Shown here: positions 1 to 13,214 of the stretch, in pieces
Layout: every line of letters begins with the position of its first letter
Position numbering within the stretch: position 1 is the stretch's first letter
DNA from: a virus
Taxonomy: Duplodnaviria > Heunggongvirae > Uroviricota > Caudoviricetes
Length of the DNA: 13,214 nucleotides
Direction: 5' to 3' (one strand)
IMG/VR virus record: IMGVR_UViG_3300029064_000011
Translations under genes and position numbers: made by a program
Notes under the pieces: generated by a model
The model's database searches: none
What the model was told of the DNA's origin: nothing
What the model saw: only the letters and a program-made list of their open reading frames with translations

Positions 1-1461
1 ATGAAAAAATTACTGCATCTTTTTTTCCCGCTCTCGCTGCGGGTACGTTTTCTGTTAGCAACGGCAGCAGTAGTATTGGTGCTTTCGCTTGCCTACGGAA
101 TGGTTGCGCTGATCGGTTATAGCGTCAGTTTCGATAAAACCACGTTTCGGCTGTTACGTGGCGAGAGCAATCTGTTCTATACCCTTGCGAAGTGGGAAAA
201 CAATAAGTTGCATGTCGAGTTACCCGAAAATATCGACAAGCAAAGCCCCACGATGACACTAATTTATGATGAGAACGGGCAGCTTTTATGGGCGCAACGT
301 GACGTGCCCTGGCTGATGAAGATGATCCAGCCTGACTGGCTGAAATCGAATGGTTTTCATGAAATTGAAGCGGATGTTAACGATACCAGCCTCTTGCTGA
401 GTGGAGATCATTCGATACAGCAACAGTTGCAGGAAGTGCGGGAAGATGATGACGACGCGGAGATGACCCACTCGGTGGCGGTAAACGTCTACCCGGCAAC
501 ATCGCGGATGCCAAAGTTAACCATTGTGGTGGTGGATACCATTCCGGTGGAGCTAAAAAGTTCCTATATGGTCTGGAGCTGGTTTATCTATGTGCTCTCA
601 GCCAATCTGCTGTTAGTGATCCCGCTGCTGTGGGTCGCCGCCTGGTGGAGTTTACGCCCCATCGAAGCCCTGGCAAAAGAAGTCCGCGAACTGGAAGAAC
701 ATAACCGTGAATTGCTCAATCCAGCCACAACGCGAGAACTGACCAGTCTGGTACGAAACCTGAACCGACTGTTAAAAAGTGAACGCGAACGTTACGACAA
801 ATATCGTACGACGCTCACCGACCTGACCCATAGTCTGAAAACGCCACTGGCGGTGCTGCAAAGTACGCTGCGTTCTCTGCGTAGTGAGAAGATGAGCGTC
901 AGTGATGCTGAGCCGGTAATGCTGGAGCAAATCAGCCGCATTTCACAGCAAATTGGCTACTACCTGCATCGTGCCAGTATGCGCGGCGGGACATTGCTTA
1001 GCCGCGAGCTGCATCCGGTCGCCCCACTGTTGGACAATCTCACCTCGGCGCTGAACAAAGTGTATCAACGCAAAGGGGTCAATATCTCTCTCGATATCTC
1101 GCCAGAAATCAGCTTTGTTGGTGAGCAGAATGATTTTGTCGAAGTGATGGGCAACGTGCTGGATAACGCCTGTAAATATTGCCTCGAGTTTGTCGAAATT
1201 TCTGCAAGGCAAACCGACGAGCATCTCTATATTGTGGTCGAGGATGATGGCCCCGGTATTCCATTAAGCAAGCGAGAGGTCATTTTCGACCGTGGTCAAC
1301 GGGTTGATACTTTACGCCCTGGGCAAGGTGTGGGGCTGGCGGTAGCCCGCGAAATCACCGAGCAATATGAGGGTAAAATCGTCGCCGGAGAGAGCATGCT
1401 GGGCGGTGCGCGGATGGAAGTGATTTTTGGTCGCCAGCATTCTGCGCCGAAAGATGAATAA
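1..1461 (+). CDS. phoQ: Sensor histidine kinase PhoQ of the PhoP/PhoQ two-component system, complete 486 aa
   Basis: Full-length ORF with ATG start. Two hydrophobic segments flank a periplasmic domain containing an acidic patch (EDDDDAE), followed by a phospho-acceptor H-box ([10 protein letters not shown]) and ATPase motifs ([20 protein letters not shown]). Matches enterobacterial PhoQ as I remember it. Confidence 0.96.
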
Positions 1462-2062
1462 ATATGTCCTTTTATCACCACAGCAAGACAACCCATTGAT
1501 TTAATTAAACAACCCACACTGCAAAAAGTGCTAAAAACAGCAAATTGACTACACCATTAACTACACCGTTCGGTGCACTGTATGAAACAACGTGGAACAA
1601 ATAGACACAAGAAATATACAGGCGGGTAATCTTTCCAGGGGGAAGCGCACCAATTCATGAGGGGCGTTAATGTCGATATGGGGATCCCCATAACGGGGCT
1701 ACCGGATTTTTTTTCCGGTTAACTGTTAATCAGGCTGGTGGGTTTTACCTGTTCGGTAGGAGTTATGATTATCGTAATACCTTTCCCCCAGTGGGGTAAA
1801 AGCTCCAACCGTAACGATGTTCGTTGTGGTTGCCTTGATGGTCTGCGTGGTCATTATGACCATTCAGAATATGAAGGGTGACGCTTCCGACTTCCTCAAA
1901 TTGAGGTTTCCGAAAATATCAGCGGGTTAGCGATTAATCTGACCATTAATTAAACTACGAAAATTTCGTAGTTTGTGAATATATTCCGGCCTTCTGATTA
2001 ACAGTCCTCAGATGTGAGGGATGTAGCCAGCGCAATTTTGCGTTATCGGGAATATCAGCAAG

Positions 2063-2344
2063 TTACCGCCGCAGCCGTTCCGGCTTCTTCCAGTGGTACG
2101 TTATTTTTTCTTTCTCCCGATACAGTTCAACGCGGCGATTGTAGGCCAGCATTTCAAGAACGCGGTTCCGTATGTTGCGCATATCAACGCCATTAAGTTC
2201 TATACCATCACGGCGCATCACTTCCGCTACAACACGCACATAATTTTCAGCGGTCACGCTGTCCGGCTGTGTGGCCTGTTCGTCATGCTGCTGGCTGATT
2301 CCGGCGACGCGGCGGATTAATCCCAGTAGTTCGGCTTCTGTCAT
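2063..2344 (-). CDS. Hypothetical protein, 93 aa, last island gene next to the left junction
   Basis: ORF with GGGGG Shine-Dalgarno 5 nt upstream of ATG at 2344. No family recognised. The overlapping + strand ORFs 2014..2196 and 2093..2320 are treated as antisense artefacts. Confidence 0.5.
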   Translation of the reverse strand: MTEAELLGLIRRVAGISQQHDEQATQPDSVTAENYVRVVAEVMRRDGIELNGVDMRNIRNRVLEMLAYNRRVELYREKEKITYHWKKPERLRR

Positions 2345-2374
2345 TGTGCCCCCATCGCTCTGATAGTCTGGTGT

Positions 2375-2575
2375 CGTCGGGTCCTTCCTGGAATTATGGC
2401 CCGTTACGGGGCGGCGACCTCGCGGTTTTTATCTGTTTATGAGAATTTTCCGGCAAAAGTCAGATCCGATCTTCTTCTCTGTAACAGACTGTTTAACAAT
2501 GAAAATATTAAAAAAAGAAAGGATCTGACACGAGGCATTTTAGCCAGAAAATGCCATTATCAGATCCTTTCTCAT
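2375..2575 (+). other. Lambda-type cos site, copy A (cosQ-like, cosN, full cosB-like region), + strand orientation
   Basis: 2399-2453 reads cccgttacggggcggcgacctcgcggtttttatctgtttatgagaattttccgg, closely matching the lambda cos junction as I remember it. Cohesive-end 12-mer GGGCGGCGACCT at 2408-2419. Upstream cgggtccttcctgg resembles lambda cosQ. Downstream has ttcttcttc, aaaagaaagga and nested inverted repeats (AAAGGATCTGA 2516-2526 / TCAGATCCTTT 2561-2571 around GGCATTTT-agccag-AAAATGCC 2534-2555) that parallel the lambda cosB region. Confidence 0.8.
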
Positions 2576-2599
2576 TTTTGTTCAATAATTGCGCGTCTG

Positions 2600-3142
2600 T
2601 TACTCGCCTTTCTTCTGTAGCAACTTTTCCGGTACGTTTCCGGTTGTTTCTTTCAAGTAATCAGCCAGTATCTGTGGGAGGTTGTCGGCAACTCTGGCAC
2701 TGGCATTACAGGCTTTAACCACTTCCCTTTTAAGCCTGTCCAGCATGGCGGGGGTAATCTGTGGGAAGCTCCTTTGCATAGTAAGCGGGAGGCTGTCCAT
2801 GATTGATGAAATCTGACTCGCCAGCTTTGAAAGCGCGTACAGGCAAAACTCAGTATCAATCACGTCACCGCGATCGCGATCGTTTTTAAGTTCCTGCGCC
2901 TCTGCCTGTGCTGTCAGTAATCTGATCCTGACTCGTAAAAGTTCATCATCGTCAATCTCGCCTTTGTCGTTTATAAGCTGGCTAATTGCATTGTTAACCC
3001 TATTTTCTATCACGCTGGCAACATCATAAAACGCCTCACGGCCTTTACGCTCAACGGGAGTTACTCCCCACTTGTCGAACGCTGTCGCACTTACACGGCA
3101 GCTTTTCGCCATGTTTTTTTTGTTCATCAGATGAGATTTCAT
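2600..3142 (-). CDS. terS: Terminase small subunit, lambda Nu1-like, 180 aa
   Basis: Same length class as Nu1 (181 aa). Central and C-terminal segments (LTAQAEAQELKNDRD..., FCLYALSKLASQISSIMDSLPLTMQRSFP, LKREVVKACN) align with the Nu1 segments LTRAQADAQELKNARD, FCTFVLSRIAGEIASILDGLPLSVQRRFP, LKRDIIKAMN from memory. The N-terminal HTH region is more divergent. ATG at 3140-3142. Confidence 0.88.
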   Translation of the reverse strand: MKSHLMNKKNMAKSCRVSATAFDKWGVTPVERKGREAFYDVASVIENRVNNAISQLINDKGEIDDDELLRVRIRLLTAQAEAQELKNDRDRGDVIDTEFCLYALSKLASQISSIMDSLPLTMQRSFPQITPAMLDRLKREVVKACNASARVADNLPQILADYLKETTGNVPEKLLQKKGE

Positions 3143-3143
3143 T

Positions 3144-3181
3144 AATACACCAACTTAATTACTGCTTCAGGTTGGTGTATT
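3144..3181. promoter_or_regulatory. Inverted repeat AATACACCAAC(N16)GTTGGTGTATT directly upstream of the terS start
   Basis: Perfect 11-bp arms at 3144-3154 and 3171-3181. In the minus-strand mRNA the proximal arm covers the SD-like GGTG just before the ATG. Could be a protein binding site or a translational hairpin. Confidence 0.4.
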
Positions 3182-3253
3182 GCTTGCATCTTTCCCTTTT
3201 CATTCATAAAGATAGATCAAACAACAAAACCACCACCACCACCCTGAAAAGGC

Positions 3254-3317
3254 TCATAAATAGCGAAAATCCGCGAGGTCGCCGCCCCGTAACGGGTCCA
3301 TATGCCGGAAAGGACCC
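3254..3317 (-). other. Lambda-type cos site, copy B (cosQ-like plus cosN, short divergent cosB), minus orientation, directly upstream of terS
   Basis: Minus strand reads tacgggtcctttccggcatatggacccgttacggggcggcgacctcgcggattttcgctatttatga. The ACGGGTCCTTTCCGG and GGGCGGCGACCTCGCGG blocks match lambda cosQ/cosN as I remember them. The 12-mer occupies 3276-3287 on the + strand as its reverse complement. Sequence diverges from lambda cosB after tatttatga. About 140 nt separate cosN from the terS ATG. Confidence 0.8.
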
Positions 3318-3319
3318 GT

Positions 3320-3343
3320 AAAAAAAGCCGGATTTCTCCGGCC
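3320..3343 (-). terminator. Rho-independent terminator after the 137-aa gene
   Basis: Minus strand GCCGGA-gaaa-TCCGGC hairpin (3327-3342) followed by a 7-U run (3320-3326). Confidence 0.55.
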
Positions 3344-3348
3344 TTGTC

Positions 3349-3762
3349 TCAGATGGTTTTCAGTATGCGCTCGATGTCGCCATCATCGCCCGGGTTTCTG
3401 CCGTCGTATGCCATGCCAGCTGAAACGGCTTGCGGGCTGTGCATGTCCATAAAGTTTTCAAAGGCTGCGGTAAGCTCCGGCGCAACCTTCTGGCGTTCCT
3501 GCTCTATGGTCATGCTAAGGATGCTTTTAGCCGTACCAACATCGATACAAGGCACGTTTGCCATTGCACGTAACAGCGGCTGATAGTCGTTATGCTCATG
3601 AAGCGCCATAATCGCATCAGCGCGCGGCTTGTCCTGCTCTTCCAGTTTGTTGAGTTGATATACGGCCTCGTAGGTTGATAAACCTCTGTCAGCCATTGCC
3701 CGCGCTTCGGCTTTAAATTTACTCGCCAGCGGTAGCGTCATGATGCTTTCATTCGTTGCCAT
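3349..3762 (-). CDS. Hypothetical head-module protein, 137 aa
   Basis: ORF with AGGGGGAA SD 3-4 nt upstream of ATG at 3762. Sits between the decoration-protein gene and cos copy B. No family recognised. Confidence 0.6.
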   Translation of the reverse strand: MATNESIMTLPLASKFKAEARAMADRGLSTYEAVYQLNKLEEQDKPRADAIMALHEHNDYQPLLRAMANVPCIDVGTAKSILSMTIEQERQKVAPELTAAFENFMDMHSPQAVSAGMAYDGRNPGDDGDIERILKTI

Positions 3763-3774
3763 CGTTCCCCCTGC

Positions 3775-4110
3775 TTATCGGGCCAGCGGCTGAACGGATA
3801 CGCCAGAACCCGCAAAGGCGGCGCATTTTTTCGCATCGGTGTCGACGCTCTCGGGCCAGTTCACGGCGGCGATATTAAAGATCCCCGTCTTGTAGCACTG
3901 TGCTGATTTCTGCTTTGACGTGTCCACGGGGTACGAAGTCAGATAAACAGCCTTTCCGGACGCCTGACCATCCCACGGCTTAAACTCGCCATTGTCCGCC
4001 AGCATCAGCGGGGTAAATTCCTGAATGACGCCAGCATCAGCGGCAAAATGTACCAGCGTCGTGGATACCTGCTGACTGCCTGCAAATAACTCAATGTATG
4101 GAGTGTTCAT
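3775..4110 (-). CDS. Head decoration protein, lambda gpD-like, 111 aa
   Basis: Motifs TPLMLAD, WDG, YKTGIF, NWPE and KKCAAFAGSG align with lambda gpD (TPLMLD, WDG, YKSGTF, WPE, KKRTAFAG) from memory. Similar length to gpD (110 aa). GGGGGA SD 5 nt upstream of the ATG. Confidence 0.8.
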   Translation of the reverse strand: MNTPYIELFAGSQQVSTTLVHFAADAGVIQEFTPLMLADNGEFKPWDGQASGKAVYLTSYPVDTSKQKSAQCYKTGIFNIAAVNWPESVDTDAKKCAAFAGSGVSVQPLAR

Positions 4111-4121
4111 AGAATCCCCCG

Positions 4122-5177
4122 TTAACCAATTTTGACGGTAACAAATTTGCGAATGTCTGCCGGCACCGGCTGCGGTGCGCTGTGCGTCTGCACGTACTCA
4201 ATCGCCGGATCGCCGTCCTCAATCCAGTTTTTCGGGTAGTACATGTTTTGCGTTGCGCCCGTTCTTACCGCTTCCTGATCCATAATCGCACCATAAGCAA
4301 CCAGCCCTTTATTGTTGGTGTTGCCCAAGACCAGCAAATCAGGCTCAAGGAAATGTTTTTCGGTGCCGTCGCTGTCGGCGTATTTGCCGGAATAGACGAT
4401 AAGGGCAATATCGCCCAGATAGCCTTTAAAGCTCACCACTTCGCCCAGGTTTTTACAGGCCAGTTCTGCGGCGGATTCTGAACCACGGGAAAGATCGTAC
4501 AGTTCGCGGAATTTTTTAAAGCTGCGTAACGTGCGCCATACCTCAGCGCCCATAATCATGACGTTTGCGGGGCAATTGCCCTGATCCGCATAAAGCTCGA
4601 TATCATAGATTGGATCGTGGGTTTCTTTGTCCTGCTCGGACCATTTACGGCCTTTGGCCTGCTCTATGATGTTGTTTTCCGGCATCTTCCAGTCGATTTC
4701 ATAGCGTTCTATGCCTTCGCCCTCAATGATGTTTTTTCCGGTCGTTACCGCATTTACCGCCAGCCATTCAACACGCGCTTTAATAGCGTTTACCTGGCGG
4801 CGCATGTTGCCAGTAATCAGGCGCATACGGCGATAGGTTGGGTCGTTAAGCTGTGCCGGATCTTCTCCAGCCATGCGCATGATGGTTTTTGTTGGATCGA
4901 TTTCGTGCTTTGGCTTCATGTAGCCAGGTTTAATCGTGCTGGTTTCGTACCCTTTATCGCGCTGTACCTGGCTACCAACCATAGGCGAGCAAAACGCTGA
5001 CATAGTGACTTCTTCGGTGTCCAGGTTATCCAGCATGATGTTTTGGGTGTTGAATGTCGCTACTTTCGGGAAAAACAGCGTGGTAAACAGCGGACTAAAT
5101 TTAAATTCCGCAATATCCCCGCGATTCAGGTACGCAAAAAGCTGGTGAGTGTTAAGTGCCGTTGCTTTGCCTGCCAT
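4122..5177 (-). CDS. Major capsid protein, lambda gpE-like, 351 aa
   Basis: Collinear similarity to lambda gpE over the full length as I remember it: FKFSPLF vs FKFDPLF, KPGYMKPKHEIDP vs TPGYVKPKHEVNP, DPTYRRMRLI vs DPAYRRRRII, WRTLRSFK vs WALFRSFK, SFKGYLGDIALIVYSGKY vs SYKGMYGDVAIVVYSGQY, YPKNWIEDGDPA vs YPKNWVTTGDPA. GGGGGTGA SD. Start overlaps the stop of the upstream 68-aa gene (TAATG). Confidence 0.92.
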   Translation of the reverse strand: MAGKATALNTHQLFAYLNRGDIAEFKFSPLFTTLFFPKVATFNTQNIMLDNLDTEEVTMSAFCSPMVGSQVQRDKGYETSTIKPGYMKPKHEIDPTKTIMRMAGEDPAQLNDPTYRRMRLITGNMRRQVNAIKARVEWLAVNAVTTGKNIIEGEGIERYEIDWKMPENNIIEQAKGRKWSEQDKETHDPIYDIELYADQGNCPANVMIMGAEVWRTLRSFKKFRELYDLSRGSESAAELACKNLGEVVSFKGYLGDIALIVYSGKYADSDGTEKHFLEPDLLVLGNTNNKGLVAYGAIMDQEAVRTGATQNMYYPKNWIEDGDPAIEYVQTHSAPQPVPADIRKFVTVKIG

Positions 5178-5383
5178 TATTCACCCCCATAATTTTTATG
5201 CATCCCAAGCGCCGCAAGTAAATAAGAGCGTACAAGTGAACCTATCGACGGCTCCGGCGTCATCAGCGGATCCAGTCCAGCCGCCACGCCAGCCTCATAG
5301 TTTTTTTTGTGGCGCTGCTTGAGCACCTCCACGATTTCGGGGCTTATGTACACCGAAACACCGCCTTTTTTCTCTTCAGCCAT
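5177..5383 (-). CDS. Hypothetical small protein, 68 aa, translationally coupled to the capsid gene
   Basis: ORF ending in TAA that shares one base with the capsid ATG. GAGGAA upstream of its ATG. First gene after the putative capsid-operon promoter. Function unknown. Confidence 0.5.
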   Translation of the reverse strand: MAEEKKGGVSVYISPEIVEVLKQRHKKNYEAGVAAGLDPLMTPEPSIGSLVRSYLLAALGMHKNYGGE

Positions 5384-5418
5384 AGTAAGAAATTCCTCTT
5401 CGACTTAAAAAATCATAA

Positions 5419-5468
5419 CTGGATGTTCATCCAGCTCTGATTATAATCATGATTGCATTTTGTGCAAT
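5419..5468 (-). promoter_or_regulatory. Putative sigma70 promoter of the capsid operon with two overlapping palindromes
   Basis: On the minus strand: -35 TTGCAC (5462-5467), 16-nt spacer, perfect -10 TATAAT (5440-5445, inside the palindrome GATTATAATC). Palindrome ATTGCA-N5-TGCAAT (5452-5468) overlaps the -35. Palindrome CTGGATG-TT-CATCCAG (5419-5434) sits at the predicted start site. Confidence 0.45.
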
Positions 5469-5544
5469 GATATTGAGTTGTGTTGCAAATTATGAAATGA
5501 TTATCCCGATCATGTGTGTCAGTGCACCAAAAAGCCTCATATGC

Positions 5545-5586
5545 AAAAGCCCGATAAGCCACCTCTGACCTTATCGGGCTTTTTTA
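5545..5586 (+). terminator. Strong hairpin with flanking A and T runs (intrinsic terminator, mainly + direction)
   Basis: GCCCGATAAG (5549-5558), 11-nt loop, CTTATCGGGC (5570-5579), then TTTTTT. Preceded by AAAA, so weakly bidirectional. No annotated + strand gene upstream. Confidence 0.45.
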
Positions 5587-5760
5587 TCTGCCTGCAAAGA
5601 TGTCGAACAAAAATTAACCATAACCATCATCTTTTTTGCATCAAAACAATTAAAAACAATAAATTACGCTCATGATGATGATGACGATAAAATCACAAAA
5701 ATGCGCTTTTTTCCGCGCCTCCCGCCCCGTGTTCAGGCCCACCCCGCCAGGAGGCCCCGT

Positions 5761-5782
5761 AAAAAAGCCGGATTGCTCCGGC
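5761..5782 (-). terminator. Rho-independent terminator after the SSB-like gene
   Basis: Minus strand GCCGGA-gcaa-TCCGGC hairpin (5767-5782) followed by 6 U (5761-5766). Nearly the same sequence module as the terminator at 3320-3343. Confidence 0.55.
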
Positions 5783-5798
5783 TTCTGTCACTCGTCGC

Positions 5799-6221
5799 TT
5801 AAAACGGTATGTTATCCCCGTACGGATCATCATTCCCCGCCTGTTGTTTTGCCCTGTTCAGCGCGTCAGTAGCCTGGCCCTGTTGACCTTTTTTGCCGCC
5901 CAGTCGCGCCGTTCGCGCACTGATTACACTGTCTGCGATAACCTGCCAGCCCTGCCGCGTTTCTCCGTTCTGCCCAGTCCACTGGCTGATCTGCATGTTA
6001 CCCGCCACGCTCAGGAGTTCACCCTTGCGGTGCCTTTCCAGTGCTTCGGCCTGTCTGCCAAATGCCAGGACGGATAACCACATCGTCGCCGTTCCGTCAT
6101 CTGCCTGGCTGCACGGAAGGGGGACCGCCATACGTGCCAGCGTCATTGGTGTGCCCTTGCTGGTCTGTTTTACCTGCGGGTCGTCCACCAGCCGCCCGTA
6201 AGCTGCTATCTGTGCTGTCAT
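5799..6221 (-). CDS. Single-stranded DNA-binding protein (SSB-like), 140 aa
   Basis: Short OB-fold-like N-terminal region, Gly/Gln-rich linker, and the acidic C-terminal tail ending DDPYGDNIPF, typical of bacterial and phage SSBs (DDDIPF). ATG overlaps the stop of the upstream gene (ATGA). Confidence 0.75.
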   Translation of the reverse strand: MTAQIAAYGRLVDDPQVKQTSKGTPMTLARMAVPLPCSQADDGTATMWLSVLAFGRQAEALERHRKGELLSVAGNMQISQWTGQNGETRQGWQVIADSVISARTARLGGKKGQQGQATDALNRAKQQAGNDDPYGDNIPF

Positions 6222-6496
6222 GATTCCACCTCTCCGGTTTTAACGTTGATGGTTGTTACCTGTTCCGCTTCGGCAATCTCCCGCTCTGTCAGCGTGGCAA
6301 AATTTGCCGCCGTCGTGGTCATGAATGCGCTTATCAGTTCGGGATGTGCTTTCGCGTATCCTTCCCCCGCGTGGCGGTCTATCGTTCTGATTGCCACCTT
6401 TAAAGCGTGCTCTGTCATGTCTAACGCGCGATATTTCGGTTCTGTTCTGTCTCTGCGTTTTTTGAGTGATTTATTAAATTTCCCTGAAGTGTGCAT
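6218..6496 (-). CDS. Hypothetical protein, 92 aa
   Basis: ORF between the origin and the SSB gene, stop overlapping the SSB start. The SD is rather far from the ATG, so the start is uncertain. No family recognised. Confidence 0.45.
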   Translation of the reverse strand: MHTSGKFNKSLKKRRDRTEPKYRALDMTEHALKVAIRTIDRHAGEGYAKAHPELISAFMTTTAANFATLTEREIAEAEQVTTINVKTGEVES

Positions 6497-6543
6497 ATTT
6501 ATTTTTACCCCCTCGTTTAAAAAGTTTTGAGTTGTGCCTCCCC

Positions 6544-6772
6544 TTGTCTACCTTATCTACCTTAGTGGCCCTCATACCAGTAATGGCGCGGCTTTCAGCG
6601 GGGTAGAGTGCTTTTATCCACTATCTACCCCGTGTCTACCTCCCTGTCTGATTCAGGTAAAATCAGGTAGAGAGGGTAGATAGTGGGTAGACAGTAAAAA
6701 AAGGTTATCTACCTAACTTAATGCACTGAATTAAATGTATTTTTCTTTACTCAGGTAGACAGGGTAGACAGC
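6544..6772. repeat. Iteron array, putative replication origin
   Basis: At least 11 copies of GGTAGA(C/T)AG or its complement in both orientations (for example 6545-6552, 6554-6561, 6622-6629, 6632-6640, 6666-6672, 6674-6681, 6685-6693, 6705-6712, 6754-6762, 6764-6772), with an AT-rich stretch at 6693-6750. Lies immediately 3' of the primase-helicase gene. Confidence 0.7.
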
Positions 6773-6784
6773 AATTACAAAAAA

Positions 6785-8539
6785 TTATAAAAACGCGTCG
6801 CACTCGTCTGTTGTTATTGCGTTAGTCTGCGTTACTCCCTTAACTTTCCGCGTAATATATTCATGTCCGTAAACTTTCGCGGCTGGCTTCATAGCCTTGC
6901 CAAAGTCATTTACGTTTAGCGGTTTGCTCCTGCCTGCGTACGCCATAAACGCCAGATAGACGCGGTAAAGGCTGTTTCTGGTCGTGTACTTCACTGAATC
7001 GCCACCGCCGCCCATCATCAGGCCGCGTGCTTCCTCCAGAAAATTCAGGAACTGGCAAAACTCAATAACCGGATCCGTCTGTTGCTTTATTGCCAGAGCT
7101 TCATCACCGTCACGCTGTTCCAGTAGTAAAGCCCGTGCCTTCTCAGGGTCGGTAAAGTTCGCCAGCAATCGGCGGATAATGACAGGGATTTCAGCCGCGA
7201 TCTTTTCCGGTAGCTCCCTGTCTTTTTCGGCCTCACTGACGATATTGTCGAAACGGAAAATCACGCGACGACGTGCCACACCTCCGGCCCGTTCGGTGAA
7301 TATCATCGGGTTATTGTTGGTCGCCAGCACCACCGCCCTGATTACCGCCGTGAAACGCTTTTCGTATTTCGGGTTAATTTCCACGGGGTCACCGCCCGTG
7401 ATTTTCTTGATGCCCGTTCCTTCGCCTGTATATTTCGGCTGGTCAGCCAGGACGATAAGACGACTCCCGACAACCTGCGCACGTCCACCAGCATCATCAA
7501 GCGATGTCATTTCAGCGCTTACCGTGTTCTGTTTCCCTGCCAGAAGGCTAGCTATGTGTGTGAATGTACTTTTACCGCTCCCGCCGTCTCCGGTGGCCTC
7601 AATAAACATCTGCCAGTCGTACCGGTTCGCCATAATCATGTACAGCGCGGCACATATACGCATCATCTTGCGCGGGTCTTTTCCGGCTGCGTGCTCAAGC
7701 CATTTATGAAAGTTTGGCGCGTTATCGCGGATGTTCTCCCCTGGTGCTGGTGGCGTGTACTCAATGCCGTTGTGCGTGGTGATCCAGTTCTCCGGCGTGT
7801 GCGGGGAAAATTCCCCCGTTTTCAGGTCAAGCGCACCATTGGCGAACGGCAACAAATCGCCGGACGGCTCGCCCATTGGTTCGGCAATAACTTTTAACGC
7901 TTCCACGGCGTTATTGATTACGCGCTTGCTGAAAGTGGCCCTGTGCTCTGAATAGATCGCCACCATTTCGCGGCTAAGTTCCATTGTGCTGACCGGACAC
8001 CATACCCCGCCGCGCCATACGTGAACGATTTCACTTTCAGGATGTACGCAAACGCCATCAAAGCGATCGGCAAGCAGCTGCGCGCGCTCACTGTCCGCCA
8101 TCTGCGAAAGTTGCGCCTTTTGCTTTACCGGAAGCTCAATGACCAGACCATCAGAAAGATTCTGGCGCTCACGGGCCAGATATTCGCGCCAGTTCTCCAC
8201 CTTCTGACCGTGCATACCATCAGGGTAAAAATTTGCATCCTGTACGCCTGCCGCCGCCAGCTTCTGACCAATCGCCTTTATCATTACTGGCGCAAGATAT
8301 CCGGCCCTGAATATGCGCACGGATTTTCTGCCTTCCGGCACAATTTGCAGCTTATCCAGTTCGGATAACTGCTGCTCCCCAAGCCACACAGGAGTCTCAT
8401 TATCTCCGGCCATACGCGCGTCATGTTCCTGCCATTGTTTTGCGTGTGACCAGGCATCACTACCCGCAAAAATAATGACTTCTGTTTCTTTGTGTTTTAT
8501 GCCGCGTGACTGCTGTTTTACGTTCGGTGCCAGTTTCAT
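6785..8539 (-). CDS. Primase-helicase replication initiator (P4-family phage/plasmid primase C-terminal domain with D5-like NTPase), 584 aa
   Basis: Walker A TGDGGSGKST and Walker B-like RLIVLADQ in the C-terminal half. Domain order and size are typical of satellite pri-rep proteins. Origin iterons directly downstream. Start overlaps the upstream 99-aa ORF. Confidence 0.88.
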   Translation of the reverse strand: MKLAPNVKQQSRGIKHKETEVIIFAGSDAWSHAKQWQEHDARMAGDNETPVWLGEQQLSELDKLQIVPEGRKSVRIFRAGYLAPVMIKAIGQKLAAAGVQDANFYPDGMHGQKVENWREYLARERQNLSDGLVIELPVKQKAQLSQMADSERAQLLADRFDGVCVHPESEIVHVWRGGVWCPVSTMELSREMVAIYSEHRATFSKRVINNAVEALKVIAEPMGEPSGDLLPFANGALDLKTGEFSPHTPENWITTHNGIEYTPPAPGENIRDNAPNFHKWLEHAAGKDPRKMMRICAALYMIMANRYDWQMFIEATGDGGSGKSTFTHIASLLAGKQNTVSAEMTSLDDAGGRAQVVGSRLIVLADQPKYTGEGTGIKKITGGDPVEINPKYEKRFTAVIRAVVLATNNNPMIFTERAGGVARRRVIFRFDNIVSEAEKDRELPEKIAAEIPVIIRRLLANFTDPEKARALLLEQRDGDEALAIKQQTDPVIEFCQFLNFLEEARGLMMGGGGDSVKYTTRNSLYRVYLAFMAYAGRSKPLNVNDFGKAMKPAAKVYGHEYITRKVKGVTQTNAITTDECDAFL

Positions 8540-8835
8540 TTTTTACCCCTGAATCCGTTAATCATGGTTTTCGGCTTCTGGATGTTTGCCCGTGCCCTGG
8601 CGTTGCTGGTGGACACGTTATGCGGCGCGGTCTGTACCAGAGAAAAATCACGCCGGAACTGATAAACAGGCATCACGCAATCATATTCGTAACCTTCACG
8701 GCGGTAGGTTACGCGCCGTTCTTCCACGCCCTTAATCATTACCGTGCCGCCGTACTGGTCGCGGTAAATATCGCCGCGCGTAAATTTAGGGTGAGTGTTG
8801 CCACTGGCAGTTAAGCCAGAATATTTAAGTTTCAT
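8536..8835 (-). CDS. Hypothetical protein, 99 aa
   Basis: ORF with GGAGAA SD. Stop overlaps the primase start. Confidence 0.5.
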   Translation of the reverse strand: MKLKYSGLTASGNTHPKFTRGDIYRDQYGGTVMIKGVEERRVTYRREGYEYDCVMPVYQFRRDFSLVQTAPHNVSTSNARARANIQKPKTMINGFRGKK

Positions 8836-8840
8836 TATTT

Positions 8841-9074
8841 TTATTCTCCGGTGTGCTGTTCTTTATATCTGTCGTGCAATAGATCTATTTCTTGCAGTTC
8901 CATTATTACAGGCTCAAGAAGCGTTATTAATGCCGTGGCAATTCTTGATTTTTGTTTGTCGCGTTCATTGTCGCCAAGTGTTTCAAGCCATATGCGCAAT
9001 ATTTCCAGCATGTTTTCACTGTGAGAAAGTGCAAGAAATGCGCGGTCTATTGTTTCGTGGTAAATATCACGCAT
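8841..9074 (-). CDS. Hypothetical protein, 77 aa
   Basis: ORF with GAGGA SD 6-7 nt upstream of the ATG. Co-directional with the operon. Confidence 0.5.
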   Translation of the reverse strand: MRDIYHETIDRAFLALSHSENMLEILRIWLETLGDNERDKQKSRIATALITLLEPVIMELQEIDLLHDRYKEQHTGE

Positions 9075-9300
9075 GGCTTACATCCTCAGGAAATTTTCTT
9101 CTATAACGCGCCTCTGCCACATATTCCGCATAATCGGCGGCGATATTCAGTACATCAAGCCCCGTTGATTTATATTCTCTCGTGGAAAGTAAGAAAAAAG
9201 CCGCTCTAATAAGTTCTGGCATTGACGAAAGCGCATCAGCCGCATCATCAGGAACGCCGGAAAATTCCTGTTTCAGGGAATTAAAACGATCATCACGCAT
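9067..9300 (-). CDS. Hypothetical protein, 77 aa
   Basis: ORF with AGGGGGG SD. 3' end overlaps the next gene by 8 nt. Confidence 0.5.
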   Translation of the reverse strand: MRDDRFNSLKQEFSGVPDDAADALSSMPELIRAAFFLLSTREYKSTGLDVLNIAADYAEYVAEARYRRKFPEDVSHA

Positions 9301-9658
9301 GTTTACCCCCCTGAATGACCTGATAACCGCAACTGGTCAGCAACTCGATAAATTCCGGCAGTGTGCCGAAACAGCAATCATCACGCAGCCGTTCACAGGA
9401 TACCTCGACGCCGTTTTCGTAGTGACTCACCATACATCCGGTAAAATGCAGATCATCATCGTGATGGCTCGTTGACGGCTTAATCAGTCGCGCACGTTCC
9501 GCCAGTTCCAGCAATGCTTCAACGCTTCCGGCAATTGCACCATCCGGCAGGTGATAATTACGCACTATGCGCCCGTTCTCCACATTGACCAGCAACTGCC
9601 CGGTAAATTTCTCATCAAACTGAATGCTGTTAAGGTCAGAAATTGACAGATTATGCAT
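9293..9658 (-). CDS. Hypothetical protein, about 121 aa (second ATG of the ORF chosen)
   Basis: ORF track gives 9293..9676, but the ATG at 9656-9658 is preceded by AGGAGG at optimal spacing (start MHNLSIS...). Confidence 0.5.
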   Translation of the reverse strand: MHNLSISDLNSIQFDEKFTGQLLVNVENGRIVRNYHLPDGAIAGSVEALLELAERARLIKPSTSHHDDDLHFTGCMVSHYENGVEVSCERLRDDCCFGTLPEFIELLTSCGYQVIQGGKHA

Positions 9659-9875
9659 GGTGCACCTCCTGCACATCAGCCATGATAATTTTTCCGGCCT
9701 TATCCAGTGCCTGATCGGCTTTTAGCTGCACAAATGCTAAATAATGGAAGATGCATTCTGATTCTCTGGCTGCGTGTTTATGCGCCCTGTCAGCAATAAC
9801 AGAAATATCAATAAGCGCGTGCATCAGCGTAGTGAGCGCGGCGGCGGCTGCGTCCGGTGTGGTTTTATTGCACAT
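9651..9875 (-). CDS. Hypothetical protein, about 74 aa (internal start of ORF 9651..9929)
   Basis: GGAGGGG SD precedes the ATG at 9873-9875 (start MCNKTTPD...). The longer upstream extension lacks an SD. Confidence 0.4.
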   Translation of the reverse strand: MCNKTTPDAAAAALTTLMHALIDISVIADRAHKHAARESECIFHYLAFVQLKADQALDKAGKIIMADVQEVHHA

Positions 9876-10095
9876 GTACCCCTCCGCATTTTTTTTCGTT
9901 AGAAATAAGCGTTCTTCTTTCCTGTTCATCGCTCAGGAATACGCAGACCTCACCGCTAAGGCGTTTAAGTAAGCCGATGATTGCCCCTGATTCGCTGTCG
10001 GTCATCATGCCAGGGTAATCCTCTGCCAGTGCGCAAATAACTTCGATTTGGTGGGCGCGTTCTGCTGCCTGTTGTAGTGTGATTTCCTGGCTCAT
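9865..10095 (-). CDS. Hypothetical protein, 76 aa
   Basis: ORF with GGGGGTAGG SD. Its ATG overlaps the stop of the upstream 66-codon reading frame (ATGA). Confidence 0.45.
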   Translation of the reverse strand: MSQEITLQQAAERAHQIEVICALAEDYPGMMTDSESGAIIGLLKRLSGEVCVFLSDEQERRTLISNEKKCGGVHVQ

Positions 10096-10292
10096 AAGCC
10101 TACCCCCTGACGAATACGGGCAGCAAATACCATCACGCAGCCAGCCGGAGATTGCTGGCGTGCTTCCTGTTCGCTGGTGGCCTCAATGGTAATCACGCGC
10201 GGTTGTGCCGTGCTCAGGGCGATAAAACGCCAGATGTATTTATTCAGGTTGTGCGAGTCCCGCCCTTGCGGGTGTGTGGTATGATTTCTCAT
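10092..10292 (-). CDS. Hypothetical protein, 66 aa, candidate first gene of the leftward operon
   Basis: ATG at 10290-10292 preceded by GAGGTAG. Stop overlaps the start of the 76-aa gene. This is the C-terminal in-frame part of the 428-codon ORF 10092..11378. Starts about 95 bp from the operator cluster. Confidence 0.4.
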   Translation of the reverse strand: MRNHTTHPQGRDSHNLNKYIWRFIALSTAQPRVITIEATSEQEARQQSPAGCVMVFAARIRQGVGL

Positions 10293-11378
10293 AGCTACCT
10301 CGATACTTTCGCTATCGTTGGTGGTTAGAAGCCCGGTTAGTGTTAGCGCACTGCCGGGTTTCGTCGTTTCTGCACCTTGCGCCAACAAGGTGTTGAACAC
10401 CAATTTAAACCCAGGTGTTAAACACGTCAAGTGTTGAACACTTATTTTTTTTCCTGCATACTGCATTTGTTTTTTATGAGGGGTACACCACATGGCGACA
10501 AAAGCGGTAAACGCAAAATCACAAACCGTTGCGGCAAGGGTTCCGCATGAAGTTATGAACAATGTTGAGGCGGTAAAAATGCCTGGCGAAAGTACGGGGC
10601 AATTTGTTACTGCGGCATTAAAACGAGAAGTTGAATATCGCCAGCGGCGCAAGGCCAAAGAACCAGAGTAATCACCATCAGCGCCGTGGTGTAAGGTATT
10701 ACGGCGCATTGCTATGCAGGACAACACAATGACCGATAAAGAATTGACCAAAACATTATCACCGGCACGGAAAAGACGGCGCAGAAAGATAGAGCATGAA
10801 TCAGAAAGATTCGCGCCATGTGCTTTTGCCCTTGAGCAATTCCTTAAAGAGTACAGGGAAAAGCGCTCATTGCAGGTATGGCAACGAACTGAACCAGACT
10901 GATTGCATTGCCCACCAGCCGCAAATGTGGCATTGTTGGCAATGCTCATGCGTTGGGGATAACGTGTAGCTTGTGTCGAGGGGCCACCGTAGCGGGTGGC
11001 CTTTGTTTTGCCCGTTATTCGGCAATTGTGGCGCTTCTCCACATGGTTGATATAATCCCACTGCTCAGATTCATTTTTTGCGCAGTAGGTTAATTGTTCA
11101 CAAAGGCGCTCCGGCAACGGGGCGCTTTTTGTTTTTATTAGTTTGTAGAAACCTGACTCAGAGATAATGCTCATATTCTGATTGCCGTCAGGGGTGTAAG
11201 TTAAATTTACTCCCTTTTTATCATCAAACATCTGCAACGCTCTGGCGTTAACAATATTGGTTTCACTCCCGCCAGTAAGGCCGGAAATAACCGGAATAAT
11301 TTCGGCAAAATTTTGCAGATTCTGTTTTTCAGGACGAACGAAGCCCCGCCCTTGTTCGGGAGAATATCCAGTATTCAT
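10092..11378 (-). CDS. 428-codon ORF, probably not one real gene; N-terminal roughly 115 codons resemble a BRO-N/antirepressor-like domain, the middle overlaps the + strand RHH cassette
   Basis: N-terminal part contains ISESGFYKLIKTKSAP, reminiscent of the BRO-N motif I-E-G-LY-LI-S-P. The rest has skewed Cys/Ser/Thr-rich composition and runs antisense through operators, the RHH gene and two + strand terminators. Weak SD at the 11378 ATG. Confidence 0.25.
   Translation of the reverse strand: MNTGYSPEQGRGFVRPEKQNLQNFAEIIPVISGLTGGSETNIVNARALQMFDDKKGVNLTYTPDGNQNMSIISESGFYKLIKTKSAPLPERLCEQLTYCAKNESEQWDYINHVEKRHNCRITGKTKATRYGGPSTQATRYPQRMSIANNATFAAGGQCNQSGSVRCHTCNERFSLYSLRNCSRAKAHGANLSDSCSIFLRRLFRAGDNVLVNSLSVIVLSCIAMRRNTLHHGADGDYSGSLALRRWRYSTSRFNAAVTNCPVLSPGIFTASTLFITSCGTLAATVCDFAFTAFVAMWCTPHKKQMQYAGKKISVQHLTCLTPGFKLVFNTLLAQGAETTKPGSALTLTGLLTTNDSESIEVAMRNHTTHPQGRDSHNLNKYIWRFIALSTAQPRVITIEATSEQEARQQSPAGCVMVFAARIRQGVGL
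10388..10442. promoter_or_regulatory. Three palindromic operator-like sites in a divergent promoter region
   Basis: GGTGTT-G-AACACC (10388-10400), GTGTT-A-AACAC (10414-10424) and AAGTGTT-G-AACACTT (10428-10442). The third overlaps a candidate rightward promoter: -35 TTGAAC (10433-10438), 17-nt spacer, -10 CATACT (10456-10461). Confidence 0.6.
10491..10670 (+). CDS. Ribbon-helix-helix (Arc/CopG-like) DNA-binding protein, 59 aa
   Basis: Not in the ORF track because it is under 60 aa; translated by hand as MATKAVNAKSQTVAARVPHEVMNNVEAVKMPGESTGQFVTAALKREVEYRQRRKAKEPE. The N-terminal strand-like RVPHEV followed by two helices is the classic RHH pattern. GAGGGG SD. The operator cluster lies immediately upstream. 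Confidence 0.6.
10714..10902 (+). CDS. Small, very basic hypothetical protein (58-62 aa), second gene of the + strand cassette
   Basis: ORF track entry 10714..10902. An AGGA SD favours the second ATG at 10729 (MTDKELTK...). Contains an RKRRRRK tract. Followed by an intrinsic terminator. Confidence 0.4.
   Translation: MQDNTMTDKELTKTLSPARKRRRRKIEHESERFAPCAFALEQFLKEYREKRSLQVWQRTEPD
10982..11009 (+). terminator. Rho-independent terminator of the + strand RHH cassette
   Basis: GGCCACC-gtagcg-GGTGGCC hairpin (10982-11001) followed by TTTGTTTT. Confidence 0.55.
11106..11136 (+). terminator. Second + strand rho-independent terminator
   Basis: GCGCTCCG-GCAA-CGGGGCGC hairpin (8 bp including one G-U pair, GNRA-like tetraloop) followed by TTTTTGTTTTT. 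Confidence 0.55.
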
Positions 11379-11430
11379 GGTTAGATCTCTGTATTAGTGG
11401 ATGGGTGGCGGCTGTGTGCCGCCAGCCTGA

Positions 11431-11619
11431 TTAGTGAACTGCCTCGCAGCTGTCCTTCCATGCCAGAACTTCGGATAAAGACCAGCCAACGGAACGACCG
11501 CCCAGCTTACGCCGTGATGGGAATTGTCCGGCTTTTTCCAGGCGGTACCGACATGAGCGGCTCAGGCCTGTAAGTTGCTGACATTCTTTTTCACGTATAA
11601 AGCGATCTGTGCTTAACAC
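11431..11619 (-). CDS. alpA: AlpA-family transcriptional regulator (excisionase-like HTH), 62 aa, GTG start
   Basis: Pattern LTGLSRSCRYRLEKAGQFPSRRKLGGRSVGWSLSEVLAW fits the Phage_AlpA family (TG-SR-T-Y, FP-P-LG-RSVGW, E-W). AAGGGGGAA SD 4-5 nt upstream of the GTG. Positioned next to the integrase as in PICIs and P4-like islands. Confidence 0.8.
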   Translation of the reverse strand: MLSTDRFIREKECQQLTGLSRSCRYRLEKAGQFPSRRKLGGRSVGWSLSEVLAWKDSCEAVH

Positions 11620-11900
11620 AATTCCCCCTTTGTTGTTTCTTAAAGAGTCATTGGGTGGATTATTGGGTTGGGTTGTGTCGGATTGTGTCAGGGTGTTTGT
11701 GGAATGGCAAACACTGGCGGCGGTCGTTTTACAGAAGCAGGGGGAATGAGAATAAAAACTCTTTTAATTCATTATGATGCAAAGGCATAAAATTTTACTT
11801 TTACGCCTTTTTTACATATTTTTAAGAGTGATTCGCCAGTGTATAAAAAAACAGTACACCTATAAAAATCAAATGGTTATTACGATGGCTGATTTTTAAC

Positions 11901-11960
11901 CCGTTGTTCCATTTTGTTCCTTGTTGTTCGTCGTTGTGTCTCGTTGTTTCACGTTGTCCG
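11901..11960. repeat. Six tandem 10-bp direct repeats (consensus TCGTTGTTYC) between int and alpA
   Basis: Perfectly phased units ccgttgttcc, attttgttcc, ttgttgttcg, tcgttgtgtc, tcgttgtttc, acgttgtccg. A related GT-rich pair (gggttgtgtc, ggattgtgtc) lies at about 11667-11686. Confidence 0.55.
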
Positions 11961-11984
11961 CATCCTGAAAAATCGCAAAAAAAA

Positions 11985-13214
11985 TTATATTTCTCTGGCT
12001 ATTGGCAATGTGGTTACGTTTTCATGTGTTCCCGCCAGTATCCCTAACCGCTCCGTCCACATATCCAGCGCGTCACGTTTCGCATCCAGATAACGGGAAT
12101 GGTTATAGACTCGTTGCATCCCTGGCATCTGATGACCTGTAAGCTGCTCCACGACGTGAGGATCCACGCCTAAATCGTTCAGCATCGTTGTAAAGGTGCG
12201 CCGGATGTCATGCAGTGACCAGTGAGGGTGTTTTAGCCTCCTGTGCGCTAATCTGCCGTACTGCGACACGCTTGTTTCCTGTTTCACTTCCCCCAGCAAT
12301 AAGCCCGTGTGCCTGTTCTGCTCCACCAGCTGCGTGACGAACGGCAGTATTGCTTCCGGTATGGGCCGGAATATTGCCACCTTCGTTTTGCTGTGTTCTT
12401 TCGGCACGGTCCAGAGCATTTCGGTAAAATCCCACTCGCTGATCTCCGATAACCTCAGTTCTACCGTCCGGCATCCGAAAACAATCAGGAGGCGGATTAG
12501 TGCGACGTAGTAAGGGGAAAATATTTTTTTGTCCAGTGCCTGCAATAATTCGCCAAGTTCTTTGGTGCTTAAGACACGCTCGCTTATATCCGGTTTTTTC
12601 CCAACGTCCGCCACACTCATATCATCAAGAACGTTGCTGATTGCATAGCGCCGCCTCCGGCAGAACTTAAGCGCCTGTTTGCACGTCTGTAGCAAGAATC
12701 CGGCAGTAACAGGCGTTCGCTTTGCCACCTGGTCAAAACAGGCCAGCCAGTGCCGTAGCTCGCATTTATCCAGCGGCATAGCACCAATGTGCTGTATTAC
12801 GTGATTATTAAGGCGCTTTTTCAGGGCGGCATAATCCACGCGGTTTTCCTTTACGTAAGACTCAAGCCAGTAGGTAAGCGCATCGCCAACCGTTACGGGC
12901 TTTAACGCTTTCTGTACGGTGTAATTCATCTCATGACGTGGATTTTTCCCCTCAGCAAGCCAAGCGCGACACTGTGCCGCTTTTTCCCTGGCAGCTTTCA
13001 GACTCAGATCAGGATAATTTCCCAGCTTAATCCGTTCCGGTCGTGCTCCCCTTCCCGTTCCGGCCCTGTAGGTGAAATACCAGGTTAAAAGGCCGCTGGT
13101 TGAATGCCTGACGCTCAGGTTTCCACCGTCATTAAGAAAGGCTGTTTTTTGGGCGGGTGTGCCGTTGATTTTCCTCAGCTGTGTATCGCTCAGTTTGTTA
13201 AGTGCTCTGCTCAT
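11985..13214 (-). CDS. int: Tyrosine recombinase, P4-type integrase, 409 aa; start codon at the last window base
   Basis: N-terminal arm-binding domain pattern (LSDTQLRK, NDGGNLSV, WYFTYR, LGNYPDLSLKAAREK) typical of P4-like integrases. C-terminal catalytic motifs HDIRRTF and RVYNHSRY. The N-terminal pattern suggests the ATG at 13212-13214 is the true start. Confidence 0.93.
   Translation of the reverse strand: MSRALNKLSDTQLRKINGTPAQKTAFLNDGGNLSVRHSTSGLLTWYFTYRAGTGRGARPERIKLGNYPDLSLKAAREKAAQCRAWLAEGKNPRHEMNYTVQKALKPVTVGDALTYWLESYVKENRVDYAALKKRLNNHVIQHIGAMPLDKCELRHWLACFDQVAKRTPVTAGFLLQTCKQALKFCRRRRYAISNVLDDMSVADVGKKPDISERVLSTKELGELLQALDKKIFSPYYVALIRLLIVFGCRTVELRLSEISEWDFTEMLWTVPKEHSKTKVAIFRPIPEAILPFVTQLVEQNRHTGLLLGEVKQETSVSQYGRLAHRRLKHPHWSLHDIRRTFTTMLNDLGVDPHVVEQLTGHQMPGMQRVYNHSRYLDAKRDALDMWTERLGILAGTHENVTTLPIAREI

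What the first reader, a model, noticed from the sequence alone, without database searches (positions are those of the whole stretch)
2063..5383. Satellite carrying its own lambda-type capsid shell, decoration protein and small terminase, but no visible portal, large terminase, protease or tail genes
Within a PICI/P4-like backbone the island encodes clear homologues of lambda gpE, gpD and Nu1 plus cos. The gene order (small ORF, E-like, D-like, 137-aa ORF, cos, Nu1-like) is not the lambda order, so this is not simply a decayed lambdoid prophage. Classical Gram-negative PICIs are described as lacking capsid genes, and capsid-forming PICIs as encoding a fuller set (portal, protease, both terminase subunits). 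An island with only shell, decoration and TerS suggests an intermediate strategy: build its own, perhaps smaller, shell around helper portal and scaffold, and recruit helper TerL through its own TerS. The island unit of about 11.7 kb is far below lambda headful limits, which fits capsid size redirection.
Basis: partly seen in the sequence, partly recalled or inferred. Interest (0 to 1): 0.85.

Follow-up and report, generated by a model that had tools for sequence, protein, structure and literature searches.

The report
Known E. coli phage satellite, TerS variant
This is the packaging end of a well-known type of E. coli phage satellite (an EcCICFT073-family PICI), whose capsid and decoration genes were published and knocked out years ago, so the finding is largely a rediscovery with a few new details.

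Summary
Window 2063-5383 (minus strand) encodes clear homologues of lambda gpE, gpD and Nu1, plus exact lambda cosN. No portal, TerL, protease or tail genes lie in the island or beyond its integrase in syntenic genomes.

The novelty claim is wrong. The island sits at the same phoQ/roxA site as EcCICFT073, the model Gram-negative PICI, with the same gene order. Its capsid protein is 94% identical and its 137-aa protein 96% identical. EcCICFT073's capsid (c1499) and decoration (c1500) genes were reported in 2018. Deleting them did not relieve interference, packaged DNA was phage-sized, and a c1498-c1501::cas9 replacement still transfers. Capsid genes occur in 21 of 29 reference Gram-negative PICIs.

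The real difference is that a full-length Nu1/N15-type TerS replaces RppA between two inverted cos sites. This TerS form is common: 766 of 5,426 complete E. coli genomes, against 97 for rppA.

New details:
- The 137-aa ORF is homologous to the C-terminal domain of the Nu3 scaffold protein.
- The capsid genes are under purifying selection.
- The terS and rpp cassettes swap next to identical capsid blocks.

The function of the capsid genes remains open.

The parts
1543..1617 (.). attL: left copy of the island's flanking direct repeat; the island starts here, just after phoQ (1-1461)
   Evidence: In the syntenic locus L001 a 75-nt direct repeat flanks the island at a spacing of 11,422 bp. Its core ACTACACCATTAACTACACC is at window 1548-1567. 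attR lies just beyond the window end.
2063..2344 (-). 93-aa conserved ORF of unknown function, the last gene of the island (by gene order probably c1504 of EcCICFT073)
   Evidence: phrog_1561, E=2.7e-58. No Pfam, NCBIfam, PDB or PADLOC hit. dN/dS 0.13-0.15. 100% identical to the O157:H7 JEONG-1266 copy.
2378..2453 (+). cos2: second cos site, inverted relative to cos1 (cosN 2409-2420). Its right side is lambda-like.
   Evidence: Exact cosN match. 76-nt inverted repeat with 3243-3318. 31 of 46 identical to lambda over bp 35-80. In EcCICFT073 cos2 is not required for transfer (PMC6739421).
2600..3142 (-). terS: full-length Nu1/N15-type small terminase, occupying the position that rppA holds in EcCICFT073
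   Evidence: Pfam Phage_Nu1, 82.6 bits; phrog_57, E=8e-53. 44% identical to N15 gp1 and 36% to lambda Nu1. DNA-binding domain 54% identical to N15 against 35% to lambda. No similarity to RppA. dN/dS about 0.12. Found in 766 of 5,426 E. coli genomes.
3143..3275 (-). Candidate cosB of cos1. It contains (GGT)4-5 followed by GTTGTTTGAT at lambda-style bp 46-71 (window 3217-3242), which resembles the R3 site of N15.
   Evidence: Alignment of cos regions. N15 left end. Rpp-type islands diverge from about bp 35 and carry (ACC)4 instead. Binding by TerS is inferred, not tested.
3276..3342 (-). cos1: cosN (3276-3287), cosQ-like GGGTCCT (3311-3317) and a terminator-like hairpin (3318-3342) just downstream of the 137-aa gene
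   Evidence: Same position as the essential cos1 of EcCICFT073 (PMC6739421).
3349..3762 (-). 137-aa protein homologous to the C-terminal domain of the Nu3 scaffold (by gene order probably c1501 of EcCICFT073)
   Evidence: phrog_1999, E=6e-65, and phrog_53 protease C-terminus, E=5.5e-8. Lambda Nu3 hits phrog_1999 at 2.7e-26 and the N15 gp6 scaffold (also 137 aa) at 1.3e-24. The alignment shows a shared motif and C-terminus. 96% identical to the CFT073 copy. dN/dS 0.16-0.23.
3775..4110 (-). gpD-like head decoration protein (c1500 homologue)
   Evidence: Pfam HDPD, E=5.6e-18. PDB hits to decoration-protein structures 1td0 and 1c5e. dN/dS 0.035-0.12.
4122..5177 (-). gpE-like major capsid protein (c1499 homologue)
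   Evidence: Pfam Phage_cap_E, E=4e-50. 94% identical to CFT073 c1499. PDB 3bqw, E=2e-227, and lambda gpE 7vi9, E=8e-84. No more than 47% identical to any phage in the collection. dN/dS 0.09-0.14.
5177..5383 (-). 68-aa conserved ORF whose stop overlaps the start of the capsid gene (by gene order probably c1498)
   Evidence: phrog_3255, E=8.5e-46. No other hits. A small ORF overlaps the capsid gene start in Salmonella and Edwardsiella relatives too.
5715..5782 (-). Degenerate third cos-like copy (hairpin, GGGGCCT, then ACGGGGCGGGAGGCGCGG) downstream of ssb. With the hairpin and cosQ of cos1 it brackets the 68-E-D-137 cassette as a direct repeat.
   Evidence: The 31-nt direct repeat is 2,441 bp apart in L001.
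5799..8835 (-). Replication module: SSB (5799-6221), 92-aa ORF (6218-6496), D5_N/DUF5906 primase (6785-8539), DUF4222 protein (8536-8835)
   Evidence: Same order as in EcCICFT073.
11431..13214 (-). alpA regulator (11431-11619) and tyrosine integrase (11985-13214) at the far end of the island
   Evidence: Pfam Phage_AlpA, E=3e-18; Arm-DNA-bind_3 plus Phage_integrase.

Best explanation
The region is the 'late zone' of an EcCICFT073-family Gram-negative phage-inducible chromosomal island (PICI) of about 11.7 kb, integrated between phoQ and roxA.

By analogy with EcCICFT073 (inferred), a lambdoid helper phage triggers alpA-driven excision and primase-driven replication into concatemers. The helper supplies portal, protease, TerL, tails and, in tested cases, the shell itself.

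Packaging specificity comes from a cassette between two inverted cos sites. EcCICFT073 has RppA there, which rewires the helper's TerS. This island has its own full-length Nu1/N15-type TerS.

The inferred TerS mechanism has three steps:
1. Its N15-like winged-helix domain binds an N15-R3-like cosB next to cos1.
2. Its Nu1-like C-terminal region docks the helper's TerL.
3. Island concatemers are then cut at a lambda-type cosN and packaged, probably as about four copies per full-size head.

The 68aa-E-D-Nu3-like cassette is a conserved, selected satellite module. Its products most likely join head assembly with some natural helpers. In the near-identical EcCICFT073 module, though, it was not needed for lambda interference or for lambda/phi80-mediated transfer.
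For: Family membership (shown):
- Same att site, gene order and 94-96% protein identity with EcCICFT073.
- int, alpA, primase and cos are all present.
- att repeats flank the island and roxA follows int.

The terS and rpp cassettes are interchangeable (shown):
- Strain 142 has a 100% identical capsid block but carries RppA.
- O157:H7 JEONG-1266 has a 100% identical terS and 93-aa gene.
- cos1 sequences are shared up to about bp 34 and then split by cassette type.

TerS is intact and full length (shown):
- It aligns along its whole length to Nu1 and to N15 gp1.
- dN/dS is about 0.12.

The capsid cassette is selected and satellite-specific (shown):
- dN/dS is 0.04-0.23.
- It is no more than 47% identical to any phage capsid protein, but 50-95% identical to homologues found in other Enterobacterales, where the contexts examined are PICIs.

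Published experiments on the homologous module:
- PMC6092414, PMC10530653, PMC6739421, PMC10111431.
Against: - No experiment exists, in the literature searched, on a TerS-type E. coli PICI. TerS-cosB binding, TerS-TerL docking and independence from the helper's TerS are all inferred.
- The TerS C-terminal region is only 34-41% identical to the lambda, N15 and 21-type TerS proteins, so the cognate helper TerL cannot be named.
- Strong purifying selection on E, D and the Nu3-like gene sits uneasily with their dispensability in the lab. They may therefore have an important role that lambda/phi80 assays miss.
- The N15-like R3 motif in cos1 is shifted by about 8 bp relative to N15.
Confidence: 0.72

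Rival explanations
1. The island builds its own, smaller shell from its E-like, D-like and (as found here) Nu3-like proteins around the helper's portal. It packages single 11.7-kb genomes, an intermediate between classical and capsid-forming PICIs.
For: - A coherent trio of shell, decoration and scaffold-like genes is kept intact under purifying selection.
- The capsid gene lineage is long diverged from phage capsid genes.
- SaPIbov5 Ccm and PmCI172 are precedents cited in PMC6092414.
- Only lambda, phi80 and one resident prophage have been tested as helpers.
Against: - For the 94-96% identical EcCICFT073 module, all packaged DNA was phage-sized.
- Deleting c1499 or c1500 had no effect on interference.
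- Deleting rppA alone restored lambda plating.
- The c1498-c1501::cas9 island still transduces.
- 4 x 11.7 kb fits a full head.
Confidence: 0.15
2. The capsid cassette is a backup or legacy of the helper-embedded lifestyle. Relatives integrate inside helper head genes (E, portal) and carry their own copies, which can substitute for or buffer the interrupted helper gene. In chromosomal islands the cassette persists through frequent recombination with such elements.
For: - Relatives within the same capsid gene lineage lie inside a helper's E gene (L013), a portal gene (L010) and a prophage late region (L007).
- The idea was proposed in PMC10111431.
- Extensive mosaicism is seen between islands.
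Against: - The helper gene is restored on satellite excision, and the same paper notes the redundancy is not essential.
- 43-47% identity to helper gpE makes simple substitution uncertain.
- The cassette is present in 598 of 5,426 complete E. coli genomes; in the chromosomal islands examined (L001, L004, L005, L006) it shows dN/dS of about 0.1.
Confidence: 0.15
3. It is a decaying lambdoid prophage remnant, and the E, D and Nu1 genes are inert relics.
For: The genes belong to lambda families, and lab deletions show no phenotype.
Against: - Gene order is not that of lambda.
- All genes are intact in six loci, with dN/dS of 0.04-0.23.
- The element is bounded by att repeats and has its own integrase, alpA and primase.
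- No phage in the collection is more than 47% identical.
- Close relatives are experimentally mobile PICIs.
Confidence: 0.02
4. The capsid cassette is an anti-phage interference module. It poisons head assembly of non-helper lambdoid phages and so protects the host.
For: - PICIs commonly carry defence genes that target virion assembly (PMC11364771).
- A Nu3 C-terminal domain without a protease could compete for the capsid interior.
Against: - No PADLOC hit.
- Deleting rppA alone restored lambda titres almost fully, and expressing the other post-ori genes did not inhibit lambda.
Confidence: 0.08

Closest known systems
EcCICFT073, the model Gram-negative cos-type PICI of E. coli CFT073 (Fillol-Salom et al. 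2018, 2019)
   Same: - Same integration site next to phoQ.
- Same order: int-alpA-...-DUF4222-primase-SSB-68aa-capsid-decoration-137aa-cos1-[specificity gene]-cos2-93aa.
- Capsid protein 94% and 137-aa protein 96% identical.
- Two inverted lambda-type cosN sites.
   Different: - The specificity gene between the cos sites is a 180-aa Nu1/N15-type TerS, not the 144-aa RppA; the two share no similarity.
- The cosB side of cos1 differs from about bp 35.
- CFT073 also has a PerC gene that is absent here.
Capsid-forming PICIs (cf-PICI, e.g. EcCIEDL933)
   Same: Both are integrase/alpA/primase satellites that carry a capsid gene and a TerS.
   Different: cf-PICIs also encode portal, maturation protease, head-tail connectors, HNH and TerL, and they make their own small capsids. 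None of these genes is present here.
Phage N15 / lambda packaging and head module (cos-TerS-TerL-W-portal-protease/Nu3-D-E)
   Same: - Lambda-type cosN is identical.
- TerS is 44% identical to N15 gp1, with an N15-like DNA-binding domain and an N15-R3-like cosB motif.
- E, D and Nu3 homologues are all present.
   Different: - The order is E-D-Nu3-like-cos-TerS rather than cos-TerS...Nu3-D-E.
- There is no TerL, W, portal or protease.
- The Nu3-like gene stands alone and is not nested in a protease gene.
- All proteins are at most 47% identical to the phage versions.
Helper-embedded PICIs and the Gram-negative PICI 'late zone' (Tommasini, Mageeney & Williams 2023)
   Same: That paper describes a dynamic late zone that holds captured phage late genes, most often the capsid gene. 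Relatives within this island's capsid gene lineage are helper-embedded.
   Different: This island is chromosomal, between phoQ and roxA, and not inside a prophage.
SaPI TerS strategy (pac-type SaPIs) and SaPIbov5 Ccm
   Same: The concept is shared. A satellite's own TerS redirects the helper's TerL to satellite DNA, and a satellite capsid-protein homologue exists.
   Different: - SaPIs are Gram-positive, and their TerS-encoding members use headful (pac) packaging, whereas this island uses cos.
- Ccm causes small capsids, whereas the EcCICFT073 capsid homologue has no such effect with lambda.

Membership tests
Gram-negative PICI (EcCICFT073 type) | Tyrosine integrase at one end; a specific chromosomal att site with flanking direct repeats | tested here: met
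   The integrase domains are present. The att repeat is seen in L001, and its core is at window 1548-1567. The phoQ/roxA site is shared with CFT073 and O157:H7.
Gram-negative PICI (EcCICFT073 type) | alpA regulator after int, with genes transcribed mostly in one direction | tested here: met
   Phage_AlpA, E=3e-18. All assigned genes are on the minus strand.
Gram-negative PICI (EcCICFT073 type) | Own primase/replication module | tested here: met
   D5_N + DUF5906 + Pox_D5 primase, plus SSB. The origin itself was not mapped.
Gram-negative PICI (EcCICFT073 type) | Small size (about 10-15 kb), with no lysis or tail genes and only a partial set of head genes | tested here: met
   About 11.7 kb. No such families were hit.
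Gram-negative PICI (EcCICFT073 type) | Helper-type cos site plus a packaging-specificity gene (Rpp or TerS) | tested here: met
   Two exact cosN copies. A Nu1-type TerS.
Gram-negative PICI (EcCICFT073 type) | Induction by a helper phage and high-frequency transfer | not testable with these tools
   Shown only for EcCICFT073 in the literature (PMC6092414).
Capsid-forming PICI (cf-PICI) | Encodes portal, head maturation protease, head-tail connectors, TerL (and HNH) as well as a capsid protein | tested here: not met
   No ORF hits these families. The flanks are phoQ and, in syntenic genomes, roxA.
P4-like satellite | Sid/Psu/Delta capsid-size and transactivation genes alongside a P4 alpha-type primase | tested here: not met
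   A P4-family primase domain is present, but none of the 20 ORFs scanned hits a Psu, Sid or Delta family. The PICI authors separate these families.
Lambda Nu1-type small terminase | Full-length match to the family, covering the N-terminal winged-helix domain and the C-terminal region | tested here: met
   Phage_Nu1, 82.6 bits against a cut-off of 30. phrog_57 covers residues 1-174. End-to-end alignments to Nu1 and N15 gp1.
Lambda Nu1-type small terminase | Gene lies immediately downstream of cosN and cosB | tested here: met
   The start codon is at lambda-style bp 146. The equivalents are 191 in lambda, 89 in N15 and 102 for PICI-C rpp.
Lambda Nu1-type small terminase | Binds cognate cosB and the large terminase | not testable with these tools
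   Inferred from homology only.
Rpp (redirecting phage packaging) proteins | Sequence homology to RppA/B/C (PDB 6hlk) | tested here: not met
   There is no alignment to RppA and no PDB hit. The protein in the same position in strain 142 hits 6hlk at 2e-31.
Lambda gpE major capsid protein (HK97 fold) | Full-length homology to Phage_cap_E and to solved gpE-type structures | tested here: met
   PDB 3bqw, E=2e-227, and 7vi9, E=8e-84.
Lambda gpD decoration protein | Homology to HDPD and to solved gpD/SHP structures | tested here: met
Lambda Nu3 / N15 gp6 scaffolding protein | Homology of the C-terminal domain shared by Nu3 and the gpC protease | tested here: met
   Lambda Nu3 and N15 gp6 hit the 137-aa protein's own family, phrog_1999, at 2.7e-26 and 1.3e-24. 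The reciprocal hit to phrog_53 is 5.5e-8. Alignment. Pairwise BLAST alone is not significant.
Lambda Nu3 / N15 gp6 scaffolding protein | Encoded in frame within the 3' part of the protease gene, and acts as a scaffold | tested here: not met
   It is a stand-alone gene with no protease gene present. Scaffold activity is untested.
Defective lambdoid prophage | Lambda gene order, with remnants of other late and early genes and signs of decay | tested here: not met
   The order differs. The genes are intact and under purifying selection.

The most novel reading that the evidence does not exclude
With natural helpers other than lambda and phi80, the island's E-like, D-like and Nu3-like proteins would assemble satellite-specific capsids, possibly smaller, on the helper's portal. 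The island's own TerS would load them without any helper TerS. That would be a true intermediate between classical PICIs (all parts stolen) and capsid-forming PICIs (only tails stolen). It would also explain why a module that is dispensable in the lab is so strongly conserved.
Probability: 0.15. Interest if true: 0.7.

Novelty: new member of a known kind. Interest (0 to 1): 0.3.

Why it matters
As stated, the finding is a rediscovery. The capsid and decoration genes of this PICI family were published, knocked out and, for the capsid protein, apparently crystallised (PDB 3bqw, E=2e-227).

Three things remain worth noting:
- The TerS form seen here is about eight times more common in complete E. 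coli genomes than the experimentally studied RppA form (766 against 97 genomes). It occurs in O157:H7 and Nissle 1917, yet I found no experimental study of it.
- It predicts a testable difference: transfer should not depend on the helper's TerS.
- A shell, decoration and scaffold-like trio under strong purifying selection, with no known phenotype, is a real open question in satellite biology. Recognising the 137-aa gene as Nu3-like sharpens that question.

These islands also carry virulence regulators and are used as delivery vehicles. Knowing which cassette sets packaging specificity therefore has practical value.

Tried and rejected
- A single-sequence AlphaFold model of the 137-aa protein was unusable (mean pLDDT 41), so I ran no fold search.
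- An exhaustive HMMER search with the 137-aa protein found only 9 relatives. The link to Nu3 came from PHROG profiles instead.
- PDB sequence searches for TerS, the 137-aa, the 93-aa and the 68-aa proteins gave nothing useful.
- NCBIfam and PADLOC gave no hits for the six proteins.
- Rfam found no RNA family in the window, and there are no tRNA genes.
- A genome-contig scan with the single capsid protein returned nothing, because the peptide patterns were too specific. I used the search for homologous proteins and the look-up of encoding contigs instead.
- Literature searches for 'PICI + Nu3' and 'PICI + Nissle' returned only noise.
- The promoter and terminator scan was not above shuffled expectation.
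- I rejected the decayed-prophage reading, the P4-like classification, cf-PICI membership and the idea that the 180-aa protein is a divergent Rpp.

Full report
**What is in the sequence**

The window starts with phoQ (1-1461, + strand). The rest is one island whose assigned genes all lie on the minus strand, ending with alpA (11431-11619) and a tyrosine integrase (11985-13214).

- The 351-aa protein matches Pfam Phage_cap_E (E=4e-50). It is 43% identical to lambda gpE over its full length.
- The 111-aa protein matches the gpD family (E=6e-18) and is 36% identical to gpD.
- The 180-aa protein matches Phage_Nu1 at 82.6 bits against a cut-off of 30. It aligns end to end with lambda Nu1 (36%) and N15 gp1 (44%).
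- The lambda cohesive-end 12-mer occurs exactly twice, where 0.04 is expected by chance. One copy is upstream of terS in the lambda orientation (3276-3287, minus strand). The other is an inverted copy downstream of terS (2409-2420). Both lie within a 76-nt inverted repeat.

No ORF hits portal, large terminase, protease or tail families.

**Island boundaries and what lies beyond the window**

In the closest full-length relative (96.9% identity over 96% of the island), a 75-nt direct repeat flanks the element at a spacing of 11.4 kb. Chromosomal roxA follows the integrase directly.

The repeat core is at window 1548-1567. The island here is therefore about 11.7 kb. The same phoQ/roxA flanks occur in strain 142 and in O157:H7 JEONG-1266.

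In these syntenic genomes that condition is not met.

**It is an EcCICFT073-family PICI**

E. coli CFT073 carries, at the same phoQ-adjacent site, an island with the same order: DUF4222, primase, SSB, 68-aa ORF, major capsid protein, head decoration protein, 137-aa ORF, a 144-aa ORF, 93-aa ORF. The capsid protein is 94% identical to the window's and the 137-aa protein is 96% identical.

This CFT073 island is EcCICFT073, the model Gram-negative PICI. The published record on it is as follows:
- The 2018 description names c1499 as a putative capsid protein and c1500 as a head decoration protein. Deleting either did not restore lambda plating (PMC6092414).
- A synthetic EcCICFT073 in which c1498-c1501 are replaced by cas9 is still transduced from a phi80 delta-cos lysogen (PMC10530653).
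- A later survey states that a capsid gene is present in 21 of 29 reference Gram-negative PICIs, is not required for helper-assisted transfer, and lies in a 'dynamic late zone' of captured phage late genes (PMC10111431).
- The PDB holds a structure, 3bqw ('putative capsid protein of prophage', 351 aa), that matches the window protein at E=2e-227.

I infer the mapping of c1498, c1501 and c1504 onto the 68-, 137- and 93-aa ORFs from gene order alone.

**What differs: TerS in place of Rpp**

In EcCICFT073 the gene between the two cos sites is c1503, rppA. Its product binds the helper's TerS and redirects it to the island's cosB (PMC6739421).

The window's 180-aa protein shows no similarity to RppA or to the RppC structure. 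It is a complete Nu1-type TerS.

Three comparisons show that the two genes behave as swappable cassettes:
- Strain 142 has a capsid block 100% identical in DNA to the window's. In the terS position it carries a 146-aa protein that is 98% identical to RppA and hits PDB 6hlk at 2e-31.
- O157:H7 JEONG-1266 has a terS and a 93-aa gene 100% identical to the window's, with a capsid block that differs.
- The cos1 regions of all the islands agree up to about bp 34 from the nick, then split by cassette type. TerS-type islands read (GGT)4-5 followed by GTTGTTTGAT. Rpp-type islands read (ACC)4.

The TerS DNA-binding domain is 54% identical to that of N15 gp1, against 35% for lambda. The terS-type cosB resembles the single R3 site of N15, GAGGTTGTTGTTTAAT at bp 48-63 (R3 limits from PMC9026076). 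The region that aligns to Nu1's C-terminal TerL-binding part is present, with 40% identity over residues 99-166.

I therefore infer that this TerS binds the island's own cosB and recruits the helper's TerL directly. This is the logic of the pac-type SaPIs applied to a cos system. If so, the island should not need the helper's TerS, whereas EcCICFT073 does. This is inference, and I found no experimental work on a TerS-type E. coli PICI. The 2018 paper only notes that some Gram-negative PICIs contain a terS homologue.

The TerS form is the commoner one. The terS gene is in 766 of 5,426 complete E. coli genomes, including O157:H7, Nissle 1917 and ATCC 25922. rppA is in 97 (rppB and rppC were not counted).

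**The 137-aa ORF is Nu3-like**

Its own PHROG family is phrog_1999 (E=6e-65). Lambda Nu3 hits that family at E=2.7e-26 (Nu3 residues 117-200). The N15 scaffold gp6, itself 137 aa long, hits it at E=1.3e-24. In the other direction, the 137-aa protein hits the C-terminal part of the head-protease family phrog_53 at 5.5e-8.

A multiple alignment shows a shared motif (R..AIMAL.E....y..L...MA.vPg.....Ak.iL) and a shared extreme C-terminus. Pairwise BLAST alone is not significant, so the link rests on profiles.

The first ~45 residues are unrelated to Nu3, and there is no protease domain. The island thus encodes shell, decoration and a scaffold-type capsid-binding domain. I found no mention of this homology in the searchable literature.

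**The head genes are not relics**

Across the window and five other islands, every gene of the module is intact. Pairwise dN/dS values are:
- capsid protein: 0.09-0.14
- decoration protein: 0.035-0.12
- Nu3-like protein: 0.16-0.23
- TerS: about 0.12
- 93-aa ORF: 0.13-0.15
- 68-aa ORF: 0.15-0.39

No phage in a 50,697-genome collection has a capsid protein more than 47% identical, or a TerS more than 44% identical. By contrast, proteins 50-95% identical to the capsid protein occur in E. coli, Salmonella, Edwardsiella, Lelliottia, Serratia and Cedecea.

The contexts I examined are all PICIs:
- A Salmonella island reads int-alpA-primase-E-D-Nu1.
- An E. coli island reads E-D-(AlpA-like)-Nu1-91aa.
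- Helper-embedded islands sit inside a prophage portal gene, a prophage capsid gene or a prophage late region.

The E-D-(x)-cos-TerS/Rpp layout is thus a widespread, long-standing satellite module. It is not a recent capture and not a one-off. The capsid block itself is in 598 of 5,426 complete E. coli genomes.

**How it most likely works**

Shown:
- family membership
- intactness of the genes and selection on them
- cassette exchange between terS and rpp
- cos anatomy

Taken from experiments on the near-identical EcCICFT073:
- helper-dependent induction through alpA
- concatemeric replication
- packaging into full-size helper heads
- dispensability of the capsid block for lambda interference and for lambda/phi80-mediated transfer

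Inferred:
- The island's TerS binds the N15-R3-like cosB and docks the helper's TerL.
- Terminase cuts at cos1.
- About four island copies (46.8 kb) fill a lambda-size head. Three copies (35 kb) would be about 72% of the lambda genome, which from general knowledge of lambda packaging limits is probably too little.

The role of the E/D/Nu3-like trio is unresolved. My best guess is that its products take part in head assembly with some natural helpers, affecting compatibility or helper range. The 'inert relic' reading is contradicted by the selection data.

**Verdict**

The finding describes a known kind of element whose capsid genes have already been noted, deleted and structurally characterised. 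The proposed capsid-size mechanism conflicts with published data on a 94-96% identical module.

The island itself is a new mosaic member of the family. The useful additions from this analysis are:
- the Nu3-like identity of the 137-aa gene
- the terS/rpp cassette exchange between inverted cos sites
- the N15-like specificity of the TerS form
- evidence that the TerS form, which I found unstudied, is the common one in E. coli

Noticed in passing
window 5715-5782 (-) and 3311-3342 (-): A terminator-like hairpin plus a cosQ-like motif occurs twice as a direct repeat. One copy is just after ssb, followed by a degenerate cosN-like ACGGGGCGGGAGGCGCGG. The other is just before cos1. Together they bracket the 68aa-E-D-137aa cassette, which suggests the cassette was gained or can be lost by recombination at cos-like sequences.
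   Followed up: partly
L004:10169-10260 (+) (strain 142, cos2): In this RppA-type island, cos2 carries the exact 16-nt N15 R3 sequence GAGGTTGTTGTTTAAT at bp 48-63, the same spacing as in phage N15. The flanking sequence resembles the region upstream of terS in TerS-type islands. It looks like the footprint of a former inverted terS cassette, or a second packaging specificity.
   Followed up: partly
window 2409-2500 (+) (cos2): The right side of cos2 is closer to lambda than that of cos1 (31 of 46 identical over bp 35-80, against 24 of 46), including the TTTATGAGAATTTTCCGG and CCGATCTTCTTC stretches. cos2 of CFT073 instead resembles the cos of its resident 21-like prophage. The second cos sites may mimic helper cos sites.
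   Followed up: partly
window 3217-3242 (-) versus L002:7603-7625 (+): The candidate R3 region holds a (GGT)n run in TerS-type islands and the complementary (ACC)n run in Rpp-type islands, at nearly the same distance from cosN.
   Followed up: no
window 10092-11378 (-): A 428-aa ORF with no family hit and odd composition spans the region where related islands are annotated with short Icd-like genes. It overlaps opposite-strand small ORFs (10492-10671 and 10714-10902, + strand; YlcI/YnfO-like in relatives). It is probably not a real 428-aa protein. This is the variable zone between alpA and the replication genes.
   Followed up: no
L007 (NZ_CM143727.1 4640660-4660207): A related island (capsid block 81% identical in DNA, with a 146-aa ORF, not further checked, in the rpp/terS position) is embedded inside a prophage. 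It lies between FI/head-tail-joining genes and contractile-tail genes, an example of a helper-embedded PICI. Its Nu3-like gene is shorter, at 115 aa.
   Followed up: partly
L012:10402-10746 and L013:10402-10746: In the capsid-gene lineage that is 55% identical to the window protein, the gene after the decoration gene is a 114-aa AlpA/excisionase-like protein rather than the Nu3-like protein. The third position of the cassette is therefore variable.
   Followed up: no
window 2063-5383 as a whole: The window is a recombinant. Its capsid block (3349-5383) is 100% identical to strain 142, which has RppA and a RepA-type helicase. Its terS and 93-aa gene are 100% identical to O157:H7 JEONG-1266. No complete genome in the collection matches the whole island (best is 96.9% identity over 96%).
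   Followed up: yes
L009:11452-11604 (Salmonella PICI): A Hok/Gef toxin gene sits directly after the Nu1-type terS in a Salmonella relative, and a second integrase gene lies between the primase and the capsid cassette.
   Followed up: no

What the first reader, a model, noticed from the sequence alone, without database searches (positions are those of the whole stretch)
2375..3343. Two complete lambda-type cos sites in convergent orientation flanking the terS gene
Copy A (+ orientation, cosN at 2408-2419) keeps a full lambda-like cosB with nested inverted repeats but is followed by the 3' end of the oppositely oriented terS, exactly where a Nu1 start would sit in lambda. Copy B (minus orientation, cosN at 3276-3287) has cosQ/cosN and a short, diverged cosB leading into the island terS. 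Both carry GGGCGGCGACCT. One cos may be read by the helper Nu1 and the other by the island TerS, or one may act as a decoy. The inverted repeats could also mediate flipping of the terS segment. Convergent cos sites 860 bp apart would give packaging in opposite directions, which is unusual.
Basis: seen in the sequence. Interest (0 to 1): 0.85.

Follow-up and report, generated by a model that had tools for sequence, protein, structure and literature searches.

The report
Two inverted cos sites in PICI
The two facing lambda-type packaging (cos) sites are real, but they are the already published cos1/cos2 pair of the EcCICFT073 / O-island-51 family of E. coli phage satellites, here in a variant that carries its own small terminase and a helper-phage-type second site, on a segment that occurs flipped in related islands.

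Summary
Exact GGGCGGCGACCT sits at 2409-2420 (+) and 3276-3287 (-). Each copy has the lambda cosQ heptamer 23 nt upstream and lies in a 76-nt inverted repeat.

The window is an EcCICFT073 / O-island-51-type cos PICI inserted next to phoQ. CFT073 has the same convergent pair around rppA, and these are the published cos1 and cos2 sites (Fillol-Salom 2018, 2019). The double site is therefore known for this family.

What differs here:
- The 855 nt between the two cosN carry a full-length Nu1-family TerS with an N15-like DNA-binding domain, not Rpp.
- cos2 (copy A) has three exact R boxes in lambda register, with the same words as cosB sites in lambdoid prophages.

In 60 related islands:
- The TerS gene always goes with the cos1-side cosB.
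- The cos2-side cosB is swapped between two phage types or absent, with an unchanged TerS.

I infer that cos1 is read by the island TerS and cos2 by unmodified helper terminase.

The inner segment occurs in both orientations in related islands, with the breakpoint inside the cosN core. I rate it a new variant of a known kind, of moderate interest.

The parts
2378..2453 (+). Inverted-repeat arm A: the cosQ-cosN-I1 part of cos2 (copy A)
   Evidence: I1: 76 nt, 82% complementary. The outer flank is identical to CFT073 cos2.
2379..2385 (+). cosQ heptamer GGGTCCT of cos2, 23 nt upstream of cosN as in lambda
2409..2420 (+). cosN of cos2 (GGGCGGCGACCT, identical to lambda)
   Evidence: lambda sequence.
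2461..2572 (+). cosB of cos2 (type Q). R3 at 2461-2472 (+), R2 at 2516-2527 (-), R1 at 2561-2572 (+), all CAGATCCNNTCT.
   Evidence: 3 exact matches, expected 0.01. The same words and spacing occur in the cos of a lambdoid prophage of E. coli R1, upstream of its Nu1 and TerL, and in phage SerU-LTIIb.
2600..3142 (-). Island small terminase: 180 aa, Nu1 family, N15-like DNA-binding domain, lambda-group C-terminal half
   Evidence: Pfam PF07471 E=3e-23. PHROG 57 E=8e-53. 44% identical to N15 gp1. 49% identical over full length to the TerS of prophages with Z-type cosB. Residues 72-165 are 60% identical to the Nu1 of the Q-type prophage. No similarity to RppA.
3143..3275 (-). cosB of cos1 (type Y). 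Contains a GGTGG run and TTGTTGTTTGATC (N15 R3-like), plus the inverted pair GGTTGGTGTATT at 3170-3181 and 3144-3155 that ends 2 nt before the terS ATG.
   Evidence: (I20). Linked to the TerS gene in 33 of 33 relatives.
3276..3287 (-). cosN of cos1 (copy B)
3311..3317 (-). cosQ heptamer of cos1
3243..3318 (-). Inverted-repeat arm B: the cosQ-cosN-I1 part of cos1
   Evidence: The outer flank differs from CFT073 cos1 at one base in the 45 nt shown.
2421..3275 (.). The 855-nt segment between the two cosN: an exchangeable and invertible cassette (cosB2 + terS + cosB1)
   Evidence: No similarity to the CFT073 cassette, while the flanks are 90-96% identical. Inverted isomers occur in complete genomes.
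3321..3345 (-). Hairpin plus U7, terminator-like, between the 137-aa gene and the cosQ of cos1
   Evidence: -16.1 kcal/mol, z = -4.2. Not reported by the consensus scan.
3349..3762 (-). Conserved flanking gene (137 aa, c1501-like), just upstream of cos1
   Evidence: 95.6% identical to the CFT073 homologue. PHROG 1999, and a weak match to the C-terminus of the head maturation protease family.
2063..2344 (-). Conserved flanking gene (93 aa), just beyond cos2
   Evidence: 88% identical to the CFT073 homologue. PHROG 1561.

Best explanation
This region is the packaging module of an EcCICFT073 / O-island-51-type cos PICI, a phage satellite. It holds two lambda-type cos sites as an inverted repeat around the island's own small-terminase gene.

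cos1 (copy B, read on the minus strand) is the island-specific site. It consists of cosQ, cosN and an I1-like stretch, followed by a private cosB (type Y) placed directly upstream of a full-length Nu1-family TerS. The DNA-binding domain of that TerS is N15-like. Its C-terminal half resembles the Nu1 proteins of lambdoid helpers. The island TerS therefore probably binds cosB-Y and recruits the helper's large terminase to cut at cos1 and package from there.

cos2 (copy A) is a helper-type site. Its cosB has R3, R2 and R1 boxes in lambda register, with the words used by a group of lambdoid prophages. Unmodified helper terminase of that specificity can therefore start packaging there without any island protein.

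Termination needs cosQ ahead of cosN in the direction of travel. With the two sites inverted, a run that starts at one site cannot end at the other, so every particle carries whole island units. The same geometry makes the 855-nt inner segment invertible and easy to exchange.

Shown here: the anatomy, the homologies, the linkage pattern and the natural isomers. Inferred: which protein reads which site, and why the sites are inverted.
For: Family identity:
- The island has the same insertion site, between roxA and phoQ, and the same gene order as EcCICFT073.
- CFT073 has cosN at L005 15559 (+), 101 nt before rppA, and at 16298 (-), so its pair is also convergent.
- The outer flanks of window copy B and copy A match those of CFT073 cos1 and cos2 respectively.

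Published tests on CFT073:
- Both sites work on plasmids, and deleting both abolishes transfer (PMC6092414).
- RppA-TerS acts through the cosB of cos1 and not that of cos2 (PMC6739421).

cos2 is a phage-type site:
- It has three exact R boxes, expected 0.01 by chance.
- It is 80% identical to the cos in front of Nu1 and TerL of an E. coli R1 prophage, with the same R words.
- The cosB of CFT073 cos2 is 98% identical to the cosB of the PhiR12 phages.
- The alternative cos2 type in islands that carry this TerS matches phage 21 cos, 87.5% over 48 nt.

cos1 belongs to the island TerS:
- Type Y occurs with the TerS gene in 33 of 33 islands, including the 6 islands that have no cos2.
- Identical TerS proteins occur with a Q-type, a 21-type or no cos2.
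- Prophages with the related Z-type cosB encode a TerS that is 49% identical to the island's, with the same N15-like N-terminus.

Helper TerL recruitment is plausible:
- TerS residues 72-165 are 60% identical to the Nu1 of a Q-type prophage.
- The alignment to lambda Nu1 runs to residue 180 of 181.

Across islands, the two cos sites never carry the same cosB type.
Against: - No binding, cleavage or end-mapping data exist for this TerS-type island.
- The repeat pair in cosB-Y is not significant by count, and its R3 equivalent is weak.
- cosB-Y has no DNA match in the phage collection.
- Six of 60 relatives lack cos2 entirely. In CFT073, deleting cos2 raised transfer by lambda and by phage 80 (PMC6092414), so cos2 can be dispensable or even costly.
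- O157:H7 genomes that carry this island showed only one Q-type cosB each, the island's own. A resident Q-type helper is therefore not the rule.
- The reason given for the inverted orientation is reasoning from lambda biology and was not tested.
Confidence: 0.6

Rival explanations
1. cos2 is a non-adaptive scar. The island renews its packaging cassette by recombining with helper phages at the conserved cosQ-cosN-I1 sequence. A second phage cos with its cosB is dragged in as a passenger. It can be cut, but it is not selected for.
For: - Six of 60 relatives lack cos2.
- Single-base cosN mutants occur in relatives: cos2 in L068, and cos1 in L026, L058, L061 and L069.
- Deleting cos2 raises transfer in CFT073 (PMC6092414).
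- The cassette is clearly mosaic.
Against: - 54 of 60 islands keep cos2.
- cosQ, the spacing and cosN are intact in both copies here and in CFT073.
- Each of the four cosB types has three repeat boxes in its representative sequence.
- cos2 types are replaced while the TerS stays unchanged. That looks like repeated acquisition of working sites and not like decay.
- The gene-less islands keep two different phage-type sites.
Confidence: 0.2
2. cos2 is mainly a decoy or interference device. It attracts unmodified helper terminase, which cuts or stalls on island DNA. This lowers phage yield and does not produce useful island particles.
For: - cos2 carries a helper-type cosB.
- PICIs of this family interfere strongly with helpers (PMC6092414, PMC6739421).
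- Deleting cos2 raises island transfer (PMC6092414).
Against: - A cos2 plasmid is transferred by lambda and by phage 80, so the site supports productive packaging (PMC6092414).
- In CFT073, deleting cos1 only reduced transfer, whereas deleting both sites abolished it. cos2 alone therefore gives some transfer (PMC6092414).
- Interference in CFT073 maps to Rpp (PMC6739421).
Confidence: 0.1
3. The island TerS reads both sites, or reads cos2: the R boxes that lie at the 3' end of its gene would be its real targets.
For: The R boxes lie next to the gene. TerS proteins of this family bind repeated R boxes.
Against: - Identical TerS proteins are paired with Q-type, phage-21-type or no cos2.
- Q-type boxes go with lambda-like MNVNKK... 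Nu1 proteins in prophages.
- The island TerS has the N15-like N-terminus that goes with GGTTGTTGT-type boxes.
Confidence: 0.05

Closest known systems
EcCICFT073 cos1/cos2 with RppA (Fillol-Salom et al. 2018, ISME J, PMC6092414; 2019, Mol Cell, PMC6739421; Murialdo and Feiss 2022, PMC9026076)
   Same: - Same insertion site and gene order.
- Same two convergent lambda-type cos sites, with near-identical outer flanks, around the packaging-specificity gene.
- The site upstream of the gene is the island-specific one.
   Different: - The 855-nt inner cassette is unrelated.
- A 180-aa full-length Nu1-family TerS replaces the 144-aa Rpp. The island probably supplies a complete small subunit and does not form an Rpp-TerS heterodimer.
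- cos2 carries Q-type R boxes, whereas CFT073 cos2 carries the PhiR12 type.
- The papers report finding no phage cosB in either site. I find a phage-type cosB at cos2 in both islands.
Bacteriophage lambda cos (cosQ, cosN, I1, R3-R2-R1, then Nu1)
   Same: cosN is identical. The cosQ heptamer and its spacing are the same. Copy A has three R boxes in the same +,-,+ layout and in the same register to within 2 bp.
   Different: - The R word is CAGATCC, not CGTTTCC.
- No Nu1 gene follows copy A; the 3' end of a convergent gene lies there.
- There are two sites per genome unit, in inverted orientation.
Phage N15 cos and gp1, and E. coli prophages with Z-type cosB
   Same: - The island TerS is 44% identical to N15 gp1.
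- It is 49% identical to the TerS of Z-type prophages.
- cosB-Y contains TTGTTGTTTGATC, which resembles N15 R3, GGTTGTTGTTTAATC.
   Different: - N15 cosN differs (GGGCGGCGTCCG).
- According to PMC9026076, N15 has a single R box.
- The cosB-Y boxes are GGTTGGTGTAT, and cosB-Y has no DNA match in the phage collection.
SaPI small terminase (TerS-S) of pac-type staphylococcal islands, and cos-type SaPIbov4/SaPIbov5
   Same: - A satellite-encoded small terminase redirects the helper's large terminase to the satellite's own site. This is what I infer here.
- SaPIbov4 is also reported to have two putative cos sites (PMC6092414).
   Different: The SaPI proteins belong to an unrelated family and act in a headful (pac) mechanism. 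No sequence comparison with SaPIs was made here.

Membership tests
Lambda-type cos site | 12-nt cohesive-end sequence GGGCGGCGACCT with its symmetric flanks (cosN) | tested here: met
   Exact in both copies, inside an identical 26-nt core.
Lambda-type cos site | cosQ heptamer GGGTCCT at lambda's distance upstream of cosN | tested here: met
   Both copies, 23 nt upstream of cosN, as at the lambda right end.
Lambda-type cos site | cosB with repeated small-terminase binding boxes (R3, R2, R1) between cosN and the terS position | tested here: met
   Copy A: three exact boxes, expected 0.01, in lambda register. For copy B the result is inconclusive: one inverted pair plus an N15-like R3 word, not significant by count.
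Lambda-type cos site | Cut by terminase to give the ends of packaged DNA | not testable with these tools
   Shown only for the sister island's sites on plasmids and in deletion mutants (PMC6092414).
EcCICFT073-family cos PICI | Integrase, AlpA, primase-replicase, SSB, and capsid E-like and decoration D-like genes in the same order, inserted between roxA and phoQ | tested here: met
   for the window. for E. coli 2015C-3905 and CFT073.
EcCICFT073-family cos PICI | Two cos sites (cos1, cos2) around the packaging-specificity gene | tested here: met
   Convergent in CFT073 as well. 54 of 60 related islands have the pair.
EcCICFT073-family cos PICI | Rpp protein that heterodimerises with the helper TerS | tested here: not met
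   BLASTP against RppA gives E=3.4. No match to any PDB chain at E<=0.01; the PDB should hold the published RppC structures (PMC6739421). The gene is a Nu1-family TerS.
EcCICFT073-family cos PICI | Helper-phage-dependent induction, packaging and transfer | not testable with these tools
Nu1-family small terminase | Sequence membership over the full length, including the C-terminal region that binds the large subunit | tested here: met
   PF07471 at 82.6 bits against a cut-off of 30. PHROG 57 E=8e-53 over residues 1-174. Aligned to lambda Nu1 residues 3-180.
Recombinase-driven invertible segment (Hin/Gin/shufflon type) | A dedicated invertase gene next to the inverted repeats | tested here: not met
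   Pfam found no resolvase or invertase domain in the 20 window ORFs I scanned. The only recombinase found is the tyrosine integrase about 9 kb away.

The most novel reading that the evidence does not exclude
The convergent cos pair may be a terminase-operated switchable cassette. Cutting both cosN releases an inner fragment whose two ends are identical 'left' cohesive ends. That fragment can be ligated back in either orientation. The conserved cosQ-cosN-I1 arms also let cosB and terS modules be exchanged with co-replicating helper phages. The island would in this way keep two different terminase specificities and could re-tune its helper range quickly.

This would explain four observations:
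- The two sites never share a cosB type.
- cos2 types turn over while the TerS stays unchanged.
- Near-identical islands exist as both isomers.
- Every breakpoint falls inside the cosN core.
Probability: 0.25. Interest if true: 0.7.

Novelty: new variant of a known kind. Interest (0 to 1): 0.45.

Why it matters
These islands carry virulence regulators (RgdR, PerC) in EHEC O157 and in uropathogenic E. coli (PMC6092414, PMC3378721). The phages that can move them decide how those genes spread.

The published work left three questions open: why there are two cos sites, why no phage cosB could be found in them, and why removing cos2 helps transfer by lambda. The comparative picture here offers a testable answer. 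cos2 would be a real helper-type cos, matched to helpers other than lambda or phage 80. cos1 would belong to the island's own specificity protein.

The work also shows a second solution within the same family: a complete island TerS where CFT073 has Rpp. And it shows a natural DNA inversion bounded exactly by terminase cut sites.

Tried and rejected
- A GTDB genome scan with the 137-aa flanking protein matched 86 stretches, but tblastn confirmed none. I switched to an exact-DNA scan of IMG/VR.
- A PDB sequence search with the TerS found nothing.
- Searches of the phage collection with cosB-Y and cosB-Z found nothing. The Z type was instead found in prophage-like IMG/VR loci.
- The consensus promoter and terminator scan was uninformative. 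Its only terminator call is the cosN palindrome itself.
- PADLOC gave no hit for the 428-aa, 127-aa and 92-aa ORFs.
- I tested whether TerS sequence co-varies with cos2 type. It does not, which rejects the idea that TerS reads cos2.
- I considered a dedicated invertase. None was found in the ORFs scanned.
- I considered lateral transduction from the integrated island. The one paper I checked states that cos phages do not do this (PMC12829572), and I have no data either way.
- The 74-aa ORF at 2396-2620 (+) runs across cosN and cosB. I treat it as spurious.
Full report
**Observation**

The 12-nt lambda cohesive-end sequence GGGCGGCGACCT is exact at 2409-2420 (+) and 3276-3287 (-). A 47-nt pattern spanning cosQ, the spacer and cosN matches exactly twice, at 2379-2425 (+) and 3271-3317 (-), and in none of 200 shuffles.

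The copies form a 76-nt inverted repeat, 82% complementary, with arms at 2378-2453 and 3243-3318. A 26-nt core is perfect. Exactly 855 nt lie between the two cosN.

Aligned to lambda, both copies keep the cosQ heptamer GGGTCCT 23 nt upstream of cosN, and both keep the I1-like stretch.

Copy A continues with three exact CAGATCCNNTCT boxes at 2461 (+), 2516 (-) and 2561 (+), where 0.01 would be expected by chance. Counted from cosN they start at bp 53, 108 and 153. Lambda's R3, R2 and R1 core words start at 53, 109 and 155 by my reading.

Between the sites lies a 180-aa Nu1-family gene at 2600-3142 (-).

**What the window is**

- phoQ occupies 1-1461.
- The rest is an island with all genes on the minus strand:
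  - integrase, AlpA, DUF4222 and a D5/P4-type primase;
  - SSB, a lambda E-like capsid protein and a D-like decoration protein;
  - a 137-aa gene, the Nu1-like gene and a 93-aa gene.
- No large terminase or portal was found among the ORFs I scanned.
- The left half of the island is 95.6% identical to an island between phoQ and roxA in E. coli 2015C-3905. A match covering at least 80% of the query occurs in 488 of 5426 complete E. coli genomes, many of them O157:H7.
- E. coli CFT073 carries the prototype of this family, EcCICFT073, at the same site and with the same gene order.

**The double cos site is a published feature**

In CFT073, cosN occurs at L005 15559 (+), 101 nt before rppA (c1503), and again at 16298 (-) beyond rppA. 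That pair is therefore also convergent around the specificity gene.

- Fillol-Salom et al. 2018 (PMC6092414) named the sites cos1 and cos2.
  - Each lets a plasmid be transferred by lambda and by phage 80.
  - Deleting cos1 lowers island transfer, deleting cos2 raises it, and deleting both abolishes it.
- Fillol-Salom et al. 2019 (PMC6739421) showed that RppA bound to the helper TerS acts through the cosB of cos1 and not that of cos2.
- Murialdo and Feiss 2022 (PMC9026076) describe the working PICI cos as lying just upstream of rpp, with the rpp start of PICI-C at bp 102. The same distance holds in CFT073.

I therefore equate cos1 with the upstream site. This is an inference from those texts.

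The outer flanks of window copy B and copy A match those of CFT073 cos1 and cos2. The cos2 flank is identical over the 45 nt shown. So copy B is the counterpart of cos1 and copy A of cos2.

**What differs here**

The flanks are 90-96% identical to CFT073, but the stretch between the repeat arms (roughly 2453-3245 of the 855-nt inner segment) has no similarity.

The gene is not Rpp:
- BLASTP against RppA gives E=3.4.
- No PDB chain matches at E<=0.01.

It is a full-length small terminase:
- PF07471 scores 82.6 bits, and PHROG 57 gives E=8e-53 over residues 1-174.
- It is 36% identical to lambda Nu1, aligned to Nu1 residue 180 of 181.
- It is 44% identical to N15 gp1.
- Residues 72-165 are 60% identical to the Nu1 of a lambdoid prophage of E. 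coli R1.

The papers I could search describe Rpp-type islands. They mention only that some PICIs have a terS homologue.

**The cos2-side cosB types are real phage cosB sites**

- Window cos2 is 80% identical to the cos that lies between the lysis genes and the Nu1/TerL genes of the E. coli R1 prophage. It has the same three R words at the same spacing. It also resembles the cosB of phage SerU-LTIIb.
- The cosB of CFT073 cos2 is 98.1% identical over 108 nt to the cosB upstream of Nu1 in phages PhiR12_1 to PhiR12_5. It contains three ATGTCCGG boxes by my reading.
- This differs from the published statement that no phage cosB could be identified in either site.

**Survey of relatives**

An exact-DNA scan of IMG/VR gave 80 loci. 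Sixty of them contain both flanking genes. I classed each by the cosB words at cos1 and cos2:

| Cassette | cos1 type | cos2 type | Loci |
|---|---|---|---|
| TerS | Y | Q | 14 (includes the window and reference locus L003) |
| TerS | Y | phage-21 type | 13 |
| TerS | Y | none | 6 |
| RppA | X | P | 10 (includes the CFT073 reference locus L005) |
| RppB-like | X | Z | 8 |
| no gene | P or Z | the other of the two | 8 |
| hybrid (L065) | P | Z | 1 |

- The two sites never share a type.
- Type Y goes with the TerS gene in 33 of 33 cases.
- Identical TerS proteins occur with a Q-type, a 21-type or no cos2.
- The 21-type R3 region is 87.5% identical to phage 21 cos over 48 nt.

Phage-like loci from the same scan have a single cos, and each cosB type there sits in front of a matching TerS N-terminus:
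- Z boxes (GGTTGTTGT) go with an N15-like N-terminus.
- P boxes go with the PhiR12-type N-terminus.
- PhiR5_1-type boxes (CATGTC..., resembling phage 21) go with a lambda-like MNVNKK N-terminus.

The island TerS is 49% identical over its full length to the Z-type prophage TerS and shares its N-terminal motif. cosB-Y carries related words: TTGTTGTTTGATC, and GGTTGGTGTATT twice.

**Inversion**

I built the junction expected if the inner segment were flipped and searched the complete E. coli genomes.
- Five genomes match it full-length in one piece, and a sixth matches in part.
- Three of these were inspected.
  - terS lies on the strand opposite to the capsid gene and the 93-aa gene.
  - The outer arms are unchanged and the inner parts are exchanged.
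  - The switch falls inside the identical core CCCGTTACG-cosN-CGCGG.
- In the gene-less class, the 512-nt inner segment occurs forward in 3 IMG/VR loci and reversed in 5. Identity is 98-99%, with unchanged outer flanks.
- Both orientations also occur in complete genomes, in 3 and 24 genomes respectively. The 24 may include other arrangements with P at cos1.
- Among the 51 gene-bearing IMG/VR loci, none was inverted.

**Mechanism (inferred)**

- The island TerS binds cosB-Y and brings in the helper's large terminase through its lambda-group C-terminal half. Cutting and packaging then start at cos1 and run leftward in window coordinates.
- Helper terminase whose Nu1 recognises CAGATCC boxes can start at cos2 and run rightward.
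- In lambda, termination needs cosQ ahead of cosN in the direction of travel (established lambda biology, summarised in PMC6739421). A run from one site therefore meets the other site backwards and passes it. With direct repeats, start-at-one, stop-at-other products would lose or duplicate the interval.
- Cutting both sites would free a fragment with two identical cohesive ends, which can be ligated back either way. Homologous recombination across the 26-nt core would leave the same junction. The data do not distinguish the two routes.

**Rivals**

- cos2 as a passenger scar (0.2). It is absent in 6 of 60 relatives and costly in CFT073. However, it is kept with full anatomy in four different types, and it is replaced without any change in TerS.
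- cos2 as a decoy (0.1). Published data show productive use of cos2.
- TerS reading cos2 (0.05). This is contradicted by the lack of co-variation.

**Verdict**

The core feature is nevertheless already documented and tested for this family. The parts not found in the literature I could search are:
- a full TerS in place of Rpp;
- the phage identity of the cos2-side cosB;
- the strict pairing rule between TerS and cosB-Y;
- the natural inversion isomers bounded by cosN.

Limits:
- There are no functional data for this variant.
- The cosB typing rests on word counts that I defined myself.
- IMG/VR loci come from draft assemblies. The inversions were, however, confirmed in complete genomes.

Noticed in passing
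window 3349-3762 (-): The 137-aa gene next to cos1 (c1501-like) weakly matches the C-terminal part of the head maturation protease family: phrog_53, positions 495-567 of 583, E=5.5e-08. In lambda, from memory, that is the region shared by gpC and the scaffold Nu3. If so, the island would carry scaffold-like, decoration-like and capsid-like genes together.
   Followed up: partly
window 10092-11378 (-): A 428-aa ORF has no Pfam or PADLOC hit. Its C-terminus matches PHROG transcriptional-repressor families (phrog_6196, E=2e-54), and a short N-terminal stretch matches anti-repressor (Ant) families.
   Followed up: partly
window 3321-3345 (-): A strong hairpin followed by seven U (-16.1 kcal/mol, z = -4.2) sits between the stop of the 137-aa gene and the cosQ of cos1. 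The terS gene may therefore be transcribed separately from the capsid genes. The consensus scan did not report this hairpin.
   Followed up: partly
window 7386-7397 (-); for example L010 7339, L018 5185, L005 11384: A cosN-like word lies inside the primase gene: GGGCGGTGACCC here, and GGGCGGCGACCC (one mismatch to cosN) in many relatives, about 4 kb from cos1. It has no cosQ context and is probably just coding sequence.
   Followed up: no
L065 (IMG/VR 2718217885_000003), segment between the flanking genes: This is a hybrid cassette. A PhiR12-type cosB and the first codons of the PhiR12-type TerS (VATQTEVAR...) sit at the cos1 position. They appear fused to the C-terminal part of an rpp gene, and a Z-type cosB sits at cos2.
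   Followed up: partly
L094 (NZ_AP027258.1 1275092-1281522), 3311-3895: An inverted-isomer island at the phoQ site has a 194-aa TerS with a lambda-like N-terminus (MHVNKKNLA...). A CATGTCG-type cosB precedes it, and the 137-aa gene is not annotated there. This is another mosaic of the same module.
   Followed up: partly
L026, L058, L069, L061 (cos1); L068 (cos2): Some relatives have single-base changes inside one cosN: GGGCGGAGACCT or GGGCGACGACCT at cos1, and GGGCGGCGGCCT at cos2. The other copy stays intact.
   Followed up: no
L090 (NZ_CM129854.1 1740518-1745678), 2501-2661: A different island type, with SSB, ProQ/FinO, PerC and DUF1441 genes, carries a stretch 85% identical to the Q-type cosB. 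No lambda cosN lies in the locus within two mismatches.
   Followed up: no
window 2396-2620 (+): A 74-aa ORF starts just upstream of cosN of cos2 and runs through the R boxes. It is almost certainly not a gene.
   Followed up: no

What the first reader, a model, noticed from the sequence alone, without database searches (positions are those of the whole stretch)
2600..3185. Nu1-like TerS with a diverged N-terminal DNA-binding region and a conserved C-terminal region
The C-terminal two thirds align well with lambda Nu1, the part that contacts the large terminase. The N-terminal HTH segment differs (NKKNMAKSCRVSATAFDKWGVTPV versus NKKQLADIFGASIRTIQNWQEQGMPV from memory), and the cognate cosB (copy B) is also diverged. 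This is the pattern expected for a TerS that keeps helper TerL interaction but has changed DNA specificity. The perfect inverted repeat AATACACCAAC(N16)GTTGGTGTATT at the terS start may be its binding site or a translational control hairpin.
Basis: partly seen in the sequence, partly recalled or inferred. Interest (0 to 1): 0.6.

Follow-up and report, generated by a model that had tools for sequence, protein, structure and literature searches.

The report
Satellite island's own small terminase
This is an intact small-terminase gene carried by a known type of E. coli phage-parasitic island; it probably steers a helper phage's DNA-cutting enzyme to the island's own packaging site, in place of the Rpp protein studied in the sister island EcCICFT073.

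Summary
ORF 2600-3142 (minus strand, 180 aa) is a Nu1-family small terminase (TerS): Pfam PF07471 at 3e-23, and 36% identity to lambda Nu1. The perfect 11-bp inverted repeat lies at 3144-3154 and 3171-3181.

The window is an EcCICFT073-family PICI at phoQ. It is 93-96% identical to EcCICFT073 except for a cassette bounded by two inverted cos sites. In that cassette terS and new cosB sequences replace rppA.

The protein is mosaic. [quoted passage not shown] It is the phage N15 / Pseudomonas F10 type (54-61% identity, helix AFDKWGV). The C-terminal part is closest to E. coli lambdoid TerS proteins (PhiR5_1, 55%).

The cosB in front of the gene carries the G/T-rich R3 element that accompanies this DNA-binding domain in N15, MD8, F10 and all island relatives. 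The repeat arm farther from the start codon is conserved across genera and resembles R3. The arm next to the start codon occurs only in E. coli, and the perfect repeat is one allele (354 of 766 genomes).

dN/dS is 0.1-0.2. No large terminase is encoded.

The likely role is a satellite TerS that recruits helper TerL to the island's cos. This is a new member of a known kind, of moderate interest, and no experiment has tested it.

The parts
2600..3142 (-). terS: 180-aa Nu1-family small terminase subunit of the island (stop codon at 2600-2602)
   Evidence: ORF. Pfam PF07471 at 3e-23. 36% identity to lambda Nu1 and 44% to N15 gp1. RefSeq annotates it 'terminase small subunit' in near-identical islands. 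dN/dS is 0.10-0.21.
2972..3142 (-). [quoted passage not shown]
2768..2950 (-). Codons 65-125: long helices of the central (oligomerisation) region, the part most like lambda Nu1
   Evidence: 55% identity to lambda Nu1 over aa 73-125. Helices 65-91 and 97-125 in the model.
2603..2767 (-). Codons 126-180: C-terminal region corresponding to the TerL-binding end of lambda Nu1, plus a 14-aa extension
   Evidence: 32% identity and 73% similarity to lambda over aa 126-166. Searched with aa 102-180, the best phage matches are PhiR5_1 at 54.7% and the PhiR12 group at 51.5%. It is the most variable region in the family. dS between alleles is 1.0-1.4.
3144..3154 (.). Repeat arm next to the ATG (cos bp 134-144; GTTGGTGTATT on the coding strand). 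Candidate R1-like site; it overlaps the ribosome-binding region
   Evidence: Perfect inverted repeat. Other E. coli alleles read GTGGGGATATT here (8/11), and the arm is absent in Kosakonia and Enterobacter relatives, which have GAGG Shine-Dalgarno motifs instead. Identical sequence in 354 of 766 genomes.
3171..3181 (.). Repeat arm farther from the ATG (cos bp 107-117; AATACACCAAC on the coding strand). Candidate R2-like site, inverted relative to R3
   Evidence: Conserved block AATA(C/T)A(C/G)C(A/C)AC in all six aligned lineages. With its flank (TCAGGTTGGTG on the other strand) it matches the R3 region TCAGGGTGGTG at 10/11; 11 of 500 shuffles do as well. It resembles the R3 TCAGAGGTTGGTTGT of Pseudomonas prophages with the same domain type.
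3219..3247 (-). cosB of copy B, R3-position element (cos bp 41-69): TCAGGGTGGTGGTGGTGGTTTTGTTGTTT
   Evidence: Core GGTGGTGGT(G/T)TTGTT(G/A)TT is nearly invariant in relatives whose TerS is only 56% identical. Same place and composition as N15 R3 GAGGTTGTTGTT at bp 48-59 (PMC4669245) and as GGAGGTTGGTTGTTGTT in MD8 and F10.
3276..3287 (-). cosN of copy B: GGGCGGCGACCT, identical to the lambda cohesive end. cosQ-side homology continues to about 3318
   Evidence: Homology to phage cos sites covers the cosQ side, cosN and about 45 bp beyond the cut site.
3320..3343 (-). Terminator-like hairpin plus U run after the 137-aa gene, just upstream of copy B
   Evidence: RNA fold -17.4 kcal/mol, z -2.6. 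Also present in EcCICFT073. The consensus scan did not flag it.
2409..2578 (+). cos copy A, facing copy B. cosN at 2409-2420, then a complete lambda-style cosB: R3 2459-2476, IHF-like site 2498-2510, inverted R2 2512-2529, R1 2560-2578. No gene lies behind it (the terS stop codon arrives at bp 192)
   Evidence: (repeats I3 and I7). Matches lambdoid phage cos further than copy B does; best match is PhiR5_1 through about bp 115.
2378..3318 (.). cos-bounded cassette (cosB-A, terS, cosB-B) between inverted 76-nt arms. It replaces the rppA cassette of EcCICFT073 and is inverted in strain 2013C-4282
   Evidence: (window 2454-3245 has no counterpart in EcCICFT073; window 2378-3318 keeps its orientation in L009 while both flanks are reversed).

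Best explanation
The gene encodes the island's own small terminase subunit.

Context, shown. The window holds an EcCICFT073-family phage-inducible chromosomal island (PICI) integrated at the phoQ stop codon. The island has no large terminase, portal or protease, so it must use a helper lambdoid phage for cutting and packaging.

Mechanism, inferred.
1. After induction, TerS dimers bind the island-specific cosB of cos copy B through an N15-type winged helix-turn-helix.
2. The main target is the G/T-rich R3-position element at cos bp 41-69. The inverted R2-like arm at bp 107-117 probably helps, and in this allele so does an R1-like arm at bp 134-144. This would be a lambda/Monarch-style three-site cosB.
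3. The central helices oligomerise, and the C-terminal region recruits the helper's TerL.
4. TerL nicks the lambda-identical cosN and packages island concatemers.

The N15 precedent predicts that lambda-type helper TerS will not use copy B, so packaging from copy B should depend on the island's TerS. Copy A, a complete lambda-style cos, probably offers a second entry point served by a helper's own TerS.

The perfect hairpin in this allele may additionally lower terS translation or let TerS regulate itself.

For: Satellite context: the window is collinear with EcCICFT073 at 93-96% identity except for the cassette. The att core GGACATATTT sits at 1460-1469, matching Table S1 of PMC6092414, which lists EcCIRM12579 at ycfD-phoQ. 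No TerL, portal or protease domains were found in the island ORFs.

Functional constraint: dN/dS 0.10-0.21 in all three segments. Present in 763-766 of 5426 complete E. coli genomes. Also present in Enterobacter, Citrobacter and Kosakonia islands with the same capsid-decoration-HTH-cos-terS module.

Specificity switch: the N-terminal 60 aa match only N15, Pseudomonas, Enterobacter and Alteromonas phages, while the C-terminal 79 aa (aa 102-180) match E. coli lambdoid TerS best. Within the family the DNA-binding domain is nearly invariant.

Protein and site travel together: the G/T-rich R3 element is found with this domain type in N15, in MD8, F10 and two Pseudomonas-type prophages, and in every island relative. 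It is absent from lambda, phage 4, PhiR5_1 and both EcCICFT073 cos sites.

Experimental precedent: a chimeric TerS with an N15 N-terminus and a lambda C-terminus works with lambda TerL on N15 cosB, and lambda and 21 terminases do not package N15 DNA (PMC4669245).
Against: No experiment on this protein was found in the searchable literature.

The TerL-contacting tail is only 32% identical to lambda Nu1 and at best 55% to any phage in the collection, so the actual helper is unknown.

The GTTGTT run of the island R3 lies about 9 bp further from cosN than in N15. Spacing is critical in lambda (PMC9026076).

Similarity between R3 and the repeat arms is statistically weak: 11-26 of 500 shuffles match it in E. 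coli alleles, and it is not significant in the Enterobacter lineages.

No IHF-like site lies between R3 and R2 of copy B at one mismatch or fewer.

A terminator-like hairpin precedes copy B and no sigma-70-like promoter was found inside cosB, so how terS is transcribed is unclear.

The weak Shine-Dalgarno sequence, buried in a stable hairpin in this allele, could mean low expression.
Confidence: 0.7

Rival explanations
1. The protein acts mainly like Rpp. It forms mixed complexes with the helper's TerS, through the conserved central region or the DNA-binding-domain dimer interface. This blocks helper packaging and borrows the helper TerS to bring in TerL, so it is not a self-sufficient TerS.
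Against: No sequence similarity to RppA (BLASTP E 3.4), and no sequence-level hit to RppC chains in the PDB. It is full length and keeps the Nu1-like C-terminal region that Rpp proteins lack (PMC9026076), so it does not need a helper TerS to reach TerL. The two roles are not mutually exclusive.
Confidence: 0.15
2. The perfect inverted repeat is mainly an RNA or regulatory element. It would be a hairpin that hides the ribosome-binding site, or an operator for another regulator such as the HTH protein encoded upstream in related islands. It would not be a pair of TerS packaging sites.
For: In this allele the hairpin is stable (MFE -18.2 kcal/mol for 81 nt, z -2.5; 4 of 200 shuffles fold as well). 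It ends 1 nt before the AUG and covers the only Shine-Dalgarno-like GGTG. All three differences from the other E. coli allele increase pairing and remove its GGGGA motif. The allele is common, in 354 genomes.
Against: The hairpin is not significant in the other alleles (z -1.8 and +0.8) and is absent in the Enterobacter and Kosakonia relatives (z 0.0). The arm farther from the ATG is nevertheless conserved in all of them, so that arm has a function that does not need the hairpin. Its sequence resembles the R3 of phages with the same TerS domain. Its position and orientation mirror lambda R2 and R1 (PMC9026076).
Confidence: 0.25
3. The gene is a decaying leftover of a lambdoid prophage and has no present function.
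For: No TerL gene follows it. The island was once annotated as a cryptic prophage: CP-933C / OI-51 in O157 (PMC3378721, seen).
Against: It is an intact ORF in hundreds of genomes, with dN/dS 0.1-0.2 and an almost invariant DNA-binding domain across genera. It always sits next to a conserved cos and cosB. The sister island EcCICFT073 is experimentally mobile (PMC6092414).
Confidence: 0.04

Closest known systems
Phage lambda gpNu1 (TerS, Pfam PF07471)
   Same: Same family and length (180 against 181 aa). Same three-part layout: winged-HTH domain, helical core, C-terminal TerL-binding end. Sits directly after a cosQ-cosN-cosB site with an identical 12-nt cohesive end. An inverted pair of sites lies just before the start codon, as with lambda R2 and R1.
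   Different: Only 34% identity in the DNA-binding domain, with two deletions. Different recognition helix and a cosB unrelated beyond about bp 45. No TerL gene downstream. Encoded by a satellite island.
Phage N15 gp1 and the N15/Monarch packaging-specificity group (Feiss et al. 2015, PMC4669245)
   Same: Closest phage relative overall (44%) and in the DNA-binding domain (54%, shared AFDKWGV helix). A G/T-rich R3 at the same place. Like the 'Monarch' subgroup described in that paper, the island seems to have additional inverted and direct R-like sites.
   Different: The recognition helix differs at two positions (SATAFDKW against SVQAFDKW). R3 is preceded by (GGT)n, and the GTTGTT run is shifted by about 9 bp. 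cosN is lambda-type rather than N15-type. The C-terminal part is not lambda/N15-like but PhiR5_1/PhiR12-like. I could not obtain the Monarch sequence to compare.
Rpp proteins (RppA, RppB, RppC) of EcCICFT073-type PICIs (Fillol-Salom et al. 2019, PMC6739421)
   Same: Same island family, same slot between two inverted cos sites, similar winged-HTH fold, and the same presumed purpose of directing helper terminase to an island-specific cosB.
   Different: No detectable sequence similarity. Rpp is 144-153 aa and lacks the TerL-binding C-terminus, so it needs the helper TerS. This protein is a full TerS. Its cosB carries (GGT)n where EcCICFT073 cos1 has the reverse complement CACCACCACCAC.
SaPI-encoded TerS of pac-type staphylococcal islands (as summarised in PMC6739421 and PMC6092414)
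   Same: The logic is the same: the satellite brings its own small terminase and borrows the helper's large terminase.
   Different: Unrelated protein family and headful (pac) packaging rather than cos packaging. SaPIs add a separate inhibitor (Ppi) of the phage TerS; no such partner is evident here.
EcCIRM12579 (E. coli O55:H7) and O157 O-island 51 / CP-933C
   Same: Same island type at ycfD(roxA)-phoQ with the same att core. EcCIRM12579 is catalogued as a PICI in Table S1 of PMC6092414. Window 1400-5400, including terS, is 97% identical to it.
   Different: In the papers I could read these islands are only catalogued. Their terS and cosB were not analysed. The replication module differs: primase in the window, RepA-type helicase in O55:H7.

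Membership tests
Nu1-family small terminase (Pfam PF07471) | Sequence match to the family profile above the curated threshold | tested here: met
   82.6 bits against a cut-off of 30, E 3.2e-23, residues 33-148. BLASTP to lambda Nu1 gives E 1e-33.
Nu1-family small terminase (Pfam PF07471) | [quoted passage not shown] | tested here: met
Nu1-family small terminase (Pfam PF07471) | Gene lies directly downstream of a cos site (cosQ-cosN-cosB) in the same orientation | tested here: met
   cosN GGGCGGCGACCT at 3276-3287 on the minus strand; ATG at cos bp 146.
Nu1-family small terminase (Pfam PF07471) | C-terminal region binds the large terminase subunit | not testable with these tools
   Sequence similarity only: 32% identity and 73% similarity to lambda over aa 126-166, and up to 55% to PhiR5_1 TerS.
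Nu1-family small terminase (Pfam PF07471) | Partner TerL gene immediately downstream, as in phages | tested here: not met
   No terminase large subunit domain anywhere in the island. The next feature downstream is the inverted cos copy A. This is the expected difference for a satellite and does not affect family membership of the protein.
N15/Monarch packaging-specificity class | N15-type recognition helix | tested here: met
   SATAFDKWGV against N15 SVQAFDKWGV; 54% identity over aa 1-50. The N-terminal query retrieves N15 but no lambda, 21 or phi80.
N15/Monarch packaging-specificity class | R3 of the GAGGTTGTTGTT type at cos bp 48-59 | tested here: inconclusive
   A G/T-rich element lies at bp 41-69. 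It reads GGTGGTGGT at bp 51-59, and GTTGTT comes at bp 63-68, about 9 bp further out than in N15. Related, not identical. Actual cross-specificity is unknown.
Rpp (redirecting phage packaging) proteins | Sequence similarity to RppA, RppB or RppC | tested here: not met
   BLASTP against RppA gives E 3.4. phmmer against the PDB, which holds RppC chains, gave no hit at E 1 or better.
Rpp (redirecting phage packaging) proteins | Short protein (144-153 aa) lacking the TerL-binding C-terminus | tested here: not met
   180 aa, aligning with lambda Nu1 through residue 166 of the island protein, up to Nu1's last five residues. Lengths of Rpp proteins are from PMC6739421 and PMC9026076.
Rpp (redirecting phage packaging) proteins | Binds the helper TerS and depends on it | not testable with these tools
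   Needs two-hybrid or helper terS-deletion experiments.
EcCICFT073-family Gram-negative PICI (the host element) | int, alpA, pri-rep, no lysis or tail genes, specific att site not used by prophages, cos site(s) | tested here: met
   Integrase, AlpA, D5-type primase, SSB, gpE-like and gpD-like genes. 93-96% identical to EcCICFT073 outside the cassette. att core at 1460-1469. Two cos sites, as in EcCICFT073.

The most novel reading that the evidence does not exclude
The segment between the two inverted cos sites may be a portable, invertible 'packaging-specificity cassette' (cosB-A, specificity gene, cosB-B). It would be exchanged and flipped between islands at the cos cores. This could happen by homologous recombination, or by terminase cutting both sites. 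Cutting both would release a fragment with two identical cohesive ends that can re-anneal in either orientation. On this reading the full-length TerS cassette is the commoner and possibly ancestral form, and the Rpp proteins would derive from such a TerS by loss of the TerL-binding end. In the collection the terS cassette is in 763 complete E. coli genomes and the rppA cassette in 53. Carrying an N15-type domain would also give the island an asymmetric advantage: helper TerS cannot use the island's cos, while the island's TerS can use helper TerL.
Probability: 0.2. Interest if true: 0.7.

Novelty: new member of a known kind. Interest (0 to 1): 0.42.

Why it matters
Rpp is the only hijacking mechanism worked out so far for cos-type islands in Gram-negative bacteria. 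This window shows a sister island, identical in backbone, that carries a complete small terminase instead. In complete E. coli genomes this version is several-fold more frequent than the rppA cassette, and it is present in O157:H7, O55:H7 and O111:H8 strains. RppB and RppC variants were not counted.

If the inferred mechanism holds, three things follow:
- It gives a second, simpler route by which virulence-regulating islands such as OI-51, which carries the LEE regulator RgdR, are mobilised.
- It provides a natural chimera for studying how TerS domains set cos specificity. Feiss and colleagues built such chimeras artificially, combining an N15-type DNA-binding domain with a lambdoid TerL-binding end.
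- It offers a defined protein-site pair for engineering packaging of synthetic cos elements.

Tried and rejected
- Sequence search of the PDB with the whole protein found neither the lambda Nu1 domain nor RppC. The relation shows only at the fold level.
- The first AF2 run, with 16 close relatives, was unusable (pLDDT 51). Adding 53 N15-type homologues gave pLDDT 79.
- The genome-contig scan returned only 3 loci. Relatives were obtained instead through the look-up of encoding contigs and the E. coli collection.
- The IHF consensus search found no site in copy B cosB and only one, in copy A.
- The promoter and terminator scan found no promoter for terS and missed the evident terminator hairpin.
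- A search for further copies of the repeat arm in the window gave chance-level numbers.
- The test of R3 against repeat-arm similarity was borderline in E. coli and not significant in the Enterobacter lineages. I therefore rest the site assignment on conservation and on co-occurrence with the domain type, not on that statistic.
- I checked whether the helper-embedded island in CFSAN029787 has a TerS tail matched to its host prophage's lambda-identical Nu1. The result was 41% against 32% for the window allele, which is too small a difference to interpret.
- The helper-embedded PICI paper (PMC10111431) does not discuss terS-carrying islands.
- The small ORF annotated in front of terS in some genomes (L009, L010) is absent from the window and was dismissed as spurious.
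Full report
**What is in the window.** Bases 1-1461 are phoQ. Its stop codon overlaps the 10-bp att core GGACATATTT at 1460-1469. Everything to the right is a phage-inducible chromosomal island (PICI) read on the minus strand. Its genes are:
- integrase, 11985-13214
- AlpA, 11431-11619
- DUF4222 protein and D5-type primase, 6785-8835
- SSB, 5799-6221
- a lambda gpE-like capsid protein, 4122-5177
- a gpD-like decoration protein, 3775-4110
- a 137-aa protein, 3349-3762
- the ORF in question, 2600-3142
- a 93-aa ORF, 2063-2344

No large terminase, portal, protease, tail or lysis gene is present.

The island sits at the same locus as EcCICFT073 in strain CFT073. It is collinear with EcCICFT073 at 93-96% identity everywhere except window 2454-3245. 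Table S1 of Fillol-Salom et al. 2018 lists the near-identical O55:H7 island EcCIRM12579 at ycfD-phoQ with this att core. O157:H7, O55:H7 and O111:H8 genomes carry window 1400-5400 at 97% identity.

**The observation.** The 180-aa ORF is a Nu1-family small terminase. Pfam PF07471 scores 82.6 bits against a cut-off of 30. BLASTP to lambda Nu1 gives 36% identity, E 1e-33. The Nu1 sequence used was checked against the lambda record.

Identity to lambda is uneven: 34% with two gaps in residues 1-50, 55% in 73-125, and 32% (73% similar) in 126-166. A 14-residue tail has no lambda counterpart. The Pfam match starts only at residue 33. A sequence search of the PDB does not find the lambda Nu1 DNA-binding domain.

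The perfect inverted repeat is at 3144-3154 and 3171-3181, one base from the ATG. The two facing cos copies are at 2378-2453 and 3243-3318.

The start codon is M1. It is invariant in relatives, whereas residue 6 is Leu in the more distant ones.

**It is a functional gene of a widespread family.** The gene with its cos occurs in 763-766 of 5426 complete E. coli genomes.

Proteins 55-58% identical occur in Enterobacter, Citrobacter and Kosakonia. There they lie in islands embedded in the capsid gene of lambda-like prophages, always in the order capsid, decoration, small HTH protein, cos, terS.

Between E. coli alleles dN/dS is 0.10-0.21 in every segment.

Within the family the first 50 residues are almost invariant and the last 55 are the most variable. 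Synonymous divergence in that last part is 1.0-1.4, against 0.23-0.27 in the N-terminus. This points to recombinational swapping of the C-terminal module rather than relaxed constraint.

At sequence level the domain is not a lone divergence from Nu1. It is 54% identical to the N-terminus of phage N15 gp1, including the recognition helix (SATAFDKWGV against SVQAFDKWGV). Searched alone against 50,697 phage records, the N-terminal 60 residues hit 37 Pseudomonas phages (about 61%), the two N15 records, one Enterobacter phage and one Alteromonas phage. They hit no lambda, 21 or phi80.

The C-terminal 79 residues (aa 102-180) do the opposite. Their best matches are E. coli lambdoid phages PhiR5_1 (54.7%) and the PhiR12 group (51.5%), ahead of Pseudomonas phages (43.5%), N15 (40%) and lambda (38.5%).

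[quoted passage not shown] Copy B is lambda-like through cosQ, cosN and about 45 bp. It then reads TCAGGGTGGTGGTGGTGGTTTTGTTGTTT at bp 41-69.

N15 has its single critical TerS site R3 at bp 48-59, GAGGTTGTTGTT (PMC4669245). Pseudomonas phages MD8 and F10, and two prophages with the same domain type but a different cohesive end, have GGAGGTTGGTTGTTGTT(T) at the corresponding place. In island relatives whose TerS is only 56% identical, the block GGTGGTGGT(G/T)TTGTT(G/A)TT is nearly invariant while the surrounding DNA has diverged.

Lambda, CFT073 phage 4, PhiR5_1 and both EcCICFT073 cos sites lack this element. This co-occurrence of protein type and site type across unrelated replicons is the strongest computational evidence that the element is the TerS target.

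One caveat concerns spacing. The GTTGTT run lies about 9 bp further from cosN than in N15, although GGTGGTGGT occupies exactly N15's bp 51-59.

**The inverted repeat.** A second conserved block in the same alignment is AATA(C/T)A(C/G)C(A/C)AC at bp 107-117, window 3171-3181. This is the repeat arm farther from the ATG.

Read on the other strand with its flank, it is TCAGGTTGGTGTATT. That matches the start of the R3 region (TCAGGGTGGTG) at 10 of 11 positions; 11 of 500 shuffles do as well. It also resembles the Pseudomonas-type R3 TCAGAGGTTGGTTGT. It is therefore an R-like site inverted relative to R3. This is the arrangement of lambda R3 and R2 and of the 'Monarch' N15 relatives (PMC9026076; PMC4669245).

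The arm next to the ATG (bp 134-144) would be the R1 equivalent, but it exists only in E. coli. In other alleles it reads GTGGGGATATT (8/11 complementary, containing a GGGGA ribosome-binding motif). In Enterobacter and Kosakonia relatives it is replaced by plain GAGG motifs.

The perfect version is one allele, identical over 81 bp in 354 of 766 genomes, including O157:H7. As RNA it forms a stable hairpin in this allele only (z -2.5, against -1.8, +0.8 and 0.0 in the others).

My reading has two parts. The conserved arm is a TerS site. The perfect repeat in this allele either completes an R2/R1 pair or adds translational damping, and these two options cannot be separated without experiments.

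**Most likely mechanism.** The island needs a helper's TerL. Its own TerS binds copy B cosB through the N15-type domain, oligomerises through the central helices, and recruits helper TerL through the lambdoid-type C-terminus. TerL then cuts the lambda-identical cosN and packages island concatemers.

There is direct experimental precedent for such a chimera. Feiss et al. showed that a TerS with an N15 N-terminus and a lambda C-terminus works with lambda TerL on N15 cosB. They also showed that lambda and 21 terminases do not package N15 DNA (PMC4669245). This step is an inference for the island and has not been shown.

The main rival is an Rpp-like mode, in which the protein forms heteromers with the helper TerS. 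It cannot be excluded, and it may coexist with the TerS role. It is less economical, because this protein keeps the C-terminal region that Rpp lacks and shows no sequence similarity to RppA.

**Relation to what is known.** Island-encoded TerS proteins are known for pac-type SaPIs. Fillol-Salom et al. 2018 noted that some Gram-negative PICIs carry terS homologues. RefSeq already names this gene 'terminase small subunit'.

I found no paper that analyses this TerS, its N15-type domain or its cosB. The mechanistic work on this island family concerns Rpp (PMC6739421; PMC9026076). I therefore class it as a new member of a known kind, of moderate interest.

**Additional observations.**
- The unit that differs from EcCICFT073 is exactly the stretch between the two cos cores.
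- Copy A is a complete lambda-style cos with R3, an IHF-like site, an inverted R2 and R1 at lambda spacing, but no gene behind it.
- In strain 2013C-4282 the whole cos-to-cos segment is inverted relative to its flanks. Junction searches suggest the inverted junction is found in at most about nine genomes, while the window arrangement is found in 591.
- The rppA cassette is found at 80% coverage or more in only 53 genomes.

These points suggest a modular, occasionally flipping packaging-specificity cassette. That is the most novel reading the data allow.

Noticed in passing
window 2378-3318; L009 (NZ_CP027579.1, strain 2013C-4282) 2780-3720: The whole segment between the two inverted cos cores (both cosB regions plus terS) is inverted in strain 2013C-4282 relative to phoQ and the capsid genes. 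The breakpoints lie inside the shared cos core. Cutting both inverted cos sites would release a fragment with two identical cohesive ends, so terminase itself, or plain recombination, could flip it. The inverted junction appears in at most about 9 complete genomes, and the window-type junction in 591.
   Followed up: partly
window 2409-2578 (+): cos copy A is a complete lambda-style cos with no gene behind it: R3 GTCAGATCCGATCTTCTT at 2459-2476, an IHF-like site at 2498-2510, inverted R2 at 2512-2529 and R1 at 2560-2578. Spacing is lambda-like, but the R consensus (TCAGATCC(G/T)(A/T)TCT) differs from lambda, phage 4 and PhiR5_1. It may be a decoy or entry site for a helper's own TerS. The helper is not identified. 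Islands at other loci (L010, L020, Enterobacter types) lack this second cos.
   Followed up: partly
window 2454-3245 versus L003 (EcCICFT073) 15600-16265: The window island equals EcCICFT073 (93-96% identity) except for this cos-bounded cassette, where terS replaces rppA. In complete E. coli genomes the terS cassette is found in 763 and the rppA cassette (80% coverage or more) in 53. RppB and RppC variants were not counted.
   Followed up: partly
window 3229-3243 (cos bp 45-59) versus L003 15611-15622: At the R3 position the window has (GGT)5, while EcCICFT073 cos1 has CACCACCACCAC, the reverse complement of the same trinucleotide repeat. The repeat lies a few bp further from cosN in EcCICFT073. 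No explanation.
   Followed up: no
window 2603-2767 (terS codons 126-180): Synonymous divergence between E. coli alleles is 4-5 times higher in the C-terminal third (dS 1.0-1.4) than in the N-terminal third (0.23-0.27), while dN/dS stays low. This suggests that C-terminal modules are swapped between alleles, possibly tracking different helper TerL types.
   Followed up: partly
L020 (NZ_CP011416.1 3684000-3712000); L012-L019: Relatives of this terS lie in islands inserted inside late genes of lambda-like prophages: the portal gene in E. coli CFSAN029787 and capsid gene E in Enterobacter and Citrobacter. These are helper-embedded PICIs. In CFSAN029787 the surrounding prophage's Nu1 differs from lambda Nu1 at a single residue, giving a ready-made helper-satellite pair to test.
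   Followed up: partly
window 3320-3343 (-): A strong terminator-like hairpin with a U run lies between the 137-aa gene and cos copy B (RNA fold -17.4 kcal/mol, z -2.6). It is also present in EcCICFT073. It implies that terS needs antitermination or its own promoter. The consensus scan found no promoter.
   Followed up: partly
window 9293-11378: The region between the replication genes and alpA differs among related islands. It contains a 428-aa ORF (10092-11378, minus strand) with no Pfam match and an odd, low-complexity-looking translation. This is probably not a real gene but overlapping small accessory genes. RefSeq annotates Icd-like and YlcI/YnfO-like genes there in sister islands.
   Followed up: no
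window 6615-6689: A 16-nt, 94% complementary inverted repeat (TATCCACTATCTACCC / GGGTAGATAGTGGGTA) lies just downstream of the primase gene. This is where Fillol-Salom et al. 2018 place the replication origin of Gram-negative PICIs.
   Followed up: no

What the first reader, a model, noticed from the sequence alone, without database searches (positions are those of the whole stretch)
3349..5383. Two uncharacterised proteins embedded in the head module (137 aa and 68 aa)
The 68-aa protein is translationally coupled to the capsid gene, and the 137-aa protein lies between the decoration gene and cos. Neither resembles lambda head proteins that I can recall. They are candidates for scaffold or size-determination factors, or for a factor that interferes with helper packaging, but this is speculative.
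Basis: inference. Interest (0 to 1): 0.45.

Follow-up and report, generated by a model that had tools for sequence, protein, structure and literature searches.

The report
Satellite capsid cassette: scaffold plus unknown
Both small genes are real, conserved parts of a four-gene capsid cassette in a known E. coli phage satellite (an EcCICFT073-type island); the 137-aa protein is a diverged relative of the lambda/phage 21 head scaffolding protein, and the 68-aa protein remains unexplained and untested.

Summary
On the minus strand, four genes form one unit: a 68-aa gene (5383-5177), an E-like capsid gene (5177-4122), a D-like decoration gene (4110-3775) and a 137-aa gene (3762-3349). The unit ends in a terminator, and a lambda-identical cosN lies 62 nt further on.

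The window is an EcCICFT073-family PICI inserted beside phoQ. The two ORFs are orthologues of c1498 and c1501. About 11% of complete E. coli genomes carry the cassette, and both genes are under purifying selection.

It is a stand-alone homologue of the Nu3/gp6 scaffolding domain, closest to phage 21 gp6, and profile matches in both directions support this. Its most likely role, by inference, is scaffold for the island's own capsid protein.

The 68-aa protein is satellite-specific and has no significant match by sequence or fold. Hints of a ribbon-helix-helix fold are all below threshold. It occurs as two allele classes about 68% identical that assort freely.

Published work argues against helper interference by c1501. 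No deletion of c1498 or c1501 was found in the papers read. Overall this is a new member of a known family plus one open orphan, of moderate-to-low interest.

The parts
5384..5500 (-). Conserved upstream control region of the cassette. It holds a perfect TATAAT at 5445-5440, several palindromes (TTGCAC-AAAA-TGCAA, ATCATGAT, CAATATCATTG), a hairpin at 5436-5417 followed by a T-run, and the RBS AAGAGGA at 5400-5394.
   Evidence: About 100 nt are nearly invariant across six islands, including a Salmonella island whose coding dS exceeds 1.5. The hairpin was found by the terminator scan and folds with z -2.5. Promoter function is inferred, not shown. The hairpin is not conserved in L010 or L011.
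5177..5383 (-). 68-aa gene, the orthologue of EcCICFT073 c1498. It is satellite-specific and its function is unknown.
   Evidence: ORF. It is 68% identical to the CFT073 68-aa protein, and c1498 is listed as 68 aa. It matches phrog_3255 (unknown function) at 8.5e-46 and has no Pfam, NCBIfam or PADLOC hit. An exhaustive HMMER search gave 16 hits: small proteins of this family (E. coli and Salmonella wherever a source is named) and three long multi-stretch proteins that were not inspected. The AF2 model has pLDDT 70, with an extended segment at 8-14 and helices at 15-34 and 47-59. dN/dS is 0.11-0.39.
4122..5177 (-). E-like major capsid protein, 351 aa, orthologue of c1499.
   Evidence: PF03864 at 4.2e-50. 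It is 94% identical to the CFT073 protein, 47% to the capsid protein of the phage 21-like PhiR12 and 43% to lambda gpE.
3775..4110 (-). D-like head decoration protein, 111 aa, orthologue of c1500.
   Evidence: PF02924 at 5.6e-18. It is 96% identical to the CFT073 protein and 36% to lambda gpD.
3349..3762 (-). 137-aa gene, orthologue of c1501. It encodes a stand-alone Nu3/gp6-type scaffolding-domain protein.
   Evidence: It is 96% identical to the CFT073 137-aa protein, and c1501 is listed as 137 aa. It matches phrog_53 at positions 495-567 of 583 with E 5.5e-8, and 7 of 12 family members hit that model (best 6e-10). The family profile matches phage 21 gp6 at 1.4e-9 and PhiR12 gpC at 4e-10, and matches no other lambda head protein. 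The reverse profile, built from five phage Nu3/gp6 tails, hits residues 44-118 at 3.5e-7. The only tblastn hit in 50,697 phage records is a C/Nu3 gene. The AF2 model is all-helical with pLDDT 51.
3320..3343 (-). Intrinsic terminator that closes the four-gene unit (GGCCGGAGAAAUCCGGC followed by U7).
   Evidence: Fold energy is -19.6 kcal/mol with z -3.1. It is 95% identical to the terminator after the ssb gene at 5761-5782 (family D6).
3276..3287 (-). cosN cohesive-end sequence, identical to that of lambda. It lies downstream of the 137-aa gene and upstream of the Nu1-like gene.
   Evidence: Exact match to GGGCGGCGACCT, where 0 matches are expected by chance. It aligns with the lambda left end.

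Best explanation
The two ORFs are the first and last genes of a self-contained four-gene capsid-shell cassette (68 aa, E-like capsid, D-like decoration, 137 aa). EcCICFT073-family phage-inducible chromosomal islands carry this cassette, and the two ORFs are the orthologues of c1498 and c1501.

Shown: the 137-aa protein is a free-standing homologue of the scaffolding domain that lambdoid phages encode as the C-terminal part of protease gpC and as the nested protein Nu3/gp6. It has one clear and one degenerate copy of the phage 21 'Tri-box' unit, followed by an acidic stretch and an invariant I-[DEN]-[RH]-I-L-K-[TN]-I C-terminus.

Inferred: it acts as the cognate internal scaffold or assembly chaperone for the island's own E-like capsid protein, binding it through the Tri-box and tail region. 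The island has no portal, protease or large terminase of its own, so these would have to come from the helper.

Shown: the 68-aa protein is a satellite-specific small protein that always sits directly in front of the capsid gene. The stop and start codons share one base in the E. coli islands checked; in the Salmonella island a 5-nt gap separates them.

Inferred, weakly: it folds as strand-helix-helix and dimerises like a ribbon-helix-helix protein. My leading guess is that it binds the invariant, palindrome-rich control region just upstream and tunes cassette expression. A role as a capsid-assembly cofactor is nearly as likely.
For: Identity and context:
- The island carries int, AlpA, a D5-type primase, DUF4222 and SSB, and has no portal, protease or TerL.
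- It sits at the same phoQ site and has the same gene order as CFT073.
- The c-number mapping comes from the supplement of PMC6092414.

Scaffold homology of the 137-aa protein:
- PHROG head-maturation-protease model, C-terminal region, 5.5e-8; 7 of 12 family members hit it.
- The family HMM matches phage 21 gp6 at 1.4e-9 and PhiR12 gpC at 4e-10. The alignments to N15, phi80 and lambda Nu3 are weak but collinear. None of Nu1, A, W, B, D, E, FI or FII is hit.
- The reciprocal HMM of phage tails hits the 137-aa protein at 3.5e-7, and does not hit the 68-aa, 93-aa or D proteins.
- The aligned phage segments are annotated as head scaffolding protein in the N15 and phi80 records and as head-tail preconnector gp6 in the phage 21 record. 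The phi80 and N15 scaffolds are also 137 aa long.
- The AF2 model is all-helical and low-confidence, as expected for a flexible scaffold.

Cassette behaviour:
- The four genes stay together, with fixed spacing, in islands that have different integrases, replication modules (primase or RepA-type helicase) and packaging genes (Nu1-like or RppA).
- Both genes are under purifying selection, and their dN is 4-5 times higher than that of E and D, which is typical of scaffolds.
- The cassette is a discrete transcription unit.

68-aa protein:
- The AF2 topology is an extended segment followed by two helices.
- The first 14 codons and the upstream control region are conserved, while the rest of the gene is a sharply bounded divergent patch.
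Against: - No experiment shows scaffold activity.
- In EcCICFT073, deleting the capsid (c1499) or decoration (c1500) gene changed neither transfer nor lambda interference, and packaged DNA was phage-sized. With the helpers tested, the cassette is therefore dispensable (PMC6092414; PMC10111431).
- Gene order differs from phages: the scaffold homologue follows D instead of preceding it, and it is not nested in a protease gene.
- A profile search of 5.8 billion proteins did not reach phage Nu3 proteins at E <= 0.01, and hhalign against gpC gave only 11% probability. The homology rests on HMMER matches scored against small search spaces.
- The 68-aa protein has roughly zero net charge, and its inter-helix loop is longer than in canonical RHH proteins.
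- Co-translation with an abundant structural protein is unusual for a repressor.
Confidence: 0.55

Rival explanations
1. The 68-aa protein is a capsid-assembly cofactor, not a DNA-binding protein. It could be a chaperone, a mini-scaffold or an adaptor that binds the island's E-like protein, as the 72-aa CpmB does in SaPIs. It is made with the capsid protein by translational coupling.
For: The gene is always immediately upstream of the capsid gene. Stop and start codons overlap in the E. coli islands checked, and a 5-nt gap separates them in the Salmonella island. In tailed phages the gene before the capsid gene is usually a scaffold (general knowledge). The protein is small, helical, roughly charge-neutral and satellite-specific.
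Against: It has no similarity to any known scaffold or chaperone. Its two allele classes do not co-vary with the capsid N-terminus or with variants of the 137-aa protein. A tight structural partner would be expected to co-vary.
Confidence: 0.3
2. One or both proteins act against the helper. The 137-aa protein would be a decoy scaffold that competes with helper Nu3/gpC for the helper capsid protein, blocking or resizing helper capsids in the way CpmB, Sid or TcaP do.
For: The 137-aa protein keeps the conserved C-terminal scaffolding region shared by Nu3/gp6 but has a different N-terminal part. Satellites commonly remodel helper capsids (reviewed in the cf-PICI preprint). The two freely assorting alleles of the 68-aa gene resemble a partner-specificity polymorphism.
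Against: pBAD18-c1501 did not reduce lambda plaque formation, whereas c1503 (rppA) did. Deleting c1503 alone restored plaque formation, with titres close to those on the island-free host (PMC6739421). DNA packaged with helper lambda was all phage-sized (PMC6092414). The 137-aa protein is only about 32% identical to the nearest phage scaffold found and barely matches lambda Nu3.
Confidence: 0.12
3. The cassette is a decaying remnant of late genes captured from a helper, and the two small ORFs have no current function.
For: No phenotype was found for the c1499 or c1500 deletions. A capture-then-loss model has been proposed for PICI late genes (PMC10111431). Truncated and internally deleted copies of the 137-aa gene exist, for example the 93-aa forms P0027, P0030 and P0031.
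Against: dN/dS is well below 1 for all four genes, even at saturated dS. Intact cassettes are present in 590 complete genomes. The upstream control region is nearly invariant between E. coli and Salmonella. The gene set is coherent: capsid, decoration and scaffold.
Confidence: 0.1

Closest known systems
Phage 21 gp6, lambda gpNu3 and phi80/N15 gp6: head scaffolding proteins nested in the C-terminus of the S49 protease gene C/5
   Same: The Tri-box unit and the following tail are homologous, with significant profile matches in both directions. The gene lies in a head module beside D-like and E-like genes. The length is the same as the phi80 and N15 scaffolds, 137 aa. The protein is helical and predicted with low confidence.
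   Different: It is a stand-alone gene, not an in-frame internal start within a protease gene, and the island has no protease. It sits after D rather than before it. The N-terminal 45 residues are a degenerate second repeat, not the linker seen in phages. The C-terminal motif is RILKTI rather than LLNTPV or MLMAMP. It is only about 32% identical to the nearest phage protein.
EcCICFT073 genes c1498 and c1501 (Fillol-Salom et al. 2018 and 2019)
   Same: They are direct orthologues: 68% and 96% identity, the same phoQ-adjacent site and the same gene order.
   Different: The window's island carries a Nu1-family small terminase (180 aa) where CFT073 has RppA (144 aa). The window's 68-aa gene belongs to the other allele class. 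Neither gene has an assigned function in those papers. The marker called 'c1501::tetA' is inserted just after the stop codon, so it is not a knockout.
SaPI capsid-remodelling proteins: CpmB (small internal scaffold) and Ccm (capsid homologue of SaPIbov5)
   Same: In both cases a satellite encodes a capsid homologue and/or a small scaffold-like protein next to its packaging functions. The 68-aa protein is similar in size to CpmB.
   Different: No sequence relationship was detected. EcCICFT073 DNA is packaged at phage size, not into small capsids. Here the scaffold homologue is paired with the satellite's own capsid and decoration genes.
Capsid-forming PICIs (cf-PICIs, for example EcCIEDL933)
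   Same: Both are PICIs that carry their own HK97-fold capsid gene and packaging specificity.
   Different: cf-PICIs encode the full head set: portal, protease, connectors, and small and large terminase. This island has only capsid, decoration, scaffold homologue and a small terminase.
Ribbon-helix-helix regulators (CopG, Arc, BrnA, TraM N-domain), considered for the 68-aa protein
   Same: The predicted order is strand, helix, helix. It is the first gene after a palindrome-rich promoter region. The sub-threshold matches align the strand and helix A in register.
   Different: No match reaches significance. The inter-helix loop is about 12 residues instead of 3-5. The protein is not basic. The stop codon shares a base with the start codon of a capsid gene.

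Membership tests
Nu3/gp6-type lambdoid head scaffolding protein (137-aa protein) | Sequence homology to the Tri-box and C-terminal scaffolding region shared by gpC/gp5 and Nu3/gp6 | tested here: met
   phrog_53 at 5.5e-8, with 7 of 12 members hitting. Family HMM against phage 21 gp6 at 1.4e-9. Phage-tail HMM against the 137-aa protein at 3.5e-7. These E-values refer to a search space of 38,880. At the scale of 5.8 billion proteins the link is not significant.
Nu3/gp6-type lambdoid head scaffolding protein (137-aa protein) | Encoded in the head module next to the decoration and major capsid genes | tested here: met
   The gene is adjacent to the D-like gene and in one transcription unit with the E-like gene. 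The order is E-D-scaffold instead of scaffold-D-E.
Nu3/gp6-type lambdoid head scaffolding protein (137-aa protein) | Produced from an in-frame internal start within the S49 protease gene | tested here: not met
   It is a stand-alone ORF with its own Shine-Dalgarno sequence, and the island has no S49 or ClpP-type protease gene.
Nu3/gp6-type lambdoid head scaffolding protein (137-aa protein) | Needed for procapsid assembly of the cognate capsid protein and removed before DNA packaging | not testable with these tools
   This needs co-expression and particle analysis. No deletion of c1501 was found in the papers read, and the tetA marker lies after its stop codon.
Ribbon-helix-helix DNA-binding proteins (68-aa protein) | Significant match to an RHH family profile or structure | tested here: not met
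Ribbon-helix-helix DNA-binding proteins (68-aa protein) | Strand-helix-helix topology forming an intertwined dimer | tested here: inconclusive
   The monomer AF2 model has an extended segment at 8-14 and helices at 15-34 and 47-59, with pLDDT 70. No dimer model could be run.
Satellite capsid-size redirection factors (CpmB, Sid, TcaP, Ccm type) | Causes small, satellite-sized capsids | not testable with these tools
   For the orthologous island with helper lambda, the literature reports that all packaged DNA was phage-sized (PMC6092414). This argues against the role but was not tested for these two genes or for the native helper.
Helper packaging-interference proteins (Rpp or Ppi type) | Expression alone blocks helper plaque formation | not testable with these tools
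   The literature reports that pBAD18-c1501 had no effect on lambda and that only c1503 (rppA) blocked it (PMC6739421). c1498 was not cloned. Neither protein resembles RppA.
EcCICFT073-type Gram-negative PICI (the element as a whole) | int, alpA, a pri-rep module, lambda-type cos, about 11 kb, no tail or lysis genes, specific att site | tested here: met
   Pfam matches to integrase, AlpA and D5_N primase. Two cosN sites. Same phoQ-flanking site and gene order as CFT073.
Capsid-forming PICI (cf-PICI) | Encodes portal, head protease, head-tail connectors and large terminase | tested here: not met
   None of these was found among the island's ORFs.

The most novel reading that the evidence does not exclude
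EcCICFT073-type islands are 'shell-forming' satellites, an intermediate between classical PICIs and cf-PICIs. With an appropriate helper or condition not yet tested, the cassette would build the capsid shell itself, using the island's own capsid, decoration and Nu3-like scaffold, on the helper's portal, protease and terminase. The two-allele 68-aa protein would set which helper component or which regulatory input the shell kit responds to.
Probability: 0.2. Interest if true: 0.6.

Novelty: new member of a known kind. Interest (0 to 1): 0.33.

Why it matters
Capsid genes are the late genes most often found in Gram-negative PICIs: 21 of 29 reference islands carry one (PMC10111431). Their purpose is still an acknowledged blank. 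The authors of the model system wrote that they could not find a phenotype for c1499.

This island carries a matching set of capsid, decoration protein and a cognate-looking scaffold. That set is held under purifying selection and sits behind an invariant control region. This argues that the cassette is a working assembly unit and not debris.

The result also points to concrete experiments:
- Express the four genes together and look for procapsid-like particles.
- Delete c1498 and c1501, for which no knockout was found in the papers read.
- Test helpers other than lambda and phi80.

It also corrects two points. The public protein name 'phage head-tail connector protein' probably derives from the old 'head-tail preconnector' label for gp5/gp6, and the homology points to a scaffold rather than a connector. 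The strain name 'c1501::tetA' does not denote a knockout.

Tried and rejected
- **Searches with no significant hit for either protein.** Pfam, NCBIfam and PADLOC gave no hit at the default significance level. PDB sequence searches gave only chance-level hits.
- **Fold search, 137-aa model.** Not attempted, because the model has pLDDT 51.
- **hhalign of the 68-aa family against Arc, Mnt, CopG and omega.** Probability was <= 1%, no better than the gpW and Cro controls. The RHH idea therefore stays a guess.
- **68-aa protein as a fragment of a lambdoid head protein.** A six-frame HMM search of the lambda, phage 21-like, phi80 and N15 head regions found nothing. An apparent 'PLM..EP' resemblance to the gpC N-terminus has E 0.38. 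Rejected.
- **68-aa protein as a gpW analogue.** The length is the same (68 aa), but there is no similarity and the predicted topology differs. Rejected.
- **137-aa protein as a gpFI analogue.** There is no match to the lambda, phi80, N15 or phage 21 FI/ORF1 proteins. Rejected.
- **Co-variation of the 68-aa alleles.** I tested association with the capsid N-terminus, 137-aa variants and the packaging gene type. None was found.
- **Genome-contig scan for 68-aa relatives.** It returned only a chance match in an Acidimicrobiales TetR-like gene.
- **Profile search of 5.8 billion proteins with the 137-aa family.** It did not reach the phage scaffolds.
- **The 79-aa ORF at the same position in a Salmonella island.** Its tail (NNLLLSVPAH) looks like that of lambda Nu3, but the match is not significant.
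- **Rfam.** No family was matched in the window.
Full report
**What the window is**

ORF listing and Pfam/PHROG scans show the 3' part of phoQ at 1-1461 on the plus strand. An island of about 11.5 kb follows, read on the minus strand. In order it encodes:
- an integrase (13214-11985);
- AlpA (11619-11431);
- several small ORFs;
- a DUF4222 protein;
- a D5-type primase (8539-6785);
- a 92-aa protein;
- SSB (6221-5799);
- the block under study;
- a Nu1-family small terminase (3142-2600);
- a 93-aa protein (2344-2063).

No portal, head protease, large terminase, tail or lysis gene is present.

The same site and gene order occur in E. coli CFT073, which carries the published phage-inducible chromosomal island EcCICFT073. 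The supplement of Fillol-Salom et al. 2018 lists c1498 as 68 aa and c1501 as 137 aa. The text gives c1499 as the capsid gene and c1500 as the decoration gene.

Identities between window and CFT073 proteins are as follows:

| Protein | Identity to CFT073 |
|---|---|
| 68 aa | 68% |
| Capsid | 94% |
| Decoration | 96% |
| 137 aa | 96% |
| 93 aa | 88% |

The packaging gene differs. The window has a Nu1-like protein of 180 aa (36% identical to lambda Nu1). CFT073 has the unrelated RppA of 144 aa.

**Checking the observation**

- The 68-aa ORF ends in GAA-TAA, and the last A of the stop codon is the A of the capsid ATG at base 5177. A GGGGGTGA Shine-Dalgarno sequence for the capsid gene lies inside the last codons of the 68-aa gene.
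- The decoration and 137-aa genes follow after 11-12 nt gaps, each with its own Shine-Dalgarno sequence.
- A strong hairpin plus U-run comes 5 nt after the 137-aa stop codon.
- The exact lambda cohesive-end sequence lies at 3287-3276.

Upstream of the 68-aa gene there are two terminators after ssb. Next comes a block of about 100 nt that is almost invariant across six islands, including a Salmonella island whose coding dS exceeds 1.5. This block holds a perfect TATAAT, several palindromes, and a hairpin plus T-run just before the RBS. The four genes therefore look like one separately controlled transcription unit.

**Are the two small ORFs genes?**

Yes.
- Pairwise dN/dS across six islands is 0.11-0.39 for the 68-aa gene and 0.08-0.28 for the 137-aa gene. 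The capsid and decoration genes give 0.05-0.24.
- At least 80% of 3349-5383 is found in 590 of 5426 complete E. coli genomes.
- In about 150 fetched loci the four genes co-occur wherever the contig is long enough, at a fixed 1621-nt offset in the loci checked.
- The cassette travels with different integrases and attachment sites, with primase or RepA-type helicase replication modules, and with Nu1-like or RppA packaging genes.

**The 137-aa protein**

Pfam and NCBIfam are silent on this protein. PHROGs places it in an unknown-function family (phrog_1999). PHROGs also matches residues 46-119 to positions 495-567 of the 583-position 'head maturation protease' model at E 5.5e-8. Seven of twelve diverse family members hit that model, the best at 6e-10.

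A tblastn search of 50,697 phage records gave one hit, the C-terminal 86 residues of the C/Nu3 gene of a phage 21-like phage.

I fetched the head regions of lambda, phage 21, phi80 and N15 and ran profile searches in both directions.
- **Family profile against phage head proteins**. It matches phage 21 gp6 at 1.4e-9 and the PhiR12 gpC at 4e-10. The best domain covers the third 'Tri box' and the tail. Matches to N15, phi80 and lambda Nu3 are weak but collinear. Nu1, A, W, B, D, E, FI and FII give no match.
- **Profile of five phage Nu3/gp6 tails against the island's proteins**. It hits residues 44-118 of the 137-aa protein at 3.5e-7. It does not hit the 68-aa, 93-aa or D-like proteins.

These E-values are for a search space of 38,880. 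At the scale of 5.8 billion sequences the link is not reached, and hhalign against a five-sequence gpC alignment gives only 11% probability. I therefore treat the homology as well supported, mainly because it recurs, holds in both directions and fits the genomic context. I do not treat it as proven.

The protein reads as two units followed by a tail:
- a degenerate unit at the N-terminus (IMTLPLASKF...ARAMA...);
- a clearer Tri-box-like unit (IMALHE...LRAMANVPCIDVGTAKSIL);
- a tail that aligns with phage 21 gp6 (ELTAAFENFMDMHSPQAVSAG), an acidic stretch and an invariant C-terminus, I-[DEN]-[RH]-I-L-K-[TN]-I.

Natural 93-aa variants have lost exactly the segment between the two 'ARAMA' motifs. 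This fits an internal repeat.

The AF2 model is all-helical with pLDDT 51. That is uninformative for fold search, but it is what one expects of a flexible scaffold.

In phages this domain is the part shared by the protease gpC and the nested scaffolding protein. The N15 and phi80 records annotate it as the head scaffolding protein, 137 aa long. It is established knowledge that lambda gpNu3 is the head scaffolding protein.

The NCBI name for this family, 'phage head-tail connector protein', most likely comes from the old 'head-tail preconnector' label of phage 21 gp5/gp6. It probably mislabels a scaffold homologue.

The inference I commit to is that the 137-aa protein is the cognate scaffold or assembly chaperone of the island's own E-like capsid protein.

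**The 68-aa protein**

This protein is an orphan.
- An exhaustive HMMER search of 1.84 billion cluster representatives found 16 hits. They are small proteins of this family (E. coli and Salmonella wherever a source is named) and three long multi-stretch proteins that I did not inspect.
- tblastn found no relative in the phage record collection, and a six-frame HMM search of the fetched lambdoid head regions found none either.
- AF2 (pLDDT 70) predicts an extended segment at 8-14, a helix at 15-34, a 12-residue loop and a helix at 47-59.

Three weak signals point to the ribbon-helix-helix fold:
- RHH_1 at E 0.2, aligning strand and helix A in register;
- the RHH part of BrnA at E 0.017;

None of these is significant. 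Foldseek and hhalign add nothing.

One population feature stands out. Between the window and CFT073, nucleotide identity is 93-100% across the cassette and its promoter. It falls to 67-77% in a sharply bounded patch at 5340-5175, which is the body of the 68-aa gene.

Across the loci there are two common allele classes, about 68% identical, plus rarer ones. They assort independently of the capsid N-terminus, the 137-aa variants and the packaging gene type. The first 14 codons, which include the putative strand, stay constant along with the upstream DNA.

This pattern fits a protein whose DNA-reading part and target are fixed while the rest has diverged. It also fits a protein that recognises something outside the cassette. 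My leading guess is a small dimeric regulator of the cassette's control region, at about 0.3. An assembly cofactor bound to the capsid protein is about equally likely.

**What published experiments say**

For EcCICFT073 the papers report the following:
- Deleting c1499 or c1500 did not change lambda interference or transfer by the resident prophages.
- DNA packaged with helper lambda was phage-sized.
- The authors state that they found no phenotype for c1499 (PMC6092414).
- In the 2019 paper, c1499 to c1507 were cloned one by one in pBAD18. Only c1503 (rppA) blocked lambda, and its deletion restored plaque formation, with titres close to those on the island-free host (PMC6739421).

So the c1501 protein alone does not interfere with lambda. 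c1498 was not cloned.

The marker called 'c1501::tetA' is not a disruption. Its homology arms end exactly at the c1501 stop codon and resume just after it. I found no deletion of c1498 or c1501 in the papers read.

I found no paper that contains both 'Nu3' and 'PICI'.

**Comparison and verdict**

The 137-aa protein is a new, stand-alone and rearranged member of the Nu3/gp6 scaffolding family, carried by a satellite. It fails one family trait, nesting within a protease gene, which concerns gene architecture rather than protein function.

The cassette contains more than a lone capsid homologue such as Ccm. It contains much less than the full head set of cf-PICIs.

The 68-aa protein belongs to no known family. 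Nothing here is categorically new, and the element is a well-known model. The open question that remains useful is what this widespread, conserved shell kit is for.

Noticed in passing
window 2409-2420 (+) and 3276-3287 (-); inverted repeat 2378-2453 / 3243-3318: Two exact lambda-type cosN sites in inverted orientation flank the Nu1-like gene. They sit inside a 76-nt inverted repeat whose arms are 82% complementary. This matches the two functional cos sites (cos1 and cos2) reported for EcCICFT073. The reason for two inverted sites is not explained there.
   Followed up: partly
window 2600-3142 (-), compared with L004 2660-3094: The packaging-specificity gene is modular. This island has a Nu1-family small terminase of 180 aa (PF07471, 36% identical to lambda Nu1). 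CFT073 has the unrelated RppA (144 aa) at the same position. Among distinct cassette haplotypes in the fetched loci, about 40 carry the Nu1-like gene and about 20 carry RppA.
   Followed up: partly
window 5175-5340: The body of the 68-aa gene is a sharply bounded divergent patch, 67-77% nucleotide identity to CFT073 against 93-100% on both sides. There are two common allele classes that assort freely with every other cassette feature I checked. This looks like a balanced polymorphism or a specificity determinant.
   Followed up: partly
window 5384-5500 (-): A non-coding block of about 100 nt upstream of the 68-aa gene is almost invariant from E. coli to Salmonella islands. It contains TATAAT (5445-5440), palindromes, and a hairpin plus T-run (5436-5417) between the putative promoter and the RBS. 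That layout would suit control by antitermination or by an operator. The hairpin is absent in islands L010 and L011.
   Followed up: partly
window 3321-3342 and 5761-5782: The terminators after the 137-aa gene and after ssb are 95% identical 22-mers, and the next 15 nt are also similar. This suggests a duplicated or exchanged module boundary.
   Followed up: no
window 10092-11378 (-): The 428-aa ORF here is probably spurious. Its sequence is low in complexity and unlike typical proteins. It overlaps small plus-strand ORFs (10492-10671 and 10714-10902), and a related island has small plus-strand genes, one annotated as YlcI/YnfO family, at a similar position (L003).
   Followed up: no
proteins P0027, P0030, P0031 (93 aa); locus L008 9719-9958: Natural variants of the 137-aa protein have lost residues 21-64, exactly the segment between two 'ARAMA' motifs. 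A Salmonella island has a 79-aa ORF in the same position. Its C-terminus (DIAAINNLLLSVPAH) resembles the lambda Nu3 tail (DAVNDLLNTPV), but the match is not significant.
   Followed up: partly
window 2063-2344 (-): A conserved 93-aa protein lies downstream of the second cos site (phrog_1561, unknown function; 88% identical to the CFT073 copy). It accompanies most cassettes and is also uncharacterised.
   Followed up: no
public annotation of the 137-aa family: NCBI names this family 'phage head-tail connector protein'. The name probably derives from the 'head-tail preconnector' label of phage 21 gp5/gp6. The homology points to a scaffold, not a connector.
   Followed up: yes

What the first reader, a model, noticed from the sequence alone, without database searches (positions are those of the whole stretch)
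5419..5468. Capsid-operon promoter with a perfect TATAAT inside a palindrome and two overlapping operator-like palindromes
A near-consensus promoter (TTGCAC, 16 nt, TATAAT) sits about 50 nt upstream of the capsid operon, overlapped by ATTGCA-N5-TGCAAT at the -35 and CTGGATG-TT-CATCCAG at the start site. This suggests tight repression until helper infection. The regulator is unknown.
Basis: seen in the sequence. Interest (0 to 1): 0.45.

Follow-up and report, generated by a model that had tools for sequence, protein, structure and literature searches.

The report
LexA-gated, self-regulated satellite capsid-operon promoter
This is the promoter of a small capsid-gene operon in an E. coli phage-satellite island (EcCICFT073 type); its start-site palindrome is very probably a host LexA (DNA-damage) operator and its -35 palindrome is probably the binding site of the operon's own small first-gene protein, so the 'unknown regulator' can now be named and tested.

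Summary
On the minus strand, 5468-5419 holds TTGCAC-N16-TATAAT, with ATTGCA-N5-TGCAAT over the -35, TGATTATAATCA around the -10, and CTGGATG-AA-CATCCAG at the predicted start. "Near-consensus" overstates it: the -35 matches only 3 of 6.

The island is a close variant of the phage satellite EcCICFT073. The operon is the c1498-c1501 unit: a 68-aa gene, lambda E-like capsid, D-like decoration and a 137-aa gene. It ends at a strong terminator.

The start-site palindrome scores as an E. coli LexA box (heterology index (HI) 8.4, 18.7 bits, like ruvA, cho and lexA). No shuffle of 200 reaches that score. It keeps a fixed position in E. coli and Salmonella islands. The natural variants fit a protein operator, not an RNA hairpin.

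The -35 palindrome has a second copy 30 bp upstream. The pair follows the 68-aa gene family into every context found, including ones without a LexA box or lambda-type capsid genes. That protein models as ribbon-helix-helix-like, so autoregulation is the best reading.

All of this is in silico. Published CFT073 RNA-seq shows the unit induced without SOS, so repression is not absolute. Kind: known (SaPI operon I is LexA-controlled). I found no report of it for Gram-negative PICIs.

The parts
5440..5445 (-). -10 hexamer TATAAT (6/6)
   Evidence: TATAAT in 55 of 65 distinct family sequences, TAAAAT in the 8 of the clade that lacks the LexA box.
5462..5467 (-). -35 hexamer TTGCAC (3/6), with a 16-nt spacer
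   Evidence: TTGC is invariant across the family. Variants are TTGCAT, TTGCGC, TTGCAA, TTGCTC and TTGCGA.
5438..5449 (.). 12-bp palindrome TGATTATAATCA enclosing the -10, so TATAAT reads on both strands
   Evidence: Conserved except for TGATTAAAATCA in the L005-like clade.
5417..5436 (.). Predicted LexA (SOS) box AGCTGGATGAACATCCAGTT (core CTG-N10-CAG at 5434-5419), spanning about -3 to +17 of the predicted start
   Evidence: HI 8.44 and 18.65 bits with a matrix built from 18 published boxes. 0 of 200 shuffles reach it. Fixed offset in 61 of 70 distinct sequences. Present in EcCICFT073 and in Salmonella islands.
5432..5436 (-). Predicted transcription start (inferred from the -10 position, not measured)
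   Evidence: Inference from standard sigma-70 geometry. Indirect support: c1498-c1501 are regulated separately from the upstream genes in CFT073.
5452..5468 (.). Proximal operator ATTGCA-N5-TGCAAT over the -35 (centre about -27)
   Evidence: Conserved, with single-arm variants. Present upstream of every 68-aa homologue examined.
5482..5498 (.). Distal, half-degenerate copy ATTTCA-N5-TGCAAC (centre about -57), 30 bp from the proximal site
   Evidence: Conserved in all lineages. Both copies are strong in L189.
5394..5399 (-). Shine-Dalgarno AGAGGA of the first gene
   Evidence: Conserved in alignments A2 and A3.
5177..5383 (-). First gene: 68-aa protein (c1498 homologue, phrog_3255), the candidate ribbon-helix-helix autoregulator
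4122..5177 (-). Lambda E-like major capsid protein gene (c1499 homologue)
   Evidence: Pfam Phage_cap_E, E 4e-50.
3775..4110 (-). Lambda D-like head decoration gene (c1500 homologue)
   Evidence: Pfam HDPD, E 6e-18.
3349..3762 (-). 137-aa last gene of the unit (c1501 homologue)
   Evidence: phrog_1999, plus a weak match to the C-terminal part of a head maturation protease profile. Co-induced with c1498-c1500 in CFT073.
3320..3343 (-). Intrinsic terminator GGCCGGAGAAATCCGGC followed by T7, which ends the operon
   Evidence: It fits c1503 not being co-induced in CFT073.
5545..5586 (.). Strong hairpin (dG about -22 kcal/mol) that marks the upstream edge of the mobile promoter/capsid module
   Evidence: Module boundary. 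Replaced by unrelated hairpins in L005 and Salmonella.

Best explanation
The feature is the sigma-70 promoter of the four-gene capsid-homologue operon of an EcCICFT073-type phage-inducible chromosomal island: a 68-aa gene, a lambda E-like capsid gene, a D-like decoration gene and a 137-aa gene. It is under two layers of negative control.

(1) The palindrome at the start site is an operator for the host SOS repressor LexA. It lies 3 nt after a perfect -10 and covers the predicted +1, so bound LexA should block RNA polymerase. DNA damage activates RecA and LexA cleaves itself. That same signal induces lambdoid helper prophages, so the operon would be released in step with helper induction.

(2) The palindrome over the -35 (TTGCA-N5-TGCAA) and its copy 30 bp upstream are operators for the operon's own first product. 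This is a small ribbon-helix-helix-like protein, which would give autoregulation.

Shown here: the sequence elements, their conservation, their co-occurrence patterns and the operon boundaries. Inferred: the transcription start, LexA binding, the fold and DNA binding of the 68-aa protein, and the direction of its effect.

Sub-confidences: promoter of this operon about 0.9; LexA operator about 0.75; 68-aa protein as the factor at the -35 sites about 0.45.
For: Identity of the island. It has the same int and alpA proteins and the same phoQ/roxA site as EcCICFT073. c1499 and c1500 are the capsid and decoration homologues.

Promoter and operon. There is a perfect -10 with TTG 16 nt upstream. A terminator lies upstream and another follows the fourth gene. 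CFT073 RNA-seq gives log2FC of 2.24, 2.05, 1.45 and 1.17 for c1498-c1501. The upstream genes c1495-c1497 (0.24-0.36) and the downstream c1503 (0.33) are unchanged.

LexA box.
- A matrix from 18 published E. coli boxes gives HI 8.44 and 18.65 bits. Leave-one-out values are ruvA 8.64, cho 8.02 and lexA 8.09. It scores better than ftsK, uvrD, dinG, dinB and polB.
- 0 of 200 shuffles reach it.
- It remains good with ruvA and cho removed from the matrix (HI 6.2-10.4 across variants).
- The arms CTGGAT/ATCCAG are identical to the ruvA box.
- 61 of 70 distinct family sequences have it at the same offset, although the retrieval pattern contained no part of it.
- It is present in EcCICFT073, in the Nissle island with a different backbone, and in Salmonella islands whose flanks have diverged.
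- No hit of 16 bits or more occurs in 44.6 kb of neighbouring CFT073 DNA.
- Variants keep CTG...CAG. The change CATCCAG->CATACAG breaks stem symmetry but moves towards the LexA consensus (HI 6.4).
- Box presence tracks exactly with TATAAT against TAAAAT.

-35 sites.
- Two copies lie 30 bp apart.
- The only good copies in the island are here.
- They persist where AlpA, integrase and replicase alleles differ.
- They sit upstream of every 68-aa homologue found. L189 (another genus, no LexA box) has two perfect-armed sites 32 bp apart and no other match in its 6.2 kb. L188 is a phage-like contig with a tail spike and no E/D-type capsid family among its called genes, and has sites 30 bp apart.

Against: No binding or expression experiment exists for either regulator, and the transcription start is inferred.

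The box has CTGG rather than the usual CTGT. Only ruvA, cho and dinG among the 18 reference boxes have G there.

The CFT073 unit is induced by temperature with sulA unchanged, so LexA cannot be the only or an absolute control.

One clade of the family (L005-like, 8 distinct sequences) and L189 have no LexA box.

Natural variants degrade one arm of the -35 palindrome: TGAAAT, CGCAAT, TGCGAT, and ATTGCT in CFT073 itself. So perfect symmetry is not required, and part of the conservation may simply be -35 function.

A host factor shared by these genera could also explain why the sites travel with the gene.

Deleting c1499 or c1500 gave no phenotype, so the biological stake of the regulation is unknown.
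Confidence: 0.6

Rival explanations
1. The start-site palindrome acts at the RNA level. It would form a 5' stem-loop followed by a U-rich run, working as a leader attenuator/terminator or as an mRNA-stabilising hairpin, rather than as a protein operator.
For: The consensus scan lists it as terminator-like (8 pairs, then ATGATTTTTT). The leader folds with this hairpin, dG -11.4 kcal/mol. A T-run downstream is kept in all lineages.
Against: The fold is not better than shuffles (z -1.66, 13 of 200). Terminator-like hits in the window are at chance level (17 against 16.3). The U-run starts 5-6 nt after the stem. On 17 distinct variants, 5 of 8 pairs never vary, covariation does not exceed shuffles (136 of 500), and the only change inside the core stem (G-C to G.A, in 2 variants) is disruptive. 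That same change improves the LexA score. The arms are identical to the ruvA LexA box.
Confidence: 0.1
2. The TTGCA-N5-TGCAA sites are bound by a host factor, for example the nucleoside regulator CytR, whose half-sites are TTGCA/TGCAA-type octamers. The 68-aa protein would then have a different role, such as in head assembly.
For: Published CytR motifs are GTTGCATT/AATGCAAC octamers with very flexible spacing, including AYGTGCAAC-N10-13-GTTRCATT. The + strand here reads ATTGCATT, and the inner halves of the two sites read ATTTGCAAC-N13-ATTGCACA. The operon responds to temperature without SOS, so some host input exists. The RHH evidence is weak.
Against: All CytR-regulated promoters have at least one CRP site, and none is detectable here (39 hits at 3 mismatches or fewer against 44 expected; nothing convincing near the promoter). 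The half-site orientation within each site is the reverse of the canonical TGCAA-N2-3-TTGCA. The site pair follows the 68-aa gene into a phage-like contig and into another genus.
Confidence: 0.15
3. Both palindromes are operators of an unidentified island- or helper-encoded repressor that holds the operon off until a helper phage infects.
For: Gram-negative PICIs are switched on by a still unidentified helper signal acting through AlpA. Both palindromes are conserved.
Against: The two palindromes are unrelated in sequence, so one protein is unlikely to bind both. The start-site one fits LexA quantitatively. The promoter block is the same in islands with different AlpA, integrase and replicase alleles. 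The -35 motif is not enriched in the CFT073 helper prophage or its immunity region (5 hits against 3.7 expected, two of them the island's own). The operon is expressed and inducible without helper induction.
Confidence: 0.1
4. The palindromic -10 drives transcription in both directions. A short + strand RNA would start near 5454, contain the TTGCA elements in its 5' part and end at the hairpin at 5545-5586. The conservation of those elements would then reflect the RNA rather than a DNA operator.
For: TATAAT reads on both strands. The layout is almost symmetric about 5443.5. In five lineages with three unrelated hairpin sequences, the longer T-run follows the hairpin on the + strand. The 144-nt + strand stretch folds better than shuffles (z -2.86).
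Against: The + strand -35 is poor (CTGGAT). In the L005-like clade and L189 the + strand hexamer becomes TTTAAT, which loses the critical A at -11, yet the sites and the hairpin persist. There is no Rfam family here. The region between the sites and the hairpin is not conserved. The z-score is dominated by the terminator hairpin.
Confidence: 0.1

Closest known systems
SaPI operon I (packaging/morphogenesis operon of Staphylococcus aureus pathogenicity islands), controlled by LexA (Ubeda et al. 2007, as cited in PMC6092414 and PMC6739421)
   Same: It is a phage satellite. A separate late operon of capsid or packaging genes lies downstream of the replication module. A host LexA operator sits at its promoter, so SOS couples the satellite's late genes to prophage induction.
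   Different: It is a Gram-positive LexA box with unrelated genes. Here the control is predicted, not shown. The unit holds capsid and decoration homologues of no known phenotype, and the interference gene (rpp) lies outside it. There is also a second, probably self-encoded, operator pair.
E. coli ruvAB and cho SOS boxes (CTGG-type LexA operators)
   Same: The arms CTGGAT...ATCCAG are identical to ruvA. The heterology index is in the same range (8.4 against 8.6 and 8.0).
   Different: The central four bases differ. The site lies on a mobile island, not in the core SOS regulon. LexA binding is not demonstrated.
Small ribbon-helix-helix autoregulators encoded as the first gene of their operon (P22 Arc/Mnt, plasmid CopG, ParD-type antitoxins; from established knowledge)
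   Same: It is a small protein with strand-helix-helix topology, encoded first in the operon. Palindromic operators with half-site centres one helical turn apart overlap the -35, and a second operator lies in helical phase.
   Different: There is no significant sequence match to any RHH family. The helix-helix linker is longer than usual. Binding is untested. The family is tiny (16 representatives in 1.8 billion proteins).
AlpA-dependent activation of Gram-negative PICIs (Fillol-Salom et al. 2018, PMC6092414)
   Same: It is the same island family, and AlpA is the known master activator of the early operon.
   Different: This promoter block is independent of the AlpA allele and is separated from the early operon by terminators. 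It carries no copy of the repeats seen upstream of alpA.

Membership tests
E. coli LexA (SOS) box | 16-bp core CTG-N10-CAG within the 20-bp palindrome TACTG(TA)5CAGTA | tested here: met
   AGCTGGATGAACATCCAGTT has CTG and CAG at the correct spacing. 12 of 20 positions match the consensus; ruvA matches 14 of 20.
E. coli LexA (SOS) box | Heterology index / matrix score within the range of boxes upstream of DNA-damage-induced genes | tested here: met
   HI 8.44 and 18.65 bits, ranking between lexA (8.09) and ruvA (8.64) in leave-one-out. 0 of 200 shuffles reach it. Robust to removing ruvA and cho from the matrix.
E. coli LexA (SOS) box | Position overlapping the promoter or start site of the regulated gene | tested here: met
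   The box starts 3 nt after the -10 hexamer and covers the predicted +1. The start itself is inferred.
E. coli LexA (SOS) box | Conservation of the box in orthologous promoters | tested here: met
   61 of 70 distinct sequences, retrieved without using the box. Also present in Salmonella islands. Absent from one clade.
E. coli LexA (SOS) box | LexA binding and LexA/RecA-dependent induction by DNA damage | not testable with these tools
   No paper in the searchable library reports it. The one expression data set found (temperature shift) did not induce SOS.
Sigma-70 promoter | -10 hexamer with A at position 2 and T at position 6 | tested here: met
   TATAAT, 6 of 6. TAAAAT in the clade without the box.
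Sigma-70 promoter | -35 hexamer matching TTGACA at 4 or more positions, with a 16-18 nt spacer | tested here: not met
   TTGCAC matches 3 of 6 (TTG only). The 16-nt spacer is acceptable. The scan therefore did not list it. TTGCAA (4 of 6) occurs in the L005-like clade.
Sigma-70 promoter | A transcript starting downstream of it | tested here: inconclusive
   Indirect only. c1498-c1501 are regulated as a block distinct from the upstream genes in CFT073, and terminators bracket the unit.
EcCICFT073-type Gram-negative PICI | int, alpA, pri-rep, then capsid/decoration homologues and an rpp (TerS-like) gene, with cos sites, about 10-12 kb, at a fixed attachment site | tested here: met
   Pfam, NCBIfam and PHROG calls. 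Same int and alpA proteins and the same phoQ/roxA site as CFT073. Lambda-type cos at 3287-3276.
Ribbon-helix-helix DNA-binding protein (for the 68-aa product) | N-terminal strand followed by two helices, similar to solved RHH domains | tested here: inconclusive
Ribbon-helix-helix DNA-binding protein (for the 68-aa product) | Sequence membership of an RHH family | tested here: not met
   No Pfam or NCBIfam hit for the window protein. RHH_1 at E 0.2, below cut-off, in one homologue only. The PDB profile search found no RHH.
CytR operator | TTGCA/TGCAA-type octamer half-sites | tested here: inconclusive
   ATTGCATT matches GTTGCATT at 7 of 8. The other halves match at 5-6 of 8. The orientation within a site is the reverse of the canonical one.
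CytR operator | At least one flanking CRP site | tested here: not met
   No CRP-like site above chance. The requirement is stated in PMC3454398.
Intrinsic terminator / leader attenuator | G+C-rich stem immediately followed by a U-tract, with pairing maintained in relatives | tested here: not met
   Only 3 G-C pairs. The U-run is displaced by 5-6 nt. There is no covariation, and the one core change is disruptive.

The most novel reading that the evidence does not exclude
The 68-aa gene together with its paired TTGCA-N5-TGCAA operators is a self-contained, autoregulated 'promoter cassette'. It moves between satellites and phages and drives whatever late genes lie behind it. In E. coli and Salmonella PICIs it has acquired a host LexA operator and a perfect, palindromic -10. 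That would make a symmetric, possibly bidirectional, switch whose + strand output is a short RNA ending at the conserved + strand-facing terminator. Together with the second LexA-type box between int and alpA, this would mean that Gram-negative PICIs are licensed by SOS at two points, in convergence with SaPIs.
Probability: 0.15. Interest if true: 0.6.

Novelty: new member of a known kind. Interest (0 to 1): 0.45.

Why it matters
EcCICFT073-type islands are the model Gram-negative phage satellites, and this promoter block is present in 602 of 5426 complete E. coli genomes. Their early switch (AlpA) has been studied. The control of the capsid-homologue operon has not, and its genes have no known phenotype.

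A LexA operator at its start site would tie the operon to DNA damage, the same signal that induces the lambdoid helpers. SaPIs reached the same solution with unrelated parts. That suggests testing the operon's function after SOS induction and in lexA mutants, rather than only by plaque assays on undamaged cells.

Naming the 68-aa protein as a candidate autoregulator gives a function to an orphan family. It also provides a compact, portable operator/regulator pair that can be tested with two proteins and one 110-bp fragment.

Tried and rejected
- **PerC as the regulator.** A PerC-family gene lies just upstream in some islands, including CFT073, but is absent from the window and from several others that have the same promoter. 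The apparent PerC similarity of the 68-aa protein came from a chimeric protein, P0023.
- **AlpA or Rep as the -35 site factor.** The promoter block is unchanged in islands with different AlpA, integrase and replicase alleles. The repeats upstream of alpA are different.
- **Replication-origin iterons.** The published ori is immediately 3' of pri-rep, not here.
- **Helper-phage repressor or Cro.** The motif is not enriched in the CFT073 lambdoid prophage. An earlier scan used the wrong spacing (N7 instead of N5) and should be ignored.
- **CytR.** The half-sites resemble it, but there are no CRP sites.
- **Read by eye only, no tool run.** Sigma-54, FNR, lambda CII and Fur were dismissed because registers or spacings do not fit, or the matching bases are not conserved.
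- **Small ORFs across the region** (49 aa on the minus strand, 34 and 53 aa on the plus strand). They cross the terminator hairpin and an indel-rich, unconserved stretch.
- **Known RNA families.** Rfam finds none here.
- **Searches that returned nothing useful.** The genome-contig scans gave nothing or two chance hits. Foldseek and the PDB sequence searches for the 68-aa protein were empty. No paper links LexA to these islands beyond citing the SaPI case.

Full report
**What is there.**
The window holds phoQ (1-1461, + strand) followed by an island whose genes all lie on the minus strand. In order they are:
- a P4-type integrase (11985-13214);
- an AlpA/excisionase-type HTH gene (11431-11619);
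- a 428-aa ORF with an Icd-like C-terminus;
- small ORFs and a DUF4222 gene;
- a D5-type primase (6785-8539) and an SSB gene (5799-6221);
- a 415-bp spacer;
- a 68-aa ORF, a lambda E-like capsid gene, a D-like decoration gene and a 137-aa gene;
- a Nu1-like small-terminase homologue.

The identical region in a complete genome lies between phoQ and roxA. E. coli CFT073 has the same integrase and AlpA proteins, the same insertion site and the same gene order. The island is therefore a close variant of EcCICFT073, the model Gram-negative phage-inducible chromosomal island. In that island c1499 and c1500 are the capsid and decoration homologues, lambda and phi80 are helpers, and AlpA is the activator of the early genes.

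**Checking the observation.**
- TTGCAC (5467-5462), a 16-nt spacer, then TATAAT (5445-5440);
- ATTGCAcaaaaTGCAAT (5468-5452);
- TGATTATAATCA (5449-5438), so TATAAT also reads on the + strand;
- CTGGATGaaCATCCAG (5434-5419);
- a Shine-Dalgarno sequence and the ATG at 5383.

Three qualifications apply. First, the -35 matches the consensus at only 3 of 6 positions, so the promoter scan did not list it. Second, TTG-N19-TATAAT occurs once against 0.18 expected, and 34 of 200 shuffles have at least one. The match alone is therefore not remarkable. Third, the first gene is a 68-aa ORF, not the capsid gene.

Conservation is what makes the elements credible. The stretch 5150-5585 moves as a block with the capsid genes in many E. 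coli genomes, and the spacer itself is found in 602 of 5426 complete genomes. Against a Salmonella island, the 88-nt core is 79% identical. The capsid gene is 71%, the decoration gene 64%, the 68-aa gene 58%, and the flanking non-coding DNA 51-61%.

**Extent of the transcription unit.**
Upstream, a strong hairpin (5545-5586) marks the edge of the mobile block. Directly after the stop codon of the 137-aa gene there is a canonical terminator: GGCCGGAGAAATCCGGC plus seven T, at about 3343-3320. A lambda-type cos sequence follows it.

A published CFT073 RNA-seq table (23 to 37 C shift) supports these boundaries. The log2 fold changes are 2.24, 2.05, 1.45 and 1.17 for c1498-c1501, all significant. 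The values are 0.24-0.36 for the upstream genes c1495-c1497 and 0.33 for the downstream c1503 (rppA). sulA is unchanged at 0.25.

So the unit is the four genes from the 68-aa ORF to the 137-aa ORF. It starts in this spacer, and it can be induced without SOS.

**The start-site palindrome is a LexA box.**
CTG-N10-CAG is the geometry of the E. coli SOS box. I took 18 boxes published in PMC3009722 Table 4 and built a symmetrised matrix and a heterology index from them.
- **Score.** The 20-mer AGCTGGATGAACATCCAGTT scores 18.65 bits with HI 8.44. It ranks with lexA (8.09), cho (8.02) and ruvA (8.64), and is better than ftsK, uvrD, dinG, dinB and polB in leave-one-out scoring.
- **Chance.** No shuffle of 200 reaches it; the mean best score is 9.3 bits.
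- **Arms.** CTGGAT/ATCCAG are identical to the ruvA box.
- **Robustness.** Removing ruvA and cho from the matrix changes little.

For an unbiased conservation test I retrieved loci with a pattern made only of the -35 site and the -10. Of 70 genuine distinct sequences, 61 carry a box at the same offset with HI 6.1-10.2. Eight lack it; these form a separate clade whose -10 is TAAAAT. One has a 1-nt insertion.

The box is also present in other settings:
- EcCICFT073 itself;
- the Nissle 1917 island, which sits at a tRNA-Pro site with a different integrase and AlpA;
- Salmonella islands.

The adjacent 44.6 kb of CFT073 chromosome and lambdoid prophage has no hit of 16 bits or more.

**Operator or hairpin?**
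The consensus scan also flags the palindrome as terminator-like, and the leader can fold into it. That fold is no better than shuffles.

On 17 distinct natural variants, five of eight pairs never vary and covariation does not exceed the shuffle control (136 of 500). The only change inside the core stem, G-C to G.A, is disruptive. That same change (CATCCAG to CATACAG) moves the sequence towards the LexA consensus and lowers HI to 6.4. This favours a protein operator.

The box begins 3 nt after the -10 and covers the predicted start, a position from which LexA would block RNA polymerase. This last point is an inference from standard promoter geometry.

**The -35 palindrome and its partner.**
The site is TTGCA-N5-TGCAA. 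A second copy (ATTTCAtaattTGCAAC, 5498-5482) lies 30 bp upstream. No other good copy lies in an intergenic region of the island.

Across 65 distinct family sequences TTGC is invariant and the two sites are kept. Single-base changes in one arm do occur: TGAAAT, CGCAAT, TGCGAT, and ATTGCT in CFT073. Perfect symmetry is therefore not essential.

The block is the same in islands with different AlpA, integrase and replicase alleles. The published ori lies elsewhere. That argues against AlpA, Rep or iterons. The CFT073 helper prophage shows no enrichment of the motif.

The decisive comparison came from distant homologues of the 68-aa protein:
- **L185-187.** These keep both sites, TATAAT and the LexA box.
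- **L189-191.** These come from another genus, with portal and protease genes downstream. They have no LexA box and a TAAAAT -10. They carry two strong sites, ATTGCActttaTGCAAT and GTTGCAtgttaTGCAAT, 32 bp apart. These are the only matches in the 6.2-kb locus.
- **L188.** This is a phage-like contig with a tail-spike gene and no E/D-type capsid family among its called genes. It has GTTGCGttttaTGCAAT and a second copy 30 bp downstream, just upstream of the homologue.

The site pair therefore travels with this gene. It does not travel with the capsid genes, the LexA box or the island backbone.

**The 68-aa protein.**
It has no Pfam or NCBIfam hit, belongs to PHROG 3255 of unknown function, and its family is tiny (16 representatives in 1.8 billion proteins).

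Foldseek and the PDB sequence searches found nothing. The fold assignment is therefore suggestive, not established. Combined with the co-travelling sites, autoregulation by this protein is the best available explanation, at about 0.45.

**How it most likely works.**
In undamaged cells LexA sits on the start site of a promoter that has a perfect -10. The first-gene product binds the -35 site and its upstream partner, half-site centres one helical turn apart and sites three turns apart.

DNA damage removes LexA at the same moment as it induces lambdoid helper prophages, so the capsid-homologue unit is expressed in step with helper late functions. The autoregulator then limits or shapes that expression.

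Two points temper this. The strict association of the box with TATAAT, and of its absence with TAAAAT, fits a strong promoter that needs an added brake. The temperature response without SOS shows there is at least one further input and that repression is leaky.

**Comparison with what is known.**
The closest system is SaPI operon I, whose LexA control is cited by the PICI papers. I found no paper in the searchable library that links LexA to EcCICFT073-type islands or that describes this promoter.

It is a new member of known kinds, a LexA-repressed promoter and probably an RHH-autoregulated operon, in a setting where neither had been reported.

**Limits.**
Everything here is computational or taken from published tables. 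The start site, LexA binding, the fold and binding of the 68-aa protein, and any + strand transcript remain to be tested.

Noticed in passing
window 11837-11856 (int/alpA spacer): A second LexA-type box: minus strand TACTGTTTTTTTATACACTG, 18.1 bits, HI 8.8, with one perfect half and one CAC half. It lies about 220 nt upstream of the alpA-like gene. It is identical in EcCICFT073 and is 19.0 bits in L002/L003. The Nissle island, with an unrelated int/alpA allele, has a 16.9-bit box at the equivalent place. The published work says alpA induction depends on the helper, not on SOS, so its role is unclear.
   Followed up: partly
window 5545-5586: The hairpin upstream of the promoter has its longer T-run on the + strand side. 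Functionally equivalent hairpins of unrelated sequence in L005 and Salmonella show the same bias. This suggests a terminator for a + strand transcript coming out of the promoter region.
   Followed up: partly
window 3276-3287 (minus) and about 2409-2420 (plus): Two lambda-type cohesive-end sequences (GGGCGGCGACCT). One is just after the operon terminator and one is near the island end. They match the two cos sites reported for EcCICFT073.
   Followed up: no
window 11900-11950 and 11665-11700 (minus strand): Runs of GAACAAC/GACACAAC-type direct repeats between int and the alpA-like gene. They may be AlpA or integrase arm-type sites.
   Followed up: no
window 10092-11378 and 10293-10365: A 428-aa ORF whose only recognisable part is a C-terminal Icd-like domain. 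The corresponding region is split or a pseudogene in relatives. A sub-threshold Rfam match to the SymR antitoxin RNA lies inside it on the opposite strand (33 bits against a gathering score of 61).
   Followed up: no
window 5587-5798; L183 1-208: A PerC-family regulator gene sits between SSB and the promoter block in CFT073 and several relatives, but is missing from the window. One database protein (P0023) is a PerC::68-aa chimera, which implies a deletion that removed the promoter.
   Followed up: partly
window 3349-3762: The 137-aa last gene of the operon has a weak match (E 5e-8) to the C-terminal part of a head-maturation-protease profile. That is where scaffold-like domains lie in lambda-type phages, so it may be a scaffold-like protein for the island's capsid homologue.
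   Followed up: no
L171, L139 and L111/L140/L163/L167 (IMG/VR relatives): Natural single-base promoter variants: -10 TGTAAT (which loses the critical A at -11), TAATTATAAT, and a right arm of the -35 palindrome changed to TGAAAT. These are ready-made mutants for testing the model.
   Followed up: no
L182 (E. coli Nissle 1917 type, tRNA-Pro site): The same capsid module and promoter are attached to a different integrase, AlpA and attachment site. The module is therefore exchanged between island backbones.
   Followed up: partly

What the first reader, a model, noticed from the sequence alone, without database searches (positions are those of the whole stretch)
6544..6772. Iteron-type replication origin immediately downstream of the primase-helicase gene
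Eleven or more GGTAGA(C/T)AG repeats in both orientations with an AT-rich core form a typical island origin. The motif is not the lambda ori, which suggests helper-independent replication specificity.
Basis: partly seen in the sequence, partly recalled or inferred. Interest (0 to 1): 0.45.

Follow-up and report, generated by a model that had tools for sequence, protein, structure and literature searches.

The report
Known replication origin of E. coli PICI
The repeat cluster is real and is the replication origin of a phage-inducible chromosomal island of the EcCICFT073 type, an origin whose near-identical copy was already shown experimentally in 2018 to drive replication together with the adjacent gene, so the finding is correct but not new.

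Summary
Observation confirmed. There are 11 exact GGTAGA cores (6 on +, 5 on -) within 6547-6768 and only 2 more in the other 13 kb. A 23%-GC stretch lies at 6714-6753, and the cluster starts 14 nt after the stop codon of the 584-aa 'primase' gene (6785..8539, - strand).

Interpretation supported, but already known. The window is an EcCICFT073-type PICI between phoQ and roxA. Its Pri-Rep protein is 580/584 identical to that of CFT073, and all 11 cores are conserved in CFT073. Fillol-Salom et al. 2018 (PMC6092414) described this origin type. They showed that pri-ori keeps a temperature-sensitive plasmid alive, while pri-Δori and Δpri-ori do so far less well. Their Δori primers remove the equivalent of window ~6474-6780.

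What I added:
- The number, position and orientation of the repeats are conserved across diverged alleles and genera, while the core changes (GGTAGA, GGTGAACA, GGTATACA and others).
- The core tracks the C-terminal domain of the protein, which is homologous to the P4 α origin-binding domain (PDB 1KA8).
- 6666-6771 is collinear with the P4 ori. 6544-6640 resembles a P4 crr unit.
- The protein lacks the zinc finger and EGYATA primase motifs of P4 α, so 'primase' rests on the name only.

The parts
6785..8539 (-). Initiator gene ('Pri-Rep', 584 aa). It comprises a truncated Toprim-like N-terminus (aa 1-150), D5_N (153-282), an SF3 helicase P-loop domain (about 300-470) and a C-terminal origin-binding winged-helix domain (488-579).
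   Evidence: Pfam D5_N, DUF5906 and Pox_D5. TIGR01613. PDB 7OLA, SaPI5 PriRep5, E 3.8e-15 over aa 194-432, and PDB 1KA8, P4 α origin-binding domain, E 7e-7 over aa 488-579. 580/584 identical to the EcCICFT073 protein. The N-terminus aligns only with P4 α aa 237-334.
6666..6771 (+). Module A, the P4-ori-like core. It holds three direct iterons (6666-6674, 6675-6683, 6686-6694), an A7 tract, one inverted iteron (6705-6713), an AT-rich stretch, and two direct iterons (6754-6762, 6763-6771).
   Evidence: Column-by-column alignment with P4 ori 9310-9413. Start-to-start spacings are 9, 11, 22, 46, 9 here against 10, 11, 24, 41, 10 in P4.
6714..6753 (.). AT-rich stretch (23% GC), the presumed site of first strand opening.
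   Evidence: An AT-rich stretch sits at the same place in all collinear relatives and in P4 ori.
6641..6665 (.). Spacer between the modules, with two decayed iteron copies (TCAGACAGG and GGTAAA).
   Evidence: Read from the sequence. Xenorhabdus and Rosenbergiella relatives have intact copies at these positions.
6544..6640 (.). Module B, the crr-like set. It holds two iterons on the - strand (6544-6552, 6553-6561), a 40-nt 57%-GC spacer with a conserved CCAGTAATGGCGCGGCTTTCAG, one iteron on the + strand (6602-6610) and two on the - strand (6621-6629, 6632-6640).
   Evidence: The corresponding module of the GGTGAA-type island L010 aligns with the 120-bp crr repeats of P4. In L008 the two modules are in the opposite order.
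6497..6543 (-). Leader and ribosome-binding site (GAGGGGG) of the next gene. It is not part of the repeat array.
   Evidence: Sequence. AAACTTTTTAAACGAGGGGGTAAAAATAAAxATG is conserved in relatives.
6218..6496 (-). 92-aa gene of unknown function that follows the origin (phrog_1231).
   Evidence: It is annotated as a hypothetical protein in relatives.
5799..6221 (-). Island-encoded single-stranded-DNA-binding protein, a likely accessory to replication.
   Evidence: Pfam SSB, E 4.9e-15.

Best explanation
The region 6544-6772 is the vegetative replication origin of an EcCICFT073-type phage-inducible chromosomal island. The 8-9-nt repeats (GGTAGAyA) are binding sites for the C-terminal winged-helix origin-binding domain of the protein encoded just upstream (6785..8539, - strand). 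When the island is induced, this protein is made and occupies the repeats on both sides of the 40-nt AT-rich stretch (6714-6753). It opens the DNA there and loads itself as an SF3 hexameric helicase, after which host enzymes and the island's own SSB carry out synthesis.

The array has two parts. Module A (6666-6771) is collinear with the ori of satellite phage P4. Module B (6544-6640) resembles a unit of P4's cis-required crr element and probably acts as an adjacent enhancer or second loading site.

Basis of each step. Shown by published experiment on a near-identical copy: ori plus the gene are needed and sufficient for plasmid maintenance without a helper. Shown here by comparison: the repeats are under selection, and their sequence tracks the C-terminal domain. 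Inferred by homology with P4 α and SaPI Rep: direct binding, melting at the AT-rich stretch and helicase self-loading. Open: who makes the primers.
For: Identity with the tested origin:
- The island sits at the same site as EcCICFT073.
- The protein is 99% identical and all 11 cores are conserved.
- The published pri-ori, pri-Δori and Δpri-ori test is, and its deletion limits map onto the finding.

Selection on the repeats:
- In seven collinear alleles, 51 of 66 core columns are invariant against 44 of 184 other intergenic columns (Fisher p 3e-14).

Conserved layout with changing core:
- The map 2<, AT-rich, 1>, 3<, 2>, 1<, 2> recurs in E. coli alleles.
- It recurs in many of the 37 loci with seven or more copies of one hexamer, out of 80 fetched from species-representative genomes (Shigella, Xenorhabdus, Klebsiella, Serratia, Aeromonas).
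- At least seven different cores occur across these loci.

Link to the protein:
- The nearest neighbour by the C-terminal domain has the same iteron class in 41 of 44 cases, against 32 of 44 by the helicase domain.
- The N-terminus does not track the core: L010 is 67% identical there but only 34% in the binding domain, and it uses a different core.
- The domain is homologous to the P4 α origin-binding domain 1KA8.
- L010, whose domain is much closer to 1KA8 (E 1e-23), uses P4's own iteron GGTGAACA.

Other support:
- Collinearity with P4 ori and crr.
- SaPI Reps bind iterons through a C-terminal winged helix just downstream of rep (PMC9371898).
Against: - No binding, melting or initiation-site mapping exists for this sequence or, as far as I could find in the searchable literature, for EcCICFT073.
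- In the published test, the ori deletion reduced colony numbers significantly but the text does not say it abolished them.
- The deletion also removed about 70 nt outside the repeat array.
- The domain-to-iteron association is not absolute. L027 and L064 have a P4-like binding domain but GGTAGACAGTT repeats. L015 and L016 are 96% identical in that domain yet have different repeats.
- The protein lacks recognisable primase motifs, so the priming step is unexplained.
- The role of module B is inferred from resemblance only.
Confidence: 0.9

Rival explanations
1. The repeats are mainly operator sites of a transcriptional regulator, or of the initiator acting as an autoregulator. On this view they control the downstream genes (orf92, ssb, capsid-like genes) rather than acting as an origin.
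For: The array lies directly upstream of the next gene, 47 nt before its start codon. Initiator binding sites often double as operators in other replicons (general knowledge).
Against: No sigma-70-like promoter and no terminator were found on the - strand in 6200-7000. The paper describes Gram-negative PICIs as transcribed unidirectionally. The layout matches P4 ori, which is not a promoter for a downstream gene. In L008 the array keeps its structure although the downstream gene is different. Deleting the region impairs plasmid maintenance.
Confidence: 0.05
2. Only module A (6666-6771) is the origin proper. Module B (6544-6640) is a separate cis-acting element like P4 crr: an enhancer, a copy-number or handcuffing site, or a second origin.
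For: Module A alone aligns with P4 ori. The module B equivalent of L010 aligns with the P4 crr repeats. The two modules are permuted in L008, which shows they are separable units. The P4 record annotates crr as cis-required for replication and places it immediately 3' of α.
Against: No experiment separates the two modules; the published deletion removes both. The similarity of the window's own module B to crr is one of position and pattern only.
Confidence: 0.35
3. The repeats are a packaging (cos/pac) recognition site for a small terminase.
For: The island encodes a Nu1-like small-terminase homologue, and repeated short motifs are typical of cosB/pac sites.
Against: Two exact λ cosN 12-mers lie elsewhere, at 2409-2420 and 3276-3287, flanking the Nu1-like gene. 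This matches the two functional cos sites published for EcCICFT073. The same repeat array also sits in a capsid-forming PICI with an unrelated P27-type terminase.
Confidence: 0.01

Closest known systems
EcCICFT073 pri-rep/ori replicon (Fillol-Salom et al. 2018, ISME J, PMC6092414)
   Same: Same chromosomal site (roxA/ycfD-phoQ) and same gene order. The initiator is 580/584 identical. The intergenic region is about 95% identical, with all 11 GGTAGA cores at the same positions. [quoted passage not shown]
   Different: There are a few point differences in spacers and in iteron flanks, for example GGTAGATAA against GGTAGACAG at 6705-6713. The window's island lacks the perC gene that CFT073 has after ssb.
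Satellite phage P4 ori and crr with the α protein
   Same: The C-terminal origin-binding domain is homologous (1KA8), as is the SF3 helicase. Window 6666-6771 has the same number, order, orientation and spacing of sites as P4 ori 9310-9413 and aligns with it. P4 also has an iteron element (crr) immediately 3' of its initiator gene. The iteron differs only in the two central bases: GGT-AG-ACA here, GGT-GA-ACA in P4.
   Different: In P4, ori and crr are about 4.7 kb apart (crr 4291-4590, ori iterons 9310-9413), and ori is not next to α. Here both modules are contiguous within 230 nt. The binding domains are only 31.5% identical. P4 α (777 aa) carries a zinc finger and the EGYATA primase motif, which this 584-aa protein lacks. 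I did not look here for P4's type 2 repeats.
SaPI origins (SaPIbov1, SaPI1, SaPI5) with Rep/PriRep
   Same: The origin lies immediately downstream of rep. It has short iterons in both orientations on either side of an AT-rich centre. The initiator is a self-loading SF3 helicase with a C-terminal winged helix that reads the iterons (PMC9371898). The helicase part matches SaPI5 PriRep5 (7OLA, E 3.8e-15).
   Different: The host is Gram-positive and the iteron sequences are unrelated. The SaPI C-terminal domain gave no sequence match to this protein's C-terminus; only 1KA8 did.
Plasmid iteron origins (RepA/π/RepE type: pSC101, R6K, F, P1)
   Same: Repeated initiator-binding sites next to an AT-rich unwinding region.
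   Different: Those iterons are roughly 17-22 bp, mostly direct repeats, bound by Rep_3-family proteins, and usually accompanied by DnaA boxes (general knowledge). Here the sites are 8-9 nt in both orientations, the initiator is a helicase, and the only DnaA-box-like 9-mer (TTATCCACT, 6615-6623) is not conserved in relatives.

Membership tests
PICI replication origin (EcCICFT073/SaPI type) | Lies immediately 3' of the island's rep or pri-rep gene. | tested here: met
   The stop codon is at 6785-6787 and the first repeat ends at 6771.
PICI replication origin (EcCICFT073/SaPI type) | [quoted passage not shown] | tested here: met
   6666-6713 and 6754-6771 flank the 23%-GC stretch 6714-6753. The sites at 6705-6713 (-) and 6754-6762 (+) face opposite ways.
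PICI replication origin (EcCICFT073/SaPI type) | Sits in an island with PICI gene content and its own attachment site. | tested here: met
   int, alpA-like, icd-like, DUF4222, pri-rep, ssb, gpE-like and gpD-like genes and a Nu1-like gene lie between roxA and phoQ. This is the site listed for EcCICFT073.
PICI replication origin (EcCICFT073/SaPI type) | Supports autonomous replication only together with the cognate initiator. | not testable with these tools
   Published for the 99%-identical CFT073 copy. It has not been done for this exact sequence.
P4-type ori | Type 1 iteron TGTTCACC (GGTGAACA). | tested here: not met
   The core here is GGTAGAyA. P4's sites are GGTGAACA. The two central bases differ.
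P4-type ori | Layout of three direct sites, one inverted site, an AT-rich stretch and two direct sites. | tested here: met
P4-type ori | Initiator with a DnaG-like primase domain, an SF3 helicase and a winged-helix origin-binding domain. | tested here: not met
   The helicase and the binding domain are present. The zinc finger and the EGYATA motif are absent, and the N-terminus aligns only with α aa 237-334.
P4-type ori | A second, distant cis-required element (crr). | tested here: inconclusive
   A crr-like module is present but adjoins the ori-like module. Whether it is required has not been tested.
Plasmid Rep_3/iteron origin | 17-22-bp direct iterons bound by a Rep_3-family initiator. | tested here: not met
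   The sites are 8-9 nt in both orientations. No Rep_3 hit appeared among the ten main ORFs scanned.
Phage λ ori | Four O-protein binding repeats inside the O gene. | tested here: not met
   The array is intergenic and has a different motif. No O-like gene was seen among the proteins scanned. The λ ori sequence itself is recalled from memory and was not aligned.

The most novel reading that the evidence does not exclude
The origin of EcCICFT073-type PICIs may not be a replicon type of its own but a compacted P4 replicon. On this reading, a P4-ori-like module and a P4-crr-like module are fused directly behind a P4-α-derived initiator that has lost its primase half, so priming must come from the host or from transcription. 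Specificity (and hence compatibility between co-resident satellites) would be reprogrammed by changing the two central bases of a GGT-NN-ACA site together with a few residues in the segment after the third helix of the origin-binding domain. [quoted passage not shown] I found no paper in the searchable library that notes the collinearity.
Probability: 0.45. Interest if true: 0.4.

Novelty: already known. Interest (0 to 1): 0.15.

Why it matters
The finding re-discovers, from sequence alone, an origin that has been published and tested, so it adds little by itself.

The comparative work has modest value for people who study or engineer phage satellites:
- It gives a base-level map of the origin.
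- It shows that one layout is used with at least seven different site sequences across Enterobacterales and Aeromonas.
- It ties the site sequence to the C-terminal domain of the initiator.
- It links PICI origins to the P4 ori and crr.

These points could guide the design of compatible synthetic PICI vectors. They also raise a concrete question about who primes DNA synthesis when the 'primase' lacks primase motifs.

Tried and rejected
- Rfam scan of 6200-7000: only sub-threshold microRNA-precursor hits (about 22-24 bits against gathering scores of 59-90). These are caused by the inverted repeats and were rejected.
- Promoter and terminator scan: one + strand promoter-like match at chance level, nothing on the - strand, no terminator.
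- DnaA-box-like TTATCCACT at 6615-6623: not conserved in L004 and other alleles, so treated as a decayed iteron flank.
- cos/pac reading: rejected because the λ cosN sequences lie at 2409 and 3276.
- Primer rep-2c as printed in the supplement did not match CFT073 or the window. It differs from CFT073 by one missing C, so I placed it by eye.
- Literature search for TGTTCACC returned only unrelated primer lists. Two searches failed on the three-character rule.
- Single-sequence AlphaFold2 of aa 480-584 gave pLDDT 58 with three helices and a disordered segment where a wing would be. That is too weak to support the 'wing' idea, and I ran no fold search on it.
- Pfam on aa 1-160 at E up to 10 gave nothing.
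- I did not run the large protein-database searches, because the identity of the element was settled without them.

Full report
**1. The observation**

I read 6300-7000 and counted the motif. GGTAGA occurs 13 times in the window on both strands, and 11 of these lie between 6547 and 6768. Shuffles of the window give 2.7 on average and never more than 8. The chance that 11 of 13 hits fall into one 225-nt stretch is about 1e-16.

- Six copies read GGTAGA on the + strand: 6602, 6666, 6675, 6686, 6754, 6763.
- Five read GGTAGA on the - strand: 6547, 6556, 6624, 6635, 6708.
- GGTAGAyA(g/a) is therefore the better consensus.
- The stretch 6714-6753 is 23% GC against 49% for the window.

The array fills the gap between the stop codon of the - strand ORF 6785..8539 and the start of the - strand ORF 6218..6496.

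**2. What the surroundings are**

The window runs from phoQ (1..1461) into a tyrosine integrase (11985..13214, - strand). The - strand genes in between, in order of transcription, are:

- an AlpA-like regulator and an icd-like region with small ORFs;
- a DUF4222 protein;
- the 584-aa 'primase family' protein;
- the repeat array;
- a 92-aa protein and an SSB;
- a λ gpE-like capsid protein and a gpD-like decoration protein;
- a Nu1-like small-terminase homologue.

This is the gene order of the Gram-negative phage-inducible chromosomal islands. The supplementary table of Fillol-Salom et al. 2018 lists EcCICFT073 at exactly this site, ycfD(roxA)-phoQ.

I fetched the CFT073 region. The initiator proteins are 580/584 identical. 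The intergenic regions align without gaps at about 95% identity, with all 11 cores in place. The same 501 nt occur at 100% identity in many E. coli genomes. One of them is a capsid-forming PICI at tqsA in strain PCN033. About 600-760 of 5,426 complete E. coli genomes carry a recognisable relative of this region.

**3. What is already published**

The 2018 paper states that the region immediately 3' of the replication gene is the origin in these islands. [quoted passage not shown] It also reports a direct test for EcCICFT073:

- The rep gene plus putative ori were cloned in the temperature-sensitive plasmid pKO3-Blue and gave colonies at 44 °C in DH5α.
- The Δrep plasmid did not give colonies.
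- The Δori plasmid gave significantly fewer colonies.

The primers are in the supplement. The forward primer lies at window 8563-8583. The reverse primer of the Δori construct lies at window 6781-6801. The reverse primer of the full construct lies at CFT073 positions equivalent to window about 6474-6494 (the printed primer lacks one C).

The published 'ori' is therefore the equivalent of window about 6474-6780, which contains the whole finding.

**4. Independent comparative evidence**

I fetched seven diverged E. coli alleles and mapped the most frequent hexamer downstream of each gene. Read from the stop codon in the direction of the gene, the window's map is:

- 20<, 29<, AT-rich stretch, 75>, 97<, 108<, 117<, 148>, 159>, 181<, 227>, 236>.

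What the alleles show:

- Alleles whose proteins are 80-98% identical keep this map almost to the base, while the spacers drift.
- In seven collinear alleles, 51 of 66 core columns are invariant against 44 of 184 other columns (Fisher p 3e-14).
- In L010 the map is the same but every site reads GGTGAA(CA).
- In L009 the sites read GGTATACA.
- In L008 the two halves of the array are in the opposite order.

A scan of one genome per species gave 80 more loci. Many show the same layout downstream of the homologous gene in Shigella, Rosenbergiella, Xenorhabdus, Raoultella, Klebsiella, Pectobacterium, Serratia and Aeromonas. At least seven cores occur: GGTAGA, GGTGAACA, ATGAACACC, GGTATACA, GGTAGGG, AGTGACC and CGGACAGTT. 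A conserved arrangement with a changing site sequence is what one expects of binding sites for a co-evolving protein.

**5. Which protein reads the sites**

Domain evidence for the adjacent protein:

- It has D5_N, an SF3 P-loop domain and a Pox_D5 C-terminal domain.
- Residues 194-432 match the cryo-EM structure of SaPI5 PriRep5 (7OLA, E 3.8e-15).
- Residues 488-579 match the crystal structure of the P4 α origin-binding domain (1KA8, E 7e-7).

Association with the site sequence:

- Among the E. coli alleles, identity in residues 488-579 follows the site. It is 60% or more for all GGTAGA alleles and about 33% for the GGTATA and GGTGAA alleles.
- The N-terminus does not follow the site (L010 is 67% identical there).
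- Over 46 proteins, the nearest neighbour by this domain has the same site class in 41 of 44 cases, against 32 of 44 by the helicase domain.
- L010, whose domain matches 1KA8 at E 1e-23, uses GGTGAACA. This is exactly the 'ori type 1 repeat' annotated in the P4 genome.

The association is not perfect. L027 and L064 have a P4-like domain with GGTAGACAGTT sites. L015 and L016 are 96% identical in the domain but have different sites. The few differences in such pairs fall in the segment EY.TRKVKGVTQTN. A low-confidence model places this segment after the third helix. I treat the idea that this segment reads the central bases as a lead only.

**6. Relation to P4**

The P4 record places crr ('cis required region for replication') directly 3' of α. 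It places ori at 9086-9809, with type 1 repeats at 9310-9413. Those six repeats are arranged as three direct, one inverted, an AT-rich stretch and two direct. Their start-to-start spacings are 10, 11, 24, 41 and 10.

Window 6666-6771 has the same arrangement, with spacings 9, 11, 22, 46 and 9. It aligns with P4 ori column by column, including part of the AT-rich stretch. The second half of the array (6544-6640) corresponds in position to a module of L010 that aligns with the two 120-bp crr repeats of P4.

So the PICI origin looks like a P4-ori-like module joined to a crr-like module. The 2018 paper says this origin organisation is shared by no other known replicon and that P4 and PICIs evolved independently. 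I found nothing in the searchable literature that notes the collinearity. This is a refinement, not a new kind of element.

**7. Mechanism, and what is shown against inferred**

- Shown by experiment on the CFT073 copy: gene plus array are needed for helper-free plasmid maintenance.
- Shown here: the sites are conserved, the layout is conserved, and the site sequence tracks the C-terminal domain.
- Inferred from P4 α and SaPI Rep: the domain binds the sites, the AT-rich stretch melts, and the protein loads itself as a hexameric 3'-5' helicase.
- Open: priming.
  - Profile comparison aligns residues 3-152 only with P4 α 237-334, the tail of its primase domain (97% probability).
  - The zinc finger (CxxC at 34 and 56) and the EGYATA motif (213) of α lie before that point and have no counterpart.
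  - Pfam finds nothing in residues 1-160.
  - 'Primase-helicase' is thus supported only in its helicase half.

**8. Rivals**

- A pure operator or promoter role is unlikely. No promoter or terminator was found on the - strand, the layout is that of P4 ori, and the deletion phenotype argues against it.
- A packaging site is excluded. The two exact λ cosN sequences lie at 2409-2420 and 3276-3287, matching the two published functional cos sites.
- The array also sits in an island with an unrelated terminase.
- No RNA family matches.
- The open sub-question is whether module B is part of the origin or a separate crr-like element.

**9. Verdict**

The element is already known and has been tested experimentally in a near-identical copy, so interest is low. 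The most novel reading not excluded is the P4-derived, primase-less, reprogrammable origin described under the novel case.

Noticed in passing
window 6785-8539 (- strand), protein aa 1-152: The 'DNA primase family protein' has no recognisable primase catalytic part. Its N-terminus aligns only with P4 α aa 237-334, and the α zinc finger and EGYATA motif have no counterpart. Longer homologues (about 800 aa) in Xenorhabdus, Aeromonas and others keep them.
   Followed up: partly
window 2409-2420 (+) and 3276-3287 (-): Two exact copies of the λ cosN 12-mer GGGCGGCGACCT lie in inverted orientation on either side of the Nu1-like gene (2600..3142). They match the two functional cos sites published for EcCICFT073.
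   Followed up: partly
L015/L009 versus L016; L027/L064 versus L010/L063; Serratia L082/L085/L088: Origin-binding domains that are 70-96% identical go with different iterons (GGTATACA against ATGAACACC; GGTAGACAGTT against GGTGAACA against CGGACAGTT). The differences cluster in the segment aligned with window aa about 560-573. These are candidate specificity residues.
   Followed up: partly
L008 745-1071 (E. coli ETEC1734): A second cluster of nine GGTAGA sites (AACTGTCTACC type) lies about 450 nt beyond the first array, next to a RepA-helicase pseudogene. In the first array the two modules are in the opposite order.
   Followed up: no
L001 9001-9501 (E. coli PCN033, island in tqsA): A capsid-forming PICI with an HK97-type capsid, portal, HNH and large terminase carries the 501-nt segment spanning this origin, the primase 3' end and the next gene's 5' end at 100% identity. 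This shows that the replication module is exchanged between satellite types.
   Followed up: no
window 5384-5798: CFT073 has a perC gene after ssb. The window instead has 415 nt without an ORF of 60 codons on the - strand and no PerC-like translation. The same gap occurs in the closest relative, L002.
   Followed up: no
window 6578-6600: A GC-rich non-iteron segment, CCAGTAATGGCGCGGCTTTCAG, inside module B is conserved in the E. coli GGTAGA-type alleles. A CTGAAA motif also follows the iteron in the P4 crr repeats. Its role is unknown.
   Followed up: no
window 10092-11378 (- strand): A 428-aa open reading frame spans a region that relatives annotate as several short genes (icd-like, YlcI/YnfO, hypothetical). 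It is probably not one real gene.
   Followed up: no

What the first reader, a model, noticed from the sequence alone, without database searches (positions are those of the whole stretch)
10092..10500. Divergent promoter region with three palindromic operators, reminiscent of a phage genetic switch
Three perfect palindromes built on GTGTT-N-AACAC lie between the rightward RHH gene (10491) and the leftward operon of small genes, primase and SSB. The third overlaps the -35 of the RHH promoter. This is the layout of a repressor that autoregulates and gates the replication operon, a role usually ascribed to Stl-like repressors in Gram-positive islands and not well described for enterobacterial PICIs.
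Basis: partly seen in the sequence, partly recalled or inferred. Interest (0 to 1): 0.7.

Follow-up and report, generated by a model that had tools for sequence, protein, structure and literature searches.

The report
Swappable repressor-operator switch in E. coli satellite
The three palindromes are real and are most likely the binding sites of the small ribbon-helix-helix protein encoded next to them, a previously unrecognised repressor-operator cassette, also present in the prototype Gram-negative phage satellite EcCICFT073, that sits on the promoter of the satellite's replication operon, next to an overlooked antisense RNA.

Summary
GTGTT-N-AACAC occurs three times exactly (10390-10400, 10415-10425, 10431-10441), far above chance.

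The window is a close relative of the prototype Gram-negative PICI EcCICFT073, at the same phoQ/roxA site.

The sites lie on a strong, position-conserved leftward sigma-70-like promoter for icd-like, small genes, primase and SSB. One site is in the spacer and one is at the start site. The third covers the -35 of the promoter of the 59-aa YlcI/YnfO protein.

That protein's model matches only RHH folds. Its only hypervariable stretch is the predicted DNA-reading strand (residues 11-15).

Across about 40 loci from 13 genera, every strand variant has its own GTG-N5-CAC site at the same positions, giving at least 12 classes. The window and EcCICFT073 are about 100% identical on both sides and differ only in a 360-bp block of operators plus RHH. 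AlpA is identical in both, so AlpA is not the binder.

It is SymR-like and covers the icd-like ribosome-binding site.

Binding and repression are inferred, not shown. The mechanism is a known kind, close to P22 immI. It answers an open question about Gram-negative PICI repression.

The parts
10390..10400 (.). Operator O1, GTGTTGAACAC. It lies directly downstream of the leftward -10 and covers the predicted leftward transcription start (about 10395).
   Evidence: A site occurs at the same position (-102 from the RHH ATG) in nearly all relatives.
10415..10425 (.). Operator O2, GTGTTAAACAC. It lies in the spacer of the leftward promoter and abuts or overlaps its -35 by one base.
   Evidence: The position (-77) is conserved in relatives.
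10431..10441 (.). Operator O3, GTGTTGAACAC. It contains the rightward -35 (TTGAAC, 10434-10439) and lies just upstream of the leftward -35.
   Evidence: This extra site at -61 is specific to the QT[VIL]AA class (window, L003, L004, L009, L011, L047, L048).
10402..10430 (-). Leftward promoter P_L: -35 TTGACG (10430-10425), 17-bp spacer, -10 TAAATT (10407-10402). It drives icd-like, the small genes, DUF4222, primase and SSB.
   Evidence: 9/12 match. A TTGAnn -35 at the same position with a TAnnnT -10 17-18 bp further on occurs in 29 of 30 distinct loci.
10434..10462 (+). Rightward promoter P_R of the RHH operon: TTGAAC, 17-bp spacer, CATACT.
   Evidence: Read from the sequence, 8/12 match. A (C/T)ATACT -10 ending at about -31 is visible in most relatives. 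Weak consensus-level evidence only.
10492..10671 (+). 59-aa YlcI/YnfO-family protein, predicted RHH repressor. SD GAGGGG at 10478-10483. Specificity strand residues 11-15 are QTVAA.
10714..10902 (+). Second gene of the rightward operon (62 aa, or 57 aa from the ATG at 10729), basic, function unknown. It is followed by a + strand terminator, GGCCACC-GTAGCG-GGTGGCC-TTTGTTTT, at 10982-11009.
   Evidence: phrog_21027. Identical in EcCICFT073. The terminator was read from the sequence.
10092..10292 (-). Icd-like gene (66 aa), first gene of the leftward operon. SD GAGG at 10301-10298.
   Evidence: NF033153, E 1.4e-19, confined to the last 48 residues. Called as 66 aa in EcCICFT073 and most relatives.
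10293..10372 (+). SymR-like cis-antisense RNA, about 75-80 nt, complementary to the icd-like 5'UTR and SD. Helix 1: 10294-10299 with 10320-10325. Helix 2: 10302-10305 with 10313-10316. Terminator helix: 10328-10342 with 10349-10362. U-rich tail to about 10371.
   Evidence: Rfam symR, full-length match, 33.3 bits, E 1.4e-4, below the gathering score of 61. symR is also the best hit at the same place in 5 other loci, up to 45.6 bits. Consensus fold is -31.4 kcal/mol on the + strand against -7.8 on the - strand. 97.2% of cells are paired, 16 of 24 pairs are compensatory, and 0 of 500 shuffles reach this. There are 111 G-U cells, and the same columns read on the minus strand pair at only 82.2%.
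10277..10285 (+). Candidate promoter of the antisense RNA: extended -10 TGgTATGAT inside icd-like codons 3-5, placing the start at about 10293.
   Evidence: Read from the sequence. A TAnnnT hexamer at a fixed distance from the icd-like start codon occurs in all 27 distinct loci listed. No -35 was found.
10372..10393 (-). Small hairpin (arms 10372-10379 and 10386-10393) at the predicted 5' end of the P_L transcript, overlapping the left edge of O1.
   Evidence: It is present with different sequences in most relatives and is slightly more stable on the minus strand. Its function is not established.

Best explanation
The 59-aa YlcI/YnfO protein is a ribbon-helix-helix repressor, and the three GTGTT-N-AACAC repeats are its operators.

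Each 11-bp site is probably read by one dimer. The invariant residues (S10, R16 and the N-terminal arm) would contact the conserved outer GTG/CAC. The variable strand residues (positions 12 and 14) would contact the central five bases.

Occupied O2 (promoter spacer) and O1 (start site) block RNA polymerase at the leftward promoter P_L. This keeps the icd-like, small-gene, primase and SSB operon silent in the resident island. O3, on the -35 of P_R, gives negative autoregulation.

A constitutive SymR-like antisense RNA, made from the opposite strand of the icd-like leader, is a second lock. It pairs with the ribosome-binding site of any leaky P_L transcript for the potentially toxic Icd-like protein.

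The operator-plus-RHH block is a self-contained specificity cassette that recombines between islands, as immunity regions do in temperate phages.

Shown here: the sites exist, their positions relative to the promoter consensus elements are conserved, protein and site co-vary, the cassette has been swapped, and the RNA structure has a clear strand bias.

Inferred: actual binding, the sign of regulation, one dimer per site, and how repression is lifted. Two routes are possible for the last: AlpA-driven transcription entering from upstream, or a helper-encoded antirepressor.
For: 1. Three exact copies against a chance expectation of 0.45; 0 of 300 shuffles reproduce this.
2. P_L scores 9/12, with O2 in the spacer and O1 at the start site. 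The same TTGAnn/TAnnnT promoter sits at the same position in 29 of 30 loci.
4. Each strand class has its own site, at about -102, -77 and -31:
- QT[VIL]AA: GTGTTGAACAC
- QS[VL]TA: GTGTCTTACAC
- Q[SA]LK[SA]: GTGTGGCCCAC
- [KR]KLEA: GTGTCAGCCAC
- QK[LV]Q[AT]: GTGGACTCCAC
- QKMSA: CTGGCACCCA
- QKIQA: CTGGATTCCAG
- KRFDV: GTGTCGGACAC
- KKIDV: GTGTCTGACAC
- QALRA: GTGTAGACCAC

5. The same class in distant genera keeps the same site. The Klebsiella RHH is 64% identical to the window's. KRFDV has the same site in Pectobacterium and in Salmonella, although in Salmonella the neighbouring gene is a KilA-N gene.
6. The window and EcCICFT073 are about 100% identical at 9832-10330 and 10699-11720 but 47-77% identical at 10335-10698, which is exactly the operators plus the RHH gene.
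7. icd-like through primase are packed without gaps on one strand, and no terminator signal above chance was found.
Against: - No binding or expression data exist.
- No Pfam RHH family and no solved structure is matched by sequence.
- The AF2 monomer does not form the N-terminal strand.
- The P_R prediction is weak (8/12, poor -35 in most relatives).
- Published work shows that AlpA overexpression alone induces EcCICFT073 (PMC6092414). RHH repression must therefore be bypassable, and the protein may be a local brake rather than the master repressor.
- Loci are phylogenetically related, so class counts are not fully independent events.
Confidence: 0.75

Rival explanations
1. The repeats are binding sites for AlpA, the known activator of Gram-negative PICIs, which would switch on the leftward operon from here.
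For: AlpA is the only experimentally supported regulator of EcCICFT073 (PMC6092414). A 1-mismatch copy of the motif overlaps the alpA start codon at 11609-11619.
Against: AlpA is 100% identical in the window and in EcCICFT073, yet their repeats differ (GTGTTGAACAC against GTGTGGCCCAC). The repeats track the RHH strand residues instead. The sites occupy the spacer and start site, which are repressor positions.
Confidence: 0.03
2. The repeats are iterons, or a centromere- or packaging-type array. They would be bound by the replication protein, or by the RHH acting as a ParG/omega-like centromere protein, rather than being transcriptional operators.
Against: L007 and L008 share identical sites but encode different replication proteins, a RepA helicase and a P4-family primase. 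The sites keep a fixed register with the -35 and -10 elements in 29 of 30 loci. No partition ATPase is annotated in the islands.
Confidence: 0.05
3. The region is coding. It would be the N-terminal part of a 133-aa (PGAP) or even 428-aa minus-strand Icd-like protein, making the palindromes incidental.
For: The minus-strand frame is open from 11378 to 10092. PGAP annotates a 133-aa Icd-like CDS covering 10092-10493 in identical sequence.
Against: The Icd-like profile matches only the last 48 residues. A GAGG Shine-Dalgarno sequence precedes the ATG at 10292. The extension is not conserved: 66 aa in EcCICFT073, 72 aa in L009 and 134 aa in L003. The region evolves by operator replacement and indels, not as codons. 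The open frame over the + strand genes is the wobble-aligned shadow frame (inference from coordinates).
Confidence: 0.02
4. The RHH does bind these sites, but as an activator or Cro-like late-acting factor, or as a roadblock to AlpA-driven read-through transcription. It would not be the resident-state repressor of P_L.
For: The sign of regulation is not measured. P22 Mnt both represses and activates from one site (own knowledge). AlpA-driven transcription from upstream would have to cross this region, since the operon layout is the same strand for alpA, the BRO remnant and icd-like.
Against: Sites inside the spacer and on the start site of P_L, and on the -35 or +1 of P_R, are classic repression geometry. 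The RHH promoter carries its own site in every class.
Confidence: 0.12

Closest known systems
Phage P22 immI region (Mnt and Arc RHH repressors, divergent Pant/Pmnt, sar antisense RNA); own knowledge
   Same: Small RHH repressor(s). Operators lie within two back-to-back overlapping promoters. The repressor regulates itself. A short antisense RNA pairs with the ribosome-binding site of the first gene of the repressed operon.
   Different: No detectable sequence similarity to Arc or Mnt. There is one RHH gene rather than two. Sites are 11-bp GTG-N5-CAC units repeated three to five times, rather than single 17-21-bp operators. The controlled operon is a satellite replication module, not an antirepressor. 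The antisense RNA resembles SymR, not sar.
Phage P1/P7 immI (c4 antisense RNA, icd, ant); own knowledge
   Same: The first gene of the controlled operon is an Icd-family cell-division inhibitor (NF033153), and its translation is the apparent target of a small RNA.
   Different: c4 is a trans-acting RNA processed from the same transcript, whereas this RNA is a true cis-antisense RNA from the opposite strand. No Rfam C4 match was found. P1 immI has no RHH.
Stl/Rpr master repressors of Gram-positive PICIs (SaPIs); PMC6092414
   Same: The position and logic match: a repressor gene divergent from the replication operon, next to int, in a phage satellite.
   Different: No homology to HTH repressors was detected; the only similarities found are to the YlcI/YnfO family and to RHH folds. 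Whether a helper protein lifts repression is unknown. In these islands the activator AlpA is also required.
SymE-SymR type I toxin-antitoxin of E. coli (Rfam RF01809)
   Same: The RNA starts next to or over the target's start codon on the opposite strand. It has a two-domain fold with a 5' hairpin and a terminator hairpin. The sequences resemble each other (AGCCAU.. / ..UGUGGUUAGA..). There is a full-length model match.
   Different: Scores of 32-46 bits are below the gathering score of 61. The target is an Icd-like gene in a satellite, not symE.
Immunity-region mosaicism of lambdoid phages (repressor plus operators exchanged as a unit); own knowledge
   Same: A 360-bp repressor-operator block differs between otherwise identical elements, and there are many specificity classes.
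   Different: The repressor is a 59-aa RHH, not a CI-type HTH protein. The element is a satellite. No evidence yet shows that the classes confer immunity or exclusion.

Membership tests
Ribbon-helix-helix (MetJ/Arc/CopG) superfamily | Compact helix-loop-helix core of about 45 residues that superposes on solved RHH domains | tested here: met
Ribbon-helix-helix (MetJ/Arc/CopG) superfamily | N-terminal beta-strand that pairs with the strand of a second subunit to form the DNA-reading ribbon | not testable with these tools
   Only single chains can be predicted. In the monomer model, residues 11-17 are not a strand and have pLDDT of 60-69.
Ribbon-helix-helix (MetJ/Arc/CopG) superfamily | G-x-S/T/N turn between the two helices (own knowledge of the family signature) | tested here: met
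   G32-E33-S34 are invariant and T35 is nearly invariant in 33 homologues.
Ribbon-helix-helix (MetJ/Arc/CopG) superfamily | DNA specificity set by side chains of the N-terminal strand | tested here: met
   This is indirect evidence. Residues 11-15 are the variable stretch of the core, and each variant has its own repeated site.
Ribbon-helix-helix (MetJ/Arc/CopG) superfamily | Match to a curated RHH sequence family (Pfam) or to a solved RHH by sequence | tested here: not met
   No Pfam family reaches its gathering score, and only faint hits were seen to the RHH-like families PSK_trans_fac and CB_ParB_C. The PDB profile search gave nothing relevant.
YlcI/YnfO family (NCBIfam NF041551) | Score above the curated cut-off | tested here: met
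   59.7 bits against a cut-off of 30, E 2.1e-16.
Gram-negative PICI of the EcCICFT073 type | int, alpA, primase/rep and capsid-redirecting late genes in one orientation, at a dedicated attachment site | tested here: met
   The window carries int, AlpA, a P4/D5-type primase, SSB, capsid, decoration protein and TerS next to phoQ. EcCICFT073 lies at the same site between roxA and phoQ. It is about 100% identical over the 1.9 kb compared, except for the cassette.
Stl/Rpr-type PICI master repressor | Homologous HTH repressor whose repression is lifted by a helper-phage protein | tested here: not met
   No HTH family was detected. The only family and fold similarities found are YlcI/YnfO and RHH. 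Derepression by a helper protein cannot be tested here.
SymR antisense RNA (Rfam RF01809) | Covariance-model score at or above the gathering score | tested here: not met
   33.3 bits in the window and at most 45.6 bits in relatives, against 61. The geometry, fold and strand are consistent with a SymR-like RNA.
P1-type immI (c4 RNA plus icd) | Icd-family first gene and a C4-family RNA upstream | tested here: not met
   The Icd-like domain is present, but there is no C4 or isrK match at any threshold used.

The most novel reading that the evidence does not exclude
The YlcI/YnfO RHH is the long-sought resident-state repressor of Gram-negative PICIs, including the prototype EcCICFT073, where the gene was absent from the original annotation.

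It exists in a dozen or more interchangeable specificity classes that define 'immunity groups' of satellites sharing one cell. Induction works by neutralising it, either by AlpA-driven convergent transcription across the RHH operon or by a helper antirepressor.

The accompanying SymR-like RNA would make the icd-like gene a type I toxin-antitoxin-style lock. It would also imply that the chromosomal symER locus descends from such a satellite module.
Probability: 0.3. Interest if true: 0.8.

Novelty: new member of a known kind. Interest (0 to 1): 0.66.

Why it matters
The paper that defined Gram-negative PICIs states that a global repressor in these elements is unclear and that only the activator AlpA is known (PMC6092414). 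Later papers held here list YlcI/YnfO and Icd merely as accessory genes (PMC13612085).

This analysis points to a specific 59-aa protein and specific 11-bp sites in EcCICFT073 itself: NC_004431.1 1380473-1380652 for the protein, with the sites in 1380653-1380851. The question can therefore be tested directly with a deletion, a reporter and a gel shift.

The natural set of at least 12 strand-to-site pairings is also a ready-made recognition table for RHH design. It gives a way to type satellites into regulatory groups.

Part of this 609-bp region matches in about a quarter of complete E. coli genomes (1342 of 5426). 427 genomes match over at least 80% of its length.

Tried and rejected
- Rfam at gathering thresholds found nothing in the window.
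- Pfam found nothing for the RHH, orf62 or the small leftward genes.
- tblastn against 50,697 phage records gave one weak hit, in a 16.5-kb 'induced prophage' that looks like a satellite. The protein is therefore not a common phage gene at this level of similarity.
- Five literature searches for an RHH or YlcI role in PICIs, for SymR with Icd, and for Icd-like genes in satellites found nothing relevant.
- The 428-aa minus-strand ORF and PGAP's 133-aa Icd-like model were considered and rejected as non-conserved extensions.
- The 1-mismatch motif at the alpA start (11609-11619) is probably chance. The same sequence is present in EcCICFT073, whose RHH belongs to another class.
- The terminator and promoter scan of the leftward operon gave only chance-level counts.
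- A sense-strand (leader) RNA structure was tested and rejected in favour of the antisense strand.
Full report
**What the window is**

Bases 1-1461 are phoQ. The rest is a phage satellite. On the minus strand it carries:
- int at 11985-13214;
- AlpA at 11431-11619;
- a BRO-N/Ant-like remnant starting at 11378;
- an Icd-like gene at 10092-10292;
- six small genes, including DUF4222;
- a D5/P4-type primase at 6785-8539;
- SSB, a major capsid protein, a decoration protein and TerS.

Two small genes run the other way, at 10492-10671 and 10714-10902.

The prototype Gram-negative PICI, EcCICFT073, sits at the same site between roxA and phoQ in strain CFT073 and has the same gene order. The window is a close relative of it.

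**The observation**

GTGTTGAACAC, GTGTTAAACAC and GTGTTGAACAC lie at 10390-10400, 10415-10425 and 10431-10441. With one mismatch allowed, the window has four matches against 0.45 expected. No shuffle of the upstream 125 bp produced three copies of any 11-mer (0 of 300).

**Promoters**

The consensus scan finds one leftward sigma-70-like promoter: TTGACG at 10430-10425, a 17-bp spacer, and TAAATT at 10407-10402. This puts O2 in the spacer, O1 on the predicted start site and O3 just upstream of the -35.

In 29 of 30 distinct related loci, a TTGAnn hexamer lies at exactly the same distance from the RHH start codon, with a TAnnnT hexamer 17-18 bp further on. This promoter is therefore conserved in position, not only in this window.

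The rightward promoter is weaker evidence. TTGAAC lies inside O3, 17 bp before CATACT (8/12, read). A (C/T)ATACT -10 at the same place is seen in most relatives.

The genes from icd-like to the primase abut or overlap on one strand. Scans show no terminator signal above chance. They form one operon downstream of P_L (inference).

**The protein**

The 59-aa product passes the NCBIfam YlcI/YnfO model (59.7 bits, cut-off 30). It matches no Pfam family and no solved structure by sequence.

**Who binds the repeats**

In the alignment of 33 homologues, the protein is nearly invariant from M1 to R16 and over the helices. The exception is residues 11-15, the predicted DNA-reading strand.

I collected about 40 loci from E. 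coli, Salmonella, Edwardsiella, Klebsiella, Kosakonia, Pectobacterium, Serratia, Yokenella, Dryocola, Limnobaculum, Tenebrionibacter, Proteus and Xenorhabdus. An unbiased search for the most repeated 11-mer upstream of each RHH gene returns a site of the form GTG-N5-CAC. It lies at about -102, -77 and -31 from the ATG. Its centre depends on the strand residues:

| Strand residues 11-15 | Repeated site |
|---|---|
| QT[VIL]AA | GTGTTGAACAC |
| QS[VL]TA | GTGTCTTACAC |
| Q[SA]LK[SA] | GTGTGGCCCAC |
| [KR]KLEA | GTGTCAGCCAC |
| QK[LV]Q[AT] | GTGGACTCCAC |
| QKMSA | CTGGCACCCA |
| QKIQA | CTGGATTCCAG |
| KRFDV | GTGTCGGACAC |
| KKIDV | GTGTCTGACAC |
| QALRA | GTGTAGACCAC |

The same class keeps the same site in distant hosts. 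Klebsiella proteins only 64% identical to the window's have GTGTT(G/A)AACAC at four or five positions. KRFDV proteins have GTGTCGGACAC both in Pectobacterium and in Salmonella, although in Salmonella the divergent neighbour is a KilA-N gene rather than icd-like.

**The natural experiment**

The window and EcCICFT073 are about 100% identical over 9832-10330 and 10699-11720. These stretches cover icd-like, orf62, the BRO remnant and AlpA. Identity falls to 47-77% over 10335-10698, which is exactly the operators plus the RHH gene. EcCICFT073 has a QALKA strand with GTGTGGCCCAC twice and CTGTCCCCCAC once.

Because AlpA is identical in the two islands, AlpA is not what reads these repeats. L007 and L008 share sites but have different replication proteins, so the repeats are not iterons. 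The RHH is the only gene inside the exchanged block.

- Palindromy is a property of this class only, because its centre TTGAA is itself symmetric. Most classes have asymmetric centres, and their sites are direct repeats.
- In most relatives the autoregulatory site lies immediately after the rightward -10. In the window's class an extra copy lies at the -35. The window has lost the site after the -10, which Kosakonia and Klebsiella relatives of the same class still have.

The 100 bp between the icd-like start codon and O1 are conserved more widely among E. coli satellites than any operator class. An Rfam scan at permissive thresholds gives a full-length match to SymR on the + strand at 10293-10365 (33.3 bits, E 1.4e-4, gathering score 61). 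SymR is the antisense antitoxin RNA of symE. symR is also the best hit at the same place in five other loci, with scores up to 45.6 bits.

Evidence from an alignment of 30 loci:
- The + strand folds into a 5' hairpin plus a terminator hairpin at -31.4 kcal/mol. The minus strand reaches only -7.8 kcal/mol.
- 97.2% of cells pair, and 16 of 24 pairs show compensatory changes. No shuffle of 500 reaches this, and slid controls pair at 36-50%.
- 111 cells are G-U pairs. The same columns read on the minus strand pair at only 82.2%.
- A TAnnnT hexamer lies at a fixed distance upstream in every locus. In the window it is TGgTATGAT at 10277-10285.

The RNA is therefore made from the strand opposite icd-like. 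It starts next to the icd-like start codon and covers its Shine-Dalgarno sequence. This is a second, post-transcriptional lock on the first gene of the operon. It parallels sar in P22 and c4 in P1 (own knowledge).

**Mechanism proposed**

RHH dimers made from P_R occupy O1 and O2 and shut P_L, and they limit their own synthesis through O3. The antisense RNA neutralises leaky icd-like message.

How the lock opens is not known. AlpA is necessary and sufficient for EcCICFT073 induction (PMC6092414). Either AlpA-driven transcription from upstream crosses the convergent RHH operon and enters the replication genes, or a helper product inactivates the RHH. Both are inferences.

**Comparison and novelty**

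The design is closest to P22 immI: RHH repressors on back-to-back promoters plus an antisense RNA. It shares the Icd-family first gene with P1 immI. Functionally it occupies the place of Stl in Gram-positive PICIs, without detectable homology.

The papers held here say that a repressor in Gram-negative PICIs is unclear. They describe the region between alpA and the replication genes as a 'Bro zone' with immunity RNAs (PMC10111431). They list YlcI/YnfO and Icd only as accessory genes. Searches for an RHH role found nothing.

The kind of mechanism is well known. Its presence, modularity and specificity classes in these satellites appear to be undescribed. I rate it a new member of a known kind, with above-average interest because it makes an explicit open question testable in the model island.

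**Caveats**

Noticed in passing
window 10293-10372 (+): A structured SymR-like antisense RNA gene opposite the icd-like 5'UTR and SD. It has a conserved TAnnnT -10 inside the icd-like coding start. It is not annotated in any of the RefSeq stretches fetched here.
   Followed up: yes
window 10092-11378 (-): A mechanical 428-codon open frame fuses the BRO-N remnant, the antisense of orf62 and the RHH gene, the operator region and icd-like. PGAP annotates a 133-aa 'Icd-like' protein (10092-10493) that covers the operators. The extension is not conserved in relatives (66, 72 and 134 aa), so it is likely an over-extended gene model.
   Followed up: yes
window 10372-10393: An 8-bp inverted repeat (CACCTTGC.. 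/ ..CAAGGTG region) overlaps the left edge of O1. An equivalent hairpin with different sequence is present in most relatives and is slightly more stable on the minus strand. It may be a 5'-terminal hairpin of the P_L transcript.
   Followed up: partly
window 11609-11619: A one-mismatch copy of the operator motif (GTGCTTAACAC) overlaps the GTG start codon of alpA. The same sequence is present in EcCICFT073, whose RHH has another specificity, so it is probably chance. If functional, it would link the RHH to alpA in this class only.
   Followed up: partly
window 10903-11378 (-) and 11102-11139 (+): The ORF after alpA has only a short BRO-N/Ant-like stretch (residues about 44-90), and RefSeq does not annotate it in CFT073. 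Inside it lies a strong + strand terminator-like hairpin followed by TTTTTGTTTTT. This is a second stop for the rightward RHH operon, after the one at 10982-11009.
   Followed up: no
L045/L046 (Salmonella read assemblies), about 575-877: The KRFDV-class RHH with its three GTGTCGGACAC sites is divergent from a 302-aa KilA-N protein. There is no icd-like gene and no SymR-like leader. The RHH-operator cassette is therefore used in other gene contexts.
   Followed up: partly
L047 (Klebsiella), 215 bp upstream of the RHH gene: There are five operator copies, because a 16-bp unit (GTGTTAAACACGTCAA) that includes the leftward -35 is duplicated.
   Followed up: no
L007/L008 (E. coli E2855, ATCC 25922), 1697-2002: In one class the RHH protein is 101 aa, with a C-terminal helical extension. 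No separate downstream small gene immediately follows it.
   Followed up: no
window 6497-6784: A 288-bp non-coding gap lies directly after the primase gene. It is a candidate replication origin and was not examined.
   Followed up: no
NC_004431.1 1380473-1381052 (L041 9474-10053): In CFT073 the RHH and icd-like genes carry high-numbered locus tags (C_RS30120, C_RS30125) among low-numbered neighbours. This suggests that they were added to the annotation later, which may explain why they do not figure in the published EcCICFT073 maps.
   Followed up: partly

What the first reader, a model, noticed from the sequence alone, without database searches (positions are those of the whole stretch)
10092..11378. 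428-codon minus-strand ORF that runs antisense through the RHH cassette, operators and terminators
The annotated ORF is unlikely to be one protein. Its first ~115 codons look protein-like with a BRO-N/antirepressor-like motif, and its last 66 codons form a plausible coupled gene with its own SD. The middle has odd composition and overlaps well-supported + strand features. A stop-free frame of this length is statistically unusual, so it may reflect an ancestral gene disrupted by the cassette, or genuine overlapping coding.
Basis: partly seen in the sequence, partly recalled or inferred. Interest (0 to 1): 0.5.

Follow-up and report, generated by a model that had tools for sequence, protein, structure and literature searches.

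The report
Read-through ORF spanning a satellite's immunity switch
The 428-codon ORF is real and is kept open by selection, probably so that ribosomes cover the transcript running from alpA into the replication genes of a phage satellite; its peptide is not conserved, and it hides a candidate repressor cassette and a candidate antisense RNA on the opposite strand.

Summary
The ORF (10092..11378, minus strand, 428 codons) exists and is far longer than chance allows (0 of 20,000 simulations). It lies in the "Bro zone" of a Gram-negative PICI satellite, between alpA and the primase operon. Its last 66 codons are an Icd/Kil-family gene with its own start. Only about 40 N-terminal residues derive from a BRO-N gene. 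The middle matches no protein family and runs antisense through two real plus-strand genes, three operators, two promoters and two terminators.

In 71 distinct homologous alpA-to-icd intervals, stops number 17 / 1185 / 974 in the three frames. Leader lengths differ only by multiples of 3. ylcI never uses the synonymous codons that would create an antisense stop (0 of 165, 50 expected). Yet the peptide shows no codon periodicity.

So openness is selected and sequence is not. This matches phage P4's nested eta/kil genes, where translating eta lets the upstream-promoter transcript escape immunity-dependent termination. Here the P4 immunity RNA is replaced by an antisense protein cassette with type-specific operators, plus a candidate cis-antisense sRNA over the icd ribosome-binding site.

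This is a new variant of a known kind.

The parts
10092..11378 (-). Long read-through ORF (428 codons), the counterpart of P4 eta. It bridges alpA to the icd-primase operon.
   Evidence: Searches show the ORF. Searches show the homologous interval is stop-free in this frame in most of 71 distinct variants (17/1185/974 stops by frame). One search gives chance as 0 of 20,000.
10092..10292 (-). Nested Icd/Kil-family gene (66 aa), in frame, with its own GAGG Shine-Dalgarno and ATG.
   Evidence: NF033153 scores 69.9 bits against a cut-off of 25. P4 Kil scores 73.1 bits on the same model. Coding periodicity is 0.07/0.11/0.22. PGAP annotates it separately. The 66-aa protein occurs on more than 1000 contigs.
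11136..11255 (-). BRO-N remnant (ORF residues 42-81): an internal fragment of a BRO-N domain fused into the frame.
   Evidence: 61% identity to residues 57-97 of the intact BRO-N gene of L028, which scores 71.9 bits on Pfam BRO-N. The window ORF scores only 14.2 bits against a gathering score of 25.6. PGAP calls it a pseudogene fragment.
11431..11619 (-). alpA (Phage_AlpA), the upstream gene whose transcript and ribosomes feed the long ORF.
   Evidence: Pfam PF05930 scores 65.8 bits. In 29 of 46 fully open relatives the first in-frame start lies 4-11 nt after the alpA stop. AlpA activates its own promoter and downstream genes in EcCICFT073 (PMC6092414).
11682..11710 (-). Promoter-like site upstream of alpA, a candidate analogue of P4 PLL.
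   Evidence: Consensus scan only: TTGCCA-17-CACAAT with TG. Not otherwise tested.
10492..10671 (+). YlcI/YnfO-family gene (59 aa), a candidate immunity repressor, embedded antisense in the ORF.
   Evidence: NF041551 scores 59.7 bits. The family alignment is clean with invariant positions. Coding periodicity in its own frame is 0.65/0.39/1.02, and it is the best conserved of the six frames. The RHH fold is not confirmed.
10714..10902 (+). Second small plus-strand gene (ORF62). The true start is probably the ATG at 10729.
   Evidence: phrog_21027, E 1.6e-15, aligned from residue 6. AGGA lies 8 nt before 10729 (read). Variable sites are in excess at its third codon position, 20/15/32 by position in the long-ORF frame.
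10390..10441 (.). Three operator copies, GTG-N5-CAC, at 10390-10400, 10415-10425 and 10431-10441.
   Evidence: One search found the repeats. Searches show the core is type-specific and repeated within each locus: 14 of 19 types have a second copy at the same place, against 10 of 278 in cross-type controls.
10402..10430 (-). Internal leftward promoter, the analogue of P4 PLE: -35 TTGACG, 17-nt spacer, -10 TAAATT. It is flanked and overlapped by the operators.
   Evidence: consensus scan. The TTGAC/TTGAA -35 element sits at the same position in the different ylcI types listed, and TTGAC itself occurs on the icd strand in 45 of 58 distinct leaders.
10434..10462 (+). Candidate ylcI promoter: -35 TTGAAC, 17-nt spacer, -10 CATACT. 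It overlaps operator 10431-10441.
   Evidence: Read from the sequence. The -10 (…CAGTATAC… on the icd strand) is conserved across types. This is an inference.
10277..10372 (+). Candidate cis-antisense sRNA with its promoter: extended -10 TGgTATGAT at 10277-10285, start near 10292, two stem-loops, U-rich tail. It is complementary to the icd Shine-Dalgarno, ATG and leader.
   Evidence: Sub-threshold Rfam SymR hit at 10293-10365, 33.3 bits, E 6e-4. MFE -36.5 kcal/mol, z -4.95. Nine pairs show compensatory changes. 60 G.U cells against 1 A.C cell, and 97% paired as plus-strand RNA against 85% as minus-strand RNA.
10979..11012 (+). Plus-strand intrinsic terminator after ORF62. The long ORF reads through it in antisense.
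   Evidence: 10-bp GC-rich stem followed by UUUGUUUUG.
11102..11139 (+). Second plus-strand terminator-like hairpin, translated as …KSAPLPERL… in the ORF.
   Evidence: The same segment lies downstream of the intact BRO-N gene in L028.
9865..10095 (-). Next gene of the operon. Its ATG overlaps the icd stop (ATGA), and the chain of overlapping genes continues to the primase (6785-8539).
   Evidence: Searches give the coordinates. phrog_1478. Primase TIGR01613.

Best explanation
The ORF is the PICI counterpart of phage P4's eta gene. It is a long reading frame that starts just after alpA, runs through the element's immunity/control region, and ends in frame with the small toxic Icd/Kil gene.

What selection maintains is ribosome passage, not the peptide.

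Proposed quiescent state (inferred):
- The plus-strand YlcI-type protein binds three type-specific operators and shuts the internal leftward promoter.
- A short plus-strand antisense RNA covers the icd ribosome-binding site, so leaky transcripts stay untranslated and are terminated by Rho.

Proposed induced state (inferred):
- A helper phage switches on alpA, and transcription from the alpA promoter enters the region.
- Ribosomes coupled from alpA translate the long ORF across the antisense cassette, operators and leader.
- This shields the pyrimidine-rich antisense RNA from Rho and opens the sRNA-targeted leader, so expression reaches icd and the tightly coupled replication genes regardless of immunity.

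Shown here:
- the anatomy;
- family membership of Icd/Kil, YlcI and AlpA;
- selection for openness without peptide conservation;
- type-specific operator sets;
- strand-specific covariation of the sRNA structure.

Inferred, not shown: translation itself, the role of Rho, repressor activity of YlcI, and expression of the sRNA.
For: 1. Layout shared with P4. P4 has a 214-codon ORF that overlaps the end of its alpA homologue ORF88 and ends in Kil, 65 aa. Kil and the window's C-terminus both pass the same Icd-like model, 73.1 and 69.9 bits against a cut-off of 25. P4's CI RNA and seqA lie inside that ORF. PMC10111431 states that eta translation from the upstream late promoter prevents termination, that eta is coupled to the alpA homologue, and that PICIs have an equivalent Bro zone.

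2. Island type. The window is a four-zone Gram-negative PICI: int and alpA, then this ORF, then primase and SSB, then capsid E, decoration protein D and Nu1-like terminase.

3. Openness is selected.
- 160 loci were chosen on Icd alone; in most, the frame stays open for 240-411 codons upstream of icd.
- Of 71 distinct alpA-icd intervals, 46 have 0 stops in the icd frame, 13 have 1, 2 have 2, 7 carry the long ORF in a shifted frame and only 3 lack it. Totals are 17/1185/974 by frame.
- Leader lengths are 190, 193, 196, 199 and 205 nt in 68 of 77 distinct leaders. The 9 exceptions are the loci with a broken frame.
- A column-resampling null expects 1.25 frame-0 stops per leader and 0 are seen, while frames 1 and 2 match the null.
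- ylcI never places a T-ending codon before His or Gln: 0 of 165 against 50.5 expected.

4. The peptide is not selected. Entropy by codon position is flat in the leader (0.76/0.71/0.72). Variable sites by codon position are 4/8/6 in the N-terminal part and 17/13/16 in the distal part, against 17/19/32 in icd.

5. A fusion protein is not required. In the frameshifted L070 lineage the long ORF is still open for about 400 codons and stops 22 nt before the icd ATG.

6. Coupling. The first start codon lies 4-11 nt after the alpA stop in 29 of 46 fully open intervals. All downstream genes overlap or abut through to the primase.

7. Rho background. Rho suppresses antisense transcription, translating ribosomes shield RNA from Rho, and sRNA binding at a ribosome-binding site causes polarity (PMC12360218). 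The minus-strand RNA here has C/G 1.2 and is up to 68% pyrimidine, against 0.79 and 43% for the primase mRNA.

8. The arrangement also occurs in Klebsiella, where YlcI is only 39% identical and the antisense frame is open for 349 codons.
Against: - There is no expression, ribosome-profiling or proteomic data. Translation is inferred from evolutionary signatures only.
- The loci are related and mosaic, so the statistical counts overstate independence.
- The Icd anchor restricted the main sample to 92% identity or more.
- In the window the ORF start is 52 nt from the alpA stop, has an in-frame stop 5 codons upstream, and has only a weak Shine-Dalgarno, so coupling is looser here than in many relatives.
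- Three of 71 intervals have no long ORF. Several Xenorhabdus and Pectobacterium loci have only 91-174 open codons.
- Direct BLASTP of the window ORF against P4 Eta is insignificant, E 0.65. Homology rests on the family HMM and on synteny.
- The P4 mechanism is taken from a secondary source and from memory, because the primary paper could not be retrieved.
- The C-over-G bias is modest.
- Convergent transcription and two plus-strand terminators inside the ORF could hinder read-through.
Confidence: 0.65

Rival explanations
1. It encodes a genuine 47-kDa multi-domain protein of the 'Bro network' type, with an N-terminal module, a linker and a C-terminal Icd domain, and the polypeptide itself is the functional product.
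For: NCBI holds this exact 428-aa sequence, and hundreds of proteins of 270-430 aa, named Icd-like protein. The frame is conserved. PMC10111431 treats such genes as Bro-network protein genes.
Against: The middle matches no family. There is no third-position excess in the leader, distal or N-terminal parts. N-termini are unrelated between variants, and only a 40-residue BRO-N fragment remains here. The L070 lineage keeps the ORF open but out of frame with icd. Where the frame overlaps ylcI, the YlcI translation is the better conserved one.
Confidence: 0.1
2. The long frame is an untranslated by-product. It would be a relic of an ancestral BRO-N/Ant gene into which the plus-strand cassette inserted, or a chance or compositional effect of lying antisense to coding DNA, which gene callers then report as a spurious ORF.
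For: A BRO-N remnant is present, and PGAP calls it a pseudogene. The antisense of ylcI and ORF62 alone would be open with probability 0.35 and 0.79. Wobble positions of the two strands coincide, which is permissive.
Against: The non-coding parts are the improbable ones, 0.024 and 0.0002. The frame is open with unrelated cassettes or none. Leader indels are multiples of 3. Frame-0 stops are specifically missing against a column-resampling null. ylcI avoids stop-creating synonymous codons, 0 of 165.
Confidence: 0.07
3. The frame is kept open for translational coupling only. Ribosomes arriving from upstream would unfold or reach the occluded icd start, bypassing the sRNA and structure block, and protection from Rho would play no part.
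For: The sRNA candidate and the leader hairpins cover the icd Shine-Dalgarno. In the L070 lineage the long ORF ends 22 nt before the icd ATG, an arrangement typical of termination-reinitiation.
Against: Coupling to icd would need only a short upstream ORF, not 240-410 codons open all the way back to alpA. By the secondary account, the P4 precedent involves termination. This rival overlaps the best explanation rather than excluding it.
Confidence: 0.15

Closest known systems
Phage P4 nested eta/kil genes in the PLL/PLE left operon (Forti et al. 1999, J Bacteriol 181:5225; cited through PMC10111431)
   Same: A long ORF starts at the end of the alpA homologue (ORF88). It runs through the immunity region and an internal promoter, and ends in frame with a gene of about 65 aa from the Icd/Kil family, followed by the primase operon. 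The interval is stop-free in that frame, 0/6/2. Translation from the upstream promoter makes read-through insensitive to immunity.
   Different: P4's immunity device inside eta is a same-strand RNA system, CI plus seqA (Rfam C4 and IsrK). The window has no such RNA. It carries instead an antisense two-gene protein cassette with three operators, two plus-strand terminators and a candidate cis-antisense sRNA. The ORF is twice as long, its start is not overlapped with alpA here, and pairwise sequence similarity to Eta is insignificant.
'Bro zone' genes of Gram-negative PICIs and HE-PICIs (PMC10111431)
   Same: The position is the same, between the Integration zone (int, alpA) and the Replication zone (primase, SSB), in a λ-capsid-type PICI. 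BRO-N-derived segments and module swapping are present.
   Different: In the sections read here, that paper describes these genes as domain-swapping proteins and reports C4/IsrK-type RNAs in some of them. Those sections do not mention an antisense-embedded YlcI cassette, type-specific operators, or selection for openness without peptide conservation.
Phage P1 immI operon (c4 antisense RNA - icd - ant). This comparison is from my own knowledge.
   Same: A small Icd-family cell-division inhibitor whose translation is controlled by an antisense RNA, with polarity on downstream genes, and an association with antirepressor/BRO-type sequences.
   Different: In P1, c4 is encoded upstream on the same strand and acts in trans on sites in the leader. 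Here the candidate RNA is a true cis-antisense transcript. The downstream genes are replication genes, not ant.
SymR/SymE-type cis-antisense control of a toxic gene (Rfam RF01809)
   Same: The geometry matches: a structured RNA of about 80 nt that starts at the toxin's start codon on the opposite strand and covers its Shine-Dalgarno and leader, with two stem-loops and a U tail.
   Different: The score of 33.3 bits is well below the gathering score of 61, so it is not a family member by Rfam's criterion. The target is Icd/Kil, not SymE.

Membership tests
P4 eta/kil-type nested read-through ORF | A long ORF on the same strand as, and immediately downstream of, the alpA/ORF88 homologue, coupled to it. 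| tested here: met
   alpA is at 11431-11619 and the ORF starts at 11378, a 52-nt gap. In 29 of 46 fully open relatives the first start codon lies 4-11 nt after the alpA stop. In P4 the ORF overlaps the ORF88 stop.
P4 eta/kil-type nested read-through ORF | A C-terminal, in-frame nested gene of about 65 aa from the Kil/Icd family, with its own start. | tested here: met
   NF033153 scores 69.9 bits for the window and 73.1 bits for P4 Kil, against a cut-off of 25. GAGG lies 5 nt before the ATG at 10292.
P4 eta/kil-type nested read-through ORF | A constitutive promoter internal to the long ORF, upstream of kil (PLE). | tested here: inconclusive
   TTGACG-17-TAAATT lies at 10430-10402. The -35 element (TTGAC or TTGAA) sits at the same position across the operator types listed; TTGAC itself is present in 45 of 58 distinct leaders. 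No transcript data are available.
P4 eta/kil-type nested read-through ORF | Immunity RNA CI and its targets seqA/seqB inside the ORF (Rfam C4, IsrK). | tested here: not met
   There is no C4 or IsrK hit in the window, even at E up to 10. P4 as positive control gives 74.9 and 60.8 bits.
P4 eta/kil-type nested read-through ORF | Translation of the long ORF suppresses Rho-dependent termination, so the upstream-promoter transcript reads through. | not testable with these tools
   Only indirect signs are available: selection for openness without peptide conservation and a C>G, pyrimidine-rich antisense RNA.
P4 eta/kil-type nested read-through ORF | Followed by the replication (P4-family primase) operon. 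| tested here: met
   A chain of overlapping genes runs from 10095 down to the primase at 6785-8539. TIGR01613 scores 109.1 bits against a cut-off of 108.7.
BRO-N domain protein (Pfam PF02498) | A complete BRO-N domain scoring above the Pfam gathering threshold. | tested here: not met
   The score is 14.2 bits against 25.6, covering profile positions 37-85 of 96 only. Only residues 42-81 align to an intact BRO-N protein, which itself scores 71.9 bits.
Gram-negative PICI (EcCICFT073 type) | The order int - alpA - (Bro zone) - primase/SSB - phage-like late genes, in an island of about 11 kb in a chromosomal site. | tested here: met
   int 11985-13214, alpA, primase, SSB 5799-6221, capsid E 4122-5177, decoration protein D 3775-4110, Nu1-like terminase 2600-3142, with phoQ flanking. 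The same island lies next to roxA and pepT in strain NCTC86.
   There is no Pfam RHH hit and no PDB sequence hit. The AF2 monomer has helices 19-28 and 35-56 at pLDDT 80 but no strand. Foldseek against the PDB finds nothing significant. One UniRef label reads 'CopG-like RHH'. Type-specific operators support DNA binding by something encoded locally.
SymR antitoxin RNA (Rfam RF01809) | A score at or above the Rfam gathering threshold. | tested here: not met
   33.3 bits against 61. The resemblance is in geometry and structure only.

The most novel reading that the evidence does not exclude
Both strands of about 400 bp are translated. A repressor operon (ylcI and ORF62) is embedded antisense inside a read-through ORF of more than 1 kb, and the ORF's only selected property is ribosome coverage, to the point that it dictates synonymous codon choice in the repressor gene. 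Together with type-specific operators and a cis-antisense sRNA over the icd start, this would be the hitherto 'unclear' repression and immunity system of Gram-negative PICIs. It would have stayed hidden because annotation pipelines call the whole region as one 'Icd-like' protein, and because these islands were described as transcribed unidirectionally.
Probability: 0.4. Interest if true: 0.75.

Novelty: new variant of a known kind. Interest (0 to 1): 0.62.

Why it matters
- It gives a concrete, testable example of an ORF maintained for the act of translation rather than for its product. The evolutionary fingerprint is clean: frame conserved, peptide free, and synonymous constraint imposed on the gene on the other strand.
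- It points to a candidate master repressor, an operator set and an antisense RNA in Gram-negative PICIs. [quoted passage not shown]
- It explains inconsistent database annotation: products of 66 aa and of 270-430 aa are both named 'Icd-like', and BRO-N 'pseudogenes' are called in the same place.
- It links PICIs to P4 by a fourth shared element, the Kil/Icd gene nested in an eta-like ORF. PMC6092414 recognised only distant homology for Int, AlpA and the primase.

Tried and rejected
- Rfam at gathering thresholds found nothing in the window. The permissive search gave only a sub-threshold SymR hit and noise.
- C4/IsrK-type immunity RNAs were sought in the window and in 17 related loci. They were found only in P4 and, downstream of icd, in L144.
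- tblastn of Icd against 50,697 phage records did not hit P4. BLASTP of the window ORF against P4 Eta was insignificant. The relationship showed up only with the NCBIfam profile.
- Counting gap-run lengths in a forced multiple alignment of leaders gave 6/10/9 (mod 3). I rejected this as an artefact of aligning non-homologous segments and replaced it with anchor-to-anchor distances.
- Whole-interval clustering was too coarse because of mosaicism.
- The PDB sequence search and the Foldseek search for YlcI were uninformative.
- Forti et al. 1999 (PMC94026) is not held.
- The EcCIMP1 paper did not bear on this region.
- Pfam, NCBIfam and PHROGs gave nothing for the 247-codon middle.
- I did not predict the structure of the full 428-aa product. 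A single-sequence model would be uninformative, and the available homologues are DNA-level relatives.
Full report
OBSERVATION. It runs antisense through these features:
- a YlcI/YnfO-family gene at 10492-10671 (+), NF041551, 59.7 bits;
- a second small gene at 10714-10902 (+), phrog_21027. The profile aligns from residue 6 and AGGA precedes the ATG at 10729, so that ATG is the likelier start;
- three copies of GTGTTGAACAC at 10390-10441;
- two plus-strand hairpin + T-tract terminators at about 10979-11012 and 11102-11139.

The last 66 codons score 69.9 bits on the Icd-like model NF033153, cut-off 25. Residues about 50-90 give only a sub-threshold BRO-N match, 14.2 against 25.6 bits. The 247 codons in between match nothing in Pfam, NCBIfam or PHROGs.

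A null model resampled synonymous codons in the two plus-strand genes and dinucleotide-shuffled everything else. It shows the two genes explain little: probability of being stop-free is 0.35 and 0.79 for them, 0.024 for the 199-nt leader and 0.0002 for the distal part. All parts were open together in 0 of 20,000 runs. Stop trimers between the alpA stop and the icd ATG fall 1/23/21 by frame.

CONTEXT. The window starts in phoQ and then holds an island of about 11 kb with this order: integrase (11985-13214), AlpA (11431-11619), this ORF, a chain of small overlapping genes, a P4-family primase (6785-8539), SSB, then λ-like capsid E, decoration protein D and a Nu1-like small terminase. This is the four-zone layout (Integration, Bro, Replication, Late) described for Gram-negative PICIs (PMC10111431).

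A 99.6%-identical copy in E. coli NCTC86 is annotated by PGAP as three things: a 68-aa Icd-like gene, the plus-strand YlcI gene, and a 'BRO-N pseudogene, missing C-terminus'. Yet NCBI also holds this exact 428-aa product, and hundreds of 270-430-aa relatives, as 'host cell division inhibitor Icd-like protein'. The 66-aa version occurs on more than 1000 contigs. Some part of the region is found in 1735 of 5426 complete E. coli genomes.

THE KEY COMPARATIVE RESULT. To avoid choosing loci by ORF length, I fetched 160 loci anchored only on the 66-aa Icd protein.
- The Icd frame stays open for 240-411 codons upstream in most of them. That includes loci whose YlcI homologue is only 34-60% identical, and loci with no detectable homologue.
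- Among 71 distinct alpA-stop-to-icd-ATG intervals of 1300 nt or less, 46 have no stop at all in the Icd frame, 13 have one, 2 have two, 7 carry the long ORF in a shifted frame, and 3 have none. Summed stops are 17 / 1185 / 974 for the three frames over 51.8 kb.
- The distance from the icd ATG to the divergent ylcI ATG takes the values 190, 193, 196, 199 or 205 nt in 68 of 77 distinct leaders. The 9 exceptions are exactly the loci with a broken frame.
- A column-resampling null keeps each site's base frequencies. It predicts the observed stops in frames 1 and 2 (4.4 against 4.6, and 6.6 against 6.7 per leader) but predicts 1.25 in frame 0, where none occurs. This used 36 distinct leaders with median identity 56%.
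- Inside ylcI, an antisense stop can arise only if a T-ending codon precedes His or Gln. That happens 0 times in 165 opportunities against 50.5 expected, and every Tyr is preceded by Glu, which cannot create a stop.
- The arrangement recurs in Klebsiella (YlcI 39% identical; 349 open codons ending in an Icd-like C-terminus). It recurs in part in Xenorhabdus.

THE PEPTIDE IS NOT CONSERVED.
- Entropy at codon positions 1/2/3 is 0.07/0.11/0.22 for icd, which is normal for coding sequence. It is flat in the leader (0.76/0.71/0.72).
- In the ylcI segment the periodicity belongs to the ylcI frame (0.65/0.39/1.02). YlcI is the best conserved of the six translations, 60% against 55% for the antisense frame, which shares its wobble position.
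- Variable sites by codon position are 4/8/6 in the N-terminal part and 17/13/16 in the distal non-coding part.
- N-termini differ completely between variants.
- The window's 'BRO-N' part is a 40-residue internal fragment (ORF residues 42-81). It is 61% identical to residues 57-97 of an intact BRO-N gene that sits in the same place in L028 and scores 71.9 bits on Pfam BRO-N.
- In the L070 lineage a 1-nt insertion puts the long ORF out of frame with icd. It is still open for about 400 codons and stops 22 nt before the icd ATG.

What is conserved is therefore ribosome coverage of the interval, not a fusion protein.

WHAT IT IS. This is the anatomy of phage P4's nested eta/kil genes.
- In P4 (NC_001609) a 214-codon ORF overlaps the end of ORF88, the alpA homologue, and ends with Kil, 65 aa.
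- Kil scores 73.1 bits on the same Icd-like model.
- The ORF88-to-kil interval has 0/6/2 stops by frame.
- P4's CI RNA and seqA lie inside the ORF (Rfam C4 74.9 bits, IsrK 60.8 bits).

PMC10111431 summarises Forti et al. 1999 as follows. The promoter internal to eta gives a transcript that terminates early under CI-RNA immunity. Kil is translated on read-through. Full-length Eta is translated only from the upstream late promoter and is coupled to the alpA homologue. 'Eta translation prevents termination'. I could not retrieve the primary paper.

Established background fits this account. Rho suppresses antisense and untranslated transcription, ribosomes shield RNA from Rho, and sRNA binding at a ribosome-binding site causes polarity (PMC12360218). 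In EcCICFT073, AlpA activates its own promoter and the downstream genes, and helper phages induce alpA (PMC6092414).

WHAT DIFFERS FROM P4. The window has no C4/IsrK-type RNA. The control region inside the ORF is a protein-based, divergently transcribed cassette.

Across ylcI types the leader keeps one scaffold: the ylcI -10, an A-run, a -35 TTGAC/A, an 11-mer GTG-N5-CAC abutting the -35, a -10, and a second copy 22-35 nt downstream, often with a third copy about 45 nt upstream. The 5-nt core is type-specific and is the same at the sites within a locus. 14 of 19 types have the second copy, against 10 of 278 in cross-type controls. That is the signature of repressor/operator immunity types.

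CANDIDATE ANTISENSE RNA. Directly antisense to the icd Shine-Dalgarno, ATG and leader lies a candidate plus-strand sRNA of about 80 nt at 10292-10372.
- An extended -10 (TGgTATGAT, 10277-10285) places its start next to the icd ATG.
- Rfam gives a sub-threshold SymR-like hit, 33.3 bits, E 6e-4.
- It folds at -36.5 kcal/mol, z = -4.95.
- The second stem-loop has 9 pairs with compensatory changes across at least 6 sequence types, and a T-rich tail follows it.
- The structure is selected on the plus strand: 60 G.U cells against 1 A.C cell, and 97% pairing as plus-strand RNA against 85% as minus-strand RNA.

MECHANISM (INFERRED). In the quiescent state the YlcI-type repressor closes the internal leftward promoter. 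The antisense RNA keeps any leaky icd leader untranslated and therefore Rho-sensitive. On induction, alpA-promoter transcripts enter the region with ribosomes coupled from alpA. Translating the long ORF protects the pyrimidine-rich antisense RNA from Rho. Its C/G ratio is 1.2 and it reaches 68% pyrimidine, against 0.79 and 43% for the primase mRNA. Translation also opens the sRNA-targeted leader and delivers ribosomes to icd and to the chain of overlapping replication genes.

CAVEATS.
- There are no expression data.
- The loci are related and mosaic, so P-values overstate independence.
- The main sample is limited to Icd identity of 92% or more.
- In the window itself, coupling to alpA is looser than in many relatives: a 52-nt gap and a weak Shine-Dalgarno.
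- A few variants lack the long ORF.
- Promoters are supported only by consensus and conservation.

VERDICT. The feature is a new variant of a known kind, a P4 eta/kil-type read-through ORF in a PICI whose internal immunity device has been replaced by an antisense protein cassette and a cis-antisense RNA.

Noticed in passing
window 10277-10372 (+): A candidate cis-antisense sRNA of about 80 nt covers the icd Shine-Dalgarno, ATG and leader. It has an extended -10, a sub-threshold SymR-like Rfam hit, two stem-loops, compensatory changes, and a strong G.U strand asymmetry that favours the plus strand.
   Followed up: yes
window 10390-10441; leaders of L018-L177: The operator cores (GTG-N5-CAC) are type-specific, repeated two or three times per locus, and co-vary with the adjacent YlcI type. 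This suggests immunity types and a hidden repressor in Gram-negative PICIs, which were described as transcribed unidirectionally with no clear repressor.
   Followed up: yes
window 10714-10902 (+): ORF62 (phrog_21027, unknown function, with a basic RKRRRRK patch) probably starts at the ATG at 10729 rather than at 10714. Its role beside YlcI is unknown.
   Followed up: partly
window 9293-10095 (-) and on to 6785: Every gene from icd to the primase overlaps or abuts the next one (for example, ATGA at 10092-10095). Apart from the 52-nt gap after the alpA stop, the 428-codon ORF fills what would otherwise be the only long untranslated stretch of the alpA-to-primase transcript.
   Followed up: partly
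L144:3352-3439 (+): One related locus has a full-score C4 antisense RNA (73.1 bits) downstream of icd rather than upstream. This placement differs from P4.
   Followed up: no
L159:109-176 (+): The Rfam family 'int-alpA RNA' (RF02996) is found in one related locus. It is not found in the window's int-alpA spacer (11620-11984).
   Followed up: no
window 5400-5700: A sharp G+C trough (0.35) lies between the SSB gene and the capsid module. It could be the replication origin or a module junction.
   Followed up: no
window 1462-2600: The stretch between the end of phoQ and the Nu1-like terminase gene holds only short ORFs. It presumably contains the island's end and attachment site, but I did not examine it.
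   Followed up: no
L070 group (about 13 of 160 loci): A recurrent lineage carries a 1-nt insertion in the leader hairpin. It shifts the long ORF out of frame with icd, and the ORF then ends 22 nt before the icd ATG. It is too frequent to be a sequencing error.
   Followed up: partly
public protein databases: The same locus is annotated inconsistently: as a 66-67-aa Icd-like protein, as 134-430-aa 'Icd-like' proteins, as 'ash family protein', or as BRO-N pseudogenes. The long calls hide the plus-strand YlcI gene in some records.
   Followed up: partly
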